From contig NC_086108.1 of the NCBI RefSeq assembly GCF_963921235.1, positions 92,506,001-92,570,000 of the forward strand: 64,000 nt of DNA, written 5' to 3'. Positions 1 through 64,000 of the stretch are shown one piece after another; the stretch's first letter is position 1; every line of letters begins with the position of its first letter. This DNA comes from Mobula hypostoma (taxonomy: Eukaryota). The position numbers were made by a program, and so were the translations under genes. Under the pieces are notes generated by a model. The model saw only the letters and a program-made list of their open reading frames with translations, had not been told where the DNA came from and made no database searches.

Positions 1-218
1 ACAGCTGTGTAGGGACGGGGTTCGTATTCTGGAGATGGAAAGAACAACCAGAAGACAGCAGAAGAGAGCCAGGAGAAATGCAACCATGGTTACGACCACT
101 ACCACATCTTCATGTCCCACTTGCAATAGAGCTTGTGGGTCCAGGATAGGACTGTATCCTCATCAAAGATGGACGTCGTCATCGGATTTTGATGGACAAC
201 CGAAGATGAAGAAGAAGA
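1..218 (+). mobile_element. RTE-clade LINE 3' end fragment
   Basis: Translation RRQQKRARR...SCPTCNRACGSRIGLYPHQR resembles the C-terminal Cys/His motif of RTE-clade ORFs. It ends in a (GAA)n tail at ~208-218. Confidence 0.6.
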
Positions 219-1142
219 GAAAGAGTGTACATGACAATAATAAATACAATAAGCACAGCAATGAAAACAAATGATGGAATGGAGCAAAGTACAATACAGT
301 ACTGCAAACTGAAGCAGTGGAACAAGAAATGTTAAAGAGCTAGGTTGTTCTGACACCGCGGCACAAGGTTGGTCATCTTTCCTGTACTACATCTCATAAT
401 TTTGTTGACCCAGCCTATAACATTCGTGTCATCAGAAAATAAAGTTGACGCTGTATTTGGCCGCACAGTCATGGGTATACAGATAGTAGAACAGGGGCCT
501 GAGCATGCAACCCTGGAGAGCTCCAGTGTTAAAGTTAGGGCAGATGAAATGTTAATACCAATTCTTACTGGTCAGAAAGTCAAGAAGCTAGTTGCAGATG
601 GGAGTCCCAAGACCAAGGTCCAAGAGGTTTACTCTGAGCTTCCAAATCAGAATCAGATGTCTTATCCCTGTTTTATGTGACATGTAATGTGTTGTTTTGC
701 AGCAGCAGTACTGTGTGAAGACATAAAATGACCATGAATTACAGGATAAATAAACAGTGGGAAGGAAAAGAACAATGAGATAGTGTTCATGGGTTCATGA
801 ACTGTTCCGATTATGGTATTTGTGCGGTTCTGTTTTTAATTTCAAAGCTGATTGCTGCTTGCTTAGTTTACATTTTGAAATAGTTGATGTAGACTGGTTT
901 TTATTTGTATTAATGACTAGTATATCTTAAGCTTCATACTTTGACAATGATTGCATATCCCTAACAACCTTTTCTCAACATTCTCTCATTTTCTATTAGT
1001 CGACTATGGGCATCAAATAAGCACATTTGAACTGAAAGTATTTTACCTTGATTCAAAATTCATAGCTGGCAACCATTATAGATATCCAATTAGCAGATAT
1101 TTTTCTGATGCGACCTAAAGATCCATAAGAAATGTGAGCAGG

Positions 1143-2410
1143 ATCAAAATCAGCATCAGGTTTATTAACACAGATATGTCATGAGATTTGCTGTTTTGTG
1201 GTAGTAGTACGGTACAAGACATAAAAATTAATATAAATTACAATAAACAGTGCAAAGGAGGAATAGTGAGGTATTGTTCTTGGGTTTATAAACCATTCAA
1301 AAATCTGATGGCAGAGAGGAAGAGGCTGTTCCTAAAAAGAGGGGAAGAGACTGTTCCCAGCGGGAGGGAGGAGAAGATGGCGGCGCGCCTGTGTGTGCGC
1401 AGTCCTCCGGTGAAAAATGATATCGTATCTGTTAAATAGGGGCTGTGGACGATTCTGATTTGACGGAGAGGGACGTGAAAGTACAGAGGAACATCTGGAG
1501 AAATTTCTGAATCACCCGTTTGCTGCTGTCGTTACTACGTGGTCAGGAATCTTTCGGAGGGTAGGCCTCAAAATCCCCGTCCTTGCCTGCTTTTGGCGAC
1601 CGAGAAGGAGGTCAAATCATTCGGACAGAGATGGCACTCAGTACTCGGTGTCAGAGAGCTGATCAGAACTCAAAGTTTTTGGATGACTCAGAGTCGGATT
1701 GTGGTTGGCATGGCAGGGAGAGATTTTCTTCCTTCTCCCGTCTGCATGAGATGTGGGACATTTGAGAGACTTTGAACTTTACTGTGCTCATGGACTTCTT
1801 CATCAAGTTATGGTATGGTTGCATTGTTGTAACTATATGTGGTTTTGTCAGTTTTTTCAGTCTTGGTCTGTCCTGTGTTTTGTGATATCACACCGGAGGA
1901 AATACTGTATCATTTCTTAATGCATGCATTACTAAATGACAATAAAGGAGGACTACGTGTCTTCATAATCTTAAAAAAAAATTTGAGTGTGGGTCTTCAG
2001 GCTCCTGTACTTCCTCCCTAATGGTAATAATGAGAAGCGGGCATGTCTCAGATGGTCAAAGTCCTTTATGATGGATGCCACCTTCTTGAGACATCACCTT
2101 TTGAAGGTGTTCTCAATGATGGGGATGCTTGTGTCCATGATAAAGCTGGCTAAATTTGCAACCCTCGGCACCTCTTTTGATCCTGTGAAATGGTGCCATA
2201 TATTGGGCAGTGATGCAACCAGCCAGAATACTCTCCATGCTACGTCCATAGAAATTTACTAGAGTCTTTGGAGACATACCAAGTCTCCTCAAACTCCTAA
2301 TGACGTATAGTCACGGGCATGCCTTCTTTGTGATTGCATCAATATGTTGGGCCCAGGATAGAGCCTCTCAGATGTTGTTGTCCAGGAACTTGAAGCTGCT
2401 CGCTTTTTCC
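1143..2410 (-). mobile_element. Degenerate Rex1/Babar-type LINE 3' portion, interrupted by an insert at ~1339-1981
   Basis: 3' UTR and C-terminal ORF are similar to the Rex1-like copy at 38445-39200 (compare ORF 1987-2262 NNEKRACLRWSKSFMMDATFLRH with 38734 NNEKRACPGCWRSLIMDAAFLRH). The sequence resumes after the insert. Confidence 0.7.
1339..1981 (+). mobile_element. Non-coding non-autonomous retroposon with Rex1-like 3' tail
   Basis: Interrupts a Rex1 copy at an A-run. The GC-rich 5' end contains AAGATGGCGGC. The 3' end has AAATGACAATAAA, as in the Rex1 tail at 42064-42076. No ORF with recognisable homology. Confidence 0.55.
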
Positions 2411-2761
2411 TCTGTTGAGTACCATATTAGGTTTCTTGAGCCTGCTGGATTATTTAATACAATCATTGGTGATCTGATCATGGCCTCAAATCCATTCCTG
2501 TACATAACTTGTATTTACACAGTAGCCCAAAAATCCATTTCAACCTCAAATATATTCAATAACTCAATCTTAGCTGCTGTGTGGAGTAGGGAATTCCAAG
2601 GAATCATGACTCTGTGAGAGGAAATAATCTTTCTCATTTCCATTATATATGGTCGATTCTTTATTCTAAAATTGTATCATAGGTCGAGAACTCCTCAGCA
2701 TCTATCCTTTCAACATTTATCCTTTCTTCTCAGGCCCTTTTGAAACATACAATATATGTCA

Positions 2762-2910
2762 AATAAACTCTTCTGGGCTTCCAGATGTTGATTATAACTG
2801 ACTTTTCAACGACAAATTCCATCATCTTCATGAAGATGGCAGAGTTTGTCATCGAAATGTCGATTATAATCGATATCTGTACCCAGCTGGATGTCCGAGA
2901 AGAGTTTATT
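2762..2910. repeat. Imperfect ~150-bp palindrome, probable fold-back Penelope terminus remnant
   Basis: Arms AATAAACTCTTCT...AGAAGAGTTTATT around a centre ATCTTCA|TGAAGAT at 2830/2831. The right arm has a decayed hammerhead-like TGAA-GATGGC...GTCATC-GAAATGTC. Confidence 0.6.
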
Positions 2911-3732
2911 CATCATATACACTGGGAAAGCATGGGATCCTTTTTCATACAGTATATGTTTCTACAAGAGTACCTCTCTTCCTTCTAAATTTGAGAGAGT
3001 GTCTTTTCATCTTTCTCCCTCGTCTGTTATTAAAGTACTCAAATCCCTAAGAAAGAATCCATTTTAATCCATTCTGCAAATTAACTTCTTTGCCAGCCCA
3101 GCCTCCAACTACATCTACTCATTCATTTCCACAGTATTAGGATCAGTTCATAAAGTTTGCTTCCAAATTCCTGGATATTTCATACATTCATATGGCACAG
3201 AAACAGGCCCTTTGATCCACCATCAAATACCCAGCTATTCTAACACCATTTAACAGCGCCCGGAGCATCACCTTAGATGTCTTGTTGATTCAAAAGCTTG
3301 TCCAGATAATTTTTAAATGTTGTAAGAGTACCTACCTCTCCCGTCTTTTCAGGTAGTGAGTTCCTGATTTCAACCAACCTCTGGGTATTTTTTTTTATCT
3401 CTCTGATCCCTTTTCACCCTCTTGCTCTTCATCTTAACCCTCTACCCTTGGGTTTTGAATGTGTCCATTATAGGAAAAATACATTCTAAATCGTTGTTCC
3501 CCAGGATACGGTTAAACAGAACAGAGCAGTACAGCACAGCACAGGAATTTCAACCCCATGATGTTGTGCCAATCTTTCCCACAACTAATGGACTCACTTT
3601 CAAGGACACTTCATCTCATGTTCTTGATATTTATTGCTTATTTATTCATTATTATGTCTTTCTTTTTATATTTGCACAGTTTGTTGTCTTTTGCGTGCTG
3701 GTTGAATGCCCAAGTTGGAGCAATCTTTCATT

Positions 3733-5340
3733 GATTACGTAAGTATTCACCCCTTTCAAGTCAGTATTTAATAGATGCACTTTTTGGCAGTGATTACTAC
3801 CTTGAGTTTGTCCCGATAGGTCTCTGTCAGCTTTACACATCTGGACACTGCGATCTTTTTCCCCATTCTTCTTTACAAAACTATTTGAGCTCTGTCAGAT
3901 TGCATGGGATTGTGAATGAACAGCCCTCTTCAAGTCCAGCCACAAATTCTCAATTGGATTGGTGCCTAGACTCTGACTTGGCCACTCCAGGACATTAACT
4001 TTGTCGTTTTTAAGACATTCCTGTGTAGCTTTGGCTTTATGCTTGTGTTCATTGCCTTGCTGGAAAACAAATCTTCTCCCAAGTTACAGTTCTCTTGTAG
4101 AATGTATCAAGCTTCCACCAGGATTTCCCTGTATTTTGCTACATTCATTTTGCCTTCCACCTTCACAAGCCTTCCTGGGCCTGCTGCAGTGAAGCATCCC
4201 CACAACATGCTTCACTGTAGGGATTGTGTGTTTTTGATTGTAATCACAAAATAATCTGAAGATGCTGGGGTCAAAGCAACACTCACAACACGCTGGAGGA
4301 AGGACCCAGTCCTGATGAAGGGTTCCGGCCCGAAACGTCGACCGATCTTTTCCACAGATGCTGCCCGACCTGCTGAGTTCCTCCAGCGTGTTGTGAGTAT
4401 GTTTTTGATGATGTGTGGTGTTTGGTTATGCCAAATATAACGTTTAGTCTGATGGCCAAGAAACTCAATTTTGATTTCATCAGGCCATTGAACCTTCTTC
4501 CAGCTGACTCCAGAGTCTCCCACATGCCTTCTGGCAAACTCTGTCCGAGATGTCATGTGAGTGTTTTTCAACAGTGACTTTCTCTTTGCCACTCTCCCAT
4601 AAAACTATGACTGGTGAAGCACCCGGGCAACAGTTGTCACATGCGCCATCTCTTCCATCTCAGCCACTGAAGGTGGTAGCTCCTCCTCCGTCACTGAAGC
4701 TTGAAAGACTTATGAAGTTGCCATAGGTCTCTTGATGGCCTCCCTCACTATCCCCTTCTTGCACGGTCACTCAGTTTTTGAAAACGGCCTGCCCTAGGCA
4801 GATTTACAGCTGTTGCCATATTCTTTCCATTTCTTGATGATTGACTTAACTGTACTCCAGGGGAATAGTCTGTGACAGAAAATATCCTGATTTGTGCTTT
4901 CAATAACCTTTTTATGGAGTTGCTTCGAGTGTGCTTTTTCCTTCATGGTGCAGTTTTTGCCAGGATACTGATTCACCAGCAGTTGGACTTTCAGATACAG
5001 GTGTATTTTTACTATAGTCAATTGAAACATTTTGACTGCACACCTGTCTCCAAAGACAGATCTCCATTTCAGTAGTTATGTGACTGCTAAATCCAATTGG
5101 CTGCACCAGTCATGATTTGGTGTGTCATATTAAAGGGGGATAAATACTTATGCAATCAGTTATTTTGTGTTTTATATTTGTTATTAATTTAGATCACTTT
5201 GTAAAGATCTGTTTTCACTTTGACACCAAAGAGTCTTTTTCAGTTGATCAGTGTCAAAAACACCAAATTAAATCCACTGTGATTAAATGTTGTAAAACAA
5301 TAAAAACATGAAAACTTTCAAAGCTTTTTAATAGGCACTG
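3733..5340 (-). mobile_element. Degenerate Tc1 (IR/DR-type) DNA transposon
   Basis: Transposase fragments such as PWSTVKSIIKKWKEYG (4794-5030) and FARRHVGDSGVSWKKVQWPDEIKIEF (4212-4592). The right end reads ...TAGGCACTG (CAGTGCCTA on the minus strand). The inner repeat TAAGTATTCACCCC at ~3739 is mirrored at ~5135-5155. Confidence 0.85.
4239..4399. mobile_element. Miniature fold-back Penelope-derived insert with hammerhead motif
   Basis: 10-bp TSD TGTTTTTGAT at 4229-4238 and 4400-4409. Inverted arms ACTCACAACACGCTGGAGGA / TCCTCCAGCGTGTTGTGAGT. Hammerhead core at 4312-4339. Confidence 0.8.
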
Positions 5341-5659
5341 CACTTTGATACTAAATTTACTGTGAACTTTGAAGCTACTCTAAGATCAATCTACTTCTTC
5401 CCTCTCACATTGTCTTCCAATTTTCTTTCATCCATATGCCACCTAAGAATCTCTTAAAGGTCCCGACTTAAAGAAATCCTACTTTATGAAAATTCTCCTG
5501 TACGTTTTAAAGCGCTTTCCAAAATAGTGAAATATTTTGCGGTATTCATTAATGATTGGATGTATATATTCCATTGCTTAATGAAAAAATACAACATGGA
5601 AAGCTATAGAAAACAGGTGTTTCTGACTTATAGAGAAACAGTTTACAGGAGCAGAACAC

Positions 5660-6460
5660 TTGCATAACCTTGGGGACTGACAGTACCTCCCATACTTCTG
5701 TATAAGTACCACCCACTCCCTCCCCAGCCCTCTCTGCTGCAAGGAATACAAACCCAGTCTCTCTTCATAACTTACATGGTGTGGTAAACCATATATATAT
5801 ATGTTGTAACTGGGTTAACTGTCTGGACACGCCTCTCTGCTGACTGCCCCTGTGGCTCCTCCCACAGGCCCCTGAATAAAGGTGATTTCGTCCTGCTCCT
5901 CCCCCTCAGTCAGGGGCAGACACTCAGCATGCTGGAAGTCATACTTTACTGCGAATAAAAGCCTTTCAGTATTTACCCTACTTCAGTCGTTTGGAATAAT
6001 TGAAGGTGCATCACATGGTCCATTCTAGCAACGTCCTGGTAAATCACCTCTGCGCTCGCTCCAGTGGAATCACATCCTTCCTATAGTGTGGGAACCCAAA
6101 TAGCACACTATATTCAGCTGTAGTGTAAGCAAAGTTTTATAAAGCAGAGCCATAACCATCGTGCTCTTATATTCTATACCCTGGCTAATGAAGGCCAGCA
6201 TCCTATATGCTTTTTACACCACTTTATCTACAAACGTGTACCTGTGCTGCCATCTTTAGAGAATCTAATGACCTAAGCTAATGGTTTCCTCAATACTTCC
6301 TTGGGCCTTAACTTTCACTGGGCCCTGTCAGATCATATAAAGCTTCCAAAATGCAGCACCTAACATTTATTGGGCTTAGTTTCTATCAGCCATTGCTTGG
6401 CTCAAGTTATCATCTCATCAGTATTATTCTGAAGCCTAATCCTCTGACCCCTTCTGTCAA
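5660..6460 (-). mobile_element. Old CR1 LINE fragment (split by the solo LTR)
   Basis: Diverged similarity to the antisense of the CR1 RT C-terminal region at 11270-11800. Confidence 0.55.
5780..6013 (+). mobile_element. Solo LTR (234 bp)
   Basis: TG...CA termini, perfect 5-bp TSD CATGG (5775-5779, 6014-6018) and internal AATAAA. Sits within a decayed CR1. Confidence 0.85.
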
Positions 6461-8144
6461 CAATACCAGAAAAGTCTGTGGCTTCTTATCGTGGCTATCC
6501 CTCGAGGTCGAGGATGATGGTCTTTGTTCTGTTGATCGACTTATAGGCTCTCAAGTGGCTTATGAGTCCAATCTTAAGACAATATGTGGCTTCTACAACC
6601 TTGTGAATCATATTTCTTGGATATTATGACAGCTTTGCTTCACTAGGCTAAATTGTAAATCTCAGTTGTCACACCTCTTTTCTGCTACCCAAGTTTCTTA
6701 AATTTTAAGCTACCGTGTGTGGTTACCCACCCATCAGGCTGTTAGGCATGATCTGCTTCTTCTGTTGGTTTCTCAGCCCCAACCACATTCTGATTGCTGA
6801 TGAAAATTTCTTGGTTGAAGAACATTTCTCCCCATGTTTCTAATTGCCTGTCTCTTTAATTTTCCATCCCATTTCTAATCTAACCTCTCAGTCTTTGGCC
6901 TCCTACAAGGTCCAAAAGCCAGTTTGAGGAGTAGCATGTCATCTTTTGTTCAGTCGTTGACAGCCCTCAGAGCACAGTATTGAATTCAATAATATCAGGA
7001 AACCAGACTTTCCAACTTTAATCAGAAAGAGCTTTTCCTGATGTAAAGTCATCAGTGTGTAATAATAGCTAAATTTTCTCTCACCACTGATGATGCCTCA
7101 CCTGCTAAGTATTTCCACCAACCTCATTTATTCCCATTTTCCAACAACTGCAGTATTTTGTAGCTCATAATAACTATATTCCCACGTATCTTTTTCTACT
7201 TGTACTGTACCTTATCCAATGAAATCATTTTTAATTAACAAGCCGTCAGCCAGCACCTGGGTCTACCTGGGTCATTCAGTTTTCTAACCATTTGATTTGG
7301 TCAAGCGATTTGCCTGACCAAGACTATGCCCTCCTCCAGAGCCATCTTATTATTTACATTCTTCCAGTTATTTCCTTGTAAGTGATTCTCCCTTACTTTC
7401 CCATTATCTTCCTTCTGATTCTCCCGCCAACTGCATATACTAGTGGTAATTTACAGAAGGCAATTTGCCTTTGCGATATGGGAGGAAACTGAAGCACCTG
7501 GAGGAAACCATCCATGGTCACAGGGAGAGTGTGTAAACTCTACACAGACAGCTCCAGAGGTCATGACTGAACTCAGATTGCTGGAATAACAACTTGTGTT
7601 TCTTGAGATTTTGCTGTGTCCTTCATAGCTTTCTGACTGTCACTGTGGACAACCTTCCAACACATCTAGTTCTGCCACTTTTCCTCTTTTGACTTATTTC
7701 CTTAATACCAACTTCATACTCTGCATCGTGTCTCCATTAATTTCTCCCCACTCATGTACTCTGCACTGCCAGACCCTAGCTGCTTTTCTCTACATCATTA
7801 CCCACTGCCAGTCCAAGTTTCTCTCTCTCTCAGATCCACTGTAGTTCCCCTCTGTGCACCATATGGTCAGTCTGACACTCATGACAGCCTCCTAAGGAGA
7901 AACTAGACCGCTTTTCCATCATACTCTCTTACCCTCCATCCTGTTTAAGGTTCCTGCCAGGGGTTAACCTTTTCAACCACTTTTGCATTTCAGTCAGCTC
8001 TCTCAATCCCAACCATAGACACCTTGTCATTGGAATAGTTTTTGCTGCCCTAATGGTTAGAAATTCAAAATACAATTTTTTGACTAACATTTATATAAAT
8101 CATAACATTTTAGAAGCTAAGCAGGAAAATAAAATCCTCTCCTA

Positions 8145-8415
8145 TCAAGTTCTCCCTTCTTCAGTTCTTTATCTCATCCACCTCTCATCTCCAGTTTCTT
8201 ACTTCATCCCCCAACCTCTCCCACCCACCCACCTTCCTCCTCACCTGTTCCCACTTATCTTATGCAACCAGATTGTACTCCTTTTCCTCCCCAACCTTCT
8301 TAATCTAGCTTCTGCTCCCTTTCTTTCAAGTCCTGTTGAAGGGTCTTGGCCCGAAATGTCAACTGTTTATTCCTCCCCATAGATGCCGCCTGCCTGCTGA
8401 GTTCCTCCAGCATTT
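8145..8415 (+). mobile_element. Old Penelope-type terminal fragment
   Basis: Pyrimidine-rich tract followed by a degenerate hammerhead CCTGTTGAAGGGTCTTGGCCCGAAATGTC and GCTGAGTTCCTCCAGCA. Confidence 0.65.
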
Positions 8416-8596
8416 CTTCAAAGTTCAAAGTAATTTTTATTATCAAAGTACATATAAATCACCATTTAAAGCCTTGACTCATTTTCTTGTGGGCATACTC
8501 AACAAATTTATATAATAATAACTATATCAGAAACAATGGAAGACCTCCCAACTAGGGAAACAACCAGAGTGCAGAAGACAACAAACTGTGCAAATA

Positions 8597-9012
8597 GTCA
8601 TAGTCATAGTCATACTTTATTAATCCCGGGGGAAATTGGTTTTCGTTACAGTTGCTCCATAAATAATAAATAGTAATAGAACCATTAATAGTTAAATAGT
8701 AATATGTAAATTATGCCAGTAAATTATGAAATACGTCCAGGACCAGCCTATTGGCTCAGGGTGTCTGACCCTCCAAGGGAGGAGTTGTAAAGTTTGATGG
8801 CCACAGGCAGGAATGACTTCCTCTGACGCTCAATGCTGCATCTCGGTGGAATGAGTCTCTGGCTGAATGTACTCCTGTGCCCACCCAGTACATTATGTAC
8901 TGGATGGGAGACATTAACCAAGATGGCATGCAACTTAGACAGCATCCTCTTTTCAGACACCACCGTCAGAGAGTCCAGTTCCATCCCCACAACATCACTG
9001 GACTTACGAATG
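8597..9012 (-). mobile_element. Young 5'-truncated Rex1/Babar LINE 3' end
   Basis: ORF end ...SHPVHNVL...RKSFLPVAIKLYN, (ATGACT)n tail, near-identical to 50612-51300. Confidence 0.85.
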
Positions 9013-9032
9013 AAAAAAGCAAAAAGAAGAAA

Positions 9033-12000
9033 CAGCAACACACATCAAAGTTGCTGGTGAACGCAGCAGGCCAGGCAGCATCTATAGGAAGAGGCGCAGT
9101 CGATGTTTCAGGCCGAGACCCTTCGTCAGGACTAACTGAAGGAAGAGTGAGTAAGGGATTTGAAAGTTGGAGGGGGAGGGGGAGATCCAAAATGATAGGA
9201 GAAGACAGGAGGGGGAGGGATAAAGCCGAGAGCTGGACAGGTGATAGGCAAAAGGGGATACGAGAGGATCATGGGACAGGAGGTCTGGGAAGAAAGACAA
9301 GGGGGGGGTGACCCAGAGGATGGGCAAGAGGTATATTCAGAGGGACAGAGGGAGAAAAAGGAGAGTGAGAGAAAGAATGTGTGCATAAAAATGAGTAACA
9401 GATGGGGTACGAGGGGGAGGTGGGGCCTTAGCGGAAGTTAGAGAAGTCGATGTTCATGCCATCAGGTTGGAGGCTACCCAGACGGAATATAAGGTGTTGT
9501 TCCTCCAACCTGAGTGTGGCTTCATCTTTACAGTAGAGGAGGCCGTGGATAGACATGTCAGAATGGGAATGGGATGTGGAATTAAAATGTGTGGCCACTG
9601 GGAGATCCTGCTTTCTCTGGCGGACAGAGCATAGATGTTCAGCAAAGCGGTCTCCCAGTCTGCGTCGGGTCTCGCCAATATATAAGAGGCCACATCGGGA
9701 GCACCGGACGCAGTATATCACCCCAGTCGACTCACAGGTGAAGTGATGCCTCACCTGGAAGGACTGTCTGGGGCCCTGAATGGTGGTAAGGGAGGAAGTG
9801 TAAGGGCATGTGTAGCACTTGTTCCACTTACACGGATAAGTGCCAGGAGGGAGATCAGTGGGGAGGGGTGGGGGGGACGAATGGACAAGGGAGTTGTGTA
9901 GGGAGCGATCCCTGCGGAATGCAGAGAGAGGAGGGGAGGGAAAGATGTGCTTAGTGGTGGGATTCCGTTGGAGGTGGCAGAAGTTACGGAGAATAATATG
10001 TTGGACCCAGAGGCTGGTGGGGTGGTAGGTGAGGACCAGGGGAACCCTATTCCTAGTGGGGTGGTGGGAGGATGGAGTGAGAGCAGATGTACGTGAAATG
10101 GAGGAGATGCATTTAAGAGCAGAGTTGATAGTGGAGGAAGGGAAGCCCCTTTCTTTAAAAAAGGAAGACATCTCCCTCGTCCTAGAATGAAAAGCCTCAT
10201 CCTGAGAGCAGATGCGGCGGAGACGGAGGAATTGCGAGAAGGGGATGGCGTTTTTGCAAGAGACAGGGTGAGAAGAGGAATAGTCCAGATAGCTGTGAGA
10301 GTCAGTAGGCTTATAGTAGACATCAGTGGATAAGCTGTCTCCAGAGACAGAGACAGAAAGATCTAGAAAGGGGAGGGAGGTGTTGGAAATGGACCAGGTA
10401 AACTTGAGGGCAGGGTGAAAGTTGGAGGTAAAGTTAATAAAGTCAACGAGTTCTGCATGCGTGCAGGAAGCAGCGCCAATGCAGTCATCGATGTAGCGAA
10501 GGAAAAGTGGGGGACAGATACCAGAATAGGCACGGAACATAGATTGTTCCACAAATCCAACAAAAAGGCAGGCATAGCTAGGACCCATACGGGTGCCCAT
10601 AGCTACACCTTTAGTTTGGAGGAAGTGGGAGGAGCAAAAGGAGAAATTATTAAGGGTAAGGACTAATTCCGCTAGACGGAGCAGAGTGGTGGTAGAGGGG
10701 AACTGATTAGGTCTGGAATCCAAAAAGAAGCGTAGAGCTTTGAGACCTTCCTGATGGGGGATGGAAGTATATAAGGACTGGACATCAATGGTGAAAATAA
10801 AGCAGTGGGGGCCAGGGAACTTAAAATCATCGAAAAGTTTAAGAGCGTGAGAAGTGTCACGAACATAGAAACATAGAAACATAGAAACATAGAAAATAGG
10901 TGCAGGAGTAGGCCATTCGGCCCTTCGAGCCTGCACCGCCATTTATTATGATCATGGCTGATCATCCAACTCAGAACCCAGCCTTCCCTCCATACCCCCT
11001 GACCCCTGTAGCCACAAGGGCCATATCTAACTTCCTTTTAAACATAGCTAATGAACTGGCCTCAACAGTTTGCTGTGGCAGAGAATTCCACAGATTCACC
11101 ACTCTCTGTGTGAAGAAGTTTTTCCTAACCTCGGTCCTAAAAGGCTTCCCCTCTATCCTCAAACTGTGACCCCTCGTTCTAGACCTCCCCAACATCGGGA
11201 ACAATCTTCCTGCATCTAGCCTGTCCAATCCCTTTAGGATCTTATACGTTTCAATCAGATCCCCCCTCAATCTTCTAAATTCCAACGAGTACAAGCCCAG
11301 TTCATCCAGTCTTTCTTCATATGAAAGACCTGCCATCCCAGGAATCAATCTGGTGAACCTTCTTTGTACTCCCTCTATGGCAAAGATGTCTTTCCTCAGA
11401 TTAGGGGACCAAAACTGCACACAATACTCCAGGTGTGGTCTCACCAAGGCCTTGTACAACTGCAGTAGTACCTCCCTGCTCCTGTACTCGAATCCTCTCG
11501 CTATAAATGCCAGCATACCGTTCGCCTTTTTCACCGCCTGCTGTACCTGCATGCCCACTTTCAATGACTGGTGTATAATGACACCCAGGTCTCGTTGCAC
11601 CTCCCCTTTTCCTAATCGGCCACCATTCAGATAATAATCTGTTTTCCTATTTTTGCCACCAAAGTGGATAACTTCACATTTATCCACATTAAATTGCATC
11701 TGCCATGAGTTTGCCCACTCACCCAACCTATCCAAGTCACCCTGCATCCTCTTAGCATCCTCCTCACTGCTAACACTGCCACCCAGCTTCGTGTCATCCG
11801 CAAACTTGGAGATGCTGCATTTAATTCCCTCATCCAAGTCATTAATATATATTGTAAACAACTGGGGTCCCAGCACTGAGCCTTGCGGTACCCCACTAGT
11901 CACCGCCTGCCATTCTGAAAAGGTCCCGTTTATTCCCACTCTTTGCTTCCTGTCTGCTAACCAATTCTCCACCCACACCAATACCTTACCCCCAATACCG

Positions 12001-12480
12001 TGTGCTTTAAGTTTGCACACTAATCTCCTATGTGGGACCTTGTCAAAAGCCTTTTGAAAATCCAAATATACCACATCCACTGGTTCTCCCCTATCCACTC
12101 TACTAGTTACATCCTCAAAAAATTCTATGAGATTCGTCAGACATGATTTTCCTTTCACAAATCCATGCTGACTTTGTCCGATCATTTCACCGCTTTCCAA
12201 ATGTGCTGTTATCACATCCTTGATAACTGACTCCAGCAGTTTCCCCACCACCGACGTTAGGCTAACCGGCCTATAATTCCCCGGTTTCTCTCTCCCTCCT
12301 TTTTTAAAAAGTGGGGTTACATTAGCCACCCTCCAATCCTCAGGTCGGAAGGGATTGAACAAGGGGTGATAAAACAGTGTCGAGGTATGCAGAAATGAGT
12401 TCAGTGGGGCAGGAGCAAGCTGAGACAATAGGTCGGCCAGGACAGGCAGGTTTGTGGATCTTGGGTAGGAGGTAGAAATG
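9033..12480 (-). mobile_element. Penelope-like element (RT + GIY-YIG endonuclease), 5'-truncated, interrupted by a CR1
   Basis: ORF 9428-10868 has FTIDVQSLYTSIP, GVAMGTRMGPSYA, FLRYIDD and GIY-YIG VIYCVRCSRCGLLYIGET. The N-terminal continuation [19 protein letters not shown] at 12344-12478 rejoins in frame. The terminal region carries a hammerhead motif at 9098-9133. Confidence 0.95.
10869..12343 (-). mobile_element. Young 5'-truncated CR1 LINE (uninterrupted RT-domain ORF2 fragment)
   Basis: [59 protein letters not shown]. The 3' tail is (CTATGTTT)n. Confidence 0.97.
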
Positions 12481-12835
12481 TCTACTTTATTGTTGCTGAT
12501 CGAGAGATCACTGCAGGCTAAGAAAACTGAGCGAACATCTTTGCTGATTTTGGTGTAGATTCTTCTACATGTGTAATTTCTAACTGGAGGACAACAGTTC
12601 TGATGATGTAATACTTCACTGTACTGGAGTATTGCATCATCGGAGCTGATTCCAGCAGCTGGAGTTCCCTTCAGAAGTCGGCAGAAGGCTCATTCATGGG
12701 ATTGGTTGAAATAAATGGTGTTAAAACATTGATGTAATTTTTCTGTCAGTTGTTCCACTGTCACCAGTTGCTGCCTAAAGTCAGAGATTAGCCATTAACA
12801 GATTTAAATTGGATCTTGCCAATTTTTAGTGAAAT

Positions 12836-13088
12836 TCAATGGCATCAGTGCCGGACTCCGGAGCGAAGGTTCCCAAGTTTGAATCCAAGTCAGGCCACCC
12901 CCGAGCACGCTTTCCATCCATGCTGGGTTGAGGGTTGAGCGTCGAGCTAGCCACTTGGCCTCGTGAAAAAACAAGGGTCAAGTCAGGAACGTTCATATCG
13001 TGACCCGGTTAATCCGAAAGGAGACCAATCCTGATAGTACGCGCCAGACTAGAATGGCTGACTGTCTGGTGCGACACGATTTTAAAAA
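12836..13088 (+). mobile_element. tRNA-derived SINE
   Basis: tRNA-like head with B box GTTTGAATCC. Head and middle are shared with the minus-strand copy at 27905-28090. A-rich end. Confidence 0.7.
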
Positions 13089-13504
13089 AGTGATAAATAT
13101 AGAATCCTACAACTTCATCTAGGTAAAACTGAATGAAACTTTATTTGTGACTGAATTGTTGGTTTCACAAGCCTTGCACACCATTCATACAGATCAATTC
13201 ATTAGAACACTAGGCCCTCTACTTCCTGTGCTCCAGCTCATGGTTAATTGAGATACAAGCCATTACGGATGTATCATCTACAAACTTGTAGATGGAGTTC
13301 AAGCAGAATCTGGCCACGCTGTCGTAAGGGTCCAAGGACACTGCCCTGTGAACACCAGTGATGAGGATAATCATAACAGGGATGTTGTCATCTATCTTTG
13401 TAGTCTGTTTGTCAGGAAATCAGGGATCTAGTTGCAAAGGAAGGTGTTGAATCTCAGCTGAGGAATTTGTGATGAGTTTTCATGGAATTATGGTATTCAA
13501 AGGT

Positions 13505-14066
13505 TCCTTAAGGTTGTTATAGCCAGGGGCGGCGATGGGGACAAGCTCCCACTACCTACTAAATGCTCCCAATGGCGTGCGCCTCAAATAGCCACTGAAA
13601 ACCAAGTCCAGCTCCTGGCCTTCACATGTGGCTTAGCTACTAAGCCCAGCGGGATTGTTTCTACCGACAGGAGAAGGGACAAAGGTGGGTTACTGGCACC
13701 TTAAAACCAGTTGCTTTGTGAGGATGAGGCTCATCAGCCATGGTTGGCAAGTCAGCCAGGAGAAGGAAAACTCTGATTGCAAACCCCCACTGCCTTGCGG
13801 TTATACCCACTCACGGAGAAGGCTTTAGGAGTAAATTCCAAGGGAAAAGTCCGGAGCTGGAGTCCCTAGGACAGTCCTACATTGAACTCAAGGCTGACTG
13901 GCAACTCCTGCATCACTGCTGGTACCAATCTGTATCAGTCTCTGCTGTTCCTTTGGGTTCATCAACTGCACGGAGAAAGGGAACTTGCTACGTGGGTAAC
14001 AGCTTGCTCTTCATATCGTACTGCCCAGGCTTGCGTATCTAGACAGCTAGGATGCAAAACCCATGC
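13505..14066 (+). mobile_element. Probable RTE-clade 5' UTR-like / non-autonomous element inserted in a Rex1 remnant
   Basis: Non-coding block with the motif GGAGAAGGAAAACTCTGA, recalled from RTE 5' regions. Flanked on both sides by Rex1-like antisense RT remnants. Confidence 0.4.
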
Positions 14067-14289
14067 TCAACTCAGGGTCAGATGAAATTGAAAGTGCAGC
14101 TGTGTCAATAAGCAATAGCCTATATCGGTGTCTTCACTGTCTACATACTCCAGACTTGAGTGTAGAGCCAGGGAGATGGCATCTGGAGTAGACTTGTTCT
14201 GATAATAATTGGAGTGTGTCAAGGTTGTCTCAGAGGCTGGCGTTAATGTTTGCCATGACCGGCCTCTCAAAGCACTTACTAAAGAATTT

Positions 14290-15415
14290 CATACCACCAT
14301 TTGTGTGAAAAAGTTGTGCCCCCCCCCCCACAATTTCCTATCAATCTCTCTCCCATCTCACCTTATACCTATGCCCTCTACTACTTGATTCCCCAATCCT
14401 GGGAAAAGGACTGAGTGCATCCATCATCTATTCCCCTCATGATTTTATACATCTCTATATGATCACCTCTTACTCTCCTATGTTCCAAGGAGTAAAGTCC
14501 TAACCTGTCCAGCCTCTCCCTATAAATCAGTCCTTCAAATCCTGGCAACATCTTTGTAAATCTTCTCTGCACGCTTTCCAGATTGGTAACATCTTTCTGA
14601 TAGCAGGATGGCCAAAGCTGAACACAATACTCCTAGAGCAGCCTCACCAGCATCCCATACAACTGCACCATGACCTCCCAATTTTTATATTCAGTGCCCT
14701 GACTTATGAAGGCCAGCATGCCAAAAGCCTTCTTCACCACCTGTGACATCTACCTGTAATTCCACTTTCGGGGGACAAGGTGTTTGTACTCCAAGGTCCC
14801 TCTGTTCTGCAGCACTACCCAAAGGCCTACTGTGATAGTCCAACCTGGACTTAACTTTCCAAAATGCAACACCTCACACTTATCCAAATTAAACTGTATT
14901 TACAATTTCTTGGCCCACTTACTTAGCTGACCAAGGTCCCACTGTAATTTTTGATAACCCTTATTTTTCACTTCCTATTTTAGTGTCATCTACAAACTTC
15001 CAAACTCTGCCTTGTTAATTCTTATGCAAATTGTTAATACACGTGATAAACAGCAATGGGCCTAGCACTGACCTCTGAGGCCTACCACTAGTCACAGTTC
15101 TTCAGTCTGAGAAACAACCCTCCACCATCTCCCTCTGCTTTTTACCAGGAAATCAATCATTTATCTAATTAGTCATCTCTCTCTGGATTCCTTGTGATCT
15201 AAACTTCTAGAGCAACCTATCACAAGGAACCTAATAGAAATACTCACTGAAATTCATGTAAATCATGCCTACTACCCTGGCCCCATTGACTTTCTTGGTC
15301 ACATTATTGAAAAACTCAATAAAGTTCATGAGACATGAACTCCCATGCACAAAGCCATGCTGACTAACCAACCTCAGTCTTTCCTGATGCTCATTTACCT
15401 TATCCCTTAGAATCC
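14290..15415 (-). mobile_element. Degenerate CR1 LINE
   Basis: QRRFTKMLPGFEGLIYRERLDRLGLYSLE (14381-14572) and SQHGFVHGSSCLMNFIEFF (15231-15515). Confidence 0.9.
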
Positions 15416-15756
15416 ATTGAGTAAGTAACCTACAAAGGTAAGTTACTGAGTATATATGCAAAATCCCACACATCAGCCTTGATGATATTAATGAAGCGCC
15501 TTGAGGTGTCTCCAATACAGGAGGAGGGAAGAGAACACAAAGGCCTGATAAGTTGTCAGCTTAATTTCAAATTTAACAAAACAAATTCCTTAGATGACCA
15601 GATTGCTATTGCTTAATGACTGGTCCCCAAATGTACCTTTGCCTTATCATATAACTGGGAGCATGCCTAACAATGTGTAAGAGAGACTAAAAGCAACTTT
15701 GTGATCTTGCCTGCATTTGAGTCTTGAACTAACTTTGCTTGTATTTATACAGAAAT

Positions 15757-16200
15757 TTGCCAGAAAAGGTAACATCATGAAGAATCCCACCCACCCTGGT
15801 CATGGACTGTTTGTCGCACTCCCGTCAGGGAGGAGGCTACATAGCATCCACACCAGGACCACCAGATCAAAAACAGTTACTTTCCCCAAACAGTAAGGCT
15901 GATCAACACCTCTATTCACTAACCCACCCCTGCACACCCCCCACCAGCACTACTTTATCATTTTCTGTCAGTCACCTTACTACAGACACTCCTGTGCCTA
16001 GCGTCACTTTATCGACATACAATCAATCTACGTATATAACCTGTCTTATATATTTGCTTTTATTGTGTTTTTTAAATTATTCCTGTGTTCTTTATCTTGT
16101 TTTTTTTTTGAGCTGCATTGGATCTGGAGTAACAATAATTTCGTTCTCTTTTACACTTGTGTACTGGAAATGACATTAAACAATTTTGAACCCTTGAATC
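15757..16200 (+). mobile_element. Rex1/Babar LINE 3' end
   Basis: HPGHGLFVALPSGRRLHSIHTRTTRSKNSYFP-type C-terminus, 3' UTR ending AAATGACATTAAA plus TTGAA repeats. Confidence 0.75.
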
Positions 16201-16651
16201 GTGAATACAGAATTAGTGCTTCCTTCTGAGGGAAAGGGTTAGTGGTGGAAGGAGCAATGTAGTAACGTGTAATAATGTCAAGCTGCGGAGATTTGTAATT
16301 ACTCAGAGTACATAAATTGTTTAATGTCATTTGCACACTTGTTCTGAATCTATAACTACTTAGACAAACTGTGCCTGTAAAATTCATGTGAATAAAATGG
16401 CTTCAAAAGTTTCTAAAAACAAAATTGATTATGTATGGTGCTTTGAAAAAATACAGATAATTTGTGAAAAACTCGTAATACAGCTTTAATAATAGTTTGC
16501 AATAATTGAAGTAGATTTCAGAAACTACCAAACAATTAACTAAACTGCCCAAATTTATGTCAAGGGACTTGTGGATTTATAAAACCAGATTTTAGAATTC
16601 TTTCTGAAGTATCCACAAAGTCATTTTGTATTGTTTGCCACCAGATTTTAT

Positions 16652-16879
16652 TGTGTTGGGCATGTGGCCAAGTGGTTAAGGCGTTCATCTGGTTACCTCA
16701 AGGTCACTAATTCAAGCCCCAGCTGTGGCAGCGTGTTTGTGCCCTTGAGTAAGCCACTTAACCACACATTGCTCTAGTCTGTGCGAGGAGCGGCACCTCA
16801 CACAGACTTCCAATCTGCGCCTTGTAAGGCATGAAAATGCCCGACGCAGACCTCTCATGGTCTGAGTCGACATTCCCTC
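16652..16879 (+). mobile_element. tRNA-derived SINE (copy 1 of an inverted pair)
   Basis: A box TGGCCAAGTGG, B-box-like ATTCAAGCC and central GTGCCCTTGAGTAAG. Reverse complement of 17631-17860. Confidence 0.8.
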
Positions 16880-17630
16880 GCTTTATAGCAACTGATTTAT
16901 TTGTGATCTTCTTTTGTTGCTGCATTCAATCGCATTGCTTTGTTCAATTGTTACAGTTCAAAATCAAAGAAAAGATATAACTTATTGTCAAAATATGTAT
17001 ATTTATTATATACTACCTTGAGCTTAATCTTTTGCAGGAATTTACAGAAATACACGATAGAATTTATGAAAAACTATACATAAAGACTGACAAACAAAAA
17101 ATGTGCAAAAGAAGGCAAATTGTGCAACTTAAAAAATACTGAGAACTTGAGTTGTAGAGTCCTAGAAAGTGAGTCTGTAGGTTGTAAAATCAGTTCAGAG
17201 TTGGGATGAGTGAAGCTATCCATGCTGGTTTAGGAGCCTGATGATTGTAGATTAATAACTGTACCTGAAGTAGCTAGGGTGAGACCTGAGGCTTCCATAT
17301 CTCCTGTCCAAAGGTATTAGCAATAAGAGAGCATTGACTGGATGGTGGTGGTGGCGGCAGTAGTCCTTGCAGATGGATATCGCTTTCTTGTGGCAGCACT
17401 CCGTGTCTATGATTCGCAGCAAGGTGGTGCTGACAAGACAGCACTGTTTTTCAGGCAGCAAACAAAACTACTGACTATTCTGTTATATATACTTTTTCTG
17501 AACTAGGCTCACTTTAATCTGCAGCCTGTAATTTCTCTTTGGGAGTTTAGGTTAGTCATTGTTTTCACTATTGCACATCAAGATTTTTCCCCACACCAAA
17601 CATTAAAAAAATGATGGCACTCAAGGAGGG

Positions 17631-17860
17631 GAGGGAACGTCGACTCAGACCATGAGAGGCCTGCATCGGGCATTTTCATGCCTTACAAGGTGCAGATTGG
17701 AAGTCTGTGTGGGGCGCCACTCCTTGCACAGACACTAGAGCAATGTGTGATTAAGTGCCTTGCTCAAGGACACAAACACACTGCCACAGCTGAGGCTCAA
17801 ACTAGCGACCTTCAGATCACTAGACGAATGCCGTAACCACTTGGCTACGTGCCCAACACA
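17631..17860 (-). mobile_element. tRNA-derived SINE (copy 2 of an inverted pair)
   Basis: Full-length reverse-complement similarity to 16652-16879. Confidence 0.8.
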
Positions 17861-20800
17861 AACTCAAGAGTTGCTGTAATCTGGAAGCCTGCCCATCTCC
17901 TCTTTCTTATCTGGTTCACTGATCACCATCCTTGCTTACAGATTTCAGCATCTGCAGCCCCTTGAGTCTCAACTTATCACCTTCCACAGAGGCTTACACT
18001 CGTGCACCTGGATCAATCTTCACCCTACGTGGATGGGTAATGAAGGACATCTGTGGATGCTGAACTGTCCCAGGTCAGTGGATCCTGGGATGAGCTGCCC
18101 AAGCGAGCAGGAGGCATGGGGGCTGCTGAGACAGTGAGTCTGGAGTCTGGGGTCCCGTCATTGGCTAGTCCAGGAACTGATACCGAAGGCCAAAGCCTGA
18201 AGGTCAATCAGATGTCCCGAAGTCGAACCTGATAGCTGAAGCTTGGAAATTAGAGGCCTTAAGGTTGGTCCAGTCCTGGGGTTGGAGGACTGTTGGTGTG
18301 TGTGAGTGGTTTGAGGGAGGAAAGGGGATTGTTCTGCTGTTTTCTTGTTGTTTGTTGCGTCCTGCCGAGCATTGTGGGCATGCTATGTTGGCGCCGGAGC
18401 TTGTGGTGACACTTGTGGGCAGCCCCCAGCACATTCTTGGTTGTGTTGGTTGTTTAAACAACCGATACATTTCACTGTATCTTCCAATCTATGTGATGAA
18501 TAAATCAAAATCTCTTGACCTGTCTGTAGCTATCATCTACTAGCTGCTTTTTTCCAAATCTAACCTCCCACCTTCCCACTTGCTTCCTCTGTCCGTCATC
18601 TTCCTCCTCAACTGTTTTCACCTTCCTCTTGCTGGTTCCTGCCTCATCCCTCCCTCTACCTCTTTATACCGAGTATCTCACTCCTCCACTAAAGATGTCA
18701 ATAGTCCCTTTGCCTGAACCACTGACTCCCTCCAGCAGTTTATTGTTAGTCTCCATTTAAAAAATGATAAAATATCATATAAGCTCAGATAATGATAATA
18801 ATTAAAATTGCAGGAAAACTAAAATGTTTTCCACTTCTATCAGTCTTCCAGATTATTTATTTCAATTGTTGCCTTTTCACTATTGCTTTGAATTCTTTTT
18901 AACTTAATTTATGTGTGTGCATTAAAGTTGAAAGTAAACGTTATTATCAACGTACATATATGTCACCATATACAACCCTGAGATTCATTTTTCTGCGGGC
19001 ATACTCAGCAAATCTATAGAATAGCAGCTATAACAGGATTAATGAAGGATCAATTACAATACAGAAGACAACAAACTGTGCCAATCCAAATATAAATAAA
19101 TAGTAATAAATAACGAGAACATGAGGTAAAGAGTCCTTAAAATGAGATCATTGGTTATAGAAACATTTCAATGATGGAGCAAGTAAGTGTAGTCATACCC
19201 TTTTGCTCAAGAGCCTGATGGTTGAGGGGTAATAACTGTCCTTGAATCTGGTGGAGCGAGTCCAGAGGGTCTAGTACCTTCTATCTGATGGCAGCAGTGA
19301 GAAGAGAGCACGACCTGACTTGCTTTCCTTTGAGAGCATTTCATGTAGACGTGCTCAATGGTGGGGAGAGCTTTACCCGTGATATACTGGGACTGATCAT
19401 TAACTTTTGTAAGGTTTTCCGTTCATTACAAGTTTCCAAGTGCAAGCTTGCATATATCGTTTATCTATGTGATTGTTGTGCATGTGTGTGTCTGTATAAA
19501 TGTGCAACACACATGAAGTATTTTGTTTCTTTCTGGCTGTTCATTTGGTATTAATTTACTTACATCTATATCTGCTTCTCACTGCTCATCTTAAATTTCC
19601 AGCTGAACTCACATTTCACAGCAAATGGCCATCATGCCTCGTTATTGAGTAACTGCCATAGTTAAAGTGTATAGAAACGCATAGTAACTATTAATATGAC
19701 CAAAAAGGATCCTTTAAAGAGCTTTCAAATGCAACCTATAAGCCACAACCAGTTTTTCAAATTACTAGTACAGCTGCATAAGCACATGCCGCTGTCTGTG
19801 AAGGGAACAAGCCGCAAGCTCACAGCACGAGGCCACTTAGTAGTTGTGCTTTGAAAACTGACAAGACAATCTCTGAACAGATAGTGTACAGAGATATTCT
19901 GTTAAACAATGTGGAATCCCTCAATACCATTGATGCAGTTCAGGGAATTAGTACCAGGCAGGAGAATTGAGCTACCCTGAGCTTTGCACTATTGTATTGC
20001 AGAGAGAGGAATGTACGAGATAAGCGAAGCTTGCGTCTCTAAGCCCAGAGGGAAATCCAGAGAATTCCAAAATGGCTATTCTGCTACGTAGCAGATCAAA
20101 CATGGCCGTGTTCACATTTGTTTCAATGAGATAACACTCAGGGTGCTTGTTTTTCAGAAAACCATCCCATCCCTCACAATACTGTGGTAAAAGAAGAATG
20201 TTCTGGATGTCTGGGTTTTTTGCCCTAGAAATCTTTATGTTATCAACCACCCAATCTCAACAAAGTTATTTAAATATTAGATTAGACCTACCTAAGAGAA
20301 GTTTGGATAGGTACATGGATAGTAGGAGTATGGAAGGCAAGTCAATGGGAGTTAATGGGCTGAAGGGCTTATTTCTGCACTGTACTATTGTATGACTCTG
20401 ACTCCAGAGATGGTTACTGGCTAAGGGTGTGCTCCCATTGTAAATGTATGATTCTATGGAATCACCTGTCCACACCCAAAATATTGAAGTTCACTGTGCA
20501 GTTATGACTATTGAAATTGTACTTACTCATGTTATGATCTTTGTACTTAAAGGATATGAGATATATTTTAAGTTCAGAGGCATATGCTTTCACCAGGTGT
20601 ATTTATACCTGTGTATTTGCTTGCTTGACCTATTACTTGTGTGGGTCTAGTAACTCACTTAAAATTACAACACTTCCCATAAATAAAGCTATCAATAATT
20701 ATTGGCTGGTCATTTTTTTCATTGCTACTCCTCTCTGGGAAAGACAAAAATGTTTTTTTTTAAACCAAACTATTGTTGTTATGCGGATTTAGCTATACCA

Positions 20801-20979
20801 CTCTAAGCCTAGTGCATGCTCCAGATGCAGAATTCAGTATTTTAAATAGTTGTAATTGAGCATAGAGGACAGAGGTTTACTCAGTTAACTTACTTTGGAA
20901 CAAAGTTACAGAGCTTCCAGTACAGGAAAAATGATATTTTTATTTAATACAATAAACAAAATTCAATATAATCATAAAC

Positions 20980-22152
20980 CCAAGAGATTTTGTAGATGCT
21001 GGAAATCCAGAGCACACACACAAAATGCTGGTGGAGCTGAGCAGGTCAGTCAGTATCTATGGAAATGAATGAACAGTTGACGTTTTGACATTTCTGGCCA
21101 AGACCCTTCATCAGAACTGGAAAGGAAGAAGGAAGATGCCAGAGGAAGAAGGAAGATGCTAGAGTAAGAAAGTAGGGGGAGGGGAAGGAGGACACTAGAA
21201 AGTCATAAACACAAAATAATCTTCAGATGCTGGGATCACAGCAACACTCACAACACACTGGAGGAACTCAGCAGGTCAGGCAGCATCCGTGGAAAAGATC
21301 GGTTGATGTTTTGGGCCGGAACCCTTTGTCTGACGATCTTTTCCACGGATGCAGCCCGACCTGCTGAGTTCTTCCAGCGTGTTTTGAGGGACACTAGAAA
21401 GTGATAGGTGAAGCCAGGTAGGTTGGGGAGGGGGTGAAGTAAGACGCTGGGAGGTGATAAGTGGAAAAGGCAAAGGGCTGGAGAAGAAGGAAGGAGGAGG
21501 GACACCAGGGAAAGGTGATAGGCAGGAGAGGATAATAGGTAAGAGGCCAGAGTGGGGAATTGAAGAAGAGGGAATGAGGAGGGGAACAATTTTTTCCGGA
21601 AGTTGGAGACATCAATGTTCATCCCATCAGGTTGGAGGCTGCCTAGAAGAAATATGAGGTGTTGCTCCTCCAACCTGAGACTAGCCTCATCGTGGCTGGA
21701 AAAAGTGGCCACGGACTGACATGTCGGAATGGGAAAGGGGATGGGAATTAAGATGGTTGGCCACTGGGAAATTCCACTTTTTGCAGATGGAGCTGAGGAG
21801 CTTGACAAAGTGGTCCCCCAATCTATGTCAGGTCTCACTACTGTCGAAGAGGCCACATCAGGAGCATTGGACACAGAAGATAACCCCAACAGATTCACAG
21901 GTGAAGGATTATCTGGGGCCTTGAATGGAAGTGAGAGAGGAGATGAACGGGCAAGTGTAGCACTTCTGCCTCTTGCAGTGTTAAGTGCCAGGATGAGATT
22001 AATGGGGAGTGACGAATGGACAAGGAACTCATGGAGGGTGTGATCTCTATGGAAAGCGGAGAATGGGGGCAGAGGGAGAAAGTTGTGTTTGGTGGCGGGG
22101 TCCCATTGAAGATGGTGGTAGTTGCAGAGAATGATGTGTTGGATGCGGAGGC
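20980..22152 (-). mobile_element. Older Penelope-like element 3' part (GIY-YIG end + terminal repeat), with nested mini-insert 21204-21388
   Basis: SHDEASLRLEEQHLIFLLGSLQPDGMNIDVSNFR (ORF 21248-21898). The nested insert has a 14-bp TSD GGACACTAGAAAGT (21190-21203, 21389-21402). Confidence 0.85.
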
Positions 22153-22159
22153 TTGCACA

Positions 22160-22490
22160 AGACCATAAGACATAGGAGCAGAATTAGGAGATTTGACCCA
22201 TCAAGCCTGCTCTGTCTTTCCATCTTGGCTGATTTATTATCCCTCTCAATCCCATTCTCCTGCCTTCTCATGACCTTTGAGACCCTTACTAATCAAGAGC
22301 CTCCACTTTCAATATACCCAGTGACTTGGACTCCACATCTCTCAGTGGCAATGAATTCCACAGATTCACCACCCTCTGGCTAAAGAAATTCCTCCTCATC
22401 TGTGTTCTAAAGGGATGTCCTTCTATTCTGAGACTGTACCCTCTGGTACTAGACTCCCCCACGATAGGAACTATCTTCTCCATGTCCATT
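22160..22490 (-). mobile_element. CR1 3' end
   Basis: TRGYSLRIEGHPFRTQMRRNFFSQRVVNLWNSLP with a (TCTTATGG)-type tail. Confidence 0.85.
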
Positions 22491-23581
22491 CTAACTAGCT
22501 ATTTGGAGACTTGATACTTTCAGTGCAATCATCATTGCATTTCTTATCCAGTTTATTTCAGAAGAGTCCAGAAACGGGATTCATGTTCAGATTAACTACA
22601 AGTAATCTAAAAAGATGCCTCTTAGTCTGCTTTGGTTTTGAAGCTTACCTATGTAATTGTAATAACTTTCTAATAACTGACTTAGCAGGTATGTTAAGAG
22701 CATTTTTCTTTTTGCTCCTGATTATCAATTAGGCATGGACTTGTTAAGGAAAATGTTTTTACATCTTCATCGAGAAAATTGAAAAATGATTTTAAAGCAA
22801 CACACTTTTTCTTCCCATTGAAAATGTGCTGTTGTGATTGTGGTTTCTCAGACCAGGTGAGGTTAAGCAAAGTAGCAGTGCATTCTCTTGCGTTTAGGAG
22901 AGTAAGAGGTAATTACATTGAAACAAACAAAGTTCTTAAATGGTTTGACAAAGTATGTGCAAAAGCAATAGTTCTCCTGGAAGAACATCTGAAACAATGA
23001 ACCACTGTATCAAGAAGGGGATTGGTCATGCAGGACAGAAGTGAAATTTCCTTGCCCTCAGTTTGGTGAATTCTCGAGCCAGGTGTATGGGGTCAGTTTC
23101 TAATTCATGACAGAAAGACCAACAGGTTTATTTGCCCCTGTAAATTACGCTATCATGTAGGTAGCTAGAAAAAGATCCATACAGAAATGTGGTGGGTGTT
23201 TGATGGGAATAAGCACGAGGTGAAAATTGGACTGATGAGATTGATTGGTTGAGAACTATCATAGAACTAATGGGATGAATGGCCTCCAGATGAAAGATGT
23301 CGATCCAAAATGTCCACTGTCCATTTCCCCCCATAGCTGCAGCTTTACCTGCTGAGTTCTTCCTGCTTATTATGTGTTGATCCAGATTCCAGTATCCACA
23401 GTCTCTTGGGCCTTCTAGCGTAATGCTTTACAATACTAAAAGATTAGAGTTCAATGCCTGCTCCTGTCCATCCGTAAGGCGTTTATACGTTCTCCCCATA
23501 CCCACGTGGGTTTCCTCTGGGTGCTCCAGATTCCTTCCACAGCCCAAAGATGTTAGTAAATTGTGCACATGCAAAGTTAGT

Positions 23582-24637
23582 TGAACTGGCTTGCCCACAG
23601 AAGGCAAAGAATGGTTGTAGACGGATCATATTCTGCATGGAGGTCAGTCACCAGTGGTGTACTTCAGGGATCTGTTCTGGGACCCCTACTCTTCGTGGTT
23701 TTTTATAAATAACCTGGATGAGGAAATGGAGAGATGGGTTAGTAAATTTGCTGATGACACAAAGGTTGGAGGTGTTGTGGATAGTGTGGAGGACTGTCAG
23801 AGGTTACAGCGGGACATTGATAGGATGCAAAACTGGGCTGAGAAGTGGCAGATGGCGTTCAACCCAGATAAGTGTGAGGTGGTTCATTTTGGTAGGTCAA
23901 ATATGATGACAGAATATAGTATTAATGGCAGCGTGGAGGATCAGAGGGATCTTGGGGTCCGAGTCCATAGGACACTCAAAGCTGCTACGCAGGTTGATTC
24001 TGTGGTTAAGAAGGCATACGGTGCATTGGCCTTCATCAACCATGGGATTGAGTTTAGGAGCTGAGAGGTAATGTGCAGCTATATGGGAACCAGGTCAGAC
24101 CCCACTTGGAGTACTGTGCTCAATTCTGGTCGCCACACTACAGGAAGGATGTGGAAATCATTGAAAGGGTGCAGAGGAGATTTACAAGTATGTTGCCTGG
24201 ATTGGGGAGCATGCCTTATGAGAATAGGTTGAGTGAACTTGGCCTTTTCTCCTTGGAGTGATGGAGGATGAGAGGTGACCTGATAGAGGTGTACAAGATG
24301 ATGAGAGGCATTGATTGTGTGGATAGTCAGAGGCTTTTTTCCCAGGGCTGAAATTGCTAGCACGAGAGGGCACAGTTTAAGGTGCTTGGAAGTAGGTACA
24401 GAGGAGATGTCAGGGGTAAGTTTTTTTATGCAGAGTGGTGAGTGTGTGGAATGGGCTGCCGGCGACGGTGTTGGATGTGGAAACGATAGGGTCTTTTCAG
24501 GGTCTCCTAGATAGGTACATGGAGCTCAGAAAAATAGAGGGCCATGGGGTACCCCTAGGTAATGTCTAAGGTAAGGATATGTTCGGCACAGCATTGTGGG
24601 CCGAAGGGCCTGTATTGTGCTGGAAGTTTTCTATGTT
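23582..24637 (+). mobile_element. 5'-truncated CR1 LINE
   Basis: KFADDTKVGG...WQMAFNPDKCEVVHFG, VRPHLEYCAQFWSPHY. The tail ends TTTTCTATGTT. Confidence 0.92.
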
Positions 24638-24860
24638 CGCTTTGGAAACTTCGCGACATTTGCCGGAAGCTCGCCAGCTCATCCTCGGACTGTGCTGTCG
24701 CTGATGTAAACGACGCATTTTGCTGCATTTTTCGATGTTTTAATGAATATGTAACAAATAAAACTAATCTCTCTTTATCTGTTTCAGTAAATAAGTAACT
24801 TTGAAGGGGGGGGAACCTTGCAATTTCAGGAACAAATTTGCGGCTAATAAAGAATCTTAA

Positions 24861-24999
24861 GCAACACACATCAAAGTTGCTGGTGAACGCAGCAGGCCAA
24901 GCAGCATCTATAGGAAGAGGCGCAGTCGACGTTTCAGGCCGAGACCCTTCGTCAGGACTAACTGAAGGAAGAGTGAGTAAGGGATTTGAAAGCTGGAAT
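24861..24999 (-). mobile_element. Young 139-bp Penelope terminal fragment in the ALG14 upstream region
   Basis: 8-bp TSD AATCTTAA (24853-24860, 25000-25007). Differs by about 2 nt from 28152-28288. Intact hammerhead motif at 24924-24959 on the minus strand. Confidence 0.85.
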
Positions 25000-25019
25000 A
25001 ATCTTAATGAGTGTTCGTA

Positions 25020-25290
25020 AAGTAGGACGTGCAGCAGCCAATTTATCGACAGGAAACTTCCACAAACATTGAGCGGATTATAAAAATTAGAATTATATAG
25101 ACGCCGAGAGATAGCCCAGAATTATAAAATATTGTTTAGTGAATGCATTTTTCCTATTGGTCAAAGTGGTTGAAAAATTATTTCCATCGACGGCTATACT
25201 GAAGAGTTTGCTTGCGATTTTGAAGTGCGGTGAAGCAGGGTTATAGTCTGATGCGCCGTAGTGCTTGATTGACAGCTGGTCCCGGGTTCA
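25020..25290 (+). promoter_or_regulatory. Probable ALG14 promoter / 5' UTR
   Basis: Locally CpG-enriched unique sequence directly upstream of the start codon, with CCAAT at 25038-25042 and inverted CCAAT (ATTGG) at 25156-25160. The TSS cannot be determined. Confidence 0.5.
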
Positions 25291-25435
25291 ATGAGTTGGT
25301 GGTTCGGAGCGGGCGTTGCGCTGTTGGCGCTAGTCTGCATATTCCTTGCACGATTTTTCCTAATACTAGGGCGGAATGAGACGCCAGAGGCCCGCAAGCG
25401 GGGCTCCGCCAGCATTCTGGTGGTTATCGGCTCTG
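25291..25435 (+). CDS. ALG14: ALG14 coding exon 1 (N-terminal hydrophobic anchor, ILVVIGSG)
   Basis: MSWWFGAGVALLALVCIFLARFF...SASILVVIGS-G, donor G|GTAAG, phase 1. Splices to exon 2 to give the ALG14 signature GSGGHTTE. Confidence 0.93.
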
Positions 25436-27103
25436 GTAAGTTTGCTTCGGCAGCAGGAAGCGAGGATCAGGCAAGCGCATAGTCTCCATGTTGGTAAAGG
25501 ATTGGAAACGCGGAAGCGAGTGAGGGTTATGTGCTTGATACACTGTGATTACGTGTAAGGTAAATGCAGAATAATTCCACACATCGAAACTGATCTCGGA
25601 CCGAGTTAGCTCGTCTATATTTGATTTTCCATTCTGCAAAAGCAGTAGACGTTATGAGATGTCTGTAACTATTGCAAAAAAAGTCTTGAGAGTAAAGAGT
25701 CGACGTTAATTCTTTAATGCAGTGATGAGCGAATCTGGGGTTCTTTTCCCCGGAAGCGCTCTCCCTGACCCCCTGGGTGGGCGTGAAAAACTCTTTGAGC
25801 GAAAGATGAGGGAGTTATTTCATGTGCCTTGATTAACCTTGCCAAAGGCCATGTTATCTGCCCATTGTTGTGGGCCACTGACTTATTGAATTATTGAACA
25901 ACGATTTCTCTAATTTCCGGTAATGTCTTCCCTCTCCCCCTTCTCTCTTGTTTCATTCTTCATTCTGCTCTCCCTTTAACCCTTCCCCGTAACCCTTCCC
26001 TGTCCTTCTCACCTGCCCATCACTTCTCTCCTGTGCTCCTTCCCTTTCTCCCGTCGCCTACTGTCCTCTCCTATCGGATTCTTCGTCAGCCTCTTCCACC
26101 GATCAGTTCCCAGTTTACCTCATTACCCCCCCCACCCATCCATCCACCTACATACTTACCCCTCACCTGAATCTTGTACTCCTGCCCTTCCCCCACCTTC
26201 TTATCCTGGCTTCTTCCACCCCTGACCATTCCTGTCCTGATGAAGGGTCTCAGCCAAGAATGCGACCGTCTTTTCCTTTCCATAGATGCTGTCTGACCTG
26301 CTGAGTTCCTCCAGTAGTTTATGTCTGCTACTCTATTTTTCCAGCATCTGCGGAATCTTATGTTTATAACTTATTACTGGTCACGTGTACCAAAGTACAG
26401 TGAAAACTTTGCATACCATCCATACATATCACTTCACATCATCAGTACGTCAAGGTAGCACAACGCAAAGGCAATAACAGGATGCAGAATGAAGTGTTAT
26501 ACTGTGATGATAACAGGTCTACTGACCATGAATTCGAAACTCAAACAAAATCCTTAAGCCCTGTCCGATATAAACACCTACAGGTACTCTGACTAAAGGA
26601 ATGTTATACTGTAACTACCAAATCTTCAAAGGCTAGTTCACTTGCCTGTTTATCCTGTATGCGATTTTAGCTGCCAATACCTACTGCTTGAGTGGTGGGA
26701 TTCCCCTCCCTACCATGGAGGTGACACTTCCAGCTCACAAAGCAGTTTAAACACGGTTCAGTTATCTTTAGTGATTTGTGTCTAAATCCAAACAACGTTC
26801 TTGAAACACATTTAAATCTCACAGATGGCTTCTATCTTATAAAAGGCTTTTAAATTACAAACCATTTCTAAGACACAAAAGAGTTTCAAAACATGGATGT
26901 AATTTCTACAAACTAAAAAGACATAACCATGAGCTGGTAACGAACCAGTTGTCCATCACAGAAATCAAAGGCCAAGGAATGGATTCCAATTCATCCCATC
27001 TTTCTGTCATTTTTCTTGATGATCCTGGACTATTCCCAATAAGTTTGGGGTATGCTCTCAACATTTATACTGTTTCCTTGCCACTTGGATGACTTCACAC
27101 ACA

Positions 27104-27395
27104 TGGGTAGTACAGTAGCCTAGTGGTTAGCATATTGCTTTACAGTACCAGCGACCCAGGCTCATTTCCTGCTGCTGTCTGTGAAGAGTTAGCACATTCT
27201 CTCCGTGACTGCGTGCGTTTCCTCCGGATGCTCCGGTTTCCTCCTCAGTCCAAAGACGCACTGGGTTAGTATGCTAAATGGTCATTGTAAATAGTCCTGT
27301 GGTTTAGGCTAGAGTTAAATCAGGGGTTGTCGGGTGGTGCTGGTTGAAGGGTAGGAAGGGCCTATTCCATGCTGTATCTCAATAAAATAAAAAAT
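27104..27395 (+). mobile_element. HE1-like SINE (tRNA head, V-SINE-type core, CR1-like tail)
   Basis: TAGCCTAGTGGTTAG head, core TTTCCTCCGGATGCTCCGGTTTCCTCC, tail GAAGGGCCTATTCCATGCTGTATCTC. Related copies at ~7440-7590(-), ~23415-23570(+) and 41377-41652(-). Confidence 0.8.
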
Positions 27396-27904
27396 AATAT
27401 TTTTCAGGTACCTTTTAACACAAGTGTCTAAAAGTTTCTGGAGATAGAGATCCCAATATACCCATAATTAATGCTATGAAGCTGAATCCCTGAGTACACA
27501 AGCTATTGGTATGCGAAAGTCTCGTTGCAAAGGAAGGTGATCAGTCATACATCTGGAGATTGCATGGAATTATGGTATTGAAAGTGGTGCTGTAGTCAGT
27601 AAACAGTATCAGATTCAGATTCATTTATTTATCAATGTATATCAAAGCATAGTGAAATGTGTTGTTTACCAACCAACACAACAGCCTAAGGATGTGCTGG
27701 GGGGGGGGGGGTGGAGCCTGCAAGTGTCATCACACATTTTGGCACCAACGTGCTCACCATGTTCACAGAATGCAGACAAAACAACAGCATCAAAGCAAGC
27801 TCCTTTCCTCCCTCCCACCCATATATACACACACACACACACGCGCATGCAGACACTCGTCTAAATCCAGGGCAGGTCTCTGGCCCTTCTCACTCAGTGG
27901 GTGG

Positions 27905-28090
27905 AGAAGAAGAAGAATAGCCCTTAACTCCACAGTGGAGTTATTGGGGCACCATCATGACGGTGTTTCCGTCGCAAGCTATTCTTGTTTTTACGAGGCC
28001 GAGTTGCTAGCTCGACACTCAACCCGACTTGGATTCGAACTCGGGAACCTTCGCTCCGGAGTCCGGCGCTGATATTATTGCGCCACCCAA
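27905..28090 (-). mobile_element. tRNA-derived SINE with (TTC)n tail
   Basis: Minus strand GGTGGCGCAATAATATCAGCGCCGGACTCCGGAGCGAAGGTTCCCGAGTTCGAATCC contains a perfect B box. Shares its head with 12836-12970. Confidence 0.75.
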
Positions 28091-28118
28091 GCTGGAAGTG
28101 GGTGGAGAACCTATGGAA

Positions 28119-28578
28119 ACAACAGGAATTCTGCAGATGCTGGAAATTCAAGCAACATACATCAAAGTTGCTGGTGAACGCAGGAGGCCAAGCAGCATCT
28201 ATAGGAAGAGGCGCAGTCGACGTTTCAGGCCGAGACCCTTCGTCAGGACTAACTGAAGGAAGAGTGAGTAAGGGATTTGAAAGCTGGAGGGGGAGGGGGA
28301 GATGCAAAATGATAGGAGAAGACAGGAGGGGGAGGGATAGAGCCGAGAGCTGGACAGGTGATAGGCAAAAGGGGATACGAGAGGATCATGGGACAGGAGG
28401 TCTAGGGAGAAAGATGGGGGGGGGGTGACCCAGAGGATGGGCAAGAGGTATATTCAGAGGGACAGAGGGAGAAAAAGGAGAGTGAGAGAAAGAATGTGTG
28501 CATAAAAAGGAGTAACAGCTGGGGTACGAGGGGGAGGTGGGGCCTAGCGGAAGTTAGAGAAGTCATGTTAGAGAAGCA
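28119..28578 (-). mobile_element. Young Penelope terminal-repeat insert
   Basis: 15-bp TSD GGAGAACCTATGGAA (28104-28118, 28579-28593), near-identical to 9033-9448, hammerhead at 28215-28250. Confidence 0.92.
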
Positions 28579-29847
28579 GGAGAACCTATGGAATTATTTT
28601 CTGAATCAAGATTGTGGAAACCACATTGAATATGGTTGGGGCAGCTGCCTGATTTTTGTTTTGATTGCAAATGGGCATCAGAGTGAATTGGAAAGTGTGG
28701 GGAAATTTGTATAAATCGCGACTGGATCAGTCGTATTCTTGATAAATGATGGTGCAGACTCAAGGGTCTAAGCCGGCTTACTCCTACTCCCATTTATTCT
28801 TGTTTCCATGCCTCTGCAATGTGTAACACGGACATGATTTATACATAACTGAGAGCATGCATTAAGTACTGAAATACTTCCATGATATTTGAGTAAACAT
28901 TATAAATTTTGTATTATAAAATAGTGTGACTGAGTGCATAAAGTTGCAGCAATTCATTACTAGTAAGGAATCCATTTGAATATCCTGTGCTAAGTTAACC
29001 CTTCACTTGAGGTAATGGTTGTAAATAATTACAGTTTTAAATTTTACGTATTTTTCCACCAGAAGGAGCGTTCAGCTGAAGCATTTGCCCTGTTCTTGTC
29101 TCTCTGATTGTCTGGCTGCTGAGTGTTGGCTTGGCTTATTTGCTTTTGAAGTACTTTGCCTGCTGCTAGTCAATCAGTCTTAGCTGGCCTCCTTGTTATA
29201 GTTCGTGTTAAGACCATAAGCTATAGGAGCAGAATCAAGCTATTTGGCCCATCCATCATGACTGATCAATTTTCTCTCTCAACCCCAATCTCCTGCCTTC
29301 TCCCCGTATCACTTCATGCCCTGACTAATCAAGAATCTATCAACCTCTGCCTTAAGTATACCCAATGACTTGGCCTCCACAGGCACCTGTGGCAATGAAT
29401 TCCACAGATTCGCCACATTAAAAGCTGCTGCTCTTTTAACTTGTCCCAAATCCTGTTCACTTATCCCTCTGACTGGCAATGCTCACACCAGCTGTCATTG
29501 TGACTTTGATCTTCTCTATCTCTGTAAACTCCTAAAGCTGCAGGTACTCTAAGCTGCATGTTGAGAGTCTTCCCCTGTTTTTAACTGCTCCATTATTGAC
29601 AAAGAACTTAAGTTGTAAACTGACTAGGGCCTGATCCAGGGTTTCAGACAGTTCCTTCCCTTCCCCTGCCCCAGAGATGCTCGACCTGCTGAGTTCTCCA
29701 GCAGATTTTCTTTTTGTTGCTCCAGGTTCCAGCATCTAAAGTCTGATGTCTCCCGGTTCACAATCAGTACCCTTTTTCTGCCTTCTCCCATATCTCTTCA
29801 CTCCGCTATCTTTAAGAGCTCTATCTAACTCTTTTTTGAAAGAATCC

Positions 29848-32571
29848 TTTTGCACCTTCATTAATCCCTTGGTTCTGTAAGGTTTTCGAGGCTTCATTAA
29901 AACTTGGTAAACTTCCCGAATCTTTCAATAGAGCGTCAATCTCTCTAATATTAAAGAAGGATAAAGATCCTGCTCAATGTGCATCTTATAGACCAATATC
30001 TTTATTAAATGTTGACTCTAAAATTTTTTCTAAGTTATTAGCAAACAGATTAGAAAAAGGACTTCCTTTTATTATTTCGGAAGACCAAACGGGTTTTATT
30101 AAAGGTCGTTACTCTTTTTATAACATTCGCACACTGTTAAATATTGTTTCTACCCCCTCACAAAATGTTCCTGAGTGTGTTATCTCTTTAGATGCTGAGA
30201 AAGCTTTTGATAGAGTAGAATGGCCTTACTTATTTAAGGTGCTTGAAATGTTTAATTTTAGCTCGAAATTTATATCCTGGATCAAACTGTTATATCATTC
30301 TCCTGTGGCCTCGGTCCGTACTAACTCTCTAAGCTCACCTTTTTTCCCTCTTTTTCGAGGTACTCGACAAGGTTGTCCACTTAGTCCTTTATTATTTGAT
30401 ATTGCATTAGAACCTCTTGCAATTGCCATTCGAGAATCTCCAAATATTACTGGGATAACTCGGGGCTTAAAGTCCCATAAAATATCACTCTATGCTGATG
30501 ACTTACTTTTATATATTTCTAATCCTCAAAAATCTATCCCTGCTGTTTTAGAGCTATTAGCACAATTTAGTCTCTTTTCAGGTTATAAATTAAATCTTAG
30601 TAAGAGTGAACTTTTCCCGATTAATAAACAACTTCCCTTATATCATAACTTTCCGTTTAAATTGATTAATAATTATTTTTCATATCTTGGGATTAAAATT
30701 ACTTGTAAACACAAAGATTTATTTAAGATTAACTTTTTACCCTTAATTGACCATATTATTCAACTTTCATCTAAATGGTTTCCTTTATATTTAACTTTGA
30801 TTGGTCGTATTAATACAGTTAAGATGATTTTTCTGCCAAAATTTCTATATATATTTCAGGCATTACTGATTTTTGTTCCAAAATCTTTTTTTGATAAAAT
30901 TGACTCAAAAATTTCTTCATTTATTTGGCAAAATAAAAACCTGAGACTGGGTAAAATACATTTACAGAAAGCTAAGAGAGATGGTGGTTTAGCATTGCCT
31001 AACTTTAGATTCTATTATTGGGCAATCAATATTCGAGATATGAAATTTTGCTTACTTGACCAGGATATACTATCCATTCCTAAATGGGTAGCATTGGAAT
31101 TACAATCTGTTCAGGGCTATACACTTGGCTCTATTTTAGGTTCCTCTCTTCCTTTTGATTTGAAATGCCTTAAACAGGTAACTAACCCGATAGTTAAATA
31201 TACCTTACGTATTTGGTTCCAATTCAGAAAATTTTTTGATCTTAACCAATTTGGGCTAGCGATTCCTATTTTAGGTAACATATTTTTTCCTCCCTCTTTT
31301 ACGGATCGTGCTTTTCAAATTTGGAAGACTAAGGGTATTTCACGGTTTTTGGATTTATTTTTAGATGGTTCCCTTATGTCTTTTGAACAATTATCTAATA
31401 AATATAATTTATCAAGAATACATTTTTTTTAGGTATCTACAAGTTAGAAATTTCCTAAGTACTATACTTCCTTCTTTTCCAATGCTTCCTCCTACATACA
31501 TTTTAGATACTACAATTAACCTTAATCCATGTCAGAAAGGTGCATCGGCTATGATTTATAATATTATTATGAAACTTAGGAAAGCTCCATTTGATAAGAT
31601 TAGGGTAGATTGGGAACAGGAATTGGGGTCTATCATTTCCGTGGATGACTGGGGGCAGATTTTACAATTAGTCAATACTTCCTCTATCTGTGCTAAACAT
31701 TCCCTAATTCAATTTAAAGTTGTTCATAGAGCACATATGTCCAAAGATAAATTAGCTTGCTTTTATTCTCATATTAATCCTTTTTGTGATAGATGTACGG
31801 GGCAGATAGCCTCTTTAACTCATATGTTTTAGTCTTGTCCTACTCTGGAAACTTTTTGGAGAGACATTTTTAATATTATCTCAAAGGTATTGAATATAGA
31901 TATCTCTCCTCACCCTATTACTGCTATCTTTGGACTACCTAAAATTTCCAGTAATCTTTCTCCTTCAGCCCGTAGAATGATTGCATTTCTTACTTTAATG
32001 GCGAAAAGATGTATCTTACAACATTGGAAAGAGCTTAATGCTCCAACCACCTTTTTTTGGTTTTCTCAGACGATATTATGCTTGAATTTGGAGAAAATTA
32101 GAAGCAATCTTTATGATTCCTCACTTAAATTTGAACAGACCTGGAGATCTTTTATTCAATATTTTCATTTACTGTAATTTTTTTTCTTCTCTTTTTTGCT
32201 CCATATTTATATACCCTTCTTGTTTTTTTTTACTGTTTTTAATGGAGGTCGGGTTTGAGGACGTGATTTTAAGTTCTTTAACTCTATTTGGTTCCAAGTT
32301 AGCCCATTGCTTTGCTTTGCTTTTAGTTTAGTTGCACTGTGGGTTTTTTTTTGGGGGGGGGGGGTTTCCTTTTCTCTATTGATATATATATATAAAAATT
32401 AGTATACTATTATGTTACCTTAGTATGTTATGTTTAAATTACATTGTTTGTATCACTTTTTTCTGTATTAATATTTCCTGTAATTTTATTATATTCTAAC
32501 AGTGTATTAGTGCCTATATGGCTTACCCTTTTGTATACTTATTCAATAGAAAGATTTAAAAAGAAAAGAAA
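29848..32571 (+). mobile_element. 5'-truncated L1/Tx1-group LINE (ORF2 RT + C-terminal CCHC), lightly disrupted
   Basis: YRPISLLNVDSKI, RGTRQGCPLSPLLF, LYADD, CDRC...THMF. Frameshift at a T-run near 31425 and stop at 31830. A-rich tail and 10-bp TSD GAAAGAATCC (29838-29847, 32572-32581) inside a CR1 3' fragment. Confidence 0.93.
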
Positions 32572-33339
32572 GAAAGAATCCAGAGAATTGGCCTCTACTG
32601 CCTTCTGAGGCAGAGCATTCCACAGATCCACAACCCTCTGCGTGAAAAGTTTTTTCCTCAACTCCGTTCTAAATTGTCTACCCCTTATTCTTAAACTGTG
32701 GCCTCTGGTTCTGGACTCCTCCAACATCGGGAACATGTTTCCTGCCTCTAGTGTGTCCAATCCCTTAATAATCTTATACGTTTCAATCAGACTAGGGACA
32801 CTCACTGAGCTCCTCCTTACCTGTTTGACCACCTTTGTCAGATCCTGTTTCTGTGAAGTACACTGAGCTCCTGTTTGCACTATCTGTGACTCTGATTTTC
32901 TGGGTTTCTCCCGGATACTCCAGGTTTATACCACATTCCAAAAGTATCAATAAGTGAACTATAATCATAGTTATACAGCAAGTCTGTTTGTCCAGTGGAG
33001 GTGCCCTATCCAGGTGCTGGAGGACTGTGTGTGTGTGGATAGGAGCGAATAAAGAGGCTTGTTTTGCTGTTGTTCTGCTGAACATTACAGTCATGCTAAT
33101 TCGAACCAGAACGTGTGGCGACACTTGTATCCATTGCATCCTTAGATTGTGTTGGTTGTTAATGCAAACGATGCATTTCACTTTAGGTTTCAATGTACGT
33201 GTGATTAGTAAATGATTCTGAATCTGAGCATGGGAACAGGCCATCCGTATCCAACTCATCTGTAAAGATGTCTGCCCAATCTTGTCCCATCAGCATGTGT
33301 TTGGCTCATATCCTCTAATCCTCTCCAATCCAAATTGGA

Positions 33340-35690
33340 ATGTCAGAAAATTTTTGACAAGAGCCAGCCATTCGGCCCAACAAAGCTTGCCAAATTCCGA
33401 TTCTCATAATATGTTGAAATAATTATTGAGTTTAGATTTGAAAATCTCTAAGGTACTACTCTCACCTTCACAACTAGGTAGTTTATGTGTCCACAACGCA
33501 GTGGGTAAAGAAATGCTTCAGAAATCTCCCCTTAACCAGTCTCCGCCTATGCCCCGTGTCCTTGATGATGCATTAATTTTGAAGTAGCAGTATCCTCCTT
33601 ACTTATAGCCTTAATGATTTTGAACACTTCCATCAGGTCTCCTCTCATTCTACGTCTATTTAGGCTAAAAAGATTTAATTATTTCAATCTTTCTTCATAG
33701 TTCATACCCTGCAGGCCGGGAATGAGTCTAGTCACCCTTCTGTGGACTCTCTCCAATGCCTTCACATCCCTCACACAATATGGAGACCAAAATTGTGCAC
33801 AGTATTCAGGGTGTCGCCTCGCAAGTGCATTATACTGCTTAAGGAGAACATCTCTTGACTTGAACTTCACTGAGCCCAACATTCTATTAGCCTTCCTTAT
33901 CGCTTCTGTGCATTGTCCAGATTTTGATAGTGATAGGTCTACCGGGACACCCAAATCCCTCTCATACAGTATCTCTCACTCAAGACCACCCACTGTATAT
34001 TTATATCTATTATTTCTGCTTCCTATATGTAATACTTTACATTTACTTACATTAAATTTCATCTGCCCACATCTGGATTTTGTTTAGCTCTAACTGTATT
34101 GATTCTGTTGCCTCAGTGTTGTCAGCCCTTCCCCCTAATTTTGTATCATCAGCAAAGTTTACTAGTTTATTTCTTATGTTCTCATCCAAATCATTAATGT
34201 AGATTAAAAACAGCAGCAGCCCCAAAACCAATCCCTTGCAGAACCCCACTTTTAACATCATCTCGGTGTGAAAGTGATCCTCTCATCAAAACTCGTTTTC
34301 TGTTTTTTGGCCAATTCTGCACCCATTTGCCCACCTTATCCTGAATACCTACCTCCTGTAATTTGATTGTTAACCTCTCATGAGATACCTTGTTAAAAGC
34401 CTTCTGAAAGCGCAAGTAAATTACATCAACAGCTCTGTTGCTATCATAAATTTTAATTGCCTCTTCATAGAACTCCAGCATATTAGTAAAACATGTTTTT
34501 CCCCTTTCTGAACCCACGCTGGCTTTCTGCCAACATGCCTGTTCTTATCAGCTGCTTTTCCATCTCATTCTTTATTATTGTTTCCATTATCTTGCCTGCA
34601 ATACACGTTAAGCTTACTGGTCTATAGTTACCAGGGTCAGTGTGCTCATCTTTCTTGTATACTAGGACAAGGTTAGCCCCTTTCCAGTACTTGGGGATTT
34701 CACCAGTCTTCACTGACTTTGAAAAATATATGTTGGGGGTTTGTATATATAGTATAATCACAGAACTCTTTAAGTACCCTTTGATATATGTTGTCTGGCC
34801 CTGGAGATTTATTAATTTTCAGCAGAAGCAGGACCCCACTTTCTAACATCTCTAAGTAACTTAAAACAATCTTATTTTTCTCTACACTTAACTGGCATAT
34901 TGTTAGTATCTTTGCTGGTGAATACTTTTGCAAAATATGAGTTAAGAGTATCTGCTTTATCCTCCTCTGAATAATTTAACACCCCACTATTATTCCTAAT
35001 ACACTTAGCTTCCTTCTTGACTTTTCTTTTATTATTTAAGTATTGAAAAATCTCTTGAGGTCAGCAATGTCTTTCTCAACCTGCCTTTTGGCCATCTGAA
35101 TTTCCCTCTTGATTATAGCTCTCATATTTTCATGTGCCTTATGATTAACATCATTACTACTTTTTCTGTATTCCTTATATAGCTGTCTTGTCTTCAATAT
35201 TTTTATGTAAAACTTTATTCATCCATGTAGTTGATCTGTTGTTTTTATTGCTTCTCCCGACCTTGAGAATTAACATTTCCTGCACTGAGTGTATTGCCTC
35301 TTTGAAGCAACTCCATTGCTCCTCAACTGACTCAACGTCCAAACAGTTCCTTCCAGGTTACCTTCTGAATTTTGCTTTGTATGCACAAACTTTGCCTTTC
35401 TGAAGTTCAATTTAATGGCTTTAGCTTTTACTGATATTATCTCCCAAAAAAAAACTAACATTGTTTGTTCCTAAAGGCTCAACAGCTTCCATACTCAAAA
35501 TTCTATCCTGATTGTAACAGGGTATCATATCCAGACGGGCCTCTCTCAGCACTTACATACTCGGTCAAAAAACAATTATTCAATAACTCAATGAATTCAC
35601 TTTCTTGTAATCCATTAGTCTCCCACTCAATGTTTGGGAAATTAAAGTCTCCCATAACTATAACATCACCCTCAGAACTTGCATTTTTTC
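33340..35690 (-). mobile_element. Degenerate CR1 LINE, endonuclease to RT
   Basis: GDVIVMGDFNFPNIEW (antisense of ORF 35465), KSPGPDNIYQRVLKE, DPGNYRPVSLTC, NFADDTKLGG, RHPEYCAQFWSPY spread over several frames. Confidence 0.9.
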
Positions 35691-35722
35691 AATATTCTGA
35701 CAGAGTTCTAAATGTCTTATAG

Positions 35723-36337
35723 TGTTCTCGTGCAGTGTGTTGAAACTCTGACTAAACACCAAGTTAACCCGGAGCCAATGAAGACAGAGTCATAGTAAGA
35801 TTAACCGTTGACTGTTCACTCTTCCACATTAACATCCTATGGTGAAAACTGTGGATAAAAAAATACAAACATATACAGTGTCTGTTTCATTCTTGAGACC
35901 ACGCGCGCTCTTTTAGCGAGTGTCTTCAGCCGCCCAGGGGATGGAGGGGGTCACATCAAACCGCCGCCGGGCTCGAGCCGACCCCACGTTTGAAATTGAA
36001 AAGCCGCCACACGTGCCACTTCCTTTAACAGAATCGGCGTTAATATTTTTACTTCAAATACGGTCGTGAACTTACGGCGTTGCTTCTATAATGTTTCTTT
36101 GTGGGTAGACACGGAGCTCTTCATGTTCATGCTACATGCGCGGGACCCCACCTTTTCTCTTTCTCCGAACCATCCTCCACCACCTCCAGTTTAAATTCCA
36201 TGCGGAATATTTTGGAGGATCAAGAACCAAGAACCAGAGAGTTACCCCCAAAGCGCGGCGAAACCGGAGGTGACGTCATCACATGCCAGGATATACCATA
36301 GACATTGAATTTTATCTTTAACTAGAAAATAGTTACA
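35723..36337 (-). mobile_element. Probable solo LTR, CpG-rich
   Basis: TGT...ACA termini bound a ~615-bp non-coding block of distinct composition. No TSD found; orientation tentative. Confidence 0.5.
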
Positions 36338-37309
36338 CACAAGTTATTTAAAGCGGAAATTTAACAAAGTCAAATAAATGCCTTAAGGGCAAGACATGTC
36401 TTTTAAACATCAATATTTTACTTGCCTCTACTACTTCCTCTTGCAGTTCATACAATATATCCAACATGCTCTGTGTGGAAAAGTTGTCTCACAGAACCCT
36501 TTTTAAAACTTTAAAAATTCTAATACTATATTCCCTATCCTGGGAAGAAGTCTGTGACCATTCACCTTATTTATGCCTCCTGTGATTTTATGTACTTAGC
36601 TAAAGTGACCCATTAGTTTCTTACACTTTAGGGGGAAAGCCCCGGCCTATTCAGCTTCTGCTTATAACTCTAGCCCTTCTGTTCCAGCATCTTTGTTGTG
36701 AATCCTTTCTGCACTCTTTTCCAGAATGATGACATCTTTCCTATAGCACACAATTAATGCTGGAGGAACTCAACCAGTCATCAACAGAGGAGAATAAGCA
36801 GTCGATGTTTCTGGGACATTCTAGTTCTAATGAAGGGTCCCCGCCCAAAATGTTGACTGTTTATTCATTTCCATAGGTGGTGCCTGACTTGCTGAAGTCA
36901 GCATTTTGTGTATGTTGCTCTAGATTTTCAACATCTGCAGAATCTTGCCGGCGGCCAAACATTCGAATTCCGATTCCCATTCCCGGTTCGACATGTCGGT
37001 CCGTGGCCTCCTGTTGTCCCAAGATGATGCCACCCTCAGGGTGGAGGAGCAACACCTTGTATTCTGTCAGTCTACCCTCCAACTTGATGGTTTGAATATC
37101 AATTTCTCCTTCTGGTTAGAAAAAAAATTCCCTCCCTCCTCCTCCTATTCCCCATTCTGGCCTCTGATCTCTTCTCATCTGCCTCAGGTCCCCCTCTCCT
37201 CACTTTCTTTTCACTCATGGTTCACTCTTCTCCCCCATCAGATTCCTTCTTCTCCAGCCCTTTATCTTCTCTACCCACCTGGCTTCCACTTGGCAACTTC
37301 ACTTGAATT

Positions 37310-38280
37310 GAAATGACTTTATTTCTTACATCCTTCACATACATGAGAAATAAAAATCTTTACGTTATGTTTCCATCTAAATGTGCAATGTGCAATCATA
37401 GTAATTTATAATAATTTATAATAAATGGAACAGTCAATGTAATATAGAGTACATTCAAGTCAGCGTGAGTTCACCAGTCTGACGGCCTGGTGGAAGAAGC
37501 TGTCCCAGAGCCTGCTGGTCCTGGCTTTTATGCTGCAGTACTGCTTCCCAGATGGTAGCAGCTGGAATAGATTGTGGTTGGGATGGCTTGGGTCCCCAGT
37601 GATCCTCTGAGCCCTTTTTACACACCTGACTTGTAAGTATCCTGAATCATGGGAAGTTGACAACTACAGATGTGCTGGGTTGTCTGCACCACTCTCTGTA
37701 GAGTCCTGCGATTAAGGGAGGTACAGTTCCCATACCAGGCAGTGATGCAGCCAGTCAGGATGCTCTCAGTTGTGCCCCTGTAGAAAGTTCTTAGGATTTG
37801 GGGGCCCATACCAAACTTCCTCAACCGTCTGAGGTGGAAGAGGCGCTGTTGTGCCTTTTTCACCACAGCTGGTGTATACAGACCACGCGAGGTCCTTGGT
37901 GATGTGGATGCTGAGGAACTTGAAGCTGTTTACCCTCTCAACCCCAGATCCATTGATGTCAATAGGGGTTAGCCCATCTCCATTCCTCCTGTATTCCACA
38001 ACCAGCTCCTTTGTTTTTGTAACATTCAGGTTGTTTTCTTGACATCACTGTGTCAGAGAGATGACTTCTTCCCTGTAGGCCACCTTGTTATTGTTTGAGA
38101 TAAAGCCAATCAATGTAGTGTCGTTGGCAAATTTAATTAGCAGATTGGAGCTGTGGGTGGCGATACAGTCATGGGTGTATAGGGAGTAATGGAGGTGACT
38201 CAGTACGCAGCCCTAAGGGGCTCCTGTATTGAGAGTCAGAGGGTTGGAGGTGAGGGAGCCCACTCTTACAACCTGCTGGC
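37310..38280 (-). mobile_element. Rex1/Babar LINE 3' part
   Basis: VERVNSFKFL, VKKAQQRLFHLRRLRKF, ESILTGCITAWYGNC, DPSHPNHNLFQLLPSG. Same family as 51840-52335(+) and 63550-64000(-). Confidence 0.92.
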
Positions 38281-40170
38281 TGTCCTCCTTCCTCCCCCTT
38301 CTTCCCCTCCCCCGACCTTTTTATTCTGGTGTCTTCCCCTTTTCTAGTCCTGAAGAAGGGTCTCAGCCCAAAATGCTGACTGTTTACTCTTTTCCATAGA
38401 TCGTGCCTAACCTGCTGAGTTCTTCCAGCATCTTGTGTGTGTTAGAATCAGAATCAGGTTTATTATCACTGGCATGTGACATGAAATTTGTTAACTTAGC
38501 AGTAGCGGTTCAATGCAATGCATAATCTGGCTGAGAAAGAAATAATAAATAAAGTAAAAATAATAATAAATAAAACAAGTAAATCAATTAATTATTGAAT
38601 AGATTTTTTAAAAATGTGCAAAAACAGAAATACTGTATATTTTTGTAAAAAGTGAGTTAGTGGCCAAAGATTCAATGTCCATTTAGGAATTGGATGGCAG
38701 AGGGGAAGAAGCTGTTCCTGAATCACTGAGTGTGTGCCTTCAGGCTTCTGTACGTCCTTCCTGATGTGTAACAATGAGAAAAGGGCATGCCCTGGGTGCT
38801 GGAGGTCCTTAATAATGGACGCTGCCTTTCTGAGACACTGCTCCCTAAAGATGTTCTGGATACTTTGTAGGCTAGTACCCAAGATGGAGCTGACTAGATT
38901 TACAACCTTCTGCAGCTTCTTTCAGTCCTGTGCAGTAGCCCCTCCATACCAGACAGTGATTCAGCCTGTCAGAATGCTCTCCACAGTACAACTATAGAAG
39001 TTTTTTGAGTGTATTTGTTGACATGCCAAATCTCTTCAAACTCCTAATAAAGTATAGCAGCTGTCTTGCCTTCTTTATAACTACATTGATATGTTGGGAC
39101 CAGGTTAGATCCTCAGAGATCTTGACACCCAGGAACTTGAAGCTGCTCACTCTCTCCACTTCTGATCCCTCTATGAGGACTGGTATGTGTTCCTTCGTCT
39201 TACCCTTCCTGAAGCCCACAATCAGCTCTTTCAGCTTACTGACATTGAGTGGTAGGTTGATGCTGCACAACTTAACTAGTTGGAATATCTCACTCCTGTA
39301 CACCCTCTTGTCACCACCTGAGATTCTACCAACAATGGTTGTATTGTCAGCAAGGTTAAAGATGGTATTTGAGCTATGCCTAGCCGCAGAGTCACGTGTA
39401 TATAGAGAGTAGAGCAGTGGGCTAAATACACACCCCTGAGGTGCGCCAGTGTCGATCGTCAACAAAGAGGACATGTTATCACAAATCTGCACAGATTGTG
39501 ATCCACCAGTTAGGAAGTCGAGGATCCAATTGCAGAGGGAGGTACAGAGGCCCAGGTTCTGCAACTTCTCAATCAGGATTGTGGGAATGATGGTATTAAA
39601 TACAGAGCTATAGTTGATAAACAGCATCCTGACATAGGTGTTTGTGTTGTCCAGGTGGTCTACGTGTTGAGAGCCATTGAGATTGCACCTGCCGTTGACC
39701 TGTTGTGGTGATAGGCAAATTGCAATGGGTCCAGGTCCTTGCTGAGGCAGGAGTTCAGTCTAGTCATGACCAACCTCTCAAAGTATTTTATCACTGTCGA
39801 TGTGAGTGCTACCAAGCAATAGTCATTAAGGCAGCTCATATTATTCTTCTTAGGCACTGGTATAATTGTTGCCTTTTTGAAGCAAGTGGGATCTTCCGTC
39901 CATTGCAGTGAGAGGTTGAAAATGAACTTAAATACTCCCGCTAGTTGGTTGGCACAGGTTTTCAGAGCCTTACCGGGTACTCCATCGGGACCTTCCGCCT
40001 TGCGAGGGTTCACTCTCTTTAAAGACAGCCTAACATCGGGCTCTGAGACGGAGATCACAGGGTCATCAGGCGCAGCAGGGATCTTCACAGCTATAGTTAT
40101 AGTCTCCCTTTCAAGCGGGCATAGAAGGCGTTGTGTTCATCTGGTAGTGAAGTATCGCTGCCATTCATGC

Positions 40171-41082
40171 AACACTCACAACACGCTGGAGGAACTCAGC
40201 AGATCGGGCAGCATCCGTGGAAACGATCAGTCAACGTTTTGGGGCAGAACCCTTCGTCAGGACTGAAGAGGGAAGGGGCAGAGGCCCTATAAAGAAGGTG
40301 GGGGGAGGATGGGAAGGAGAAGGCTGGTAGGTTCCAGGTGAAAAACCAGTAAGGGGAAAGATCAAGGGGTGGGGGAGGGGATAGGCAGGAAAGGTGAAGA
40401 AGGAATAGGGGAAAACACAATGGGTAGTAGAAGGAGGCGGAACCATGAGGGAGGTGATAGACAGCTGGGGGAGGGGGCAGAGTGAAATAGGGATAGAGGA
40501 AGGGAGGGGGAGGGAATTACTGGAAGTTGGAGAATTCAGTGTTCATGGCCAGGGGCTGGAGACTACCTAGACGGTATATGAGGTGTTGCTCCTCCAACCT
40601 GAGTTTAGCCTCATCATGGCAGTAGAGGAGGCCATGTATGGACGTATCCAAATGGGAAGCAGAGTTGAAGTGGGTGGCTACTGGGAGATCCTGTCTGTTG
40701 TGGCGGACGGAGCAGAGGTGCTCGACGAAGCGGTCCCCCAATCTGCGTCGGGTTTCCCTCATGGTTCTGCGTCCTTCTACTACCCATTGTGTGTTCCCCT
40801 ATTCCTTCTTCACCTTTCCTGCCTATCACCTCCCTGCCTCCCCTCCCCCACCCCTTTATCTTTCCCCTTACTGGTTTTTCACCTGGAACCTACCAGCCTT
40901 CTCCTTCCCACCCTCCCCCCACCTTCTTTATAGGGCCTCTGCCCCTTCCCTCTTCAGTCCTGACGAAGGGTTCCAGCCCGAAACGTTGACTGATCATTTC
41001 TGCGGATGCTGCCCAACCTGCTGAGTTCCTCCAGCGTGTTGTGAGTGTTGCTTTGACCCCAGCATCTGCAGAGTATTTTGTG
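40171..41082. mobile_element. Penelope insert with inverted terminal repeat
   Basis: 14-bp TSD GCTGCCATTCATGC (40157-40170, 41083-41096). GIY-YIG end on the minus strand (40517-40755). Arms ~40169-40451 and ~40756-41051 are reverse complements. Confidence 0.92.
40954..40993 (+). ncRNA. Minimal type I hammerhead ribozyme motif
   Basis: UCAGUC-CUGACGA-A-GGGUU(CC)AGCCC-GAAAC-GUU^GACUGA, with a 6-bp helix I. Confidence 0.75.
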
Positions 41083-41376
41083 GCTGCCATTCATGCTATT
41101 GGGTTTTGCTTTGCAGGAAGTGATCTTCAGCATCTGCAGACTTTCTTGTGTTTTTGATCTGCAGAATCTGTTGTTGTCTATTTAATATTTGAGTAATATT
41201 GTAAATATGTTGTTTGATTAAGCATTCTTTGTTTTTTACATAATATATTGTGAGTTATATGTAGAAGTATGTAAATAGCATATATTATCATGCCACCACG
41301 TGCTATACGTGTGTGTCTCACTTAAAAACACTTAAAAACAAAGTACGCATCTTCTAGTTCCTTATTTTGCCTTTAT

Positions 41377-41652
41377 TTATTTATTGAGATATGAATAGGC
41401 CCTTCTGCCCTTCAAGCCGTGAAACCCCTGATTTAACCCTAGCATAATCACAGGAAATTTACAATCACCAATTAACCTACAAACTGGTAAGTCTTTGGAC
41501 TGTGGGATGAAACTGGAGCACCTGGAGAGGAATTGAATAAATGCACGGTGTCGGGGAGAGCGTACAGACTCTCTACAGGCAGAGGTGGGAATTGAACCCG
41601 TGTCTCCTGTACTGTAAAGCTTTTTGCTAACCACCACACGACTGTGCTGCCC
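41377..41652 (-). mobile_element. HE1-like SINE
   Basis: Minus-strand head GGGCAGCACAGTCGTGTGGTGGTTAGC...GGGTTCAATTCCC; core and tail as in 27104-27395. Confidence 0.8.
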
Positions 41653-41679
41653 TCTTTTAGTTTTAATGTTTTGGAGTGA

Positions 41680-42097
41680 CAAAACCTGCTGCATCCGTAA
41701 AGCAAACAGCATTATGAAGGACCCCACACACTCCTCATATAAACTCTTCTCCCTCCTGCCATCTGGAAAAAGGCACCAAAGCTTTCGGGCTCTCACGACC
41801 AGACTATGGAACAGTTTCTTCCCCCAAGTCATCAGACTCCTCAATACCCAGAGCCTGGACTGACACCAACCTACTGCCCTCTGCTGTGCCCATTGTCTTG
41901 TTTATTATTTATTATAGTGCCTGCTCTGTTCTGTGCACTTTATGCAGTCCTGGATAGGTCTGTAGTCTAGTGTAGATTTTGTGTTTTTTCTTACATAGTT
42001 CAGTGTAGTTTTTGTATTGTTTCATGTAGCACCATGGACCTGGAAAACCAGCAGTTATGGTTGAAATGACAATAAAAGGTGACTTGACTTGACTTGA
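41680..42097 (+). mobile_element. 5'-truncated Rex1/Babar LINE abutting the ALG14 exon 2 acceptor
   Basis: KTCCIRKANSIMKDPTHSSYKLFSLLPSGKR...NSFFPQVIRLLN, 3' AAATGACAATAAAA plus (GACTT)n tail. Confidence 0.88.
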
Positions 42098-42114
42098 TGA
42101 TACTTGTCTTGCAG

Positions 42115-42266
42115 GGGGACATACCACAGAGATTCTCAGGCTTGTGGGCAGCCTCTCTGCCTCATACAGCCCCAGGCATTACGTCATTGCTGAAACAGAC
42201 AGGATGAGTGAAGACAAGGTCCGCACACTTGAGGCTGCCAGAGCTGAAGAAGGTCCTGAACCTCAG
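42115..42266 (+). CDS. ALG14: ALG14 coding exon 2 (152 nt)
   Basis: Acceptor cttgtcttgcAG. Translates (G)GHTTEILRLVGSLSASYSPRHYVIAETDRMSEDKVRTLEAARAEEGPEPQ. Donor CAG|GTAGGT; phase 1 in, phase 0 out. Not in the ORF track because it lacks a start codon. Confidence 0.95.
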
Positions 42267-42558
42267 GTAGGTGTTAGCATGGGCTTGGAACTGTGACCCA
42301 AGAGCAGTGTCTCCCTTTGTGCCTGATGTGTGCAGAGGGATTGCTAGCTCGACTAAGTGCGGTGGTGATGAACACAAGAAATTCTGCAGAAGCTGGAAAT
42401 CCAGAGTAACACACACAGCAAGATGGAGGAACTCAGCAGGTCAGGTAGCATAAACAGTCTGAGACCCTTCATCGAAAGCAAGAGGGAAGAAGCTAGAATA
42501 AGCAGGTGGGGTGGGATGAGGAGAAGGAGTGCAACCTATAAGGTGATAGGTGAAGCCA

Positions 42559-43854
42559 AACAACAGGAATTCTGCAGATGCTGGAAATTCAAGCAACACA
42601 CATAAAAGTTGCTGGTGAACGCAGCAGGCCAGGCAGCATCTGTAGGAAGAGGTGCAGTCGACATTTCAGGCCGAGACCCTTCGTCAGGACTAACTGAAGG
42701 AAGAGTGAGTAAGGGATTTGAAAGTTGGAGGGGGAGGGGGAGATCCAAAATGATAGGAGAAGACAGGAGGGGCAGGGATGGAGCCAAGAGCTGGACAGGT
42801 GATAGGCAAAAGGGATACGAGAGGATCATGGGACAGGAGGCCCAGGAAGAAAGACGGGGGGGAGGGGGGAGGACCCAGAGGATGGGCAAGGGGTATATTC
42901 AGAGGGACAGAGGGAGAAAAAGGAGAGTGAGAGAAAGAATGTGTGTATAAAAATAAGTAACAGATGGGGTACGAGGGGGAGGTGGGGCATTAGCGGAAGT
43001 TAGAGAAGTCGATGTTCATGCCATCAGGTTGGAGGCTACCCAGACGGAATATAAGGTGTTGTTCCTCCAACCTGAGTGTGGCTTCATCTTTACAGTAGAG
43101 GAGGCCGTGGATAGACATGTCAGAATGGGAATGGGATGTGGAATTAAAATGTGTGGCCACTGGGAGATCCTGCTTTCTCTGGTGGACAGAGCGTAGATGT
43201 TCAGCAAAGCGGTCTCCCAGTCTGCGTCGGGTCTCGCCAATATATAAAGGGCCACATCAGGAGCACCAGACGCAGTATATCATTCCAGCCGACTCACAGG
43301 TGAAGTGTTGCCTCACCTGGAAGGACTGTTTGGGGCCCTGAATGGTGGTAAGAGAGGAAGTGTAAGGGCATGTGTAGCACTTGTTCCGCTTACACGGATA
43401 AGTGCCAGGAGGGAGATCAGTGGGGAGGGATGAGGGGGACGAATGGACAAGGGAGTTGCGTAGGGAGTGATCCCTGCGGAAAGCAGAGGAGGGGGGAGGG
43501 AAAGATGTGCTTAGTGGTGGGATCCCGTTGGAGGTGGCGGAGGTTACGGAGAATAATATGTTGGACCCGGAGGCTGTTGGGGTGGTAGGTGAGGACCAGG
43601 GGAACCCTATTCCTAGTGGGGTGGTGGGAGGATGGAGTGAGAGCAGATGTACGTGAAATGGGGGAGATGCGTTTAAGAGCAGAGTTGATAGTGGAGGAAG
43701 GGAAGCCCCTTTCTTTAAAAAAGGAAGACATCTCCCTCGTCCTAGAATGAAAAGCCTCATCCTGAGAACAGATGCGCCGGAGACGGAGGAATTGCGAGAA
43801 GGGGATGGCGTTTTTGCAAGAGACAGGGTGAGAAGAGGAATAGTCCAGATAGCT
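42559..43854 (-). mobile_element. Young 5'-truncated Penelope-like element
   Basis: Near-identical to 9033-10294 (RT thumb, GIY-YIG, terminal repeat). Inserted in an older Penelope-derived tract. Confidence 0.92.
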
Positions 43855-45104
43855 GGGGATAAAGTAAGAACCTGGAGGTGATAGGTGGGAAAGGGGTGAA
43901 GGAGAAAGAATCTAATAGGGGAGGAGATTGGACTATGGGATAAAGGGCAGGAGAGGCAAAACACATTACCAGCAGCACACAGCACATAGCACAAATAGCA
44001 TATATGGTTACGATTTCAGGAAAAAAAATGGTCACAAAGAGAAAAAAAATAATAATATAGCCCAAGTCCCTGTTTGGCATGACTAGATTGATGGCAAGCT
44101 ATCGTGGTCCAGCTTGTTCTTCCACCAAGGGAAGACTAGAAAGCAGCACCACCTCGGCAACTCCTCCCCTGGGCGATTGCCACAGGCGACCCTGCACTCT
44201 CGACCTAGGCCTAATCCTCAACACAACCGATACAAAACAGCTCGCCTGCTGTCAGTGTGGCCAATGAACCAGCAAACCGGACTTGCAGTTTCCTATGTTA
44301 CCAATGTCCAAGGGGGTCTTGCGATCAGGAAAACGTCCAAGACAATCACTTGGCACAATTGTACACTATAAGTCCAAGTGACAGCACAACTGTAGGCAAT
44401 AAGTCCAGCTCGATCAGTGTCAAGCAACTTGCTGATGGGATAGTCCTGCAGACCTTGATATTCTTAGCATCCAGCAGAGACGTGATCGTAAAAAGGTCAT
44501 ACAAGGCGAAAGAGGTGAAAGGCAGATGAGGGGGAAGGAAGAGGGAAGGGCGGTCCCAGAACTTTTCCCCTCCCCTGCCCTCCTCTTCCATTCCCCATTC
44601 TGACTCCCTCCTTACTGCTTCCCTACCCCCCCCCCACCACCACCTGCTTCCTCTAGCTTCTTTCTTCCCCTTCCTTTCCAGTCCTAATGAAGGGCTTCAG
44701 TCTGAAACGTGGGGTGTAGTAGTGTTGTTGTCTGATGTGCATTGTAAGTGCGTGCCCAGCAGAGGTCGCCCGTTAGCAATCAGTGGTGAGAACGCCAAAG
44801 GCGATTGTAGCCAAGATGAGATAACTTCCAGTGAAATGGAAATGGAGCAGGCCCAGATCCTGCACTTCCTTTTGAAGCAGCTGCTTTTGCTGAAACGTAT
44901 ATAGCCCGGTGAGAAATTAGGATAATAAGGTAAAGGAACAGGCTCTTGGGCCCATCTCTGTGCCAGCAATGATGCCAAATTAAACTGATCTCAGGTAACT
45001 CCATGATCTACATTCCCTCTATGATCATGTGACTGAATGCTTCTTTAAAAGTTGGGCAGCATTTGAGGAGAGGAACACAGAGTTGGTGCTACAGTGCAGG
45101 ATAT

Positions 45105-45344
45105 AGAAACATAGAAAATAGGTGCAGGAATAGGCCATTCAGCCTTCGAGCCTGCACCGCCATTCAGTATGATCATGGCTGATCATCCAACTCAGAACTC
45201 TGTACCAGCCTTCCCTCCATACCCCCTGATCCCTTTAGCCACAAGGGCCATATCTAACTCCCTCTTAAATATAGCCAATGAACTGGCCTCAACTGTTTCC
45301 TGTGGCAGAGAATTCCACAGATCCACCACTCTCTGTGTGAAGAA
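45105..45344 (-). mobile_element. Young CR1 3' end
   Basis: Near-identical to ~10880-11116, including the CTATGTTT tail. Confidence 0.9.
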
Positions 45345-45989
45345 CTGATTTACTTTCTACTTAGAAGTTTGGGAAAATTTGGCATGTCACCCAAACCTTA
45401 AACAAACACAGTAGGGTATCCTAACTGGCTGCATCATGGCCTGGTGTGGAAACACGAATACACAGGAATGGAATAGGCTGCTGCCCAGTCCATCACAGGC
45501 AAAGAAATAGAGATCTATTACACTCCACATGAGGGCAGCATTAAAAACACTCAAGCACAACACAGTACCTCTGATAATGCAGCACTCCTTTAGCTCTGCA
45601 TAGGAGCTGTTACTCAAGCCTCTGAACCAGGACTTGAACCAGCAACTTCTACCTTTGATGCAAGAGGTCTGCCCACTGAGCCACAGCTTTAGAGAAACAA
45701 GAAGCAAATAGACAAAGCAGCTGGATGCCTTGATAATAGGGCAATCAGAAAAGTTTGGTCACAAATGAAGCTGATGCAGGTTGAAAAACAAGATATTGCT
45801 GAAGTTTGAACTTACTGAGTGGAGTGATTAGCTGCCTGAGATTTTAGAATGTGCACCCAAATCAAAATGATGAAGATGCTGATTACCTTAAAGAAGCTTC
45901 TCCCCCTCTGCCATCAGATTTCTGAATAGTCCATGAACATTGCTTTACTATTTTGCTCTTTTTTTTGCACTACTTGTTTTTATATACTG

Positions 45990-46461
45990 TCAGTGGCCAC
46001 TTTATTAGGTACACCTATACCATTAATGCCAGTATCAAATAAACCAAGCATGTGGCAGCAATTCAATGCATAAAAGCATGCCGTCATTCAGTTGTTGTTC
46101 AGACCAAACATCAGAATGGGGAACAAATTTGATCTAAGTGACTTTGACCTTGGAATGACGGTTGGTGCCAGACAGGGTATCTCCGAAACTGCTGATCTCT
46201 GGGGATTTTCTCACACACGCAACAGTCCCGAGAGTTTACAGGGAATGGTGCGAAAAACAAAAAAATCCAGTGAGCAGCAGTTCTGTGGGTGAAAATGCGT
46301 TGCTGTGAGAGAGGTGAGAGGAGCATGGTTGGACAGGTTCAAGCTGACAGGCGGGCGGGCGACAGTAACTCTAACCAAGTGTTGGAACAGAAGTGGATGG
46401 GCTACAGCAGCAGAAAACGACACTGGGTTCCACTCCAGTACCGAATGAAATAGCCACTGAG
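45990..46461 (+). mobile_element. Internally deleted Tc1-like element
   Basis: TIRs CAGTGGCCACTTTATTAGGTAC...GTACCGAATGAAATAGCCACTG. Transposase N-terminus MGNKFDLSDFDLGMTVGAR. Related copies at 52408-52905, 57234-57592 and ~59165-59425. Confidence 0.8.
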
Positions 46462-47464
46462 CAGATATTCTTATTGTAATTGATAGAGTTTTTTTAATGT
46501 CTTGCATTGTTCTACTGCCACAAAGCAACATTAGTGATAATAAACCTGATTCTGAGATGCCTGTCTTATGCTGTCACGTGATCTTGCTGAACATAGGGTT
46601 AGCTATTTCACCTCCCTCCCATAGAACAATGCAATTAATGGGTTGAAAGTTCTCTGCTACATCTCCAAGCCACAACTGCTTGTATGCAAATGTTTTCTTC
46701 TTCGTCAGCAAATTAAGGGGAAAATGCTGAAATTTAATGCAAAATTTCTTTGTGCATGTAGAGAAAGCATTTATGGGGGGAGAAAAAGCGAAAGATCAGT
46801 CGTGCACTTCACTAGAGCGACGACAACTGATTTGAATCCAAAAGCTACATGCTTAAGGCTGTTAAAGTCTGATTTAAAAATTACAAAGAATGGAGGGAAG
46901 TCCACAGGTTGCAATGTAATTGCTTACCTGAGCTACTCCCACCACTCCAAAATGTCCCAAGCGCAACCACCAAGAAGAACAAGGGTGGTAGGTGCGCGGG
47001 AACACTGCTTACCCGTTGCCTCACCACCGAGTCGCACACTATTCAAGTTGGAAGTTTATTACCAATCCCCCCTCCTCAGTGGGTCTAAAACCTGGAACTC
47101 CCTCCCAGTTGCATTGGGCAGACTCATTCAATAGAAGTATTGCAGTATTTCCAGATGGCAACTCTCCACTGCCTAGTCAACAAAATGGTGTTTGCTCTGA
47201 TCTCCCCTTTAGCACTCCCGGTCAAAAAAAAACTGCAGGAAGTTAGAAAAATAATTCCAGGATTTGGATCGAGGCAGAAACTGTCCAAAAATGTTCAGGA
47301 GACATGTAGTACGGCTGGCGTCATGTTCGATTAACGTTCGCAATGTCCGCAGTTCGATCCTGGGCAGTAACGTAATTTAGAGGTGGCACAGGAGCGTAAC
47401 GGTTAATGTAACAATATTACAGCAACAGTGAGCTTGAGGTGGAACCAGTGTATTTGAGTGAGTG

Positions 47465-47972
47465 CAAACATGAGGAATTCTGCAGATGCTGGAAATTCAA
47501 GCAACACACATCAAAGTTGCTGGTGAACGCAGCAGGCCAGACAGCATCTCTAGAAAGAGGTACAGTTGACGTTTTGGGCCGAGACCCTTCGTCAGGACTA
47601 ACTGAAAGAAGAGCTAGTAAGAGATTTGAAAGGGGGAGAGGGAGGGGGAGATCCAAAATGATAGGAGAAGACAGGAGGGGGAGGGATGGAGCTAAGAGCT
47701 GGACAGTTGATTGACAAAAGGGATATGAGAGAATCATGGGACAGGAGGGCCTCCAACCTGATGGCATGAACATTGACTTCTCAAACTTCTGCTAATGCCC
47801 CACCTCCCCCTTGTACCCCATCCGTTATTTATTTATATACACACATTCTTTTTCTCTCTCTCTTTCTCCCTCTGTCCCTCTCACTATACCGCTTGCCCAT
47901 CCTCTGGGTTTTCCCCCAACTCCCCCTTTTCTTTCTCCCTGGGCCTCCTGTCCCATGATCCTCTCATATCCC
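47465..47972. mobile_element. Penelope terminal fragment with internal inversion
   Basis: Minus-strand terminal repeat 47465-47750 switches to the plus-strand ORF end (LQPDGMNIDFSNF) at ~47750. Short inverted arms at ~47720-47750 and ~47942-47972. Confidence 0.8.
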
Positions 47973-48077
47973 TATAAAGTACTATGAGATTGGCTGAGAG
48001 AGTCATAGGGGTCTCCCTACGGTCCATCGTTAACATTTATCAGGAGTGCTGCATCTGGAGGGGCTCTTAATATTATT

Positions 48078-48458
48078 AAGACCATAAGACACAGGAGCAG
48101 AATTAGGCCATCTGGCCCATCGAGTCTGCTCCGCCATTCAATCATGGCTGATATTTTTTTTTTCCTCTCCTCCTCAACCCCAGTTTCCGGCCTTCTCCCC
48201 GTAACCTTTGATGCCATGTCCAATCAAGAACCTATCGATCTCTGCCTTAAATACACCCAATGACCTGACCTCCACAGCTGCATGTGGCAACAAATTCCAC
48301 AAAATCACCACCCTTTGGCTGAAGAAATTTCTCCACATCTCTGTTTTGAAAGGGCGCCCCTCTATCCTGAGGCTGTGCCCCCTAGTGCTAGATTCTCCCA
48401 CCATGGGAAGGCATCCTTTCCACATCTACTCTGTCTAGGCCCTTCAACATTCGAAAGG
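48078..48458 (-). mobile_element. CR1 3' end
   Basis: TRGHSLRIEGRPFKTEMWRNFFSQRVVILWN. Confidence 0.88.
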
Positions 48459-50611
48459 TTTAAGGACACCACCCACCATCCAGCATCCTCTTTGACTTTC
48501 TCCCATCAGGCGGGATACTCCGATGCACAAAAGCGAGAACGGTCAGGGTGGGAAACAGTTTCTTCCCTCAGGCCGTTAGGCTTCTGAACTCCCTGCACAT
48601 CGCATTCAAAGTCACAGGTTAATCTGTTCTGTACCTGACAATATTTAATTTATGCACTTTGTTCATGTATGTGTAATTCATCAGTAGATTTTATCCTTGC
48701 CTTCCTCAGTTATTGTGTGTTTTTTATGTGTGTGATATGTACTACTGTGCTTTACACCCTGCTCTGGAGAAACATTGTCTCATTCATGTATATAGTTAAA
48801 TTACAATATACTTGACTTGAAATTGAGTGTGTGAGGAACCCAGCAGTTAAAGGTTGAAGTTGCTTTAATGCAAAACGAAGAATAAATCAACACATAAAAC
48901 ACTGGAGGAACTCAGTGACCACTCTGATTATTTTGTGCTAAAATTGACTTTATTTCTGTTCTTATTAAAAATGTTCAATTTAAGTTTTTTCTTGTGAATG
49001 TTACTTAAATGATGCTACTTGTCTGTGACGCTGCTGTAAGTAAATTTTTCGTTGCACTTGTGCGTAAAACAATAAGCTCAACCTGGACTTTGGTCGGGAC
49101 GCCTCTCCGAGGTCAAGCTGTGCTGACAGACCTTTCATCTGACTACTGCCCGTCCAGGTGAAAGATCTGGACCCGAAACGGTGGCCATTCATTTCCATCC
49201 ATGGATACTGTCTGACCCATTAAACTGCTGCAGTGTTGTGTGTGTTGCTCCAGATTCCAGCATCAGCAGTCTCGTGTATCGCCAGTGAACAATAGTGAAT
49301 GCTGTTCTTTGCCAAAGCAATCAAAATGATCAAATAATTGAGTTGAATGATAGCATAATTGTCTGCCTTTGAAGACAAAGGTTGGTGGGCTTTGTGTTTT
49401 ATAATCTGCTCGAGAGTCCCTTAAGACCGGTACAATGGGTGTAATATTTCCTGAATCACTCGTTTCTTTCTTGTTTGCCAATTCCCAAATTGAGATTGTG
49501 AGGAAGAGATCTGTGGGAAGTTTGGGCTAGATGTTATCAAATAATCAGAGGGAAATTTTAACATTTTTGGAGTTGTTTTTCTATGTAGTGCAAATGTTAC
49601 ATTAAAGGGTTGGTTGCTATTTTTATTTGTTTCTGTTTAATCATTTTATTTGCTACTAAGTTTGATGCTGATTCTGATTAGGTTTAGACTGTTGATATTG
49701 GACAGTTGCTGTAGTATTTTGCAATATGAGCAGAGTACTCAGGAGAGCGAAGTCTAATGTGCAAATGCATTGTAATAACATGAAACATGGCTGGGTTGGG
49801 GCTGGCCCATGCAGGCCAACTCTCCCATTGGTGCTGCTCTCCCAGTGTTTGCTTCTTGGAAGACAAGCTGGATTGCCTTTGACCCAGTGAGAGATAAGGA
49901 ACTGCTGCATGCTTGTTCCTGCAAAAGCGCGGCTCCAGGACAACATCCCATGCACCATCAATCTTCAGGCCATGTCACTTAGGGACTTGTGCTAATATTA
50001 TTTTGTGACTGTGCTTTGTAACTGTATGTACTTGTTTTTCACCTTGTCCTTGGAGGAATGATATTTCATTTTGCTGTATACAGGCGTATGGTTGAATGAC
50101 ATTTAAACTTGAATTTGAACTTGAAATATGAAGCTTGTTGCTGCTCGTATGAGCCAAACTCTTCCATAAGCGATGGGCAATTTTGTTTAAAAAAAAAATC
50201 TTGATATTCAAAAGGCAAGCTTATGGTGTGTGCTCTTGCGTTAGAGTTGCCTAAGGTTATGAATTCAAGTTCCACTGTAGAAACATGAGCACAGTTCTGG
50301 GTGACCGTCCCACACTGTATCCTGATGGAGTTTATACTGTCAAAGCAGATGCCTTCCTACTGAGGAATTTTCTCAGATCTTGCATTCTTCTGGATGTAAG
50401 AGATTCCTTGATGCTAATCTGACCGAAAGCATGTGCTCTCACCAGTGTTATATTTATGAATATTTATCCCTTCGTCAACATCAGAAGAAAATAGACTCCT
50501 CACGTTGTTGTTGTTGTTGTTATTATTATTATCATTATTGCTGTTGTACCTCCTCTTGTCAACTATGATTACATTCTAAGTGTGCTTCACCAATGTAAAC
50601 TAAGAATGTAA

Positions 50612-51300
50612 TAGTAATAGTCATAGTCATACTTTATTGATCCCGGGGGAAATTGGTTTTTGTTACAGTTGCACCATAAATAATAAATAGTAATAGAACC
50701 ATAAATAGTTAAATAGTAATATGTAAATTATGCCAGTAAATTATGAACTAAGTCCAGGACCAGCCTATTCGCTCAGGGTGTCTGACCCTCCAAGGGAGGA
50801 GTTGTAAAGTTTGATGGCCACAGGCAGGAATGACTTCCTATGACGCTCTGTGCTGCATCTCGGTGGAATGAGTCTCTGGCTGAATGTACTCCTGTGCCCA
50901 CCCAGTACATTATGTAGTGGATAGGAGACATTGACCAAGATGGCATGCAACTTAGACAGCATCCTCTTTTCAGACACCACCGTCAGAGAGTCCAGTTCCA
51001 TCCCCACATCATCACTGGCGTTACGAATGAGGTTGTTAATTCTGTTGATGTCTGCTACCCTCAGCCTGCCGCCCCAGCACACAACAGCAAACATGATAGC
51101 ACTGGCCACCACAGACTCATAGAACATCCTCAGCATCGTCCGGCAGATGTTAAAAGGACCTCAGTCTCCTCAGTTAATAGAGATGGCTCTGACCCTTTTT
51201 GTAGACAGCCTCAGTGTTCTTTGACCAGTCCAGTTTATTGTCAATTCGTATCCCCAGGTACTTGTAATCCTCCACCATGTCCACACTGACCCCCTGGATG
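50612..51300 (-). mobile_element. Young Rex1/Babar LINE 3' part
   Basis: VEDYKYLGIRIDNKLDWSKN, MLRMFYESVVASAIMFAVVCWG, SFLPVAIKLYN, (ATGACT)n tail. Confidence 0.92.
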
Positions 51301-51630
51301 TAATGGGAAAGCTGCACAAGAAATACATGTCTGTATAAGTCTGTAAGAGCAAGATGGATGGAGAGGAGGCAGTTGTGAAAACTTTCTATTGTGTACTCAA
51401 TTGAAGAGTGCTGATAAAGAGCCTGACTGAACAAAATACAGGCAACACCCCGTCCCCCCCAAGTTACAGTCATGCAGGTTGCGTAAATTCATCTTTGCAG
51501 AGTTCACAAATTAATACCCCAAAAGTTTACTCCTGGAATAAAATTCACTCGCATAGAATTTATGTGGAAAAAGAAATCGGGTTTATTCTCACCAACATAT
51601 ATTGTGAAATCTGCTGTTTTGTGGCAATGG

Positions 51631-51837
51631 TGTTGTGTATTTAATATTTGAGCAGTATTAAAAATATTTGATTAAGCGTTCTTTGTAAGATTAATTATGA
51701 GTTATATGTATGTGAATGGCATATGTTAGCACCATTTCATAAGTGTGCACCTTGCTAAAAGTAATAAAGTACACAAGTTTATTGACAATTGTCCCATGTT
51801 TTACTTTTGATTAGTTTTGGAGTTACGAAACATAACA
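51631..51837 (+). mobile_element. AT-rich solo-LTR-like repeat
   Basis: TGTTGTGT...ACATAACA termini and AATAAA. Related copies at ~41169-41370(+) and ~61849-62097(-). No TSD seen. Confidence 0.55.
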
Positions 51838-51839
51838 AG

Positions 51840-52335
51840 TCCTAATCCTAAGGACTTTCTACTGGGGCACAACTGAGAGCATCCTGACCGGCTGCATCAC
51901 TGCCTGGTATGGGAACTGTATTCCCTCAATCGCAGGGCTCTGCAGAGAGTGGTGCGGACAGCCCAGCGCATCTGTAGATGTGAACTTCCCACTATTCAGG
52001 ACATCTACAAAGACAGGTGTGTAAAAGGGGCTCGAAAGATCATTAGGGACCCGTCACCCCAACCACAAACTGTTCCAGCTGCTACCATCTGGGAAATGGT
52101 ACCGCAGCATAAAAGCCAGGACCAACAGGCTCTGGGACAGCTTCTTCCACAGGCCATCAGACTGATAAACTCACGCTGATACAATTGTATTTCTAAGATA
52201 TATTGACTGTCCTGTTGTATATACTATTTATTATAAATTATTATAAATTGCACATTGCACATTTAGACAGAGATGTAACGTAAAGATTTTATTCATATAT
52301 GTGAAGGATGGAAATAGAGTCAATTCAATTCAATT
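51840..52335 (+). mobile_element. Rex1/Babar LINE 3' end
   Basis: VRTAQRICRCELPTIQDIYKDRCVK; reverse complement of 37310-37800. Confidence 0.88.
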
Positions 52336-52407
52336 GGAACAGTGTAAAATAGAAAATATTACTAAAAGTTACAATATTACTGTAGTTACTATAAGTTGCT
52401 ATACTTA

Positions 52408-52905
52408 TTGGCCACTTTATTAGGTGCAGCAGTGGAACCCAGTGTAGTTTTCAGCAGAGATGCTCTTCTGCACACCACTGTTGGAACATATGATTATTTG
52501 AGTTACTGTTGCCTTCCTGTCACCTTGAACTAATCTGGCCATTTTCCTTTAAACTCTCTCACCAACAAGGCGTTTTTGTCCACATAACTGCCACTCATTG
52601 GAGGTTTTCTGTTTTCGCACCATTCTCTTTAAACTCCAGAGACTGTTGTACGTGGAAATGTCGGGTGAGCAGCGGTTTTTGAGATACTCAAACCACCCCA
52701 TTTGGAGCCAACAATCATTCCACAGTCAAAGTCACTTAGATCACATTTCTTCCCCATTCTGATGTTTGGTCTGAACAACAACTGAACCTTTTGACCACGT
52801 CTGTGTGCTTTTATGTATTGAGAAGCTGCCACATGATTGGTTGATTAGTTATTTGCATTATCAAACTGATGTATAAGTATACCTAATAAATTAGCCACTG
52901 AGTGT
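52408..52905 (-). mobile_element. Internally deleted Tc1-like element
   Basis: TGGCCACTTTATTAGGT...ACCTAATAAATTAGCCACTGAG ends; MGKKCDLSDFDCGMIVG. Confidence 0.8.
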
Positions 52906-53345
52906 ATACTATGTTACATTAAAAAAGAAAAAAGTGCAAAAAAAGGAATAGTGAGGTAGTGTTAATGGACTATTCAGAAATCTGATGGTGGAGGGAAAGA
53001 AGCTGTTCCTAAAAGGCTGAGACTTTCTTGACTTGCGTCCAAATGATGGACTTCACATTACAGAAAACTGCAACAGAGTTCAACAGTCCTAGTAACAAAA
53101 TCCTCACCTGTAATGCAAGTGCCACTAATACTCAGCTCAGATCTGGATCTATCAGCACGCACTCCATGACTGAAATCTTCAGCAAATCAAACAGTATATT
53201 ATGAGCTGTTTCTATGTAGGGATTGAAGGATCCCAGCTTTTAATGTCTACTGTACAAATTTTGGGTTCAGTTGGGCTAGAGGTATATGAGCCTTATTAGA
53301 ACACAACCAGGTTCAAGAACATTTATTACTGTAAAACCATCAGAC

Positions 53346-54358
53346 TCTTGGGTCCAACATATAATTCTCTGTAACTTCTGCCACCTCCAACGGGATCCCA
53401 CCACTAAGCACATCTTTCCCTCCCCCCCCCCACCTCTGCTTTCTGCATGGATTGCTCCCTATGCGACTCCCGTGTCCTTTTGTTTCTCCGCCCCCCCCCC
53501 ATCCCTTCCCACCGATCTCCCTCCTGGCACGTATCCTTGTAAGCGGAACAAGTGCTACACATGCCCTTACACTTCCTCCCTCACCACCATTCAGGGCCCC
53601 AGACAGTCCTTCCCGGTGAGGCAACACTTCACCTGTGAGTCGGCTGGGGTGATATACTGCATAAGGTGCTCCCGATGTGGCCTTCTATATATTTGGCATG
53701 ACCCGACGCAGACTGGGAGACCGTTTCGCTGAACACCTACACTCTGTCCACCAGAGAAAGCAGGATCTCCCAGTGGCCACACATTTTAATTCTACGTCCC
53801 ATTCCCATTCTGATATGTCCATCCATAGACTCTTCTACCGTCAAGATGAAGCCACACTCAGGTTGGAGGAACAATACCTTATATTCCGTCTGGGTAGCCT
53901 CCAACCTGATGGCATGAACATTGACTTCTCAAACTTCCATTGATGCCCCACCTTCCCTTCGTACCCCATCCCTTATTTATGTATTTATTATTATTGTTTT
54001 TTTCTTTCCCCACTTTTTTCCTCTCTTTTTTCTCCCTCTGTCCCTCTCACTATAACTCCTTGCCCATCCTCTGGGTCCCCCCACCCCGACCCTTTCTTTC
54101 TCCCTAGGCCTCCCGTCCCATGATCTCTCCCTTCTCCAGCCCTGTATCCCTTTTGCCAATCTATTTTCCAGCTCTTAGCTCCATCCCTCCCCCTCCTGTC
54201 TTCTCCTATCATTTTGGATCTCCCCCCCCACTTTCAAATCTCTTACTATCTCTTCTTTCAGTTAGTCCTGACGAAGGGTCTTGGCCCGAAACGTCGACTG
54301 TACCTCTTCCTAGAGATGCTGCTTGGTCTGCTGCGTTCACCAGCAGTTTTTGTGTGTG
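53346..54358 (+). mobile_element. 5'-truncated Penelope-like element (GIY-YIG + terminal repeat with intact hammerhead)
   Basis: VIYCIRCSRCGLLYI, RLEEQYLIFRLGSLQPDGMNIDFSNF, hammerhead at 54264-54299. Confidence 0.92.
54264..54299 (+). ncRNA. Minimal type I hammerhead ribozyme motif (Penelope-borne)
   Basis: AGUC-CUGACGA-A-GGGUC(UU)GGCCC-GAAAC-GUC^GACU. Helix I is AGUC/GACU, helix II is GGGUC/GGCCC, and helix III is reduced to palindromic ACGU. Confidence 0.8.
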
Positions 54359-56694
54359 AGACTCTTGAAGAGGCATGGATAACTTCACTCATCTCACCTC
54401 TGAACTGTTTCCACAATCTACAGCGTCATTTTCAAGGACTCTTTAACTCATGTTCTCAGTATTTTTTATTTATTTTATTTGCACAGTTTGTCTTTTTTCC
54501 CATTGGTTGTTAGTCAAGACTTCGTTTATGTATAGTTTTTCAAAAATTCTATTGTATTTTTTTATGTTCCTGCAAATGTATGCAAGGAAATGAATCTCAA
54601 GGTGACATATACATATTTTGATTATACATTTACTTGACTTTGACTTTGAGATGTCTGTTGGAGGAGAACAATGTGGGGATGTGCGGAAACATAATCCGGG
54701 TGCTGTGTGAATTGAAATGAAGGACATAGTCAGGGAAAGTGGAATTGGAAGCATATTTGTTTGTGCCCTTTGCTCTTGATTGTGGCCATGAATTTATTCA
54801 TAGAACATCCACTAGGAATCAGATCATTGTATTCCCTTTTCCTGTTTGGAGCAGGTCGGGACCAAGCCTAAACTTTATACAAGGACTCTATAATCCAAGT
54901 TAGTTATCCTTGTGTTCTAATCTTTCTTCATCAAAAAAAAACACACTTGGCTTCAGTTTCAAAGTACAGAAGGTCAAGTGTGTGTGTGTGTGTGTGCATG
55001 TGTGCGCGCTGCTTCTTGGGCCCGGGGCCTTGTTGAATTTCTTGAGGATGAAGGAGCAACACCTCATATTCTGTCTGGGTAGCCTCCAACCTGGTAGCAT
55101 AGACATCAATTTCTTGAACTTCTGCTAATTTACCCTCTGCCGCCATTCCCCATTGCTGTCTCCCTTTCTCACCTTATCTCCTTACCTACCCATCACCTCC
55201 CTCTGGTGCTCTGCCTCTTTCCCTTTCTTCCGTGGTCTTCAACCCTCTCCTATCAGATTCCCCCTCCTCCAGCCCTGTATCTCTTTCACAAATCAACTTC
55301 CCAGCTCTTTATTTCACCCCTCCCTCCCTCCCCCCTTCAGCTTTCACCTATCACCTACCACCTTGTACTTTGTCCTCCCCTTCTTACACTGACTTCTCAT
55401 CCTTTTTTTCCTGCCCTGGTGAAGGTTCTCGACCCGAAATGTCAACAGTTCATTCATTTCTCTAGACACTGCCTGACCTGCTGAGTTCCTCCAGCATTTT
55501 GTGCGTTGCCTTCCTGAGGATAGTTGCAGTTAATTCAGCCAAATGTAAAATGGGATTGCATTTTCTTATTACAAACTCGGTTTAGTCAGATGGAATCAAA
55601 TTGTTTTTTTTTGAATAGAAATGAATAGGAGGTTGAGGAGTTAACAATGTTACTCCTGGAATATTGAGAGTTCAGCCGTTTGCTTTGAACCATGCCAAAC
55701 ATGCCTGCTTTCATGAACTTATTAACTGTTGTGGAGTGGTTTTAAATATATGTGGGCTGCCTTCCAGTCTATGCATTTTAATATTTTTTAAATGTGTTAT
55801 TGGCATATTTATGTGATAATTTTCCAAGCCATAACACACAGATGTCAAGTAAGTGTTTGCTTCAGTTAAGGCAGGATTAGAGGCAGGGATAATTGAATCA
55901 GAGCTTGTGAAGACGTTACTCATTTTAAAATTGTGCCTTTTGTCCTTATTTATATCCCCATAAGAAATTCTTAATTCCGCATTAATAATTGGAACAGGTT
56001 ACATATAATCTTTCTCAGTAGTTCTAGTGCTGAAACAGCAATGTGTTTACTGAAGGGGTAGATTACAATCGCCATGTGAGTGGTTTAATCAATTCTTATT
56101 ATAAATTTGGTTCCGTAGTGATTGTCACAAAATCCAAATATCCTAAAGGGAGTTACAGTCAGAAAAGGAGCTTTTGAAGAAAAATTACCTCTGTTGTGTC
56201 AAGAAAACTTCTTTAAGTACAGCAAACTGCCACAAACAGCAATAAGGTAGCAACCGTGTAATCAGTTAATGGTTAAAGGATTGCCCAAAACTGCGAATGG
56301 TCTTTCCTGCTCTTCTGCATAGAGGTTTATAAAACTGCAGCAGCATAGAAAAGGCAGTAAGGCAGAGTATTTTTCCCAGGGTAGAAATGTTGAATACCTG
56401 CAGGGCACAGTTTTAAAGTGAAAGGAGAGATGGTTTAAATGGGAGGGTGAGACTGGTACAACTGAAACAGTTTGCACGTGATGGAGGTGGGGGGGGGGGT
56501 GAAGGAACCAATATCCTTTCAGGAAGGTTTGCTAGTACTGCTCCAGGGGTTTAAACTGATGTTGTAGGGGCTGGAACCAGAGTGCCAAGGCAGCTAGTGG
56601 AATGGTTGTGGGGAAAATAAATGAGAGGTGGTTAGTAATTAAAATGATGAGATGAATGATCTAGAGACAAGAGTTAAACTGTATTAAACTATTT

Positions 56695-56990
56695 CTAGCC
56701 TACCAGCATGAGTAACAGTCTGGCGATTGCCATTCTGGAAGTCCGGTCCTTGAATATAGCCCCTAACTCCCAGAAGTCACTTTTCAGGACCTTGGTATTC
56801 TTCTTGCCCTTGTCATTGGTAGCAACATGGACCATGACCTCTGGCTGCTCACTGTCCCCCATGGACTTGCTCTGAGATGTCCCTAACATTGACATCTGGG
56901 AATCTCACTCTTGTCCACAGAACCTCCTGTCTGTTCCTCTAACTAATGAATTAATCACCTTTCCCTACTGCACTCGACTTCTCTTTGCCT
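56695..56990 (-). mobile_element. CR1 ORF1 SGNH-esterase fragment
   Basis: GDSEQPEVMVHVATND...SDFWELG...KDRTSRMAI resembles the esterase GxND block of CR1 ORF1. A plus-strand ORF1 end fragment lies at ~56500-56610. Confidence 0.7.
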
Positions 56991-58561
56991 TCCCTTCTAA
57001 GTCACAGAGCCAGAGACCTTACTACTGTGGCTTTCATCTTGACTCCATTTGCTGGTACTTGTTTGCTTAATCAAAGGAAACATCGTAGAATAGTTAGTCA
57101 TGTTTTGCAAAAAATCAATAATGTGTCTAGTACTAAGTTTGTGAACCAAAAGCCCCACAATGTGGCAAAAACCTGAACAGTATATTGATGCTTCATGTTC
57201 TGGCTTAAGCACTCTCGATAGCTCTGTTATATGCACTCAGTGGTCAATTTATTAGGTACCTCATCACTAACAAGGTGTTTCCATGCACAGAACTGCTACT
57301 CACTGGATTTTCACACCATTCTCCATAAACTCTAGAGACTGTGCAAAAATCCCTGGAGATCATCAGTTTCTAAGATATGCAGACCACCCCATCTGGCACC
57401 AACAATCAGTCCATGGAAAAATCACTTGAATCACATTTCTTCTCCATTCTGATGTTTGGTCTGATCAGCAACTGATCCTCTTGACCATATCTGCGTGCTT
57501 TTATGTGTTGAGTTGCTGCCATGGGATTGGCTGATGAGTGATACGCATTAACGAGCAGGTGTACAGGTGTATCTAATAAAGTGGCCACTGAGTCTATGAT
57601 GAGTAGTGGCAGCAAATAGTATTTGCTGGGCATGCTCTCAACAAAAGTGAATATAACTGCAAATGGAAAAAGTGATTAAATATTATTCATTGAAGTAAAC
57701 TGTCATAGCTGATTGCTCGTTCAAGGTTAGTACATTGGTAATAACGATACTGAAAGTTTGATTTATTTTTTGCTGTGCAACTTGTAAGCAAGGATCTCAT
57801 TGTTAAGGCCACTGAGATTGATAATGACTTAACAAGATGAATTATTAAAGTGAATTTTCAAACACACTGAAAGGATGAACCATCCTGGCATGTGTCCAAG
57901 TGAAGATTTATTCTGAGACTAAAGTCCCAGACTGTCCAATAAACAAAACTCTTTAAAATAAGGCACATCACGCAATTATTTCAGATATTCTTTTCAAATG
58001 ATAGTAAATTTATGTCTGAATGCTGAGCTGAATCTCTGCTATGCATGAAATACCAGTTGAGTTAATGTTGCCAATGATCCACAGTTTTCTTCCCATTTGT
58101 TTGAGATTTTTATGAGATGTAATGATGTCAGTCATCTGGTCACTGTTCTGGATCACCCTGCTTCCCCAGGGGTAGCAGAAAGTTGTATAGTATGAGCTAA
58201 AAGAGGCCTTGAGGAACAAGTGTTCCACGGTTCCTGTAGCTTAATGATGAATCATCAATTAGCTAACTTCTTATTTAAATCCTTTTGAGTGCACACCCTT
58301 CTACTGGTTTCACTCCAGCAGAGCTGTTAATGCATCACTGTCTTTGCATGCAATTTGGTACAGCTTTCCTGAGAAGAAATAATAGAGGGGGGTAGTAATT
58401 AAAGAGGAAGGCAATGGTGGTTGCACCGATGATCTGACTATTCTGATAAAAGGTGATTCTTTCTAAGATCTGGTAGCAGGAAAAAGACTCCGCAACAGGA
58501 CATCCATTTTTATTTGTAAAGGCCTCTAATACTCATTGGAAAGAACATTAGAAAAGACCTT

Positions 58562-59100
58562 AGAACATAGAAATCTACAGCACATTACAGGCCCTTCGGC
58601 CCACAATGTTGTGCTGACCATGTAACCTACTCTAGAAGCTGCCTAGAATTACCCTACTGCATAACCCTCTATTTTTCTAAGTGCCATGTACCTACCTAAG
58701 AGGCTCTTAAAAGACCCTGTTGTAACCGCTTCCACCACCGCCGCTGGCAGTGCATTCCACGCACCCACCACTCCCTGTGTGAAAAACTTAACCCTGACAT
58801 CCCCTTGGTACCTGTTTCCAAGCACCTTAAAACTATGCCCCCTCGTGTTAGCCATTTCAGCCCTGGGAAAAAGCCTCCAGCTATCCACATGATCAATGCC
58901 CCTCATCATCTCACACACCTCTTTCAGGTCACCTCTCATCCTTCGTCGTTGCAAGGAGAAAAGGCCAAGTTCACTCAACCTGTTCTCATAAGGCACACCC
59001 TCCAATCTAGGCAATATCTTTGTAAATCTCCTCTGCACTCTCTCTATAGCATCCGCATCCTTCCTGTCGTGAGGTGACCAGGACTGAACACAGTATTTCT
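58562..59100 (-). mobile_element. CR1 3' part
   Basis: YCVQSWSPH...IERVQRRFTKILP...NTRGHSFKV; same family as 23582-24637. Confidence 0.9.
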
Positions 59101-60694
59101 GATAAGGTGATAATAGCATGAGGTGTATGTGAAGATACTGAGATGTTTCGTGTTAGTGAACCTACTCTCAGTTAGGTACACCTGGGTATTGCAAATATCT
59201 GATCGGCCAATCATGCCAGACGGGTTCAAGCTGATAGGAAGGTGACAGTACCTCAAATAATCACGCATTGCAACAGTGGTGTGCAGGAGAGCATCTCTGA
59301 AAATACAACACGTCAAATCTTGAAGTAGGTGGGCTACAGCAGCAGAAGACCACAAACATACAGAAGTATACTCACTGGCTACTTTATTGAGTACCTTCTT
59401 GACCTAATGATGTGGCCACTGAGTGTGTAAACGAGCAACAATCAATTAATTTTAAGTATTACACAAAACAGGGGAGTGAAAAGGTTGCAGTTCCTTTGGT
59501 TCAAGGAATTACAGTAATTCATCAGAGAACTAATTAAGAAAGCCACTAATAGACTGAACCTATAATGAAGACGAACACATAAAGAGCTCTCCTTTATTTT
59601 CAAAGAGGTAAAGCAGTGTGGTGCAAGTGCAATGTGTTATTAGGTTTTATAATGACATTTTCTTGAATGACATTGGTGCCAGGCATTGGTGTACCTTGCA
59701 CACTACTGTGCAAAAATCTTATGCACGTAAAAAAATACTGTAAAGCGGAGATGCTCTTAAAAGTAATGAAATGAGAAGTTTCTAAATATCTGAAAATACT
59801 ATAGAGAGCAGTAAAATAGTAAATCAAATCAATATTTGGTGTGACCATCCTTTGCCTTTAAAACTGCAATTCTCTAAAAAACGAACGAAAATCTGCAGAT
59901 AACACACACAAAATTCTGGAGGAATTCAGCAGGCCAGGCAGCATCTGTAGAAAAGAGAACAGTTGACATTTGGGGCCAAGACCCTTCGGCAGGACTGGAG
60001 AAAATAGAATTGATTCTCTCAGGTACACTATTGTGCAGTTTTATAACAACATCGGCAGGTAGGTTGTTCCAACCATCTTGGAGAAGTTGCCACCATTCCT
60101 CTGCAGTCTGTGGATGTCCTGCTTGCTTCTGTCTGTCCGGGTCATTCCAGACATCCCTGATGATTTTGAGATCAGAGCTCTGTGGAGGCCATACTATTTG
60201 AAACTATATAAAAAATCTAGGGTGCCTAAGACTTTTGCACAGTCCTGTATTCAGATTAAAACAAAGCACACACTATAGTTTTGAAGCTCCTTTGTCCTGT
60301 AAATATAATTGTGGTTACAGATTACCACTATCAGTGTAATATAAAATACATTACTCTCATATTTTTTCACCTCCCACAGGATCTTAAACATCCTTTCTCT
60401 TTCAGATTTGTATTATGTGACTATTTTTCATTTTATCAGTAGAGCATAGATAATGATCCTATCTTTACAGTAGGCTTGTGAAACAAAATGGGTTAGGATG
60501 AGCCAAAATATAATGTTCTGGTCTAATTGTGATTTAGTGCAAACTTGGCAAGGGTGAGTAACTGAACTATGGTTAAATATATTTAGCCTGAGTAATGTGA
60601 ATATCTTACAACTATACAGTAGGTTAATGCTTCTCACTGAACCTGGTGCCAAAAATTTTCAAAAGCAATATCCTTCTTTCCACTTGTTTTGCAG

Positions 60695-60817
60695 TTTACC
60701 ATTCACCGGATTCCCCGTAGTCGTGAAGTACGTCAATCTTGGGTGACTTCAGTGGTCTCTACACTATTTGCCCTGTTGTATTCCATCCCACTGGTATTCC
60801 AACTTAAACCAGACGTG
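60695..60817 (+). CDS. ALG14: ALG14 coding exon 3 (123 nt)
   Basis: Acceptor ccttctttccacttgttttgcAG. Translates FTIHRIPRSREVRQSWVTSVVSTLFALLYSIPLVFQLKPDV, containing the ALG14 motif IPRSREVxQS. Donor GTG|GTATGT; phase 0/0. The gene continues beyond the window. Confidence 0.95.
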
Positions 60818-62461
60818 GTATGTATAACCATCCAACAGTGGAATCTATGTCTCTGAGACCTTTATCTGACGTACAGGCCATATCTCTTGTTTCTACTTCC
60901 GTGTTATATTTTTGGTGTGTGGAAATTTTAACATCAAACATTTTAGTTGTAAATCCTTGTGGAGCTGGTCGGTTGTAGAGAATGTTGATGAACTAGATGC
61001 TCGTGACGTTAGTGTGTGGTTCAGATTTTTAGCTTAGCCCATAGTCAGTAAATGACTGACTGTAAGTTCTTCTTGTTTGGTATGGCAAATTTCCAGTTTC
61101 AAGCATTAAAAATATTACATGATTGCCCTGGTTAAGGGTGTGCAGTGGTGTTTAATTGTGCAGAAAGCTCAGCAAAAAGATGGATTGTGCAGCCTGACTC
61201 CTCTCTACTGTCAGCATTCCTTTTGGAGCTTATAGCTTGAACCCATTTCCCATTTAATGTGTTTTCCTTAAATGGCTATTCTTCAATAGTCCCACTTTTC
61301 AGTGGTCCTTCACTAAAGCACGCAAGGCTTTCCCTCATTTAAAAAAAATATTTTAATGAGCTTTTTTTTAAAAGAAATACAAAGTGCAGTTGGTACTTTT
61401 ATTTGTGTATATGAGTTTTACACCCATAAAATCAACTACTTCCAATTGCTGAGGCCAGCTTGATCCAATAAGACTATGGAATACCGTTAGTCCTGTTTGC
61501 ATGCACTTCAATTTTCCTGTGCAGTCCATTTATTTTTGTCTGCCCAACATGCTTTTTGTATGTGTCCTACTTTGTTGCATTTTCTGGAAGTTTCACCTTT
61601 AAATCTGCATTGGTCTGGTATATGTGTGCCCCTGCCACAACAGTAGCGCAGTTTGTTTGGCTATGCCAGTTTCCATTTAGACATGGCAATTTTGTTCATG
61701 CTCACTTTCACTCCTGGCTGCAACTCAGTTATGTCTCTGTCTGCTGTTTCCATTGATACAGCTCTTTCAACTGCTCTTTTAAATTTAAGTTGTGCTTTAC
61801 TGAGGAGCCATTTTTGAAATTTTTCTTCTAAGATTCCTTGCTACCACTATTATGTTTTGTAACTCCAAAGTATAAAACTAATTGAAAACAGAAGCACGGA
61901 GCCAAGAATAATGTACTTTAGTTTTGTTTTTACTTTAAACGAGGTGTGAAAGTGTGACGCAGTCGTGTGATGACATATGCCATTCACATATATCATACAT
62001 ATAACCATAATGAATTATATAAATAACAAAGAATTCTTCTTCATAGAACAAATTTACAATATTACTCAAATATTACTGAAATATTAAATATGCAGTAATT
62101 CCTGTCCTGCTTAAATTTGTTTCTTTATTCTTTCAGCTCTATTCCACTCTTTAAGATACATTAAAAGTTTGACCCCAGTGCAGTTAAATGGGAACAACAC
62201 TCATTGGTCCCCTGAGAAAAAGAAATCCTTCTCGAGTCTGTATTAAGTGGACAATCCCTTATTCTGAATCTATGCCTTGGAGTTGTAGGTTCCCTCATGA
62301 GGGGAAATATCCTTTTCACATATCTGATCTGCTCTCATTTTTATATATGCCAAACTATAGGTCAAATCAAACTTTCCTCCTGGAACAATTTCTTCTCTAA
62401 AGTAAGTATCATAGTAAGCGCTCCCCAAATTACCTTTATTGCAACTAAACCCCAAAACTCA

Positions 62462-62870
62462 TCACTTTGTCGTGGTGGTGAGGCTTCTGAGTTCCTGAGA
62501 TCCCGAGAGCGATACTGTCTGGAGTTAGCCATCTGGCTCTTAGTTCCTTTGTAAGGTCACCTATGGCAGTAAGGTCAAGAGGGAGGTTCCAGATAAAGAG
62601 CGATCAAACCGAGACCTCAGTGGTGTAGCTGGTGGAGGATGATCCAATATCATATCAGCAGTGAGGATAGAGGAAGACTGCAGCAGTGAAGGATTCCCAA
62701 TCATCCTGTATTCCACACCACTGGACCCTGACCCCATCTGTCAAGGACTATGTGGGGGCTACTCTTGCATAAAAAAGGTCACGTACTGGGATTCTCCACT
62801 AAGGGAATCCAGACTAAAAGCAGATTATGTGAGTCCCGGATGGCCCGCTACAGCCACATGAGAACCCACC
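62462..62870 (+). mobile_element. Probable RTE-clade (Rex3/Expander-like) 5' UTR fragment
   Basis: Starts TTGTCGTGGTGGTGAGGCTT...GATCCCGAGAGCGAT...GGTCACCTATGGCAGTAAGGTC, resembling recalled RTE 5' ends. No ORF. Confidence 0.45.
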
Positions 62871-63549
62871 AACAGACAAACCCCTTAGCAGAATATCACA
62901 CCTAACTGGAGTGATCGCACGACTGAGATTATATCCTAATGTTAAATAGAATATGGTTGAGCCTGATGCCTCAGATGCTGTCTCACCATTCCTTCTTTTA
63001 CATCCCACACCCTTAATAATAAAGGCCAACATTCCATGGCTTTCTGAATTACTTTCTATACCTGTACTTGAACATTGTGTTTCATGTAGAAGAATACTCG
63101 GAACCCCCCGTTCAATAGCATTCTATAATCTTAATTTCAAAAATCTTTTTTCAAAAGTTATTACTAAAGTAAACAACTTTGCATTTTCCACACATTACCT
63201 GAAGAATTTTTTTTCCTGCTCACTTAACTTTTCCATATCCTACTGCAGACTCTTTGTGCCCTCCTCATAATGAGCTTTCCCACCTTTTTTGGTACCATTT
63301 GATGACTATACAGCCAATCCCTTCATTTTAGCCATTCCAGAACTTTGAGCAAAAAACAAACTACTGGAGGTAGTGGTCCAGATGAAGGGTCTCGACTGGA
63401 AGCACCGACTATCCATTTCCCTCTCCCAGACCTGCCTGACCTTCTGAGTTCCTGTATTTGTTTCATGCTCCAAATTCCAGATTCAAGATTGCAGGTGTAG
63501 TGGACAGCGAAGAATGCGATCATGGCTTGCAGAGGGATCTGCATCAGCT

Positions 63550-64000
63550 GAATTGAATTGACTTTATTACTTACATCCTTCATGTACATGAGGAGCAAAA
63601 ATCTTTATATTATGACTCTGTTCAAATGTGTAATTATAGTAATATATAATAAATATTATGTACCATAGGATAGTCAATATAACATGGAAATACAATTGTA
63701 ACAGCGTGAATTAATCAGTCTGATGGCCTGGTGGAACAAGCTGTCCTGGAGCCTGTTGGTCCTGGCTTTTATGCTGTGATACCGTTTCCCGGATGGTAGC
63801 GGCTGGAACAGTTTGTGGTTGGGGTGACTCAGGTCTCCAATGATCCTTCGGGCCCTTTTTACATACCTGCCTTTGTAAATGTCCTGATAGTGGGAAGCTG
63901 ACACCTACCGATTTGCTGGGCTGTCCGCACCACTCTCTGCAGAGTCCTGCGATTGGTGGAAGTACAGTTCCCATACCAGGCAGTGATGCAGCCAGTCAGG
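63550..64000 (-). mobile_element. Rex1/Babar LINE 3' end (continues past window)
   Basis: YKGRYVKRARRIIGDLSHPNHKLFQPLPSGKRY...FHQAIRLINSR. Confidence 0.9.

What the first reader, a model, noticed from the sequence alone, without database searches (positions are those of the whole stretch)
41663..42114. A LINE tail appears to have replaced the branch point of ALG14 exon 2
Seen: a sense-strand Rex1-type LINE (41680-42097) ends only 14-17 nt before the exon 2 acceptor AG (42113-42114). Its (GACTT)n tail gives three yUnAy matches (TTGAC, TTGAC, TTGAT; A at 42087, 42092, 42097), so the usual branch window of roughly -18 to -40 is almost entirely LINE-derived. Removing the insert (possible TGA duplication at 41677-41679 and 42098-42100) restores TTAATgttttggagtgatacttgtcttgcAG with a yUnAy adenosine at -28. 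Established: ALG14 acts at the second step of dolichol-linked oligosaccharide assembly, and skipping this 152-nt exon shifts the frame. Inference: the insertion was tolerated because its microsatellite tail mimics a branch site. Caveat: the reconstructed ancestral site has an intervening AG.
Basis: partly seen in the sequence, partly recalled or inferred. Interest (0 to 1): 0.75.

Follow-up and report, generated by a model that had tools for sequence, protein, structure and literature searches.

The report
LINE tail replaces ALG14 branch site
In one devil-ray lineage a 411-base jumping-gene fragment landed 18 bases before exon 2 of the glycosylation gene ALG14 and pushed the old intron sequence away, yet the exon is still joined normally, likely because the fragment's repeat tail now supplies the splicing branch point.

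Summary
The core observation holds, and the empty site was found. A 5'-truncated sense LINE fragment (41686-42096, 411 bp) sits 18 nt before ALG14 exon 2. Of 5 organisms laid, 2 carry it and 3 have the empty site. The likely old branch A is GTGAC at -25, now at -436 behind 24 AGs. All three UnA motifs in the usual -19..-37 window are now LINE-derived; the pyrimidine tract and AG remain host. Transcript contigs from both carrier species join exon 1-2-3 at the annotated acceptor. Branching in the tail is inferred (about 0.75); no lariats were seen. 'Tolerated because of mimicry' is weak: 30% of arbitrary window sequence would supply a yUnAy there, and 77% a UnA. The host site also resembles the tail in register (10/15; 0.1% background), a hint of homology-aided insertion. 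Repeat-supplied branch points are known (Alu, MIR), and this scan has noted similar cases on other DNA, including this genome. A clean, dated example of a known kind.

The parts
41686..42096 (+). 5'-truncated LINE fragment, 411 bp, blunt insertion without target duplication; family sequence starts at 41688, two extra bases before it
   Evidence: Joint 41685->42097 in C and D and family loose ends at 41688; empty-site letters in C and E
41690..41863 (+). C-terminal end of ORF2 and its stop codon
   Evidence: 84% identical to Hypanus sabinus proteins; 10 of 16 hits carry RT plus PF09004
42071..42076 (+). AATAAA in the LINE 3' UTR, the only one in the insert; possible intronic polyadenylation signal
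   Evidence: use not tested
42079..42096 (+). (GACTT)n tail with candidate branch adenosines at 42082 (-33, GTGAC), 42087 (-28, TTGAC), 42092 (-23, TTGAC)
   Evidence: branch use inferred
42097..42114 (+). Retained host 3' splice site: A at -18 (junction-made TTGAT), short pyrimidine tract, CAG; unchanged in C and D
   Evidence: all 9 differences in C and D lie at 42158 or later
41675..41680 (+). Likely ancestral branch site (GTGAC, A at 41679): -25 in the empty allele, -436 now
   Evidence: Kept in A, C and E; inferred
41663..41667 (+).
42115..42266 (+). ALG14 exon 2 (152 nt)
   Evidence: Pfam PF08660 E 1.3e-8; transcript contigs
25291..25435 (+). ALG14 exon 1 coding part, followed by GTAAGT
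   Evidence: joined to exon 2
60695..60817 (+). ALG14 exon 3
   Evidence: joined to exon 2
41373..41652 (-). Older SINE-like repeat whose head lies about 50 nt before the exon in the empty allele; its head part is also in C and D
   Evidence: Second copy at 27105-27394; left side of the joint aligns over 81 letters, back to about 41605

Best explanation
A 411-bp truncated LINE inserted between the branch region and the pyrimidine tract of ALG14 intron 1 in two related devil-ray species, moved the likely old branch adenosine from -25 to -436, and exon 2 is still spliced at the same AG, likely because U2 now pairs with TTGAC units of the LINE tail at -23 or -28. Shown: the insertion, its borders, the empty site and the normal exon junctions. 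Inferred: which adenosine branched before and which branches now. On motif criteria the swap is neutral or an improvement: in -19..-37 the empty allele has 0 yUnAy and 1 UnA, the filled allele 2 yUnAy and 3 UnA, and the AG-free zone grows from about 25 to 34 nt.
For: Empty site in 3 of 5 organisms laid, with borders at the LINE's truncation point and tail end. A and B share a letter at 42300 against C, D and E, and E is the most distant (12 of 236 differences against 7 of 236 for C), so one gain on the A+B line is the simplest history. Transcript contigs X11 (A) and X13 (B) run from exon 1 into 42114/42115 and from 42266 into exon 3; each run gave 1 contig and it was this form. 90% of mapped human branch points lie 19-37 nt upstream and UnA is the core (PMC4315302, passages). 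All three UnA motifs in that window are LINE-derived. 24 AGs separate the old site from the acceptor. Of 14 AGs from 41860 on, only the true acceptor has several branch candidates plus a long AG-free zone. MIR insertions supplied mapped branch points in reporter assays (PMC7969005, passages).
Against: No lariat data. Contigs show presence, not inclusion level, and drop rare forms. The RNA samples are not the DNA samples, so their carrier status is assumed. The carrier junction contigs hold only 27-30 letters on the LINE side, under the tool's 31-letter rule for bridging. Host or junction adenosines at -18 and -15 remain possible. Branch rules are taken from human data. The motif is common, so its presence says little about selection. 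The copy differs from the family majority at 19 or more of 411 places, about twice the per-lineage intron divergence between A and C (6 of 133 in total), which is unexplained.
Confidence: 0.75

Rival explanations
1. The branch point does lie in the LINE, but the mimicry did not decide survival: almost any insert would have been tolerated because the host kept its pyrimidine tract and AG and branch motifs are degenerate. This is compatible with the best explanation and opposes only the first reader's causal claim.
For: Arbitrary window sequence gives at least one yUnAy in 30% (27% on the other strand) and at least one UnA in 77% of 63,960 placements; the reversed insert also passes. The ancestral site itself had no yUnAy in -19..-37. 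Human splicing is described as resistant to branch-motif change (PMC4315302, passage).
Against: Repeats within 20 bp of acceptors are strongly depleted in mammals (PMC3088655, passages). The tail unit is yUnAy-positive and AG-free in sense only, while 3 of 6 short units taken from this window have no yUnAy in either direction.
Confidence: 0.5
2. Splicing branches at a retained host adenosine (42097 at -18 or 42100 at -15), so the LINE contributes flanking bases at most.
For: Both adenosines are host-derived and have U at -2 in the filled allele.
Against: Both lie outside the 19-37 nt range, and the TTGAC units pair better with U2 on paper. The motif around -18 needs LINE bases.
Confidence: 0.12
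3. The insertion is mildly harmful: some transcripts skip exon 2, use an AG inside the LINE, or end at the LINE's AATAAA, and it persisted by drift.
For: The insert adds AATAAA at 42071 and AGs with 12-13 pyrimidines upstream (41998, 42003, 42029; the true site has 10). All 6 upstream AGs tested give early stops, so such products would likely be degraded and unseen.
Against: Only the normal junction was assembled in 2 of 2 RNA-type runs. Those AGs lack good branch candidates or AG-free zones.
Confidence: 0.2
4. The displaced old branch point is still used from -436 as a distant branch point.
For: Distant branch points exist (PMC7969005, abstract text).
Against: 24 intervening AGs and no adjacent pyrimidine tract.
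Confidence: 0.02
5. The LINE is older and was deleted precisely in C, D and E.
For: The copy's divergence from the family majority is higher than expected for its apparent age.
Against: The joint matches both ends of the element without any flanking repeat, in three species that include the most distant one.
Confidence: 0.03

Closest known systems
Branch points supplied by inverted Alu elements (Mercer et al. 2015, PMC4315302; passages and section 7 read)
   Same: A retroelement provides the branch adenosine; 154 such branch points were mapped.
   Different: Those serve new exons made from the Alu, in antisense. Here a sense LINE tail sits before an old protein-coding exon, only the branch region is swapped, and no branch point is mapped.
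MIR insertions in OGDH intron 4a reporters (PMC7969005; passages read)
   Same: An insertion between branch point and acceptor can bring new branch points (clone MIR15) or block splicing (the other clones).
   Different: Engineered, in a regulated exon with distant branch points; the present case is natural and shared by two species.
Canine merle SINE at the PMEL intron 10/exon 11 boundary (PMC7349775; passages read)
   Same: A retroelement inserts into an existing acceptor region and separates the branch point from the acceptor.
   Different: Merle is antisense, has a 15-bp target duplication, supplies a pyrimidine tract and a cryptic acceptor, and alters the product. Here there is no duplication and the assembled product is normal.
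Under-representation zones of intronic repeats (Zhang, Romanish and Mager 2011, PMC3088655; abstract and passages read)
   Same: Defines the zone in which this copy sits: under 20 bp from an acceptor and in sense, the class described as most likely harmful for LINEs.
   Different: Mammalian statistics; the word 'branch' does not occur in the text.
Rex1/Babar LINEs (PMC6274825; passages read)
   Same: CR1-related LINE, often truncated, with a conserved 3' UTR followed by an oligonucleotide of variable length.
   Different: The RT domain that defines the clade is absent from this fragment.
3' microhomology at CR1, L2 and RTE insertions (Ichiyanagi and Okada 2008, seen only as cited in PMC6007223 passages)
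   Same: Tail and target overlap at the 3' junction (1 base here).
   Different: Here a longer in-register likeness lies 5-15 nt into the target, and the target is a splice acceptor.

Membership tests
non-LTR retrotransposon (LINE) insertion | 3' end of an RT-encoding ORF followed by a 3' UTR and a tandem tail | tested here: met
   (11 of 16 hits list PF00078); tail extends in family copies
non-LTR retrotransposon (LINE) insertion | High-copy dispersed family with 5' truncation | tested here: met
   3,772-9,765 contigs laid per run on 41500-42400 (flanking repeats included); family letters continue upstream of 41688
non-LTR retrotransposon (LINE) insertion | Orthologous empty site | tested here: met
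   3 of 5 organisms laid
non-LTR retrotransposon (LINE) insertion | Target-site duplication (typical, not obligatory) | tested here: not met
   Blunt joint, 0 shared letters
Rex1/Babar clade | RT domain groups with named Rex1/Babar elements | not testable with these tools
   The fragment has no RT and no hit was named Rex1. The link of PF09004 to this clade is recalled; a paper search for DUF1891 with retrotransposon found 0
Rex1/Babar clade | Conserved 3' UTR followed by an oligonucleotide of variable length | tested here: met
   feature as stated in PMC6274825; not specific to Rex1
Repeat-supplied branch point | UnA or yUnAy 19-37 nt upstream of the acceptor lies in repeat-derived sequence | tested here: met
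   -33, -28 and -23
Repeat-supplied branch point | No competing AG between branch site and acceptor | tested here: met
   34 AG-free nt
Repeat-supplied branch point | The acceptor is used in carriers | tested here: met
   Spliced contigs in species A and B; genotype of those individuals not shown
Repeat-supplied branch point | Lariat maps to the repeat-derived adenosine | not testable with these tools
   All runs laid were assembled contigs, no raw reads
Exonized repeat | Repeat sequence included in the mRNA | tested here: not met
   Contigs join exon 1 directly to 42115; rare forms would be missed

The most novel reading that the evidence does not exclude
This LINE family both seeks and repairs splice acceptors. 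Its (GACTT)n tail resembles CTTG-type pyrimidine tracts, pairs with them to prime insertion just upstream, and then leaves tandem branch motifs at the right distance. Here the target matches the tail in register (10 of 15 at the junction, 9 of 10 from 42102; background 0.1-0.2%), and the LINE's last 43 nt align with the empty site at 30 positions. The family would then be enriched in sense at -15 to -25 of acceptors genome-wide and would be a repeated source of new branch points.
Probability: 0.08. Interest if true: 0.7.

Novelty: new member of a known kind. Interest (0 to 1): 0.38.

Why it matters
It is a natural swap of the branch region alone, with both alleles available in close relatives and the pyrimidine tract, AG and exon held constant. 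That makes it a ready test of how replaceable branch points are at a frame-critical exon of a core glycosylation gene (ALG14's role is recalled; searches give the family and name). With the similar cases noted elsewhere in this scan, it suggests a genome-wide count of LINE tails at acceptors in rays. Alone it does not show selection or a new mechanism.

Tried and rejected
No whole genome is held for this window, so the genome-wide sense/antisense count is open. The run search listed no holder on record as RNA; two runs guessed as RNA proved to hold spliced contigs. The TGA duplication and the TTAAT at -28 were rejected. An assembly artefact is unlikely: species A contigs match both junctions without differences and relatives show the empty site. 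I tested whether the host acceptor is a relic of an older copy of the same family. The 50-nt tail aligns to the empty site with score 38 (5 of 5,000 shuffles; 8 other places in the window reach it, some of them other LINE ends). Against the whole 237-nt UTR it is weak (17 of 300 shuffles), and sequence upstream of the SINE scores similarly against several unrelated UTRs. So it is not supported, but not excluded. Pfam found no family in the 60-aa ORF end itself. Literature searches listed no paper on this locus or on a LINE microsatellite tail replacing the branch point of an old exon; I judged most from titles and abstract starts, one search returned 0, the library lacks most subscription papers, and no supplements were read. 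A sequence look-up in earlier scan notes found nothing.

Full report
Setting. The window holds exons 1-3 of ALG14 on the + strand: exon 1 ends at 25435, exon 2 is 42115-42266 and exon 3 starts at 60695. The joined exons translate to about 140 residues that read identical to Mobula hypostoma ALG14 isoform X1 (P0002), so this is a devil ray or a very close relative. Skipping exon 2 gives a stop 8 codons into exon 3.

The element. The stretch before exon 2 ends an ORF whose last 57 residues match 16 of 18 candidate proteins; 10 of the 16 carry both an RT domain and PF09004. Related ORF ends occur about a dozen times in the window. After a 3' UTR come AATAAA (42071) and a (TGACT)x3.6 array. In public contigs, family copies go on past 42097 with more CTTGA and then diverge (118, 96 and 38 contigs in three runs), so the tail belongs to the family. 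The label Rex1/Babar fits the anatomy given in PMC6274825 (passages) but could not be tested, as the fragment has no RT.

The empty site. One run search listed 24 runs from six organisms; I laid 8 of them. Organism A matches the window across both junctions with no differences (41589-41715 and 42070-42400). Organism B has the 3' junction with 4 differences in 331. These contigs hold only 27-30 letters on the LINE side, below the tool's 31-letter rule, as expected where a contig breaks in a repeat. Organisms C and D each have one single-copy contig that jumps from 41685 to 42097. For C and E the letters before 42097 were printed: they end in GTGACAGAAC and GTGACAAAAC, which is the window's left flank up to 41685. 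The insert is thus 41686-42096, blunt, with no duplication. No empty joint was listed for A or B (12 joints not shown). A and B share one letter (42300) against C, D and E, and E is the most distant, so a single gain on the A+B line is simplest. One oddity: the copy differs from the depth-weighted family majority at 19 or more of 411 places (40 rows shown, 22 hidden), more than the flank divergence suggests. A divergent source copy would explain it; I could not test that.

What was displaced. In the true empty allele, TTAAT has its A at -38, followed by an AG at -28; organism E has TGAAT there. GTGAC has its A at -25, is kept in A, C and E, and has no AG after it in A and E. Organism C has a new CAG just downstream. 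It would be too close to matter for a branch at -25 but well placed to compete for one at -38 (threshold of about 8-12 nt as stated in PMC7969005). I therefore take GTGAC as the likely old branch site; this is inference. It now lies at -436 with 24 AGs in between.

What replaced it. The host kept 18 nt, unchanged in C and D. In the 19-37 nt window that holds 90% of human branch points (PMC4315302), the filled allele has GTGAC at -33 and TTGAC at -28 and -23, all from the LINE, inside a 34-nt AG-free zone. The empty allele had one UnA and no yUnAy. The match at -18 uses a host A with LINE bases before it. Among 14 AGs from 41860 on, the true acceptor is the only one with several branch candidates and a long AG-free zone, although three upstream AGs have more pyrimidines.

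Splicing. One contig each from RNA-type runs of A (X11) and B (X13) covers exon 2 exactly, with exon 1 letters before it and exon 3 letters behind it. This shows the normal product exists in both carrier species. It does not give inclusion levels, rare forms, or the genotype of those individuals.

Was the mimicry needed? Placing every stretch of the window before the kept 18 nt gives at least one yUnAy without a competing AG in 30% and at least one UnA in 77% of 63,960 placements (-19..-37; 43% and 85% for -18..-40). The same insert reversed also passes this lenient test. A surviving insert with a motif is therefore only about three times more expected under strict selection for yUnAy than under none. 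Against indifference, repeats under 20 bp from acceptors are scarce in mammals (PMC3088655), and most MIR inserts downstream of branch points repressed the exon in a reporter (PMC7969005). One locus cannot decide this.

An extra lead. The host sequence after the insertion point continues the tail's five-base register: 10 of 15 letters match (138 of 127,970 background positions), and 9 of 10 from 42102 (3 of 1,249 pyrimidine-rich pseudo-acceptors reach that). This was noticed after the fact, and a wider test is weak (17 of 300 shuffles). It would fit pairing of the RNA tail with the target during priming, as proposed for CR1, L2 and RTE elements (PMC6007223, passages), or an old relic of a related element, or chance.

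Comparison and verdict. Repeat-derived branch points are documented for exonized Alus and engineered MIR inserts, and the merle allele is a known insertion at an existing acceptor. My searches listed no report of this locus or of a sense LINE tail replacing only the branch region of an old exon, within the limits given under Tried and rejected. Earlier notes of this scan describe similar insertions at acceptors in this genome and in other genomes; I did not check them and do not count them as support. Verdict: a real, dated insertion; the branch point is likely LINE-derived; the causal claim is unproven; new member of a known kind; interest 0.38.

Noticed in passing
window 42044-42047: Many family contigs carry a T-rich piece of about 30 nt here that this copy lacks (loose ends in 62 and 58 contigs). 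It would lie directly before the AGs at 42051 and 42054, so its absence removes the pyrimidine tract of a would-be cryptic acceptor. Private loss or subfamily trait is unknown.
   Followed up: partly
window 42097-42111: Host acceptor region matches the LINE tail in register (10 of 15).
   Followed up: yes
window 41690-41860: After rays (80-97%), the closest ORF2 ends are from catfish, characiform and knifefish genomes at 66-78% identity, which may hint at horizontal transfer of this family.
   Followed up: no
window 41373-41652 (-): A SINE-like repeat already sat about 50 nt before this acceptor in the empty allele, so two insertions crowd the same intron end.
   Followed up: partly
organism C, position matching 41682: An A>G change creates a CAG 22 nt before the exon in a non-carrier species; its effect on splicing was not tested.
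   Followed up: partly
window 48592-48830: A diverged LINE 3' end with a similar ACTTG-type tail lies in intron 2.
   Followed up: partly
P0003 (Hypanus sabinus): An annotated 175-aa ALG14 isoform lacks the exon 3 segment; 175-aa isoforms are also listed for Pristis and Scyliorhinus.
   Followed up: no
window 9428-10942 (-), 10971-12689 (-), 29840-31432 (+): Long open frames of about 500-570 aa that look like retrotransposon RT regions, upstream of the gene and in intron 1 (labels by eye).
   Followed up: no
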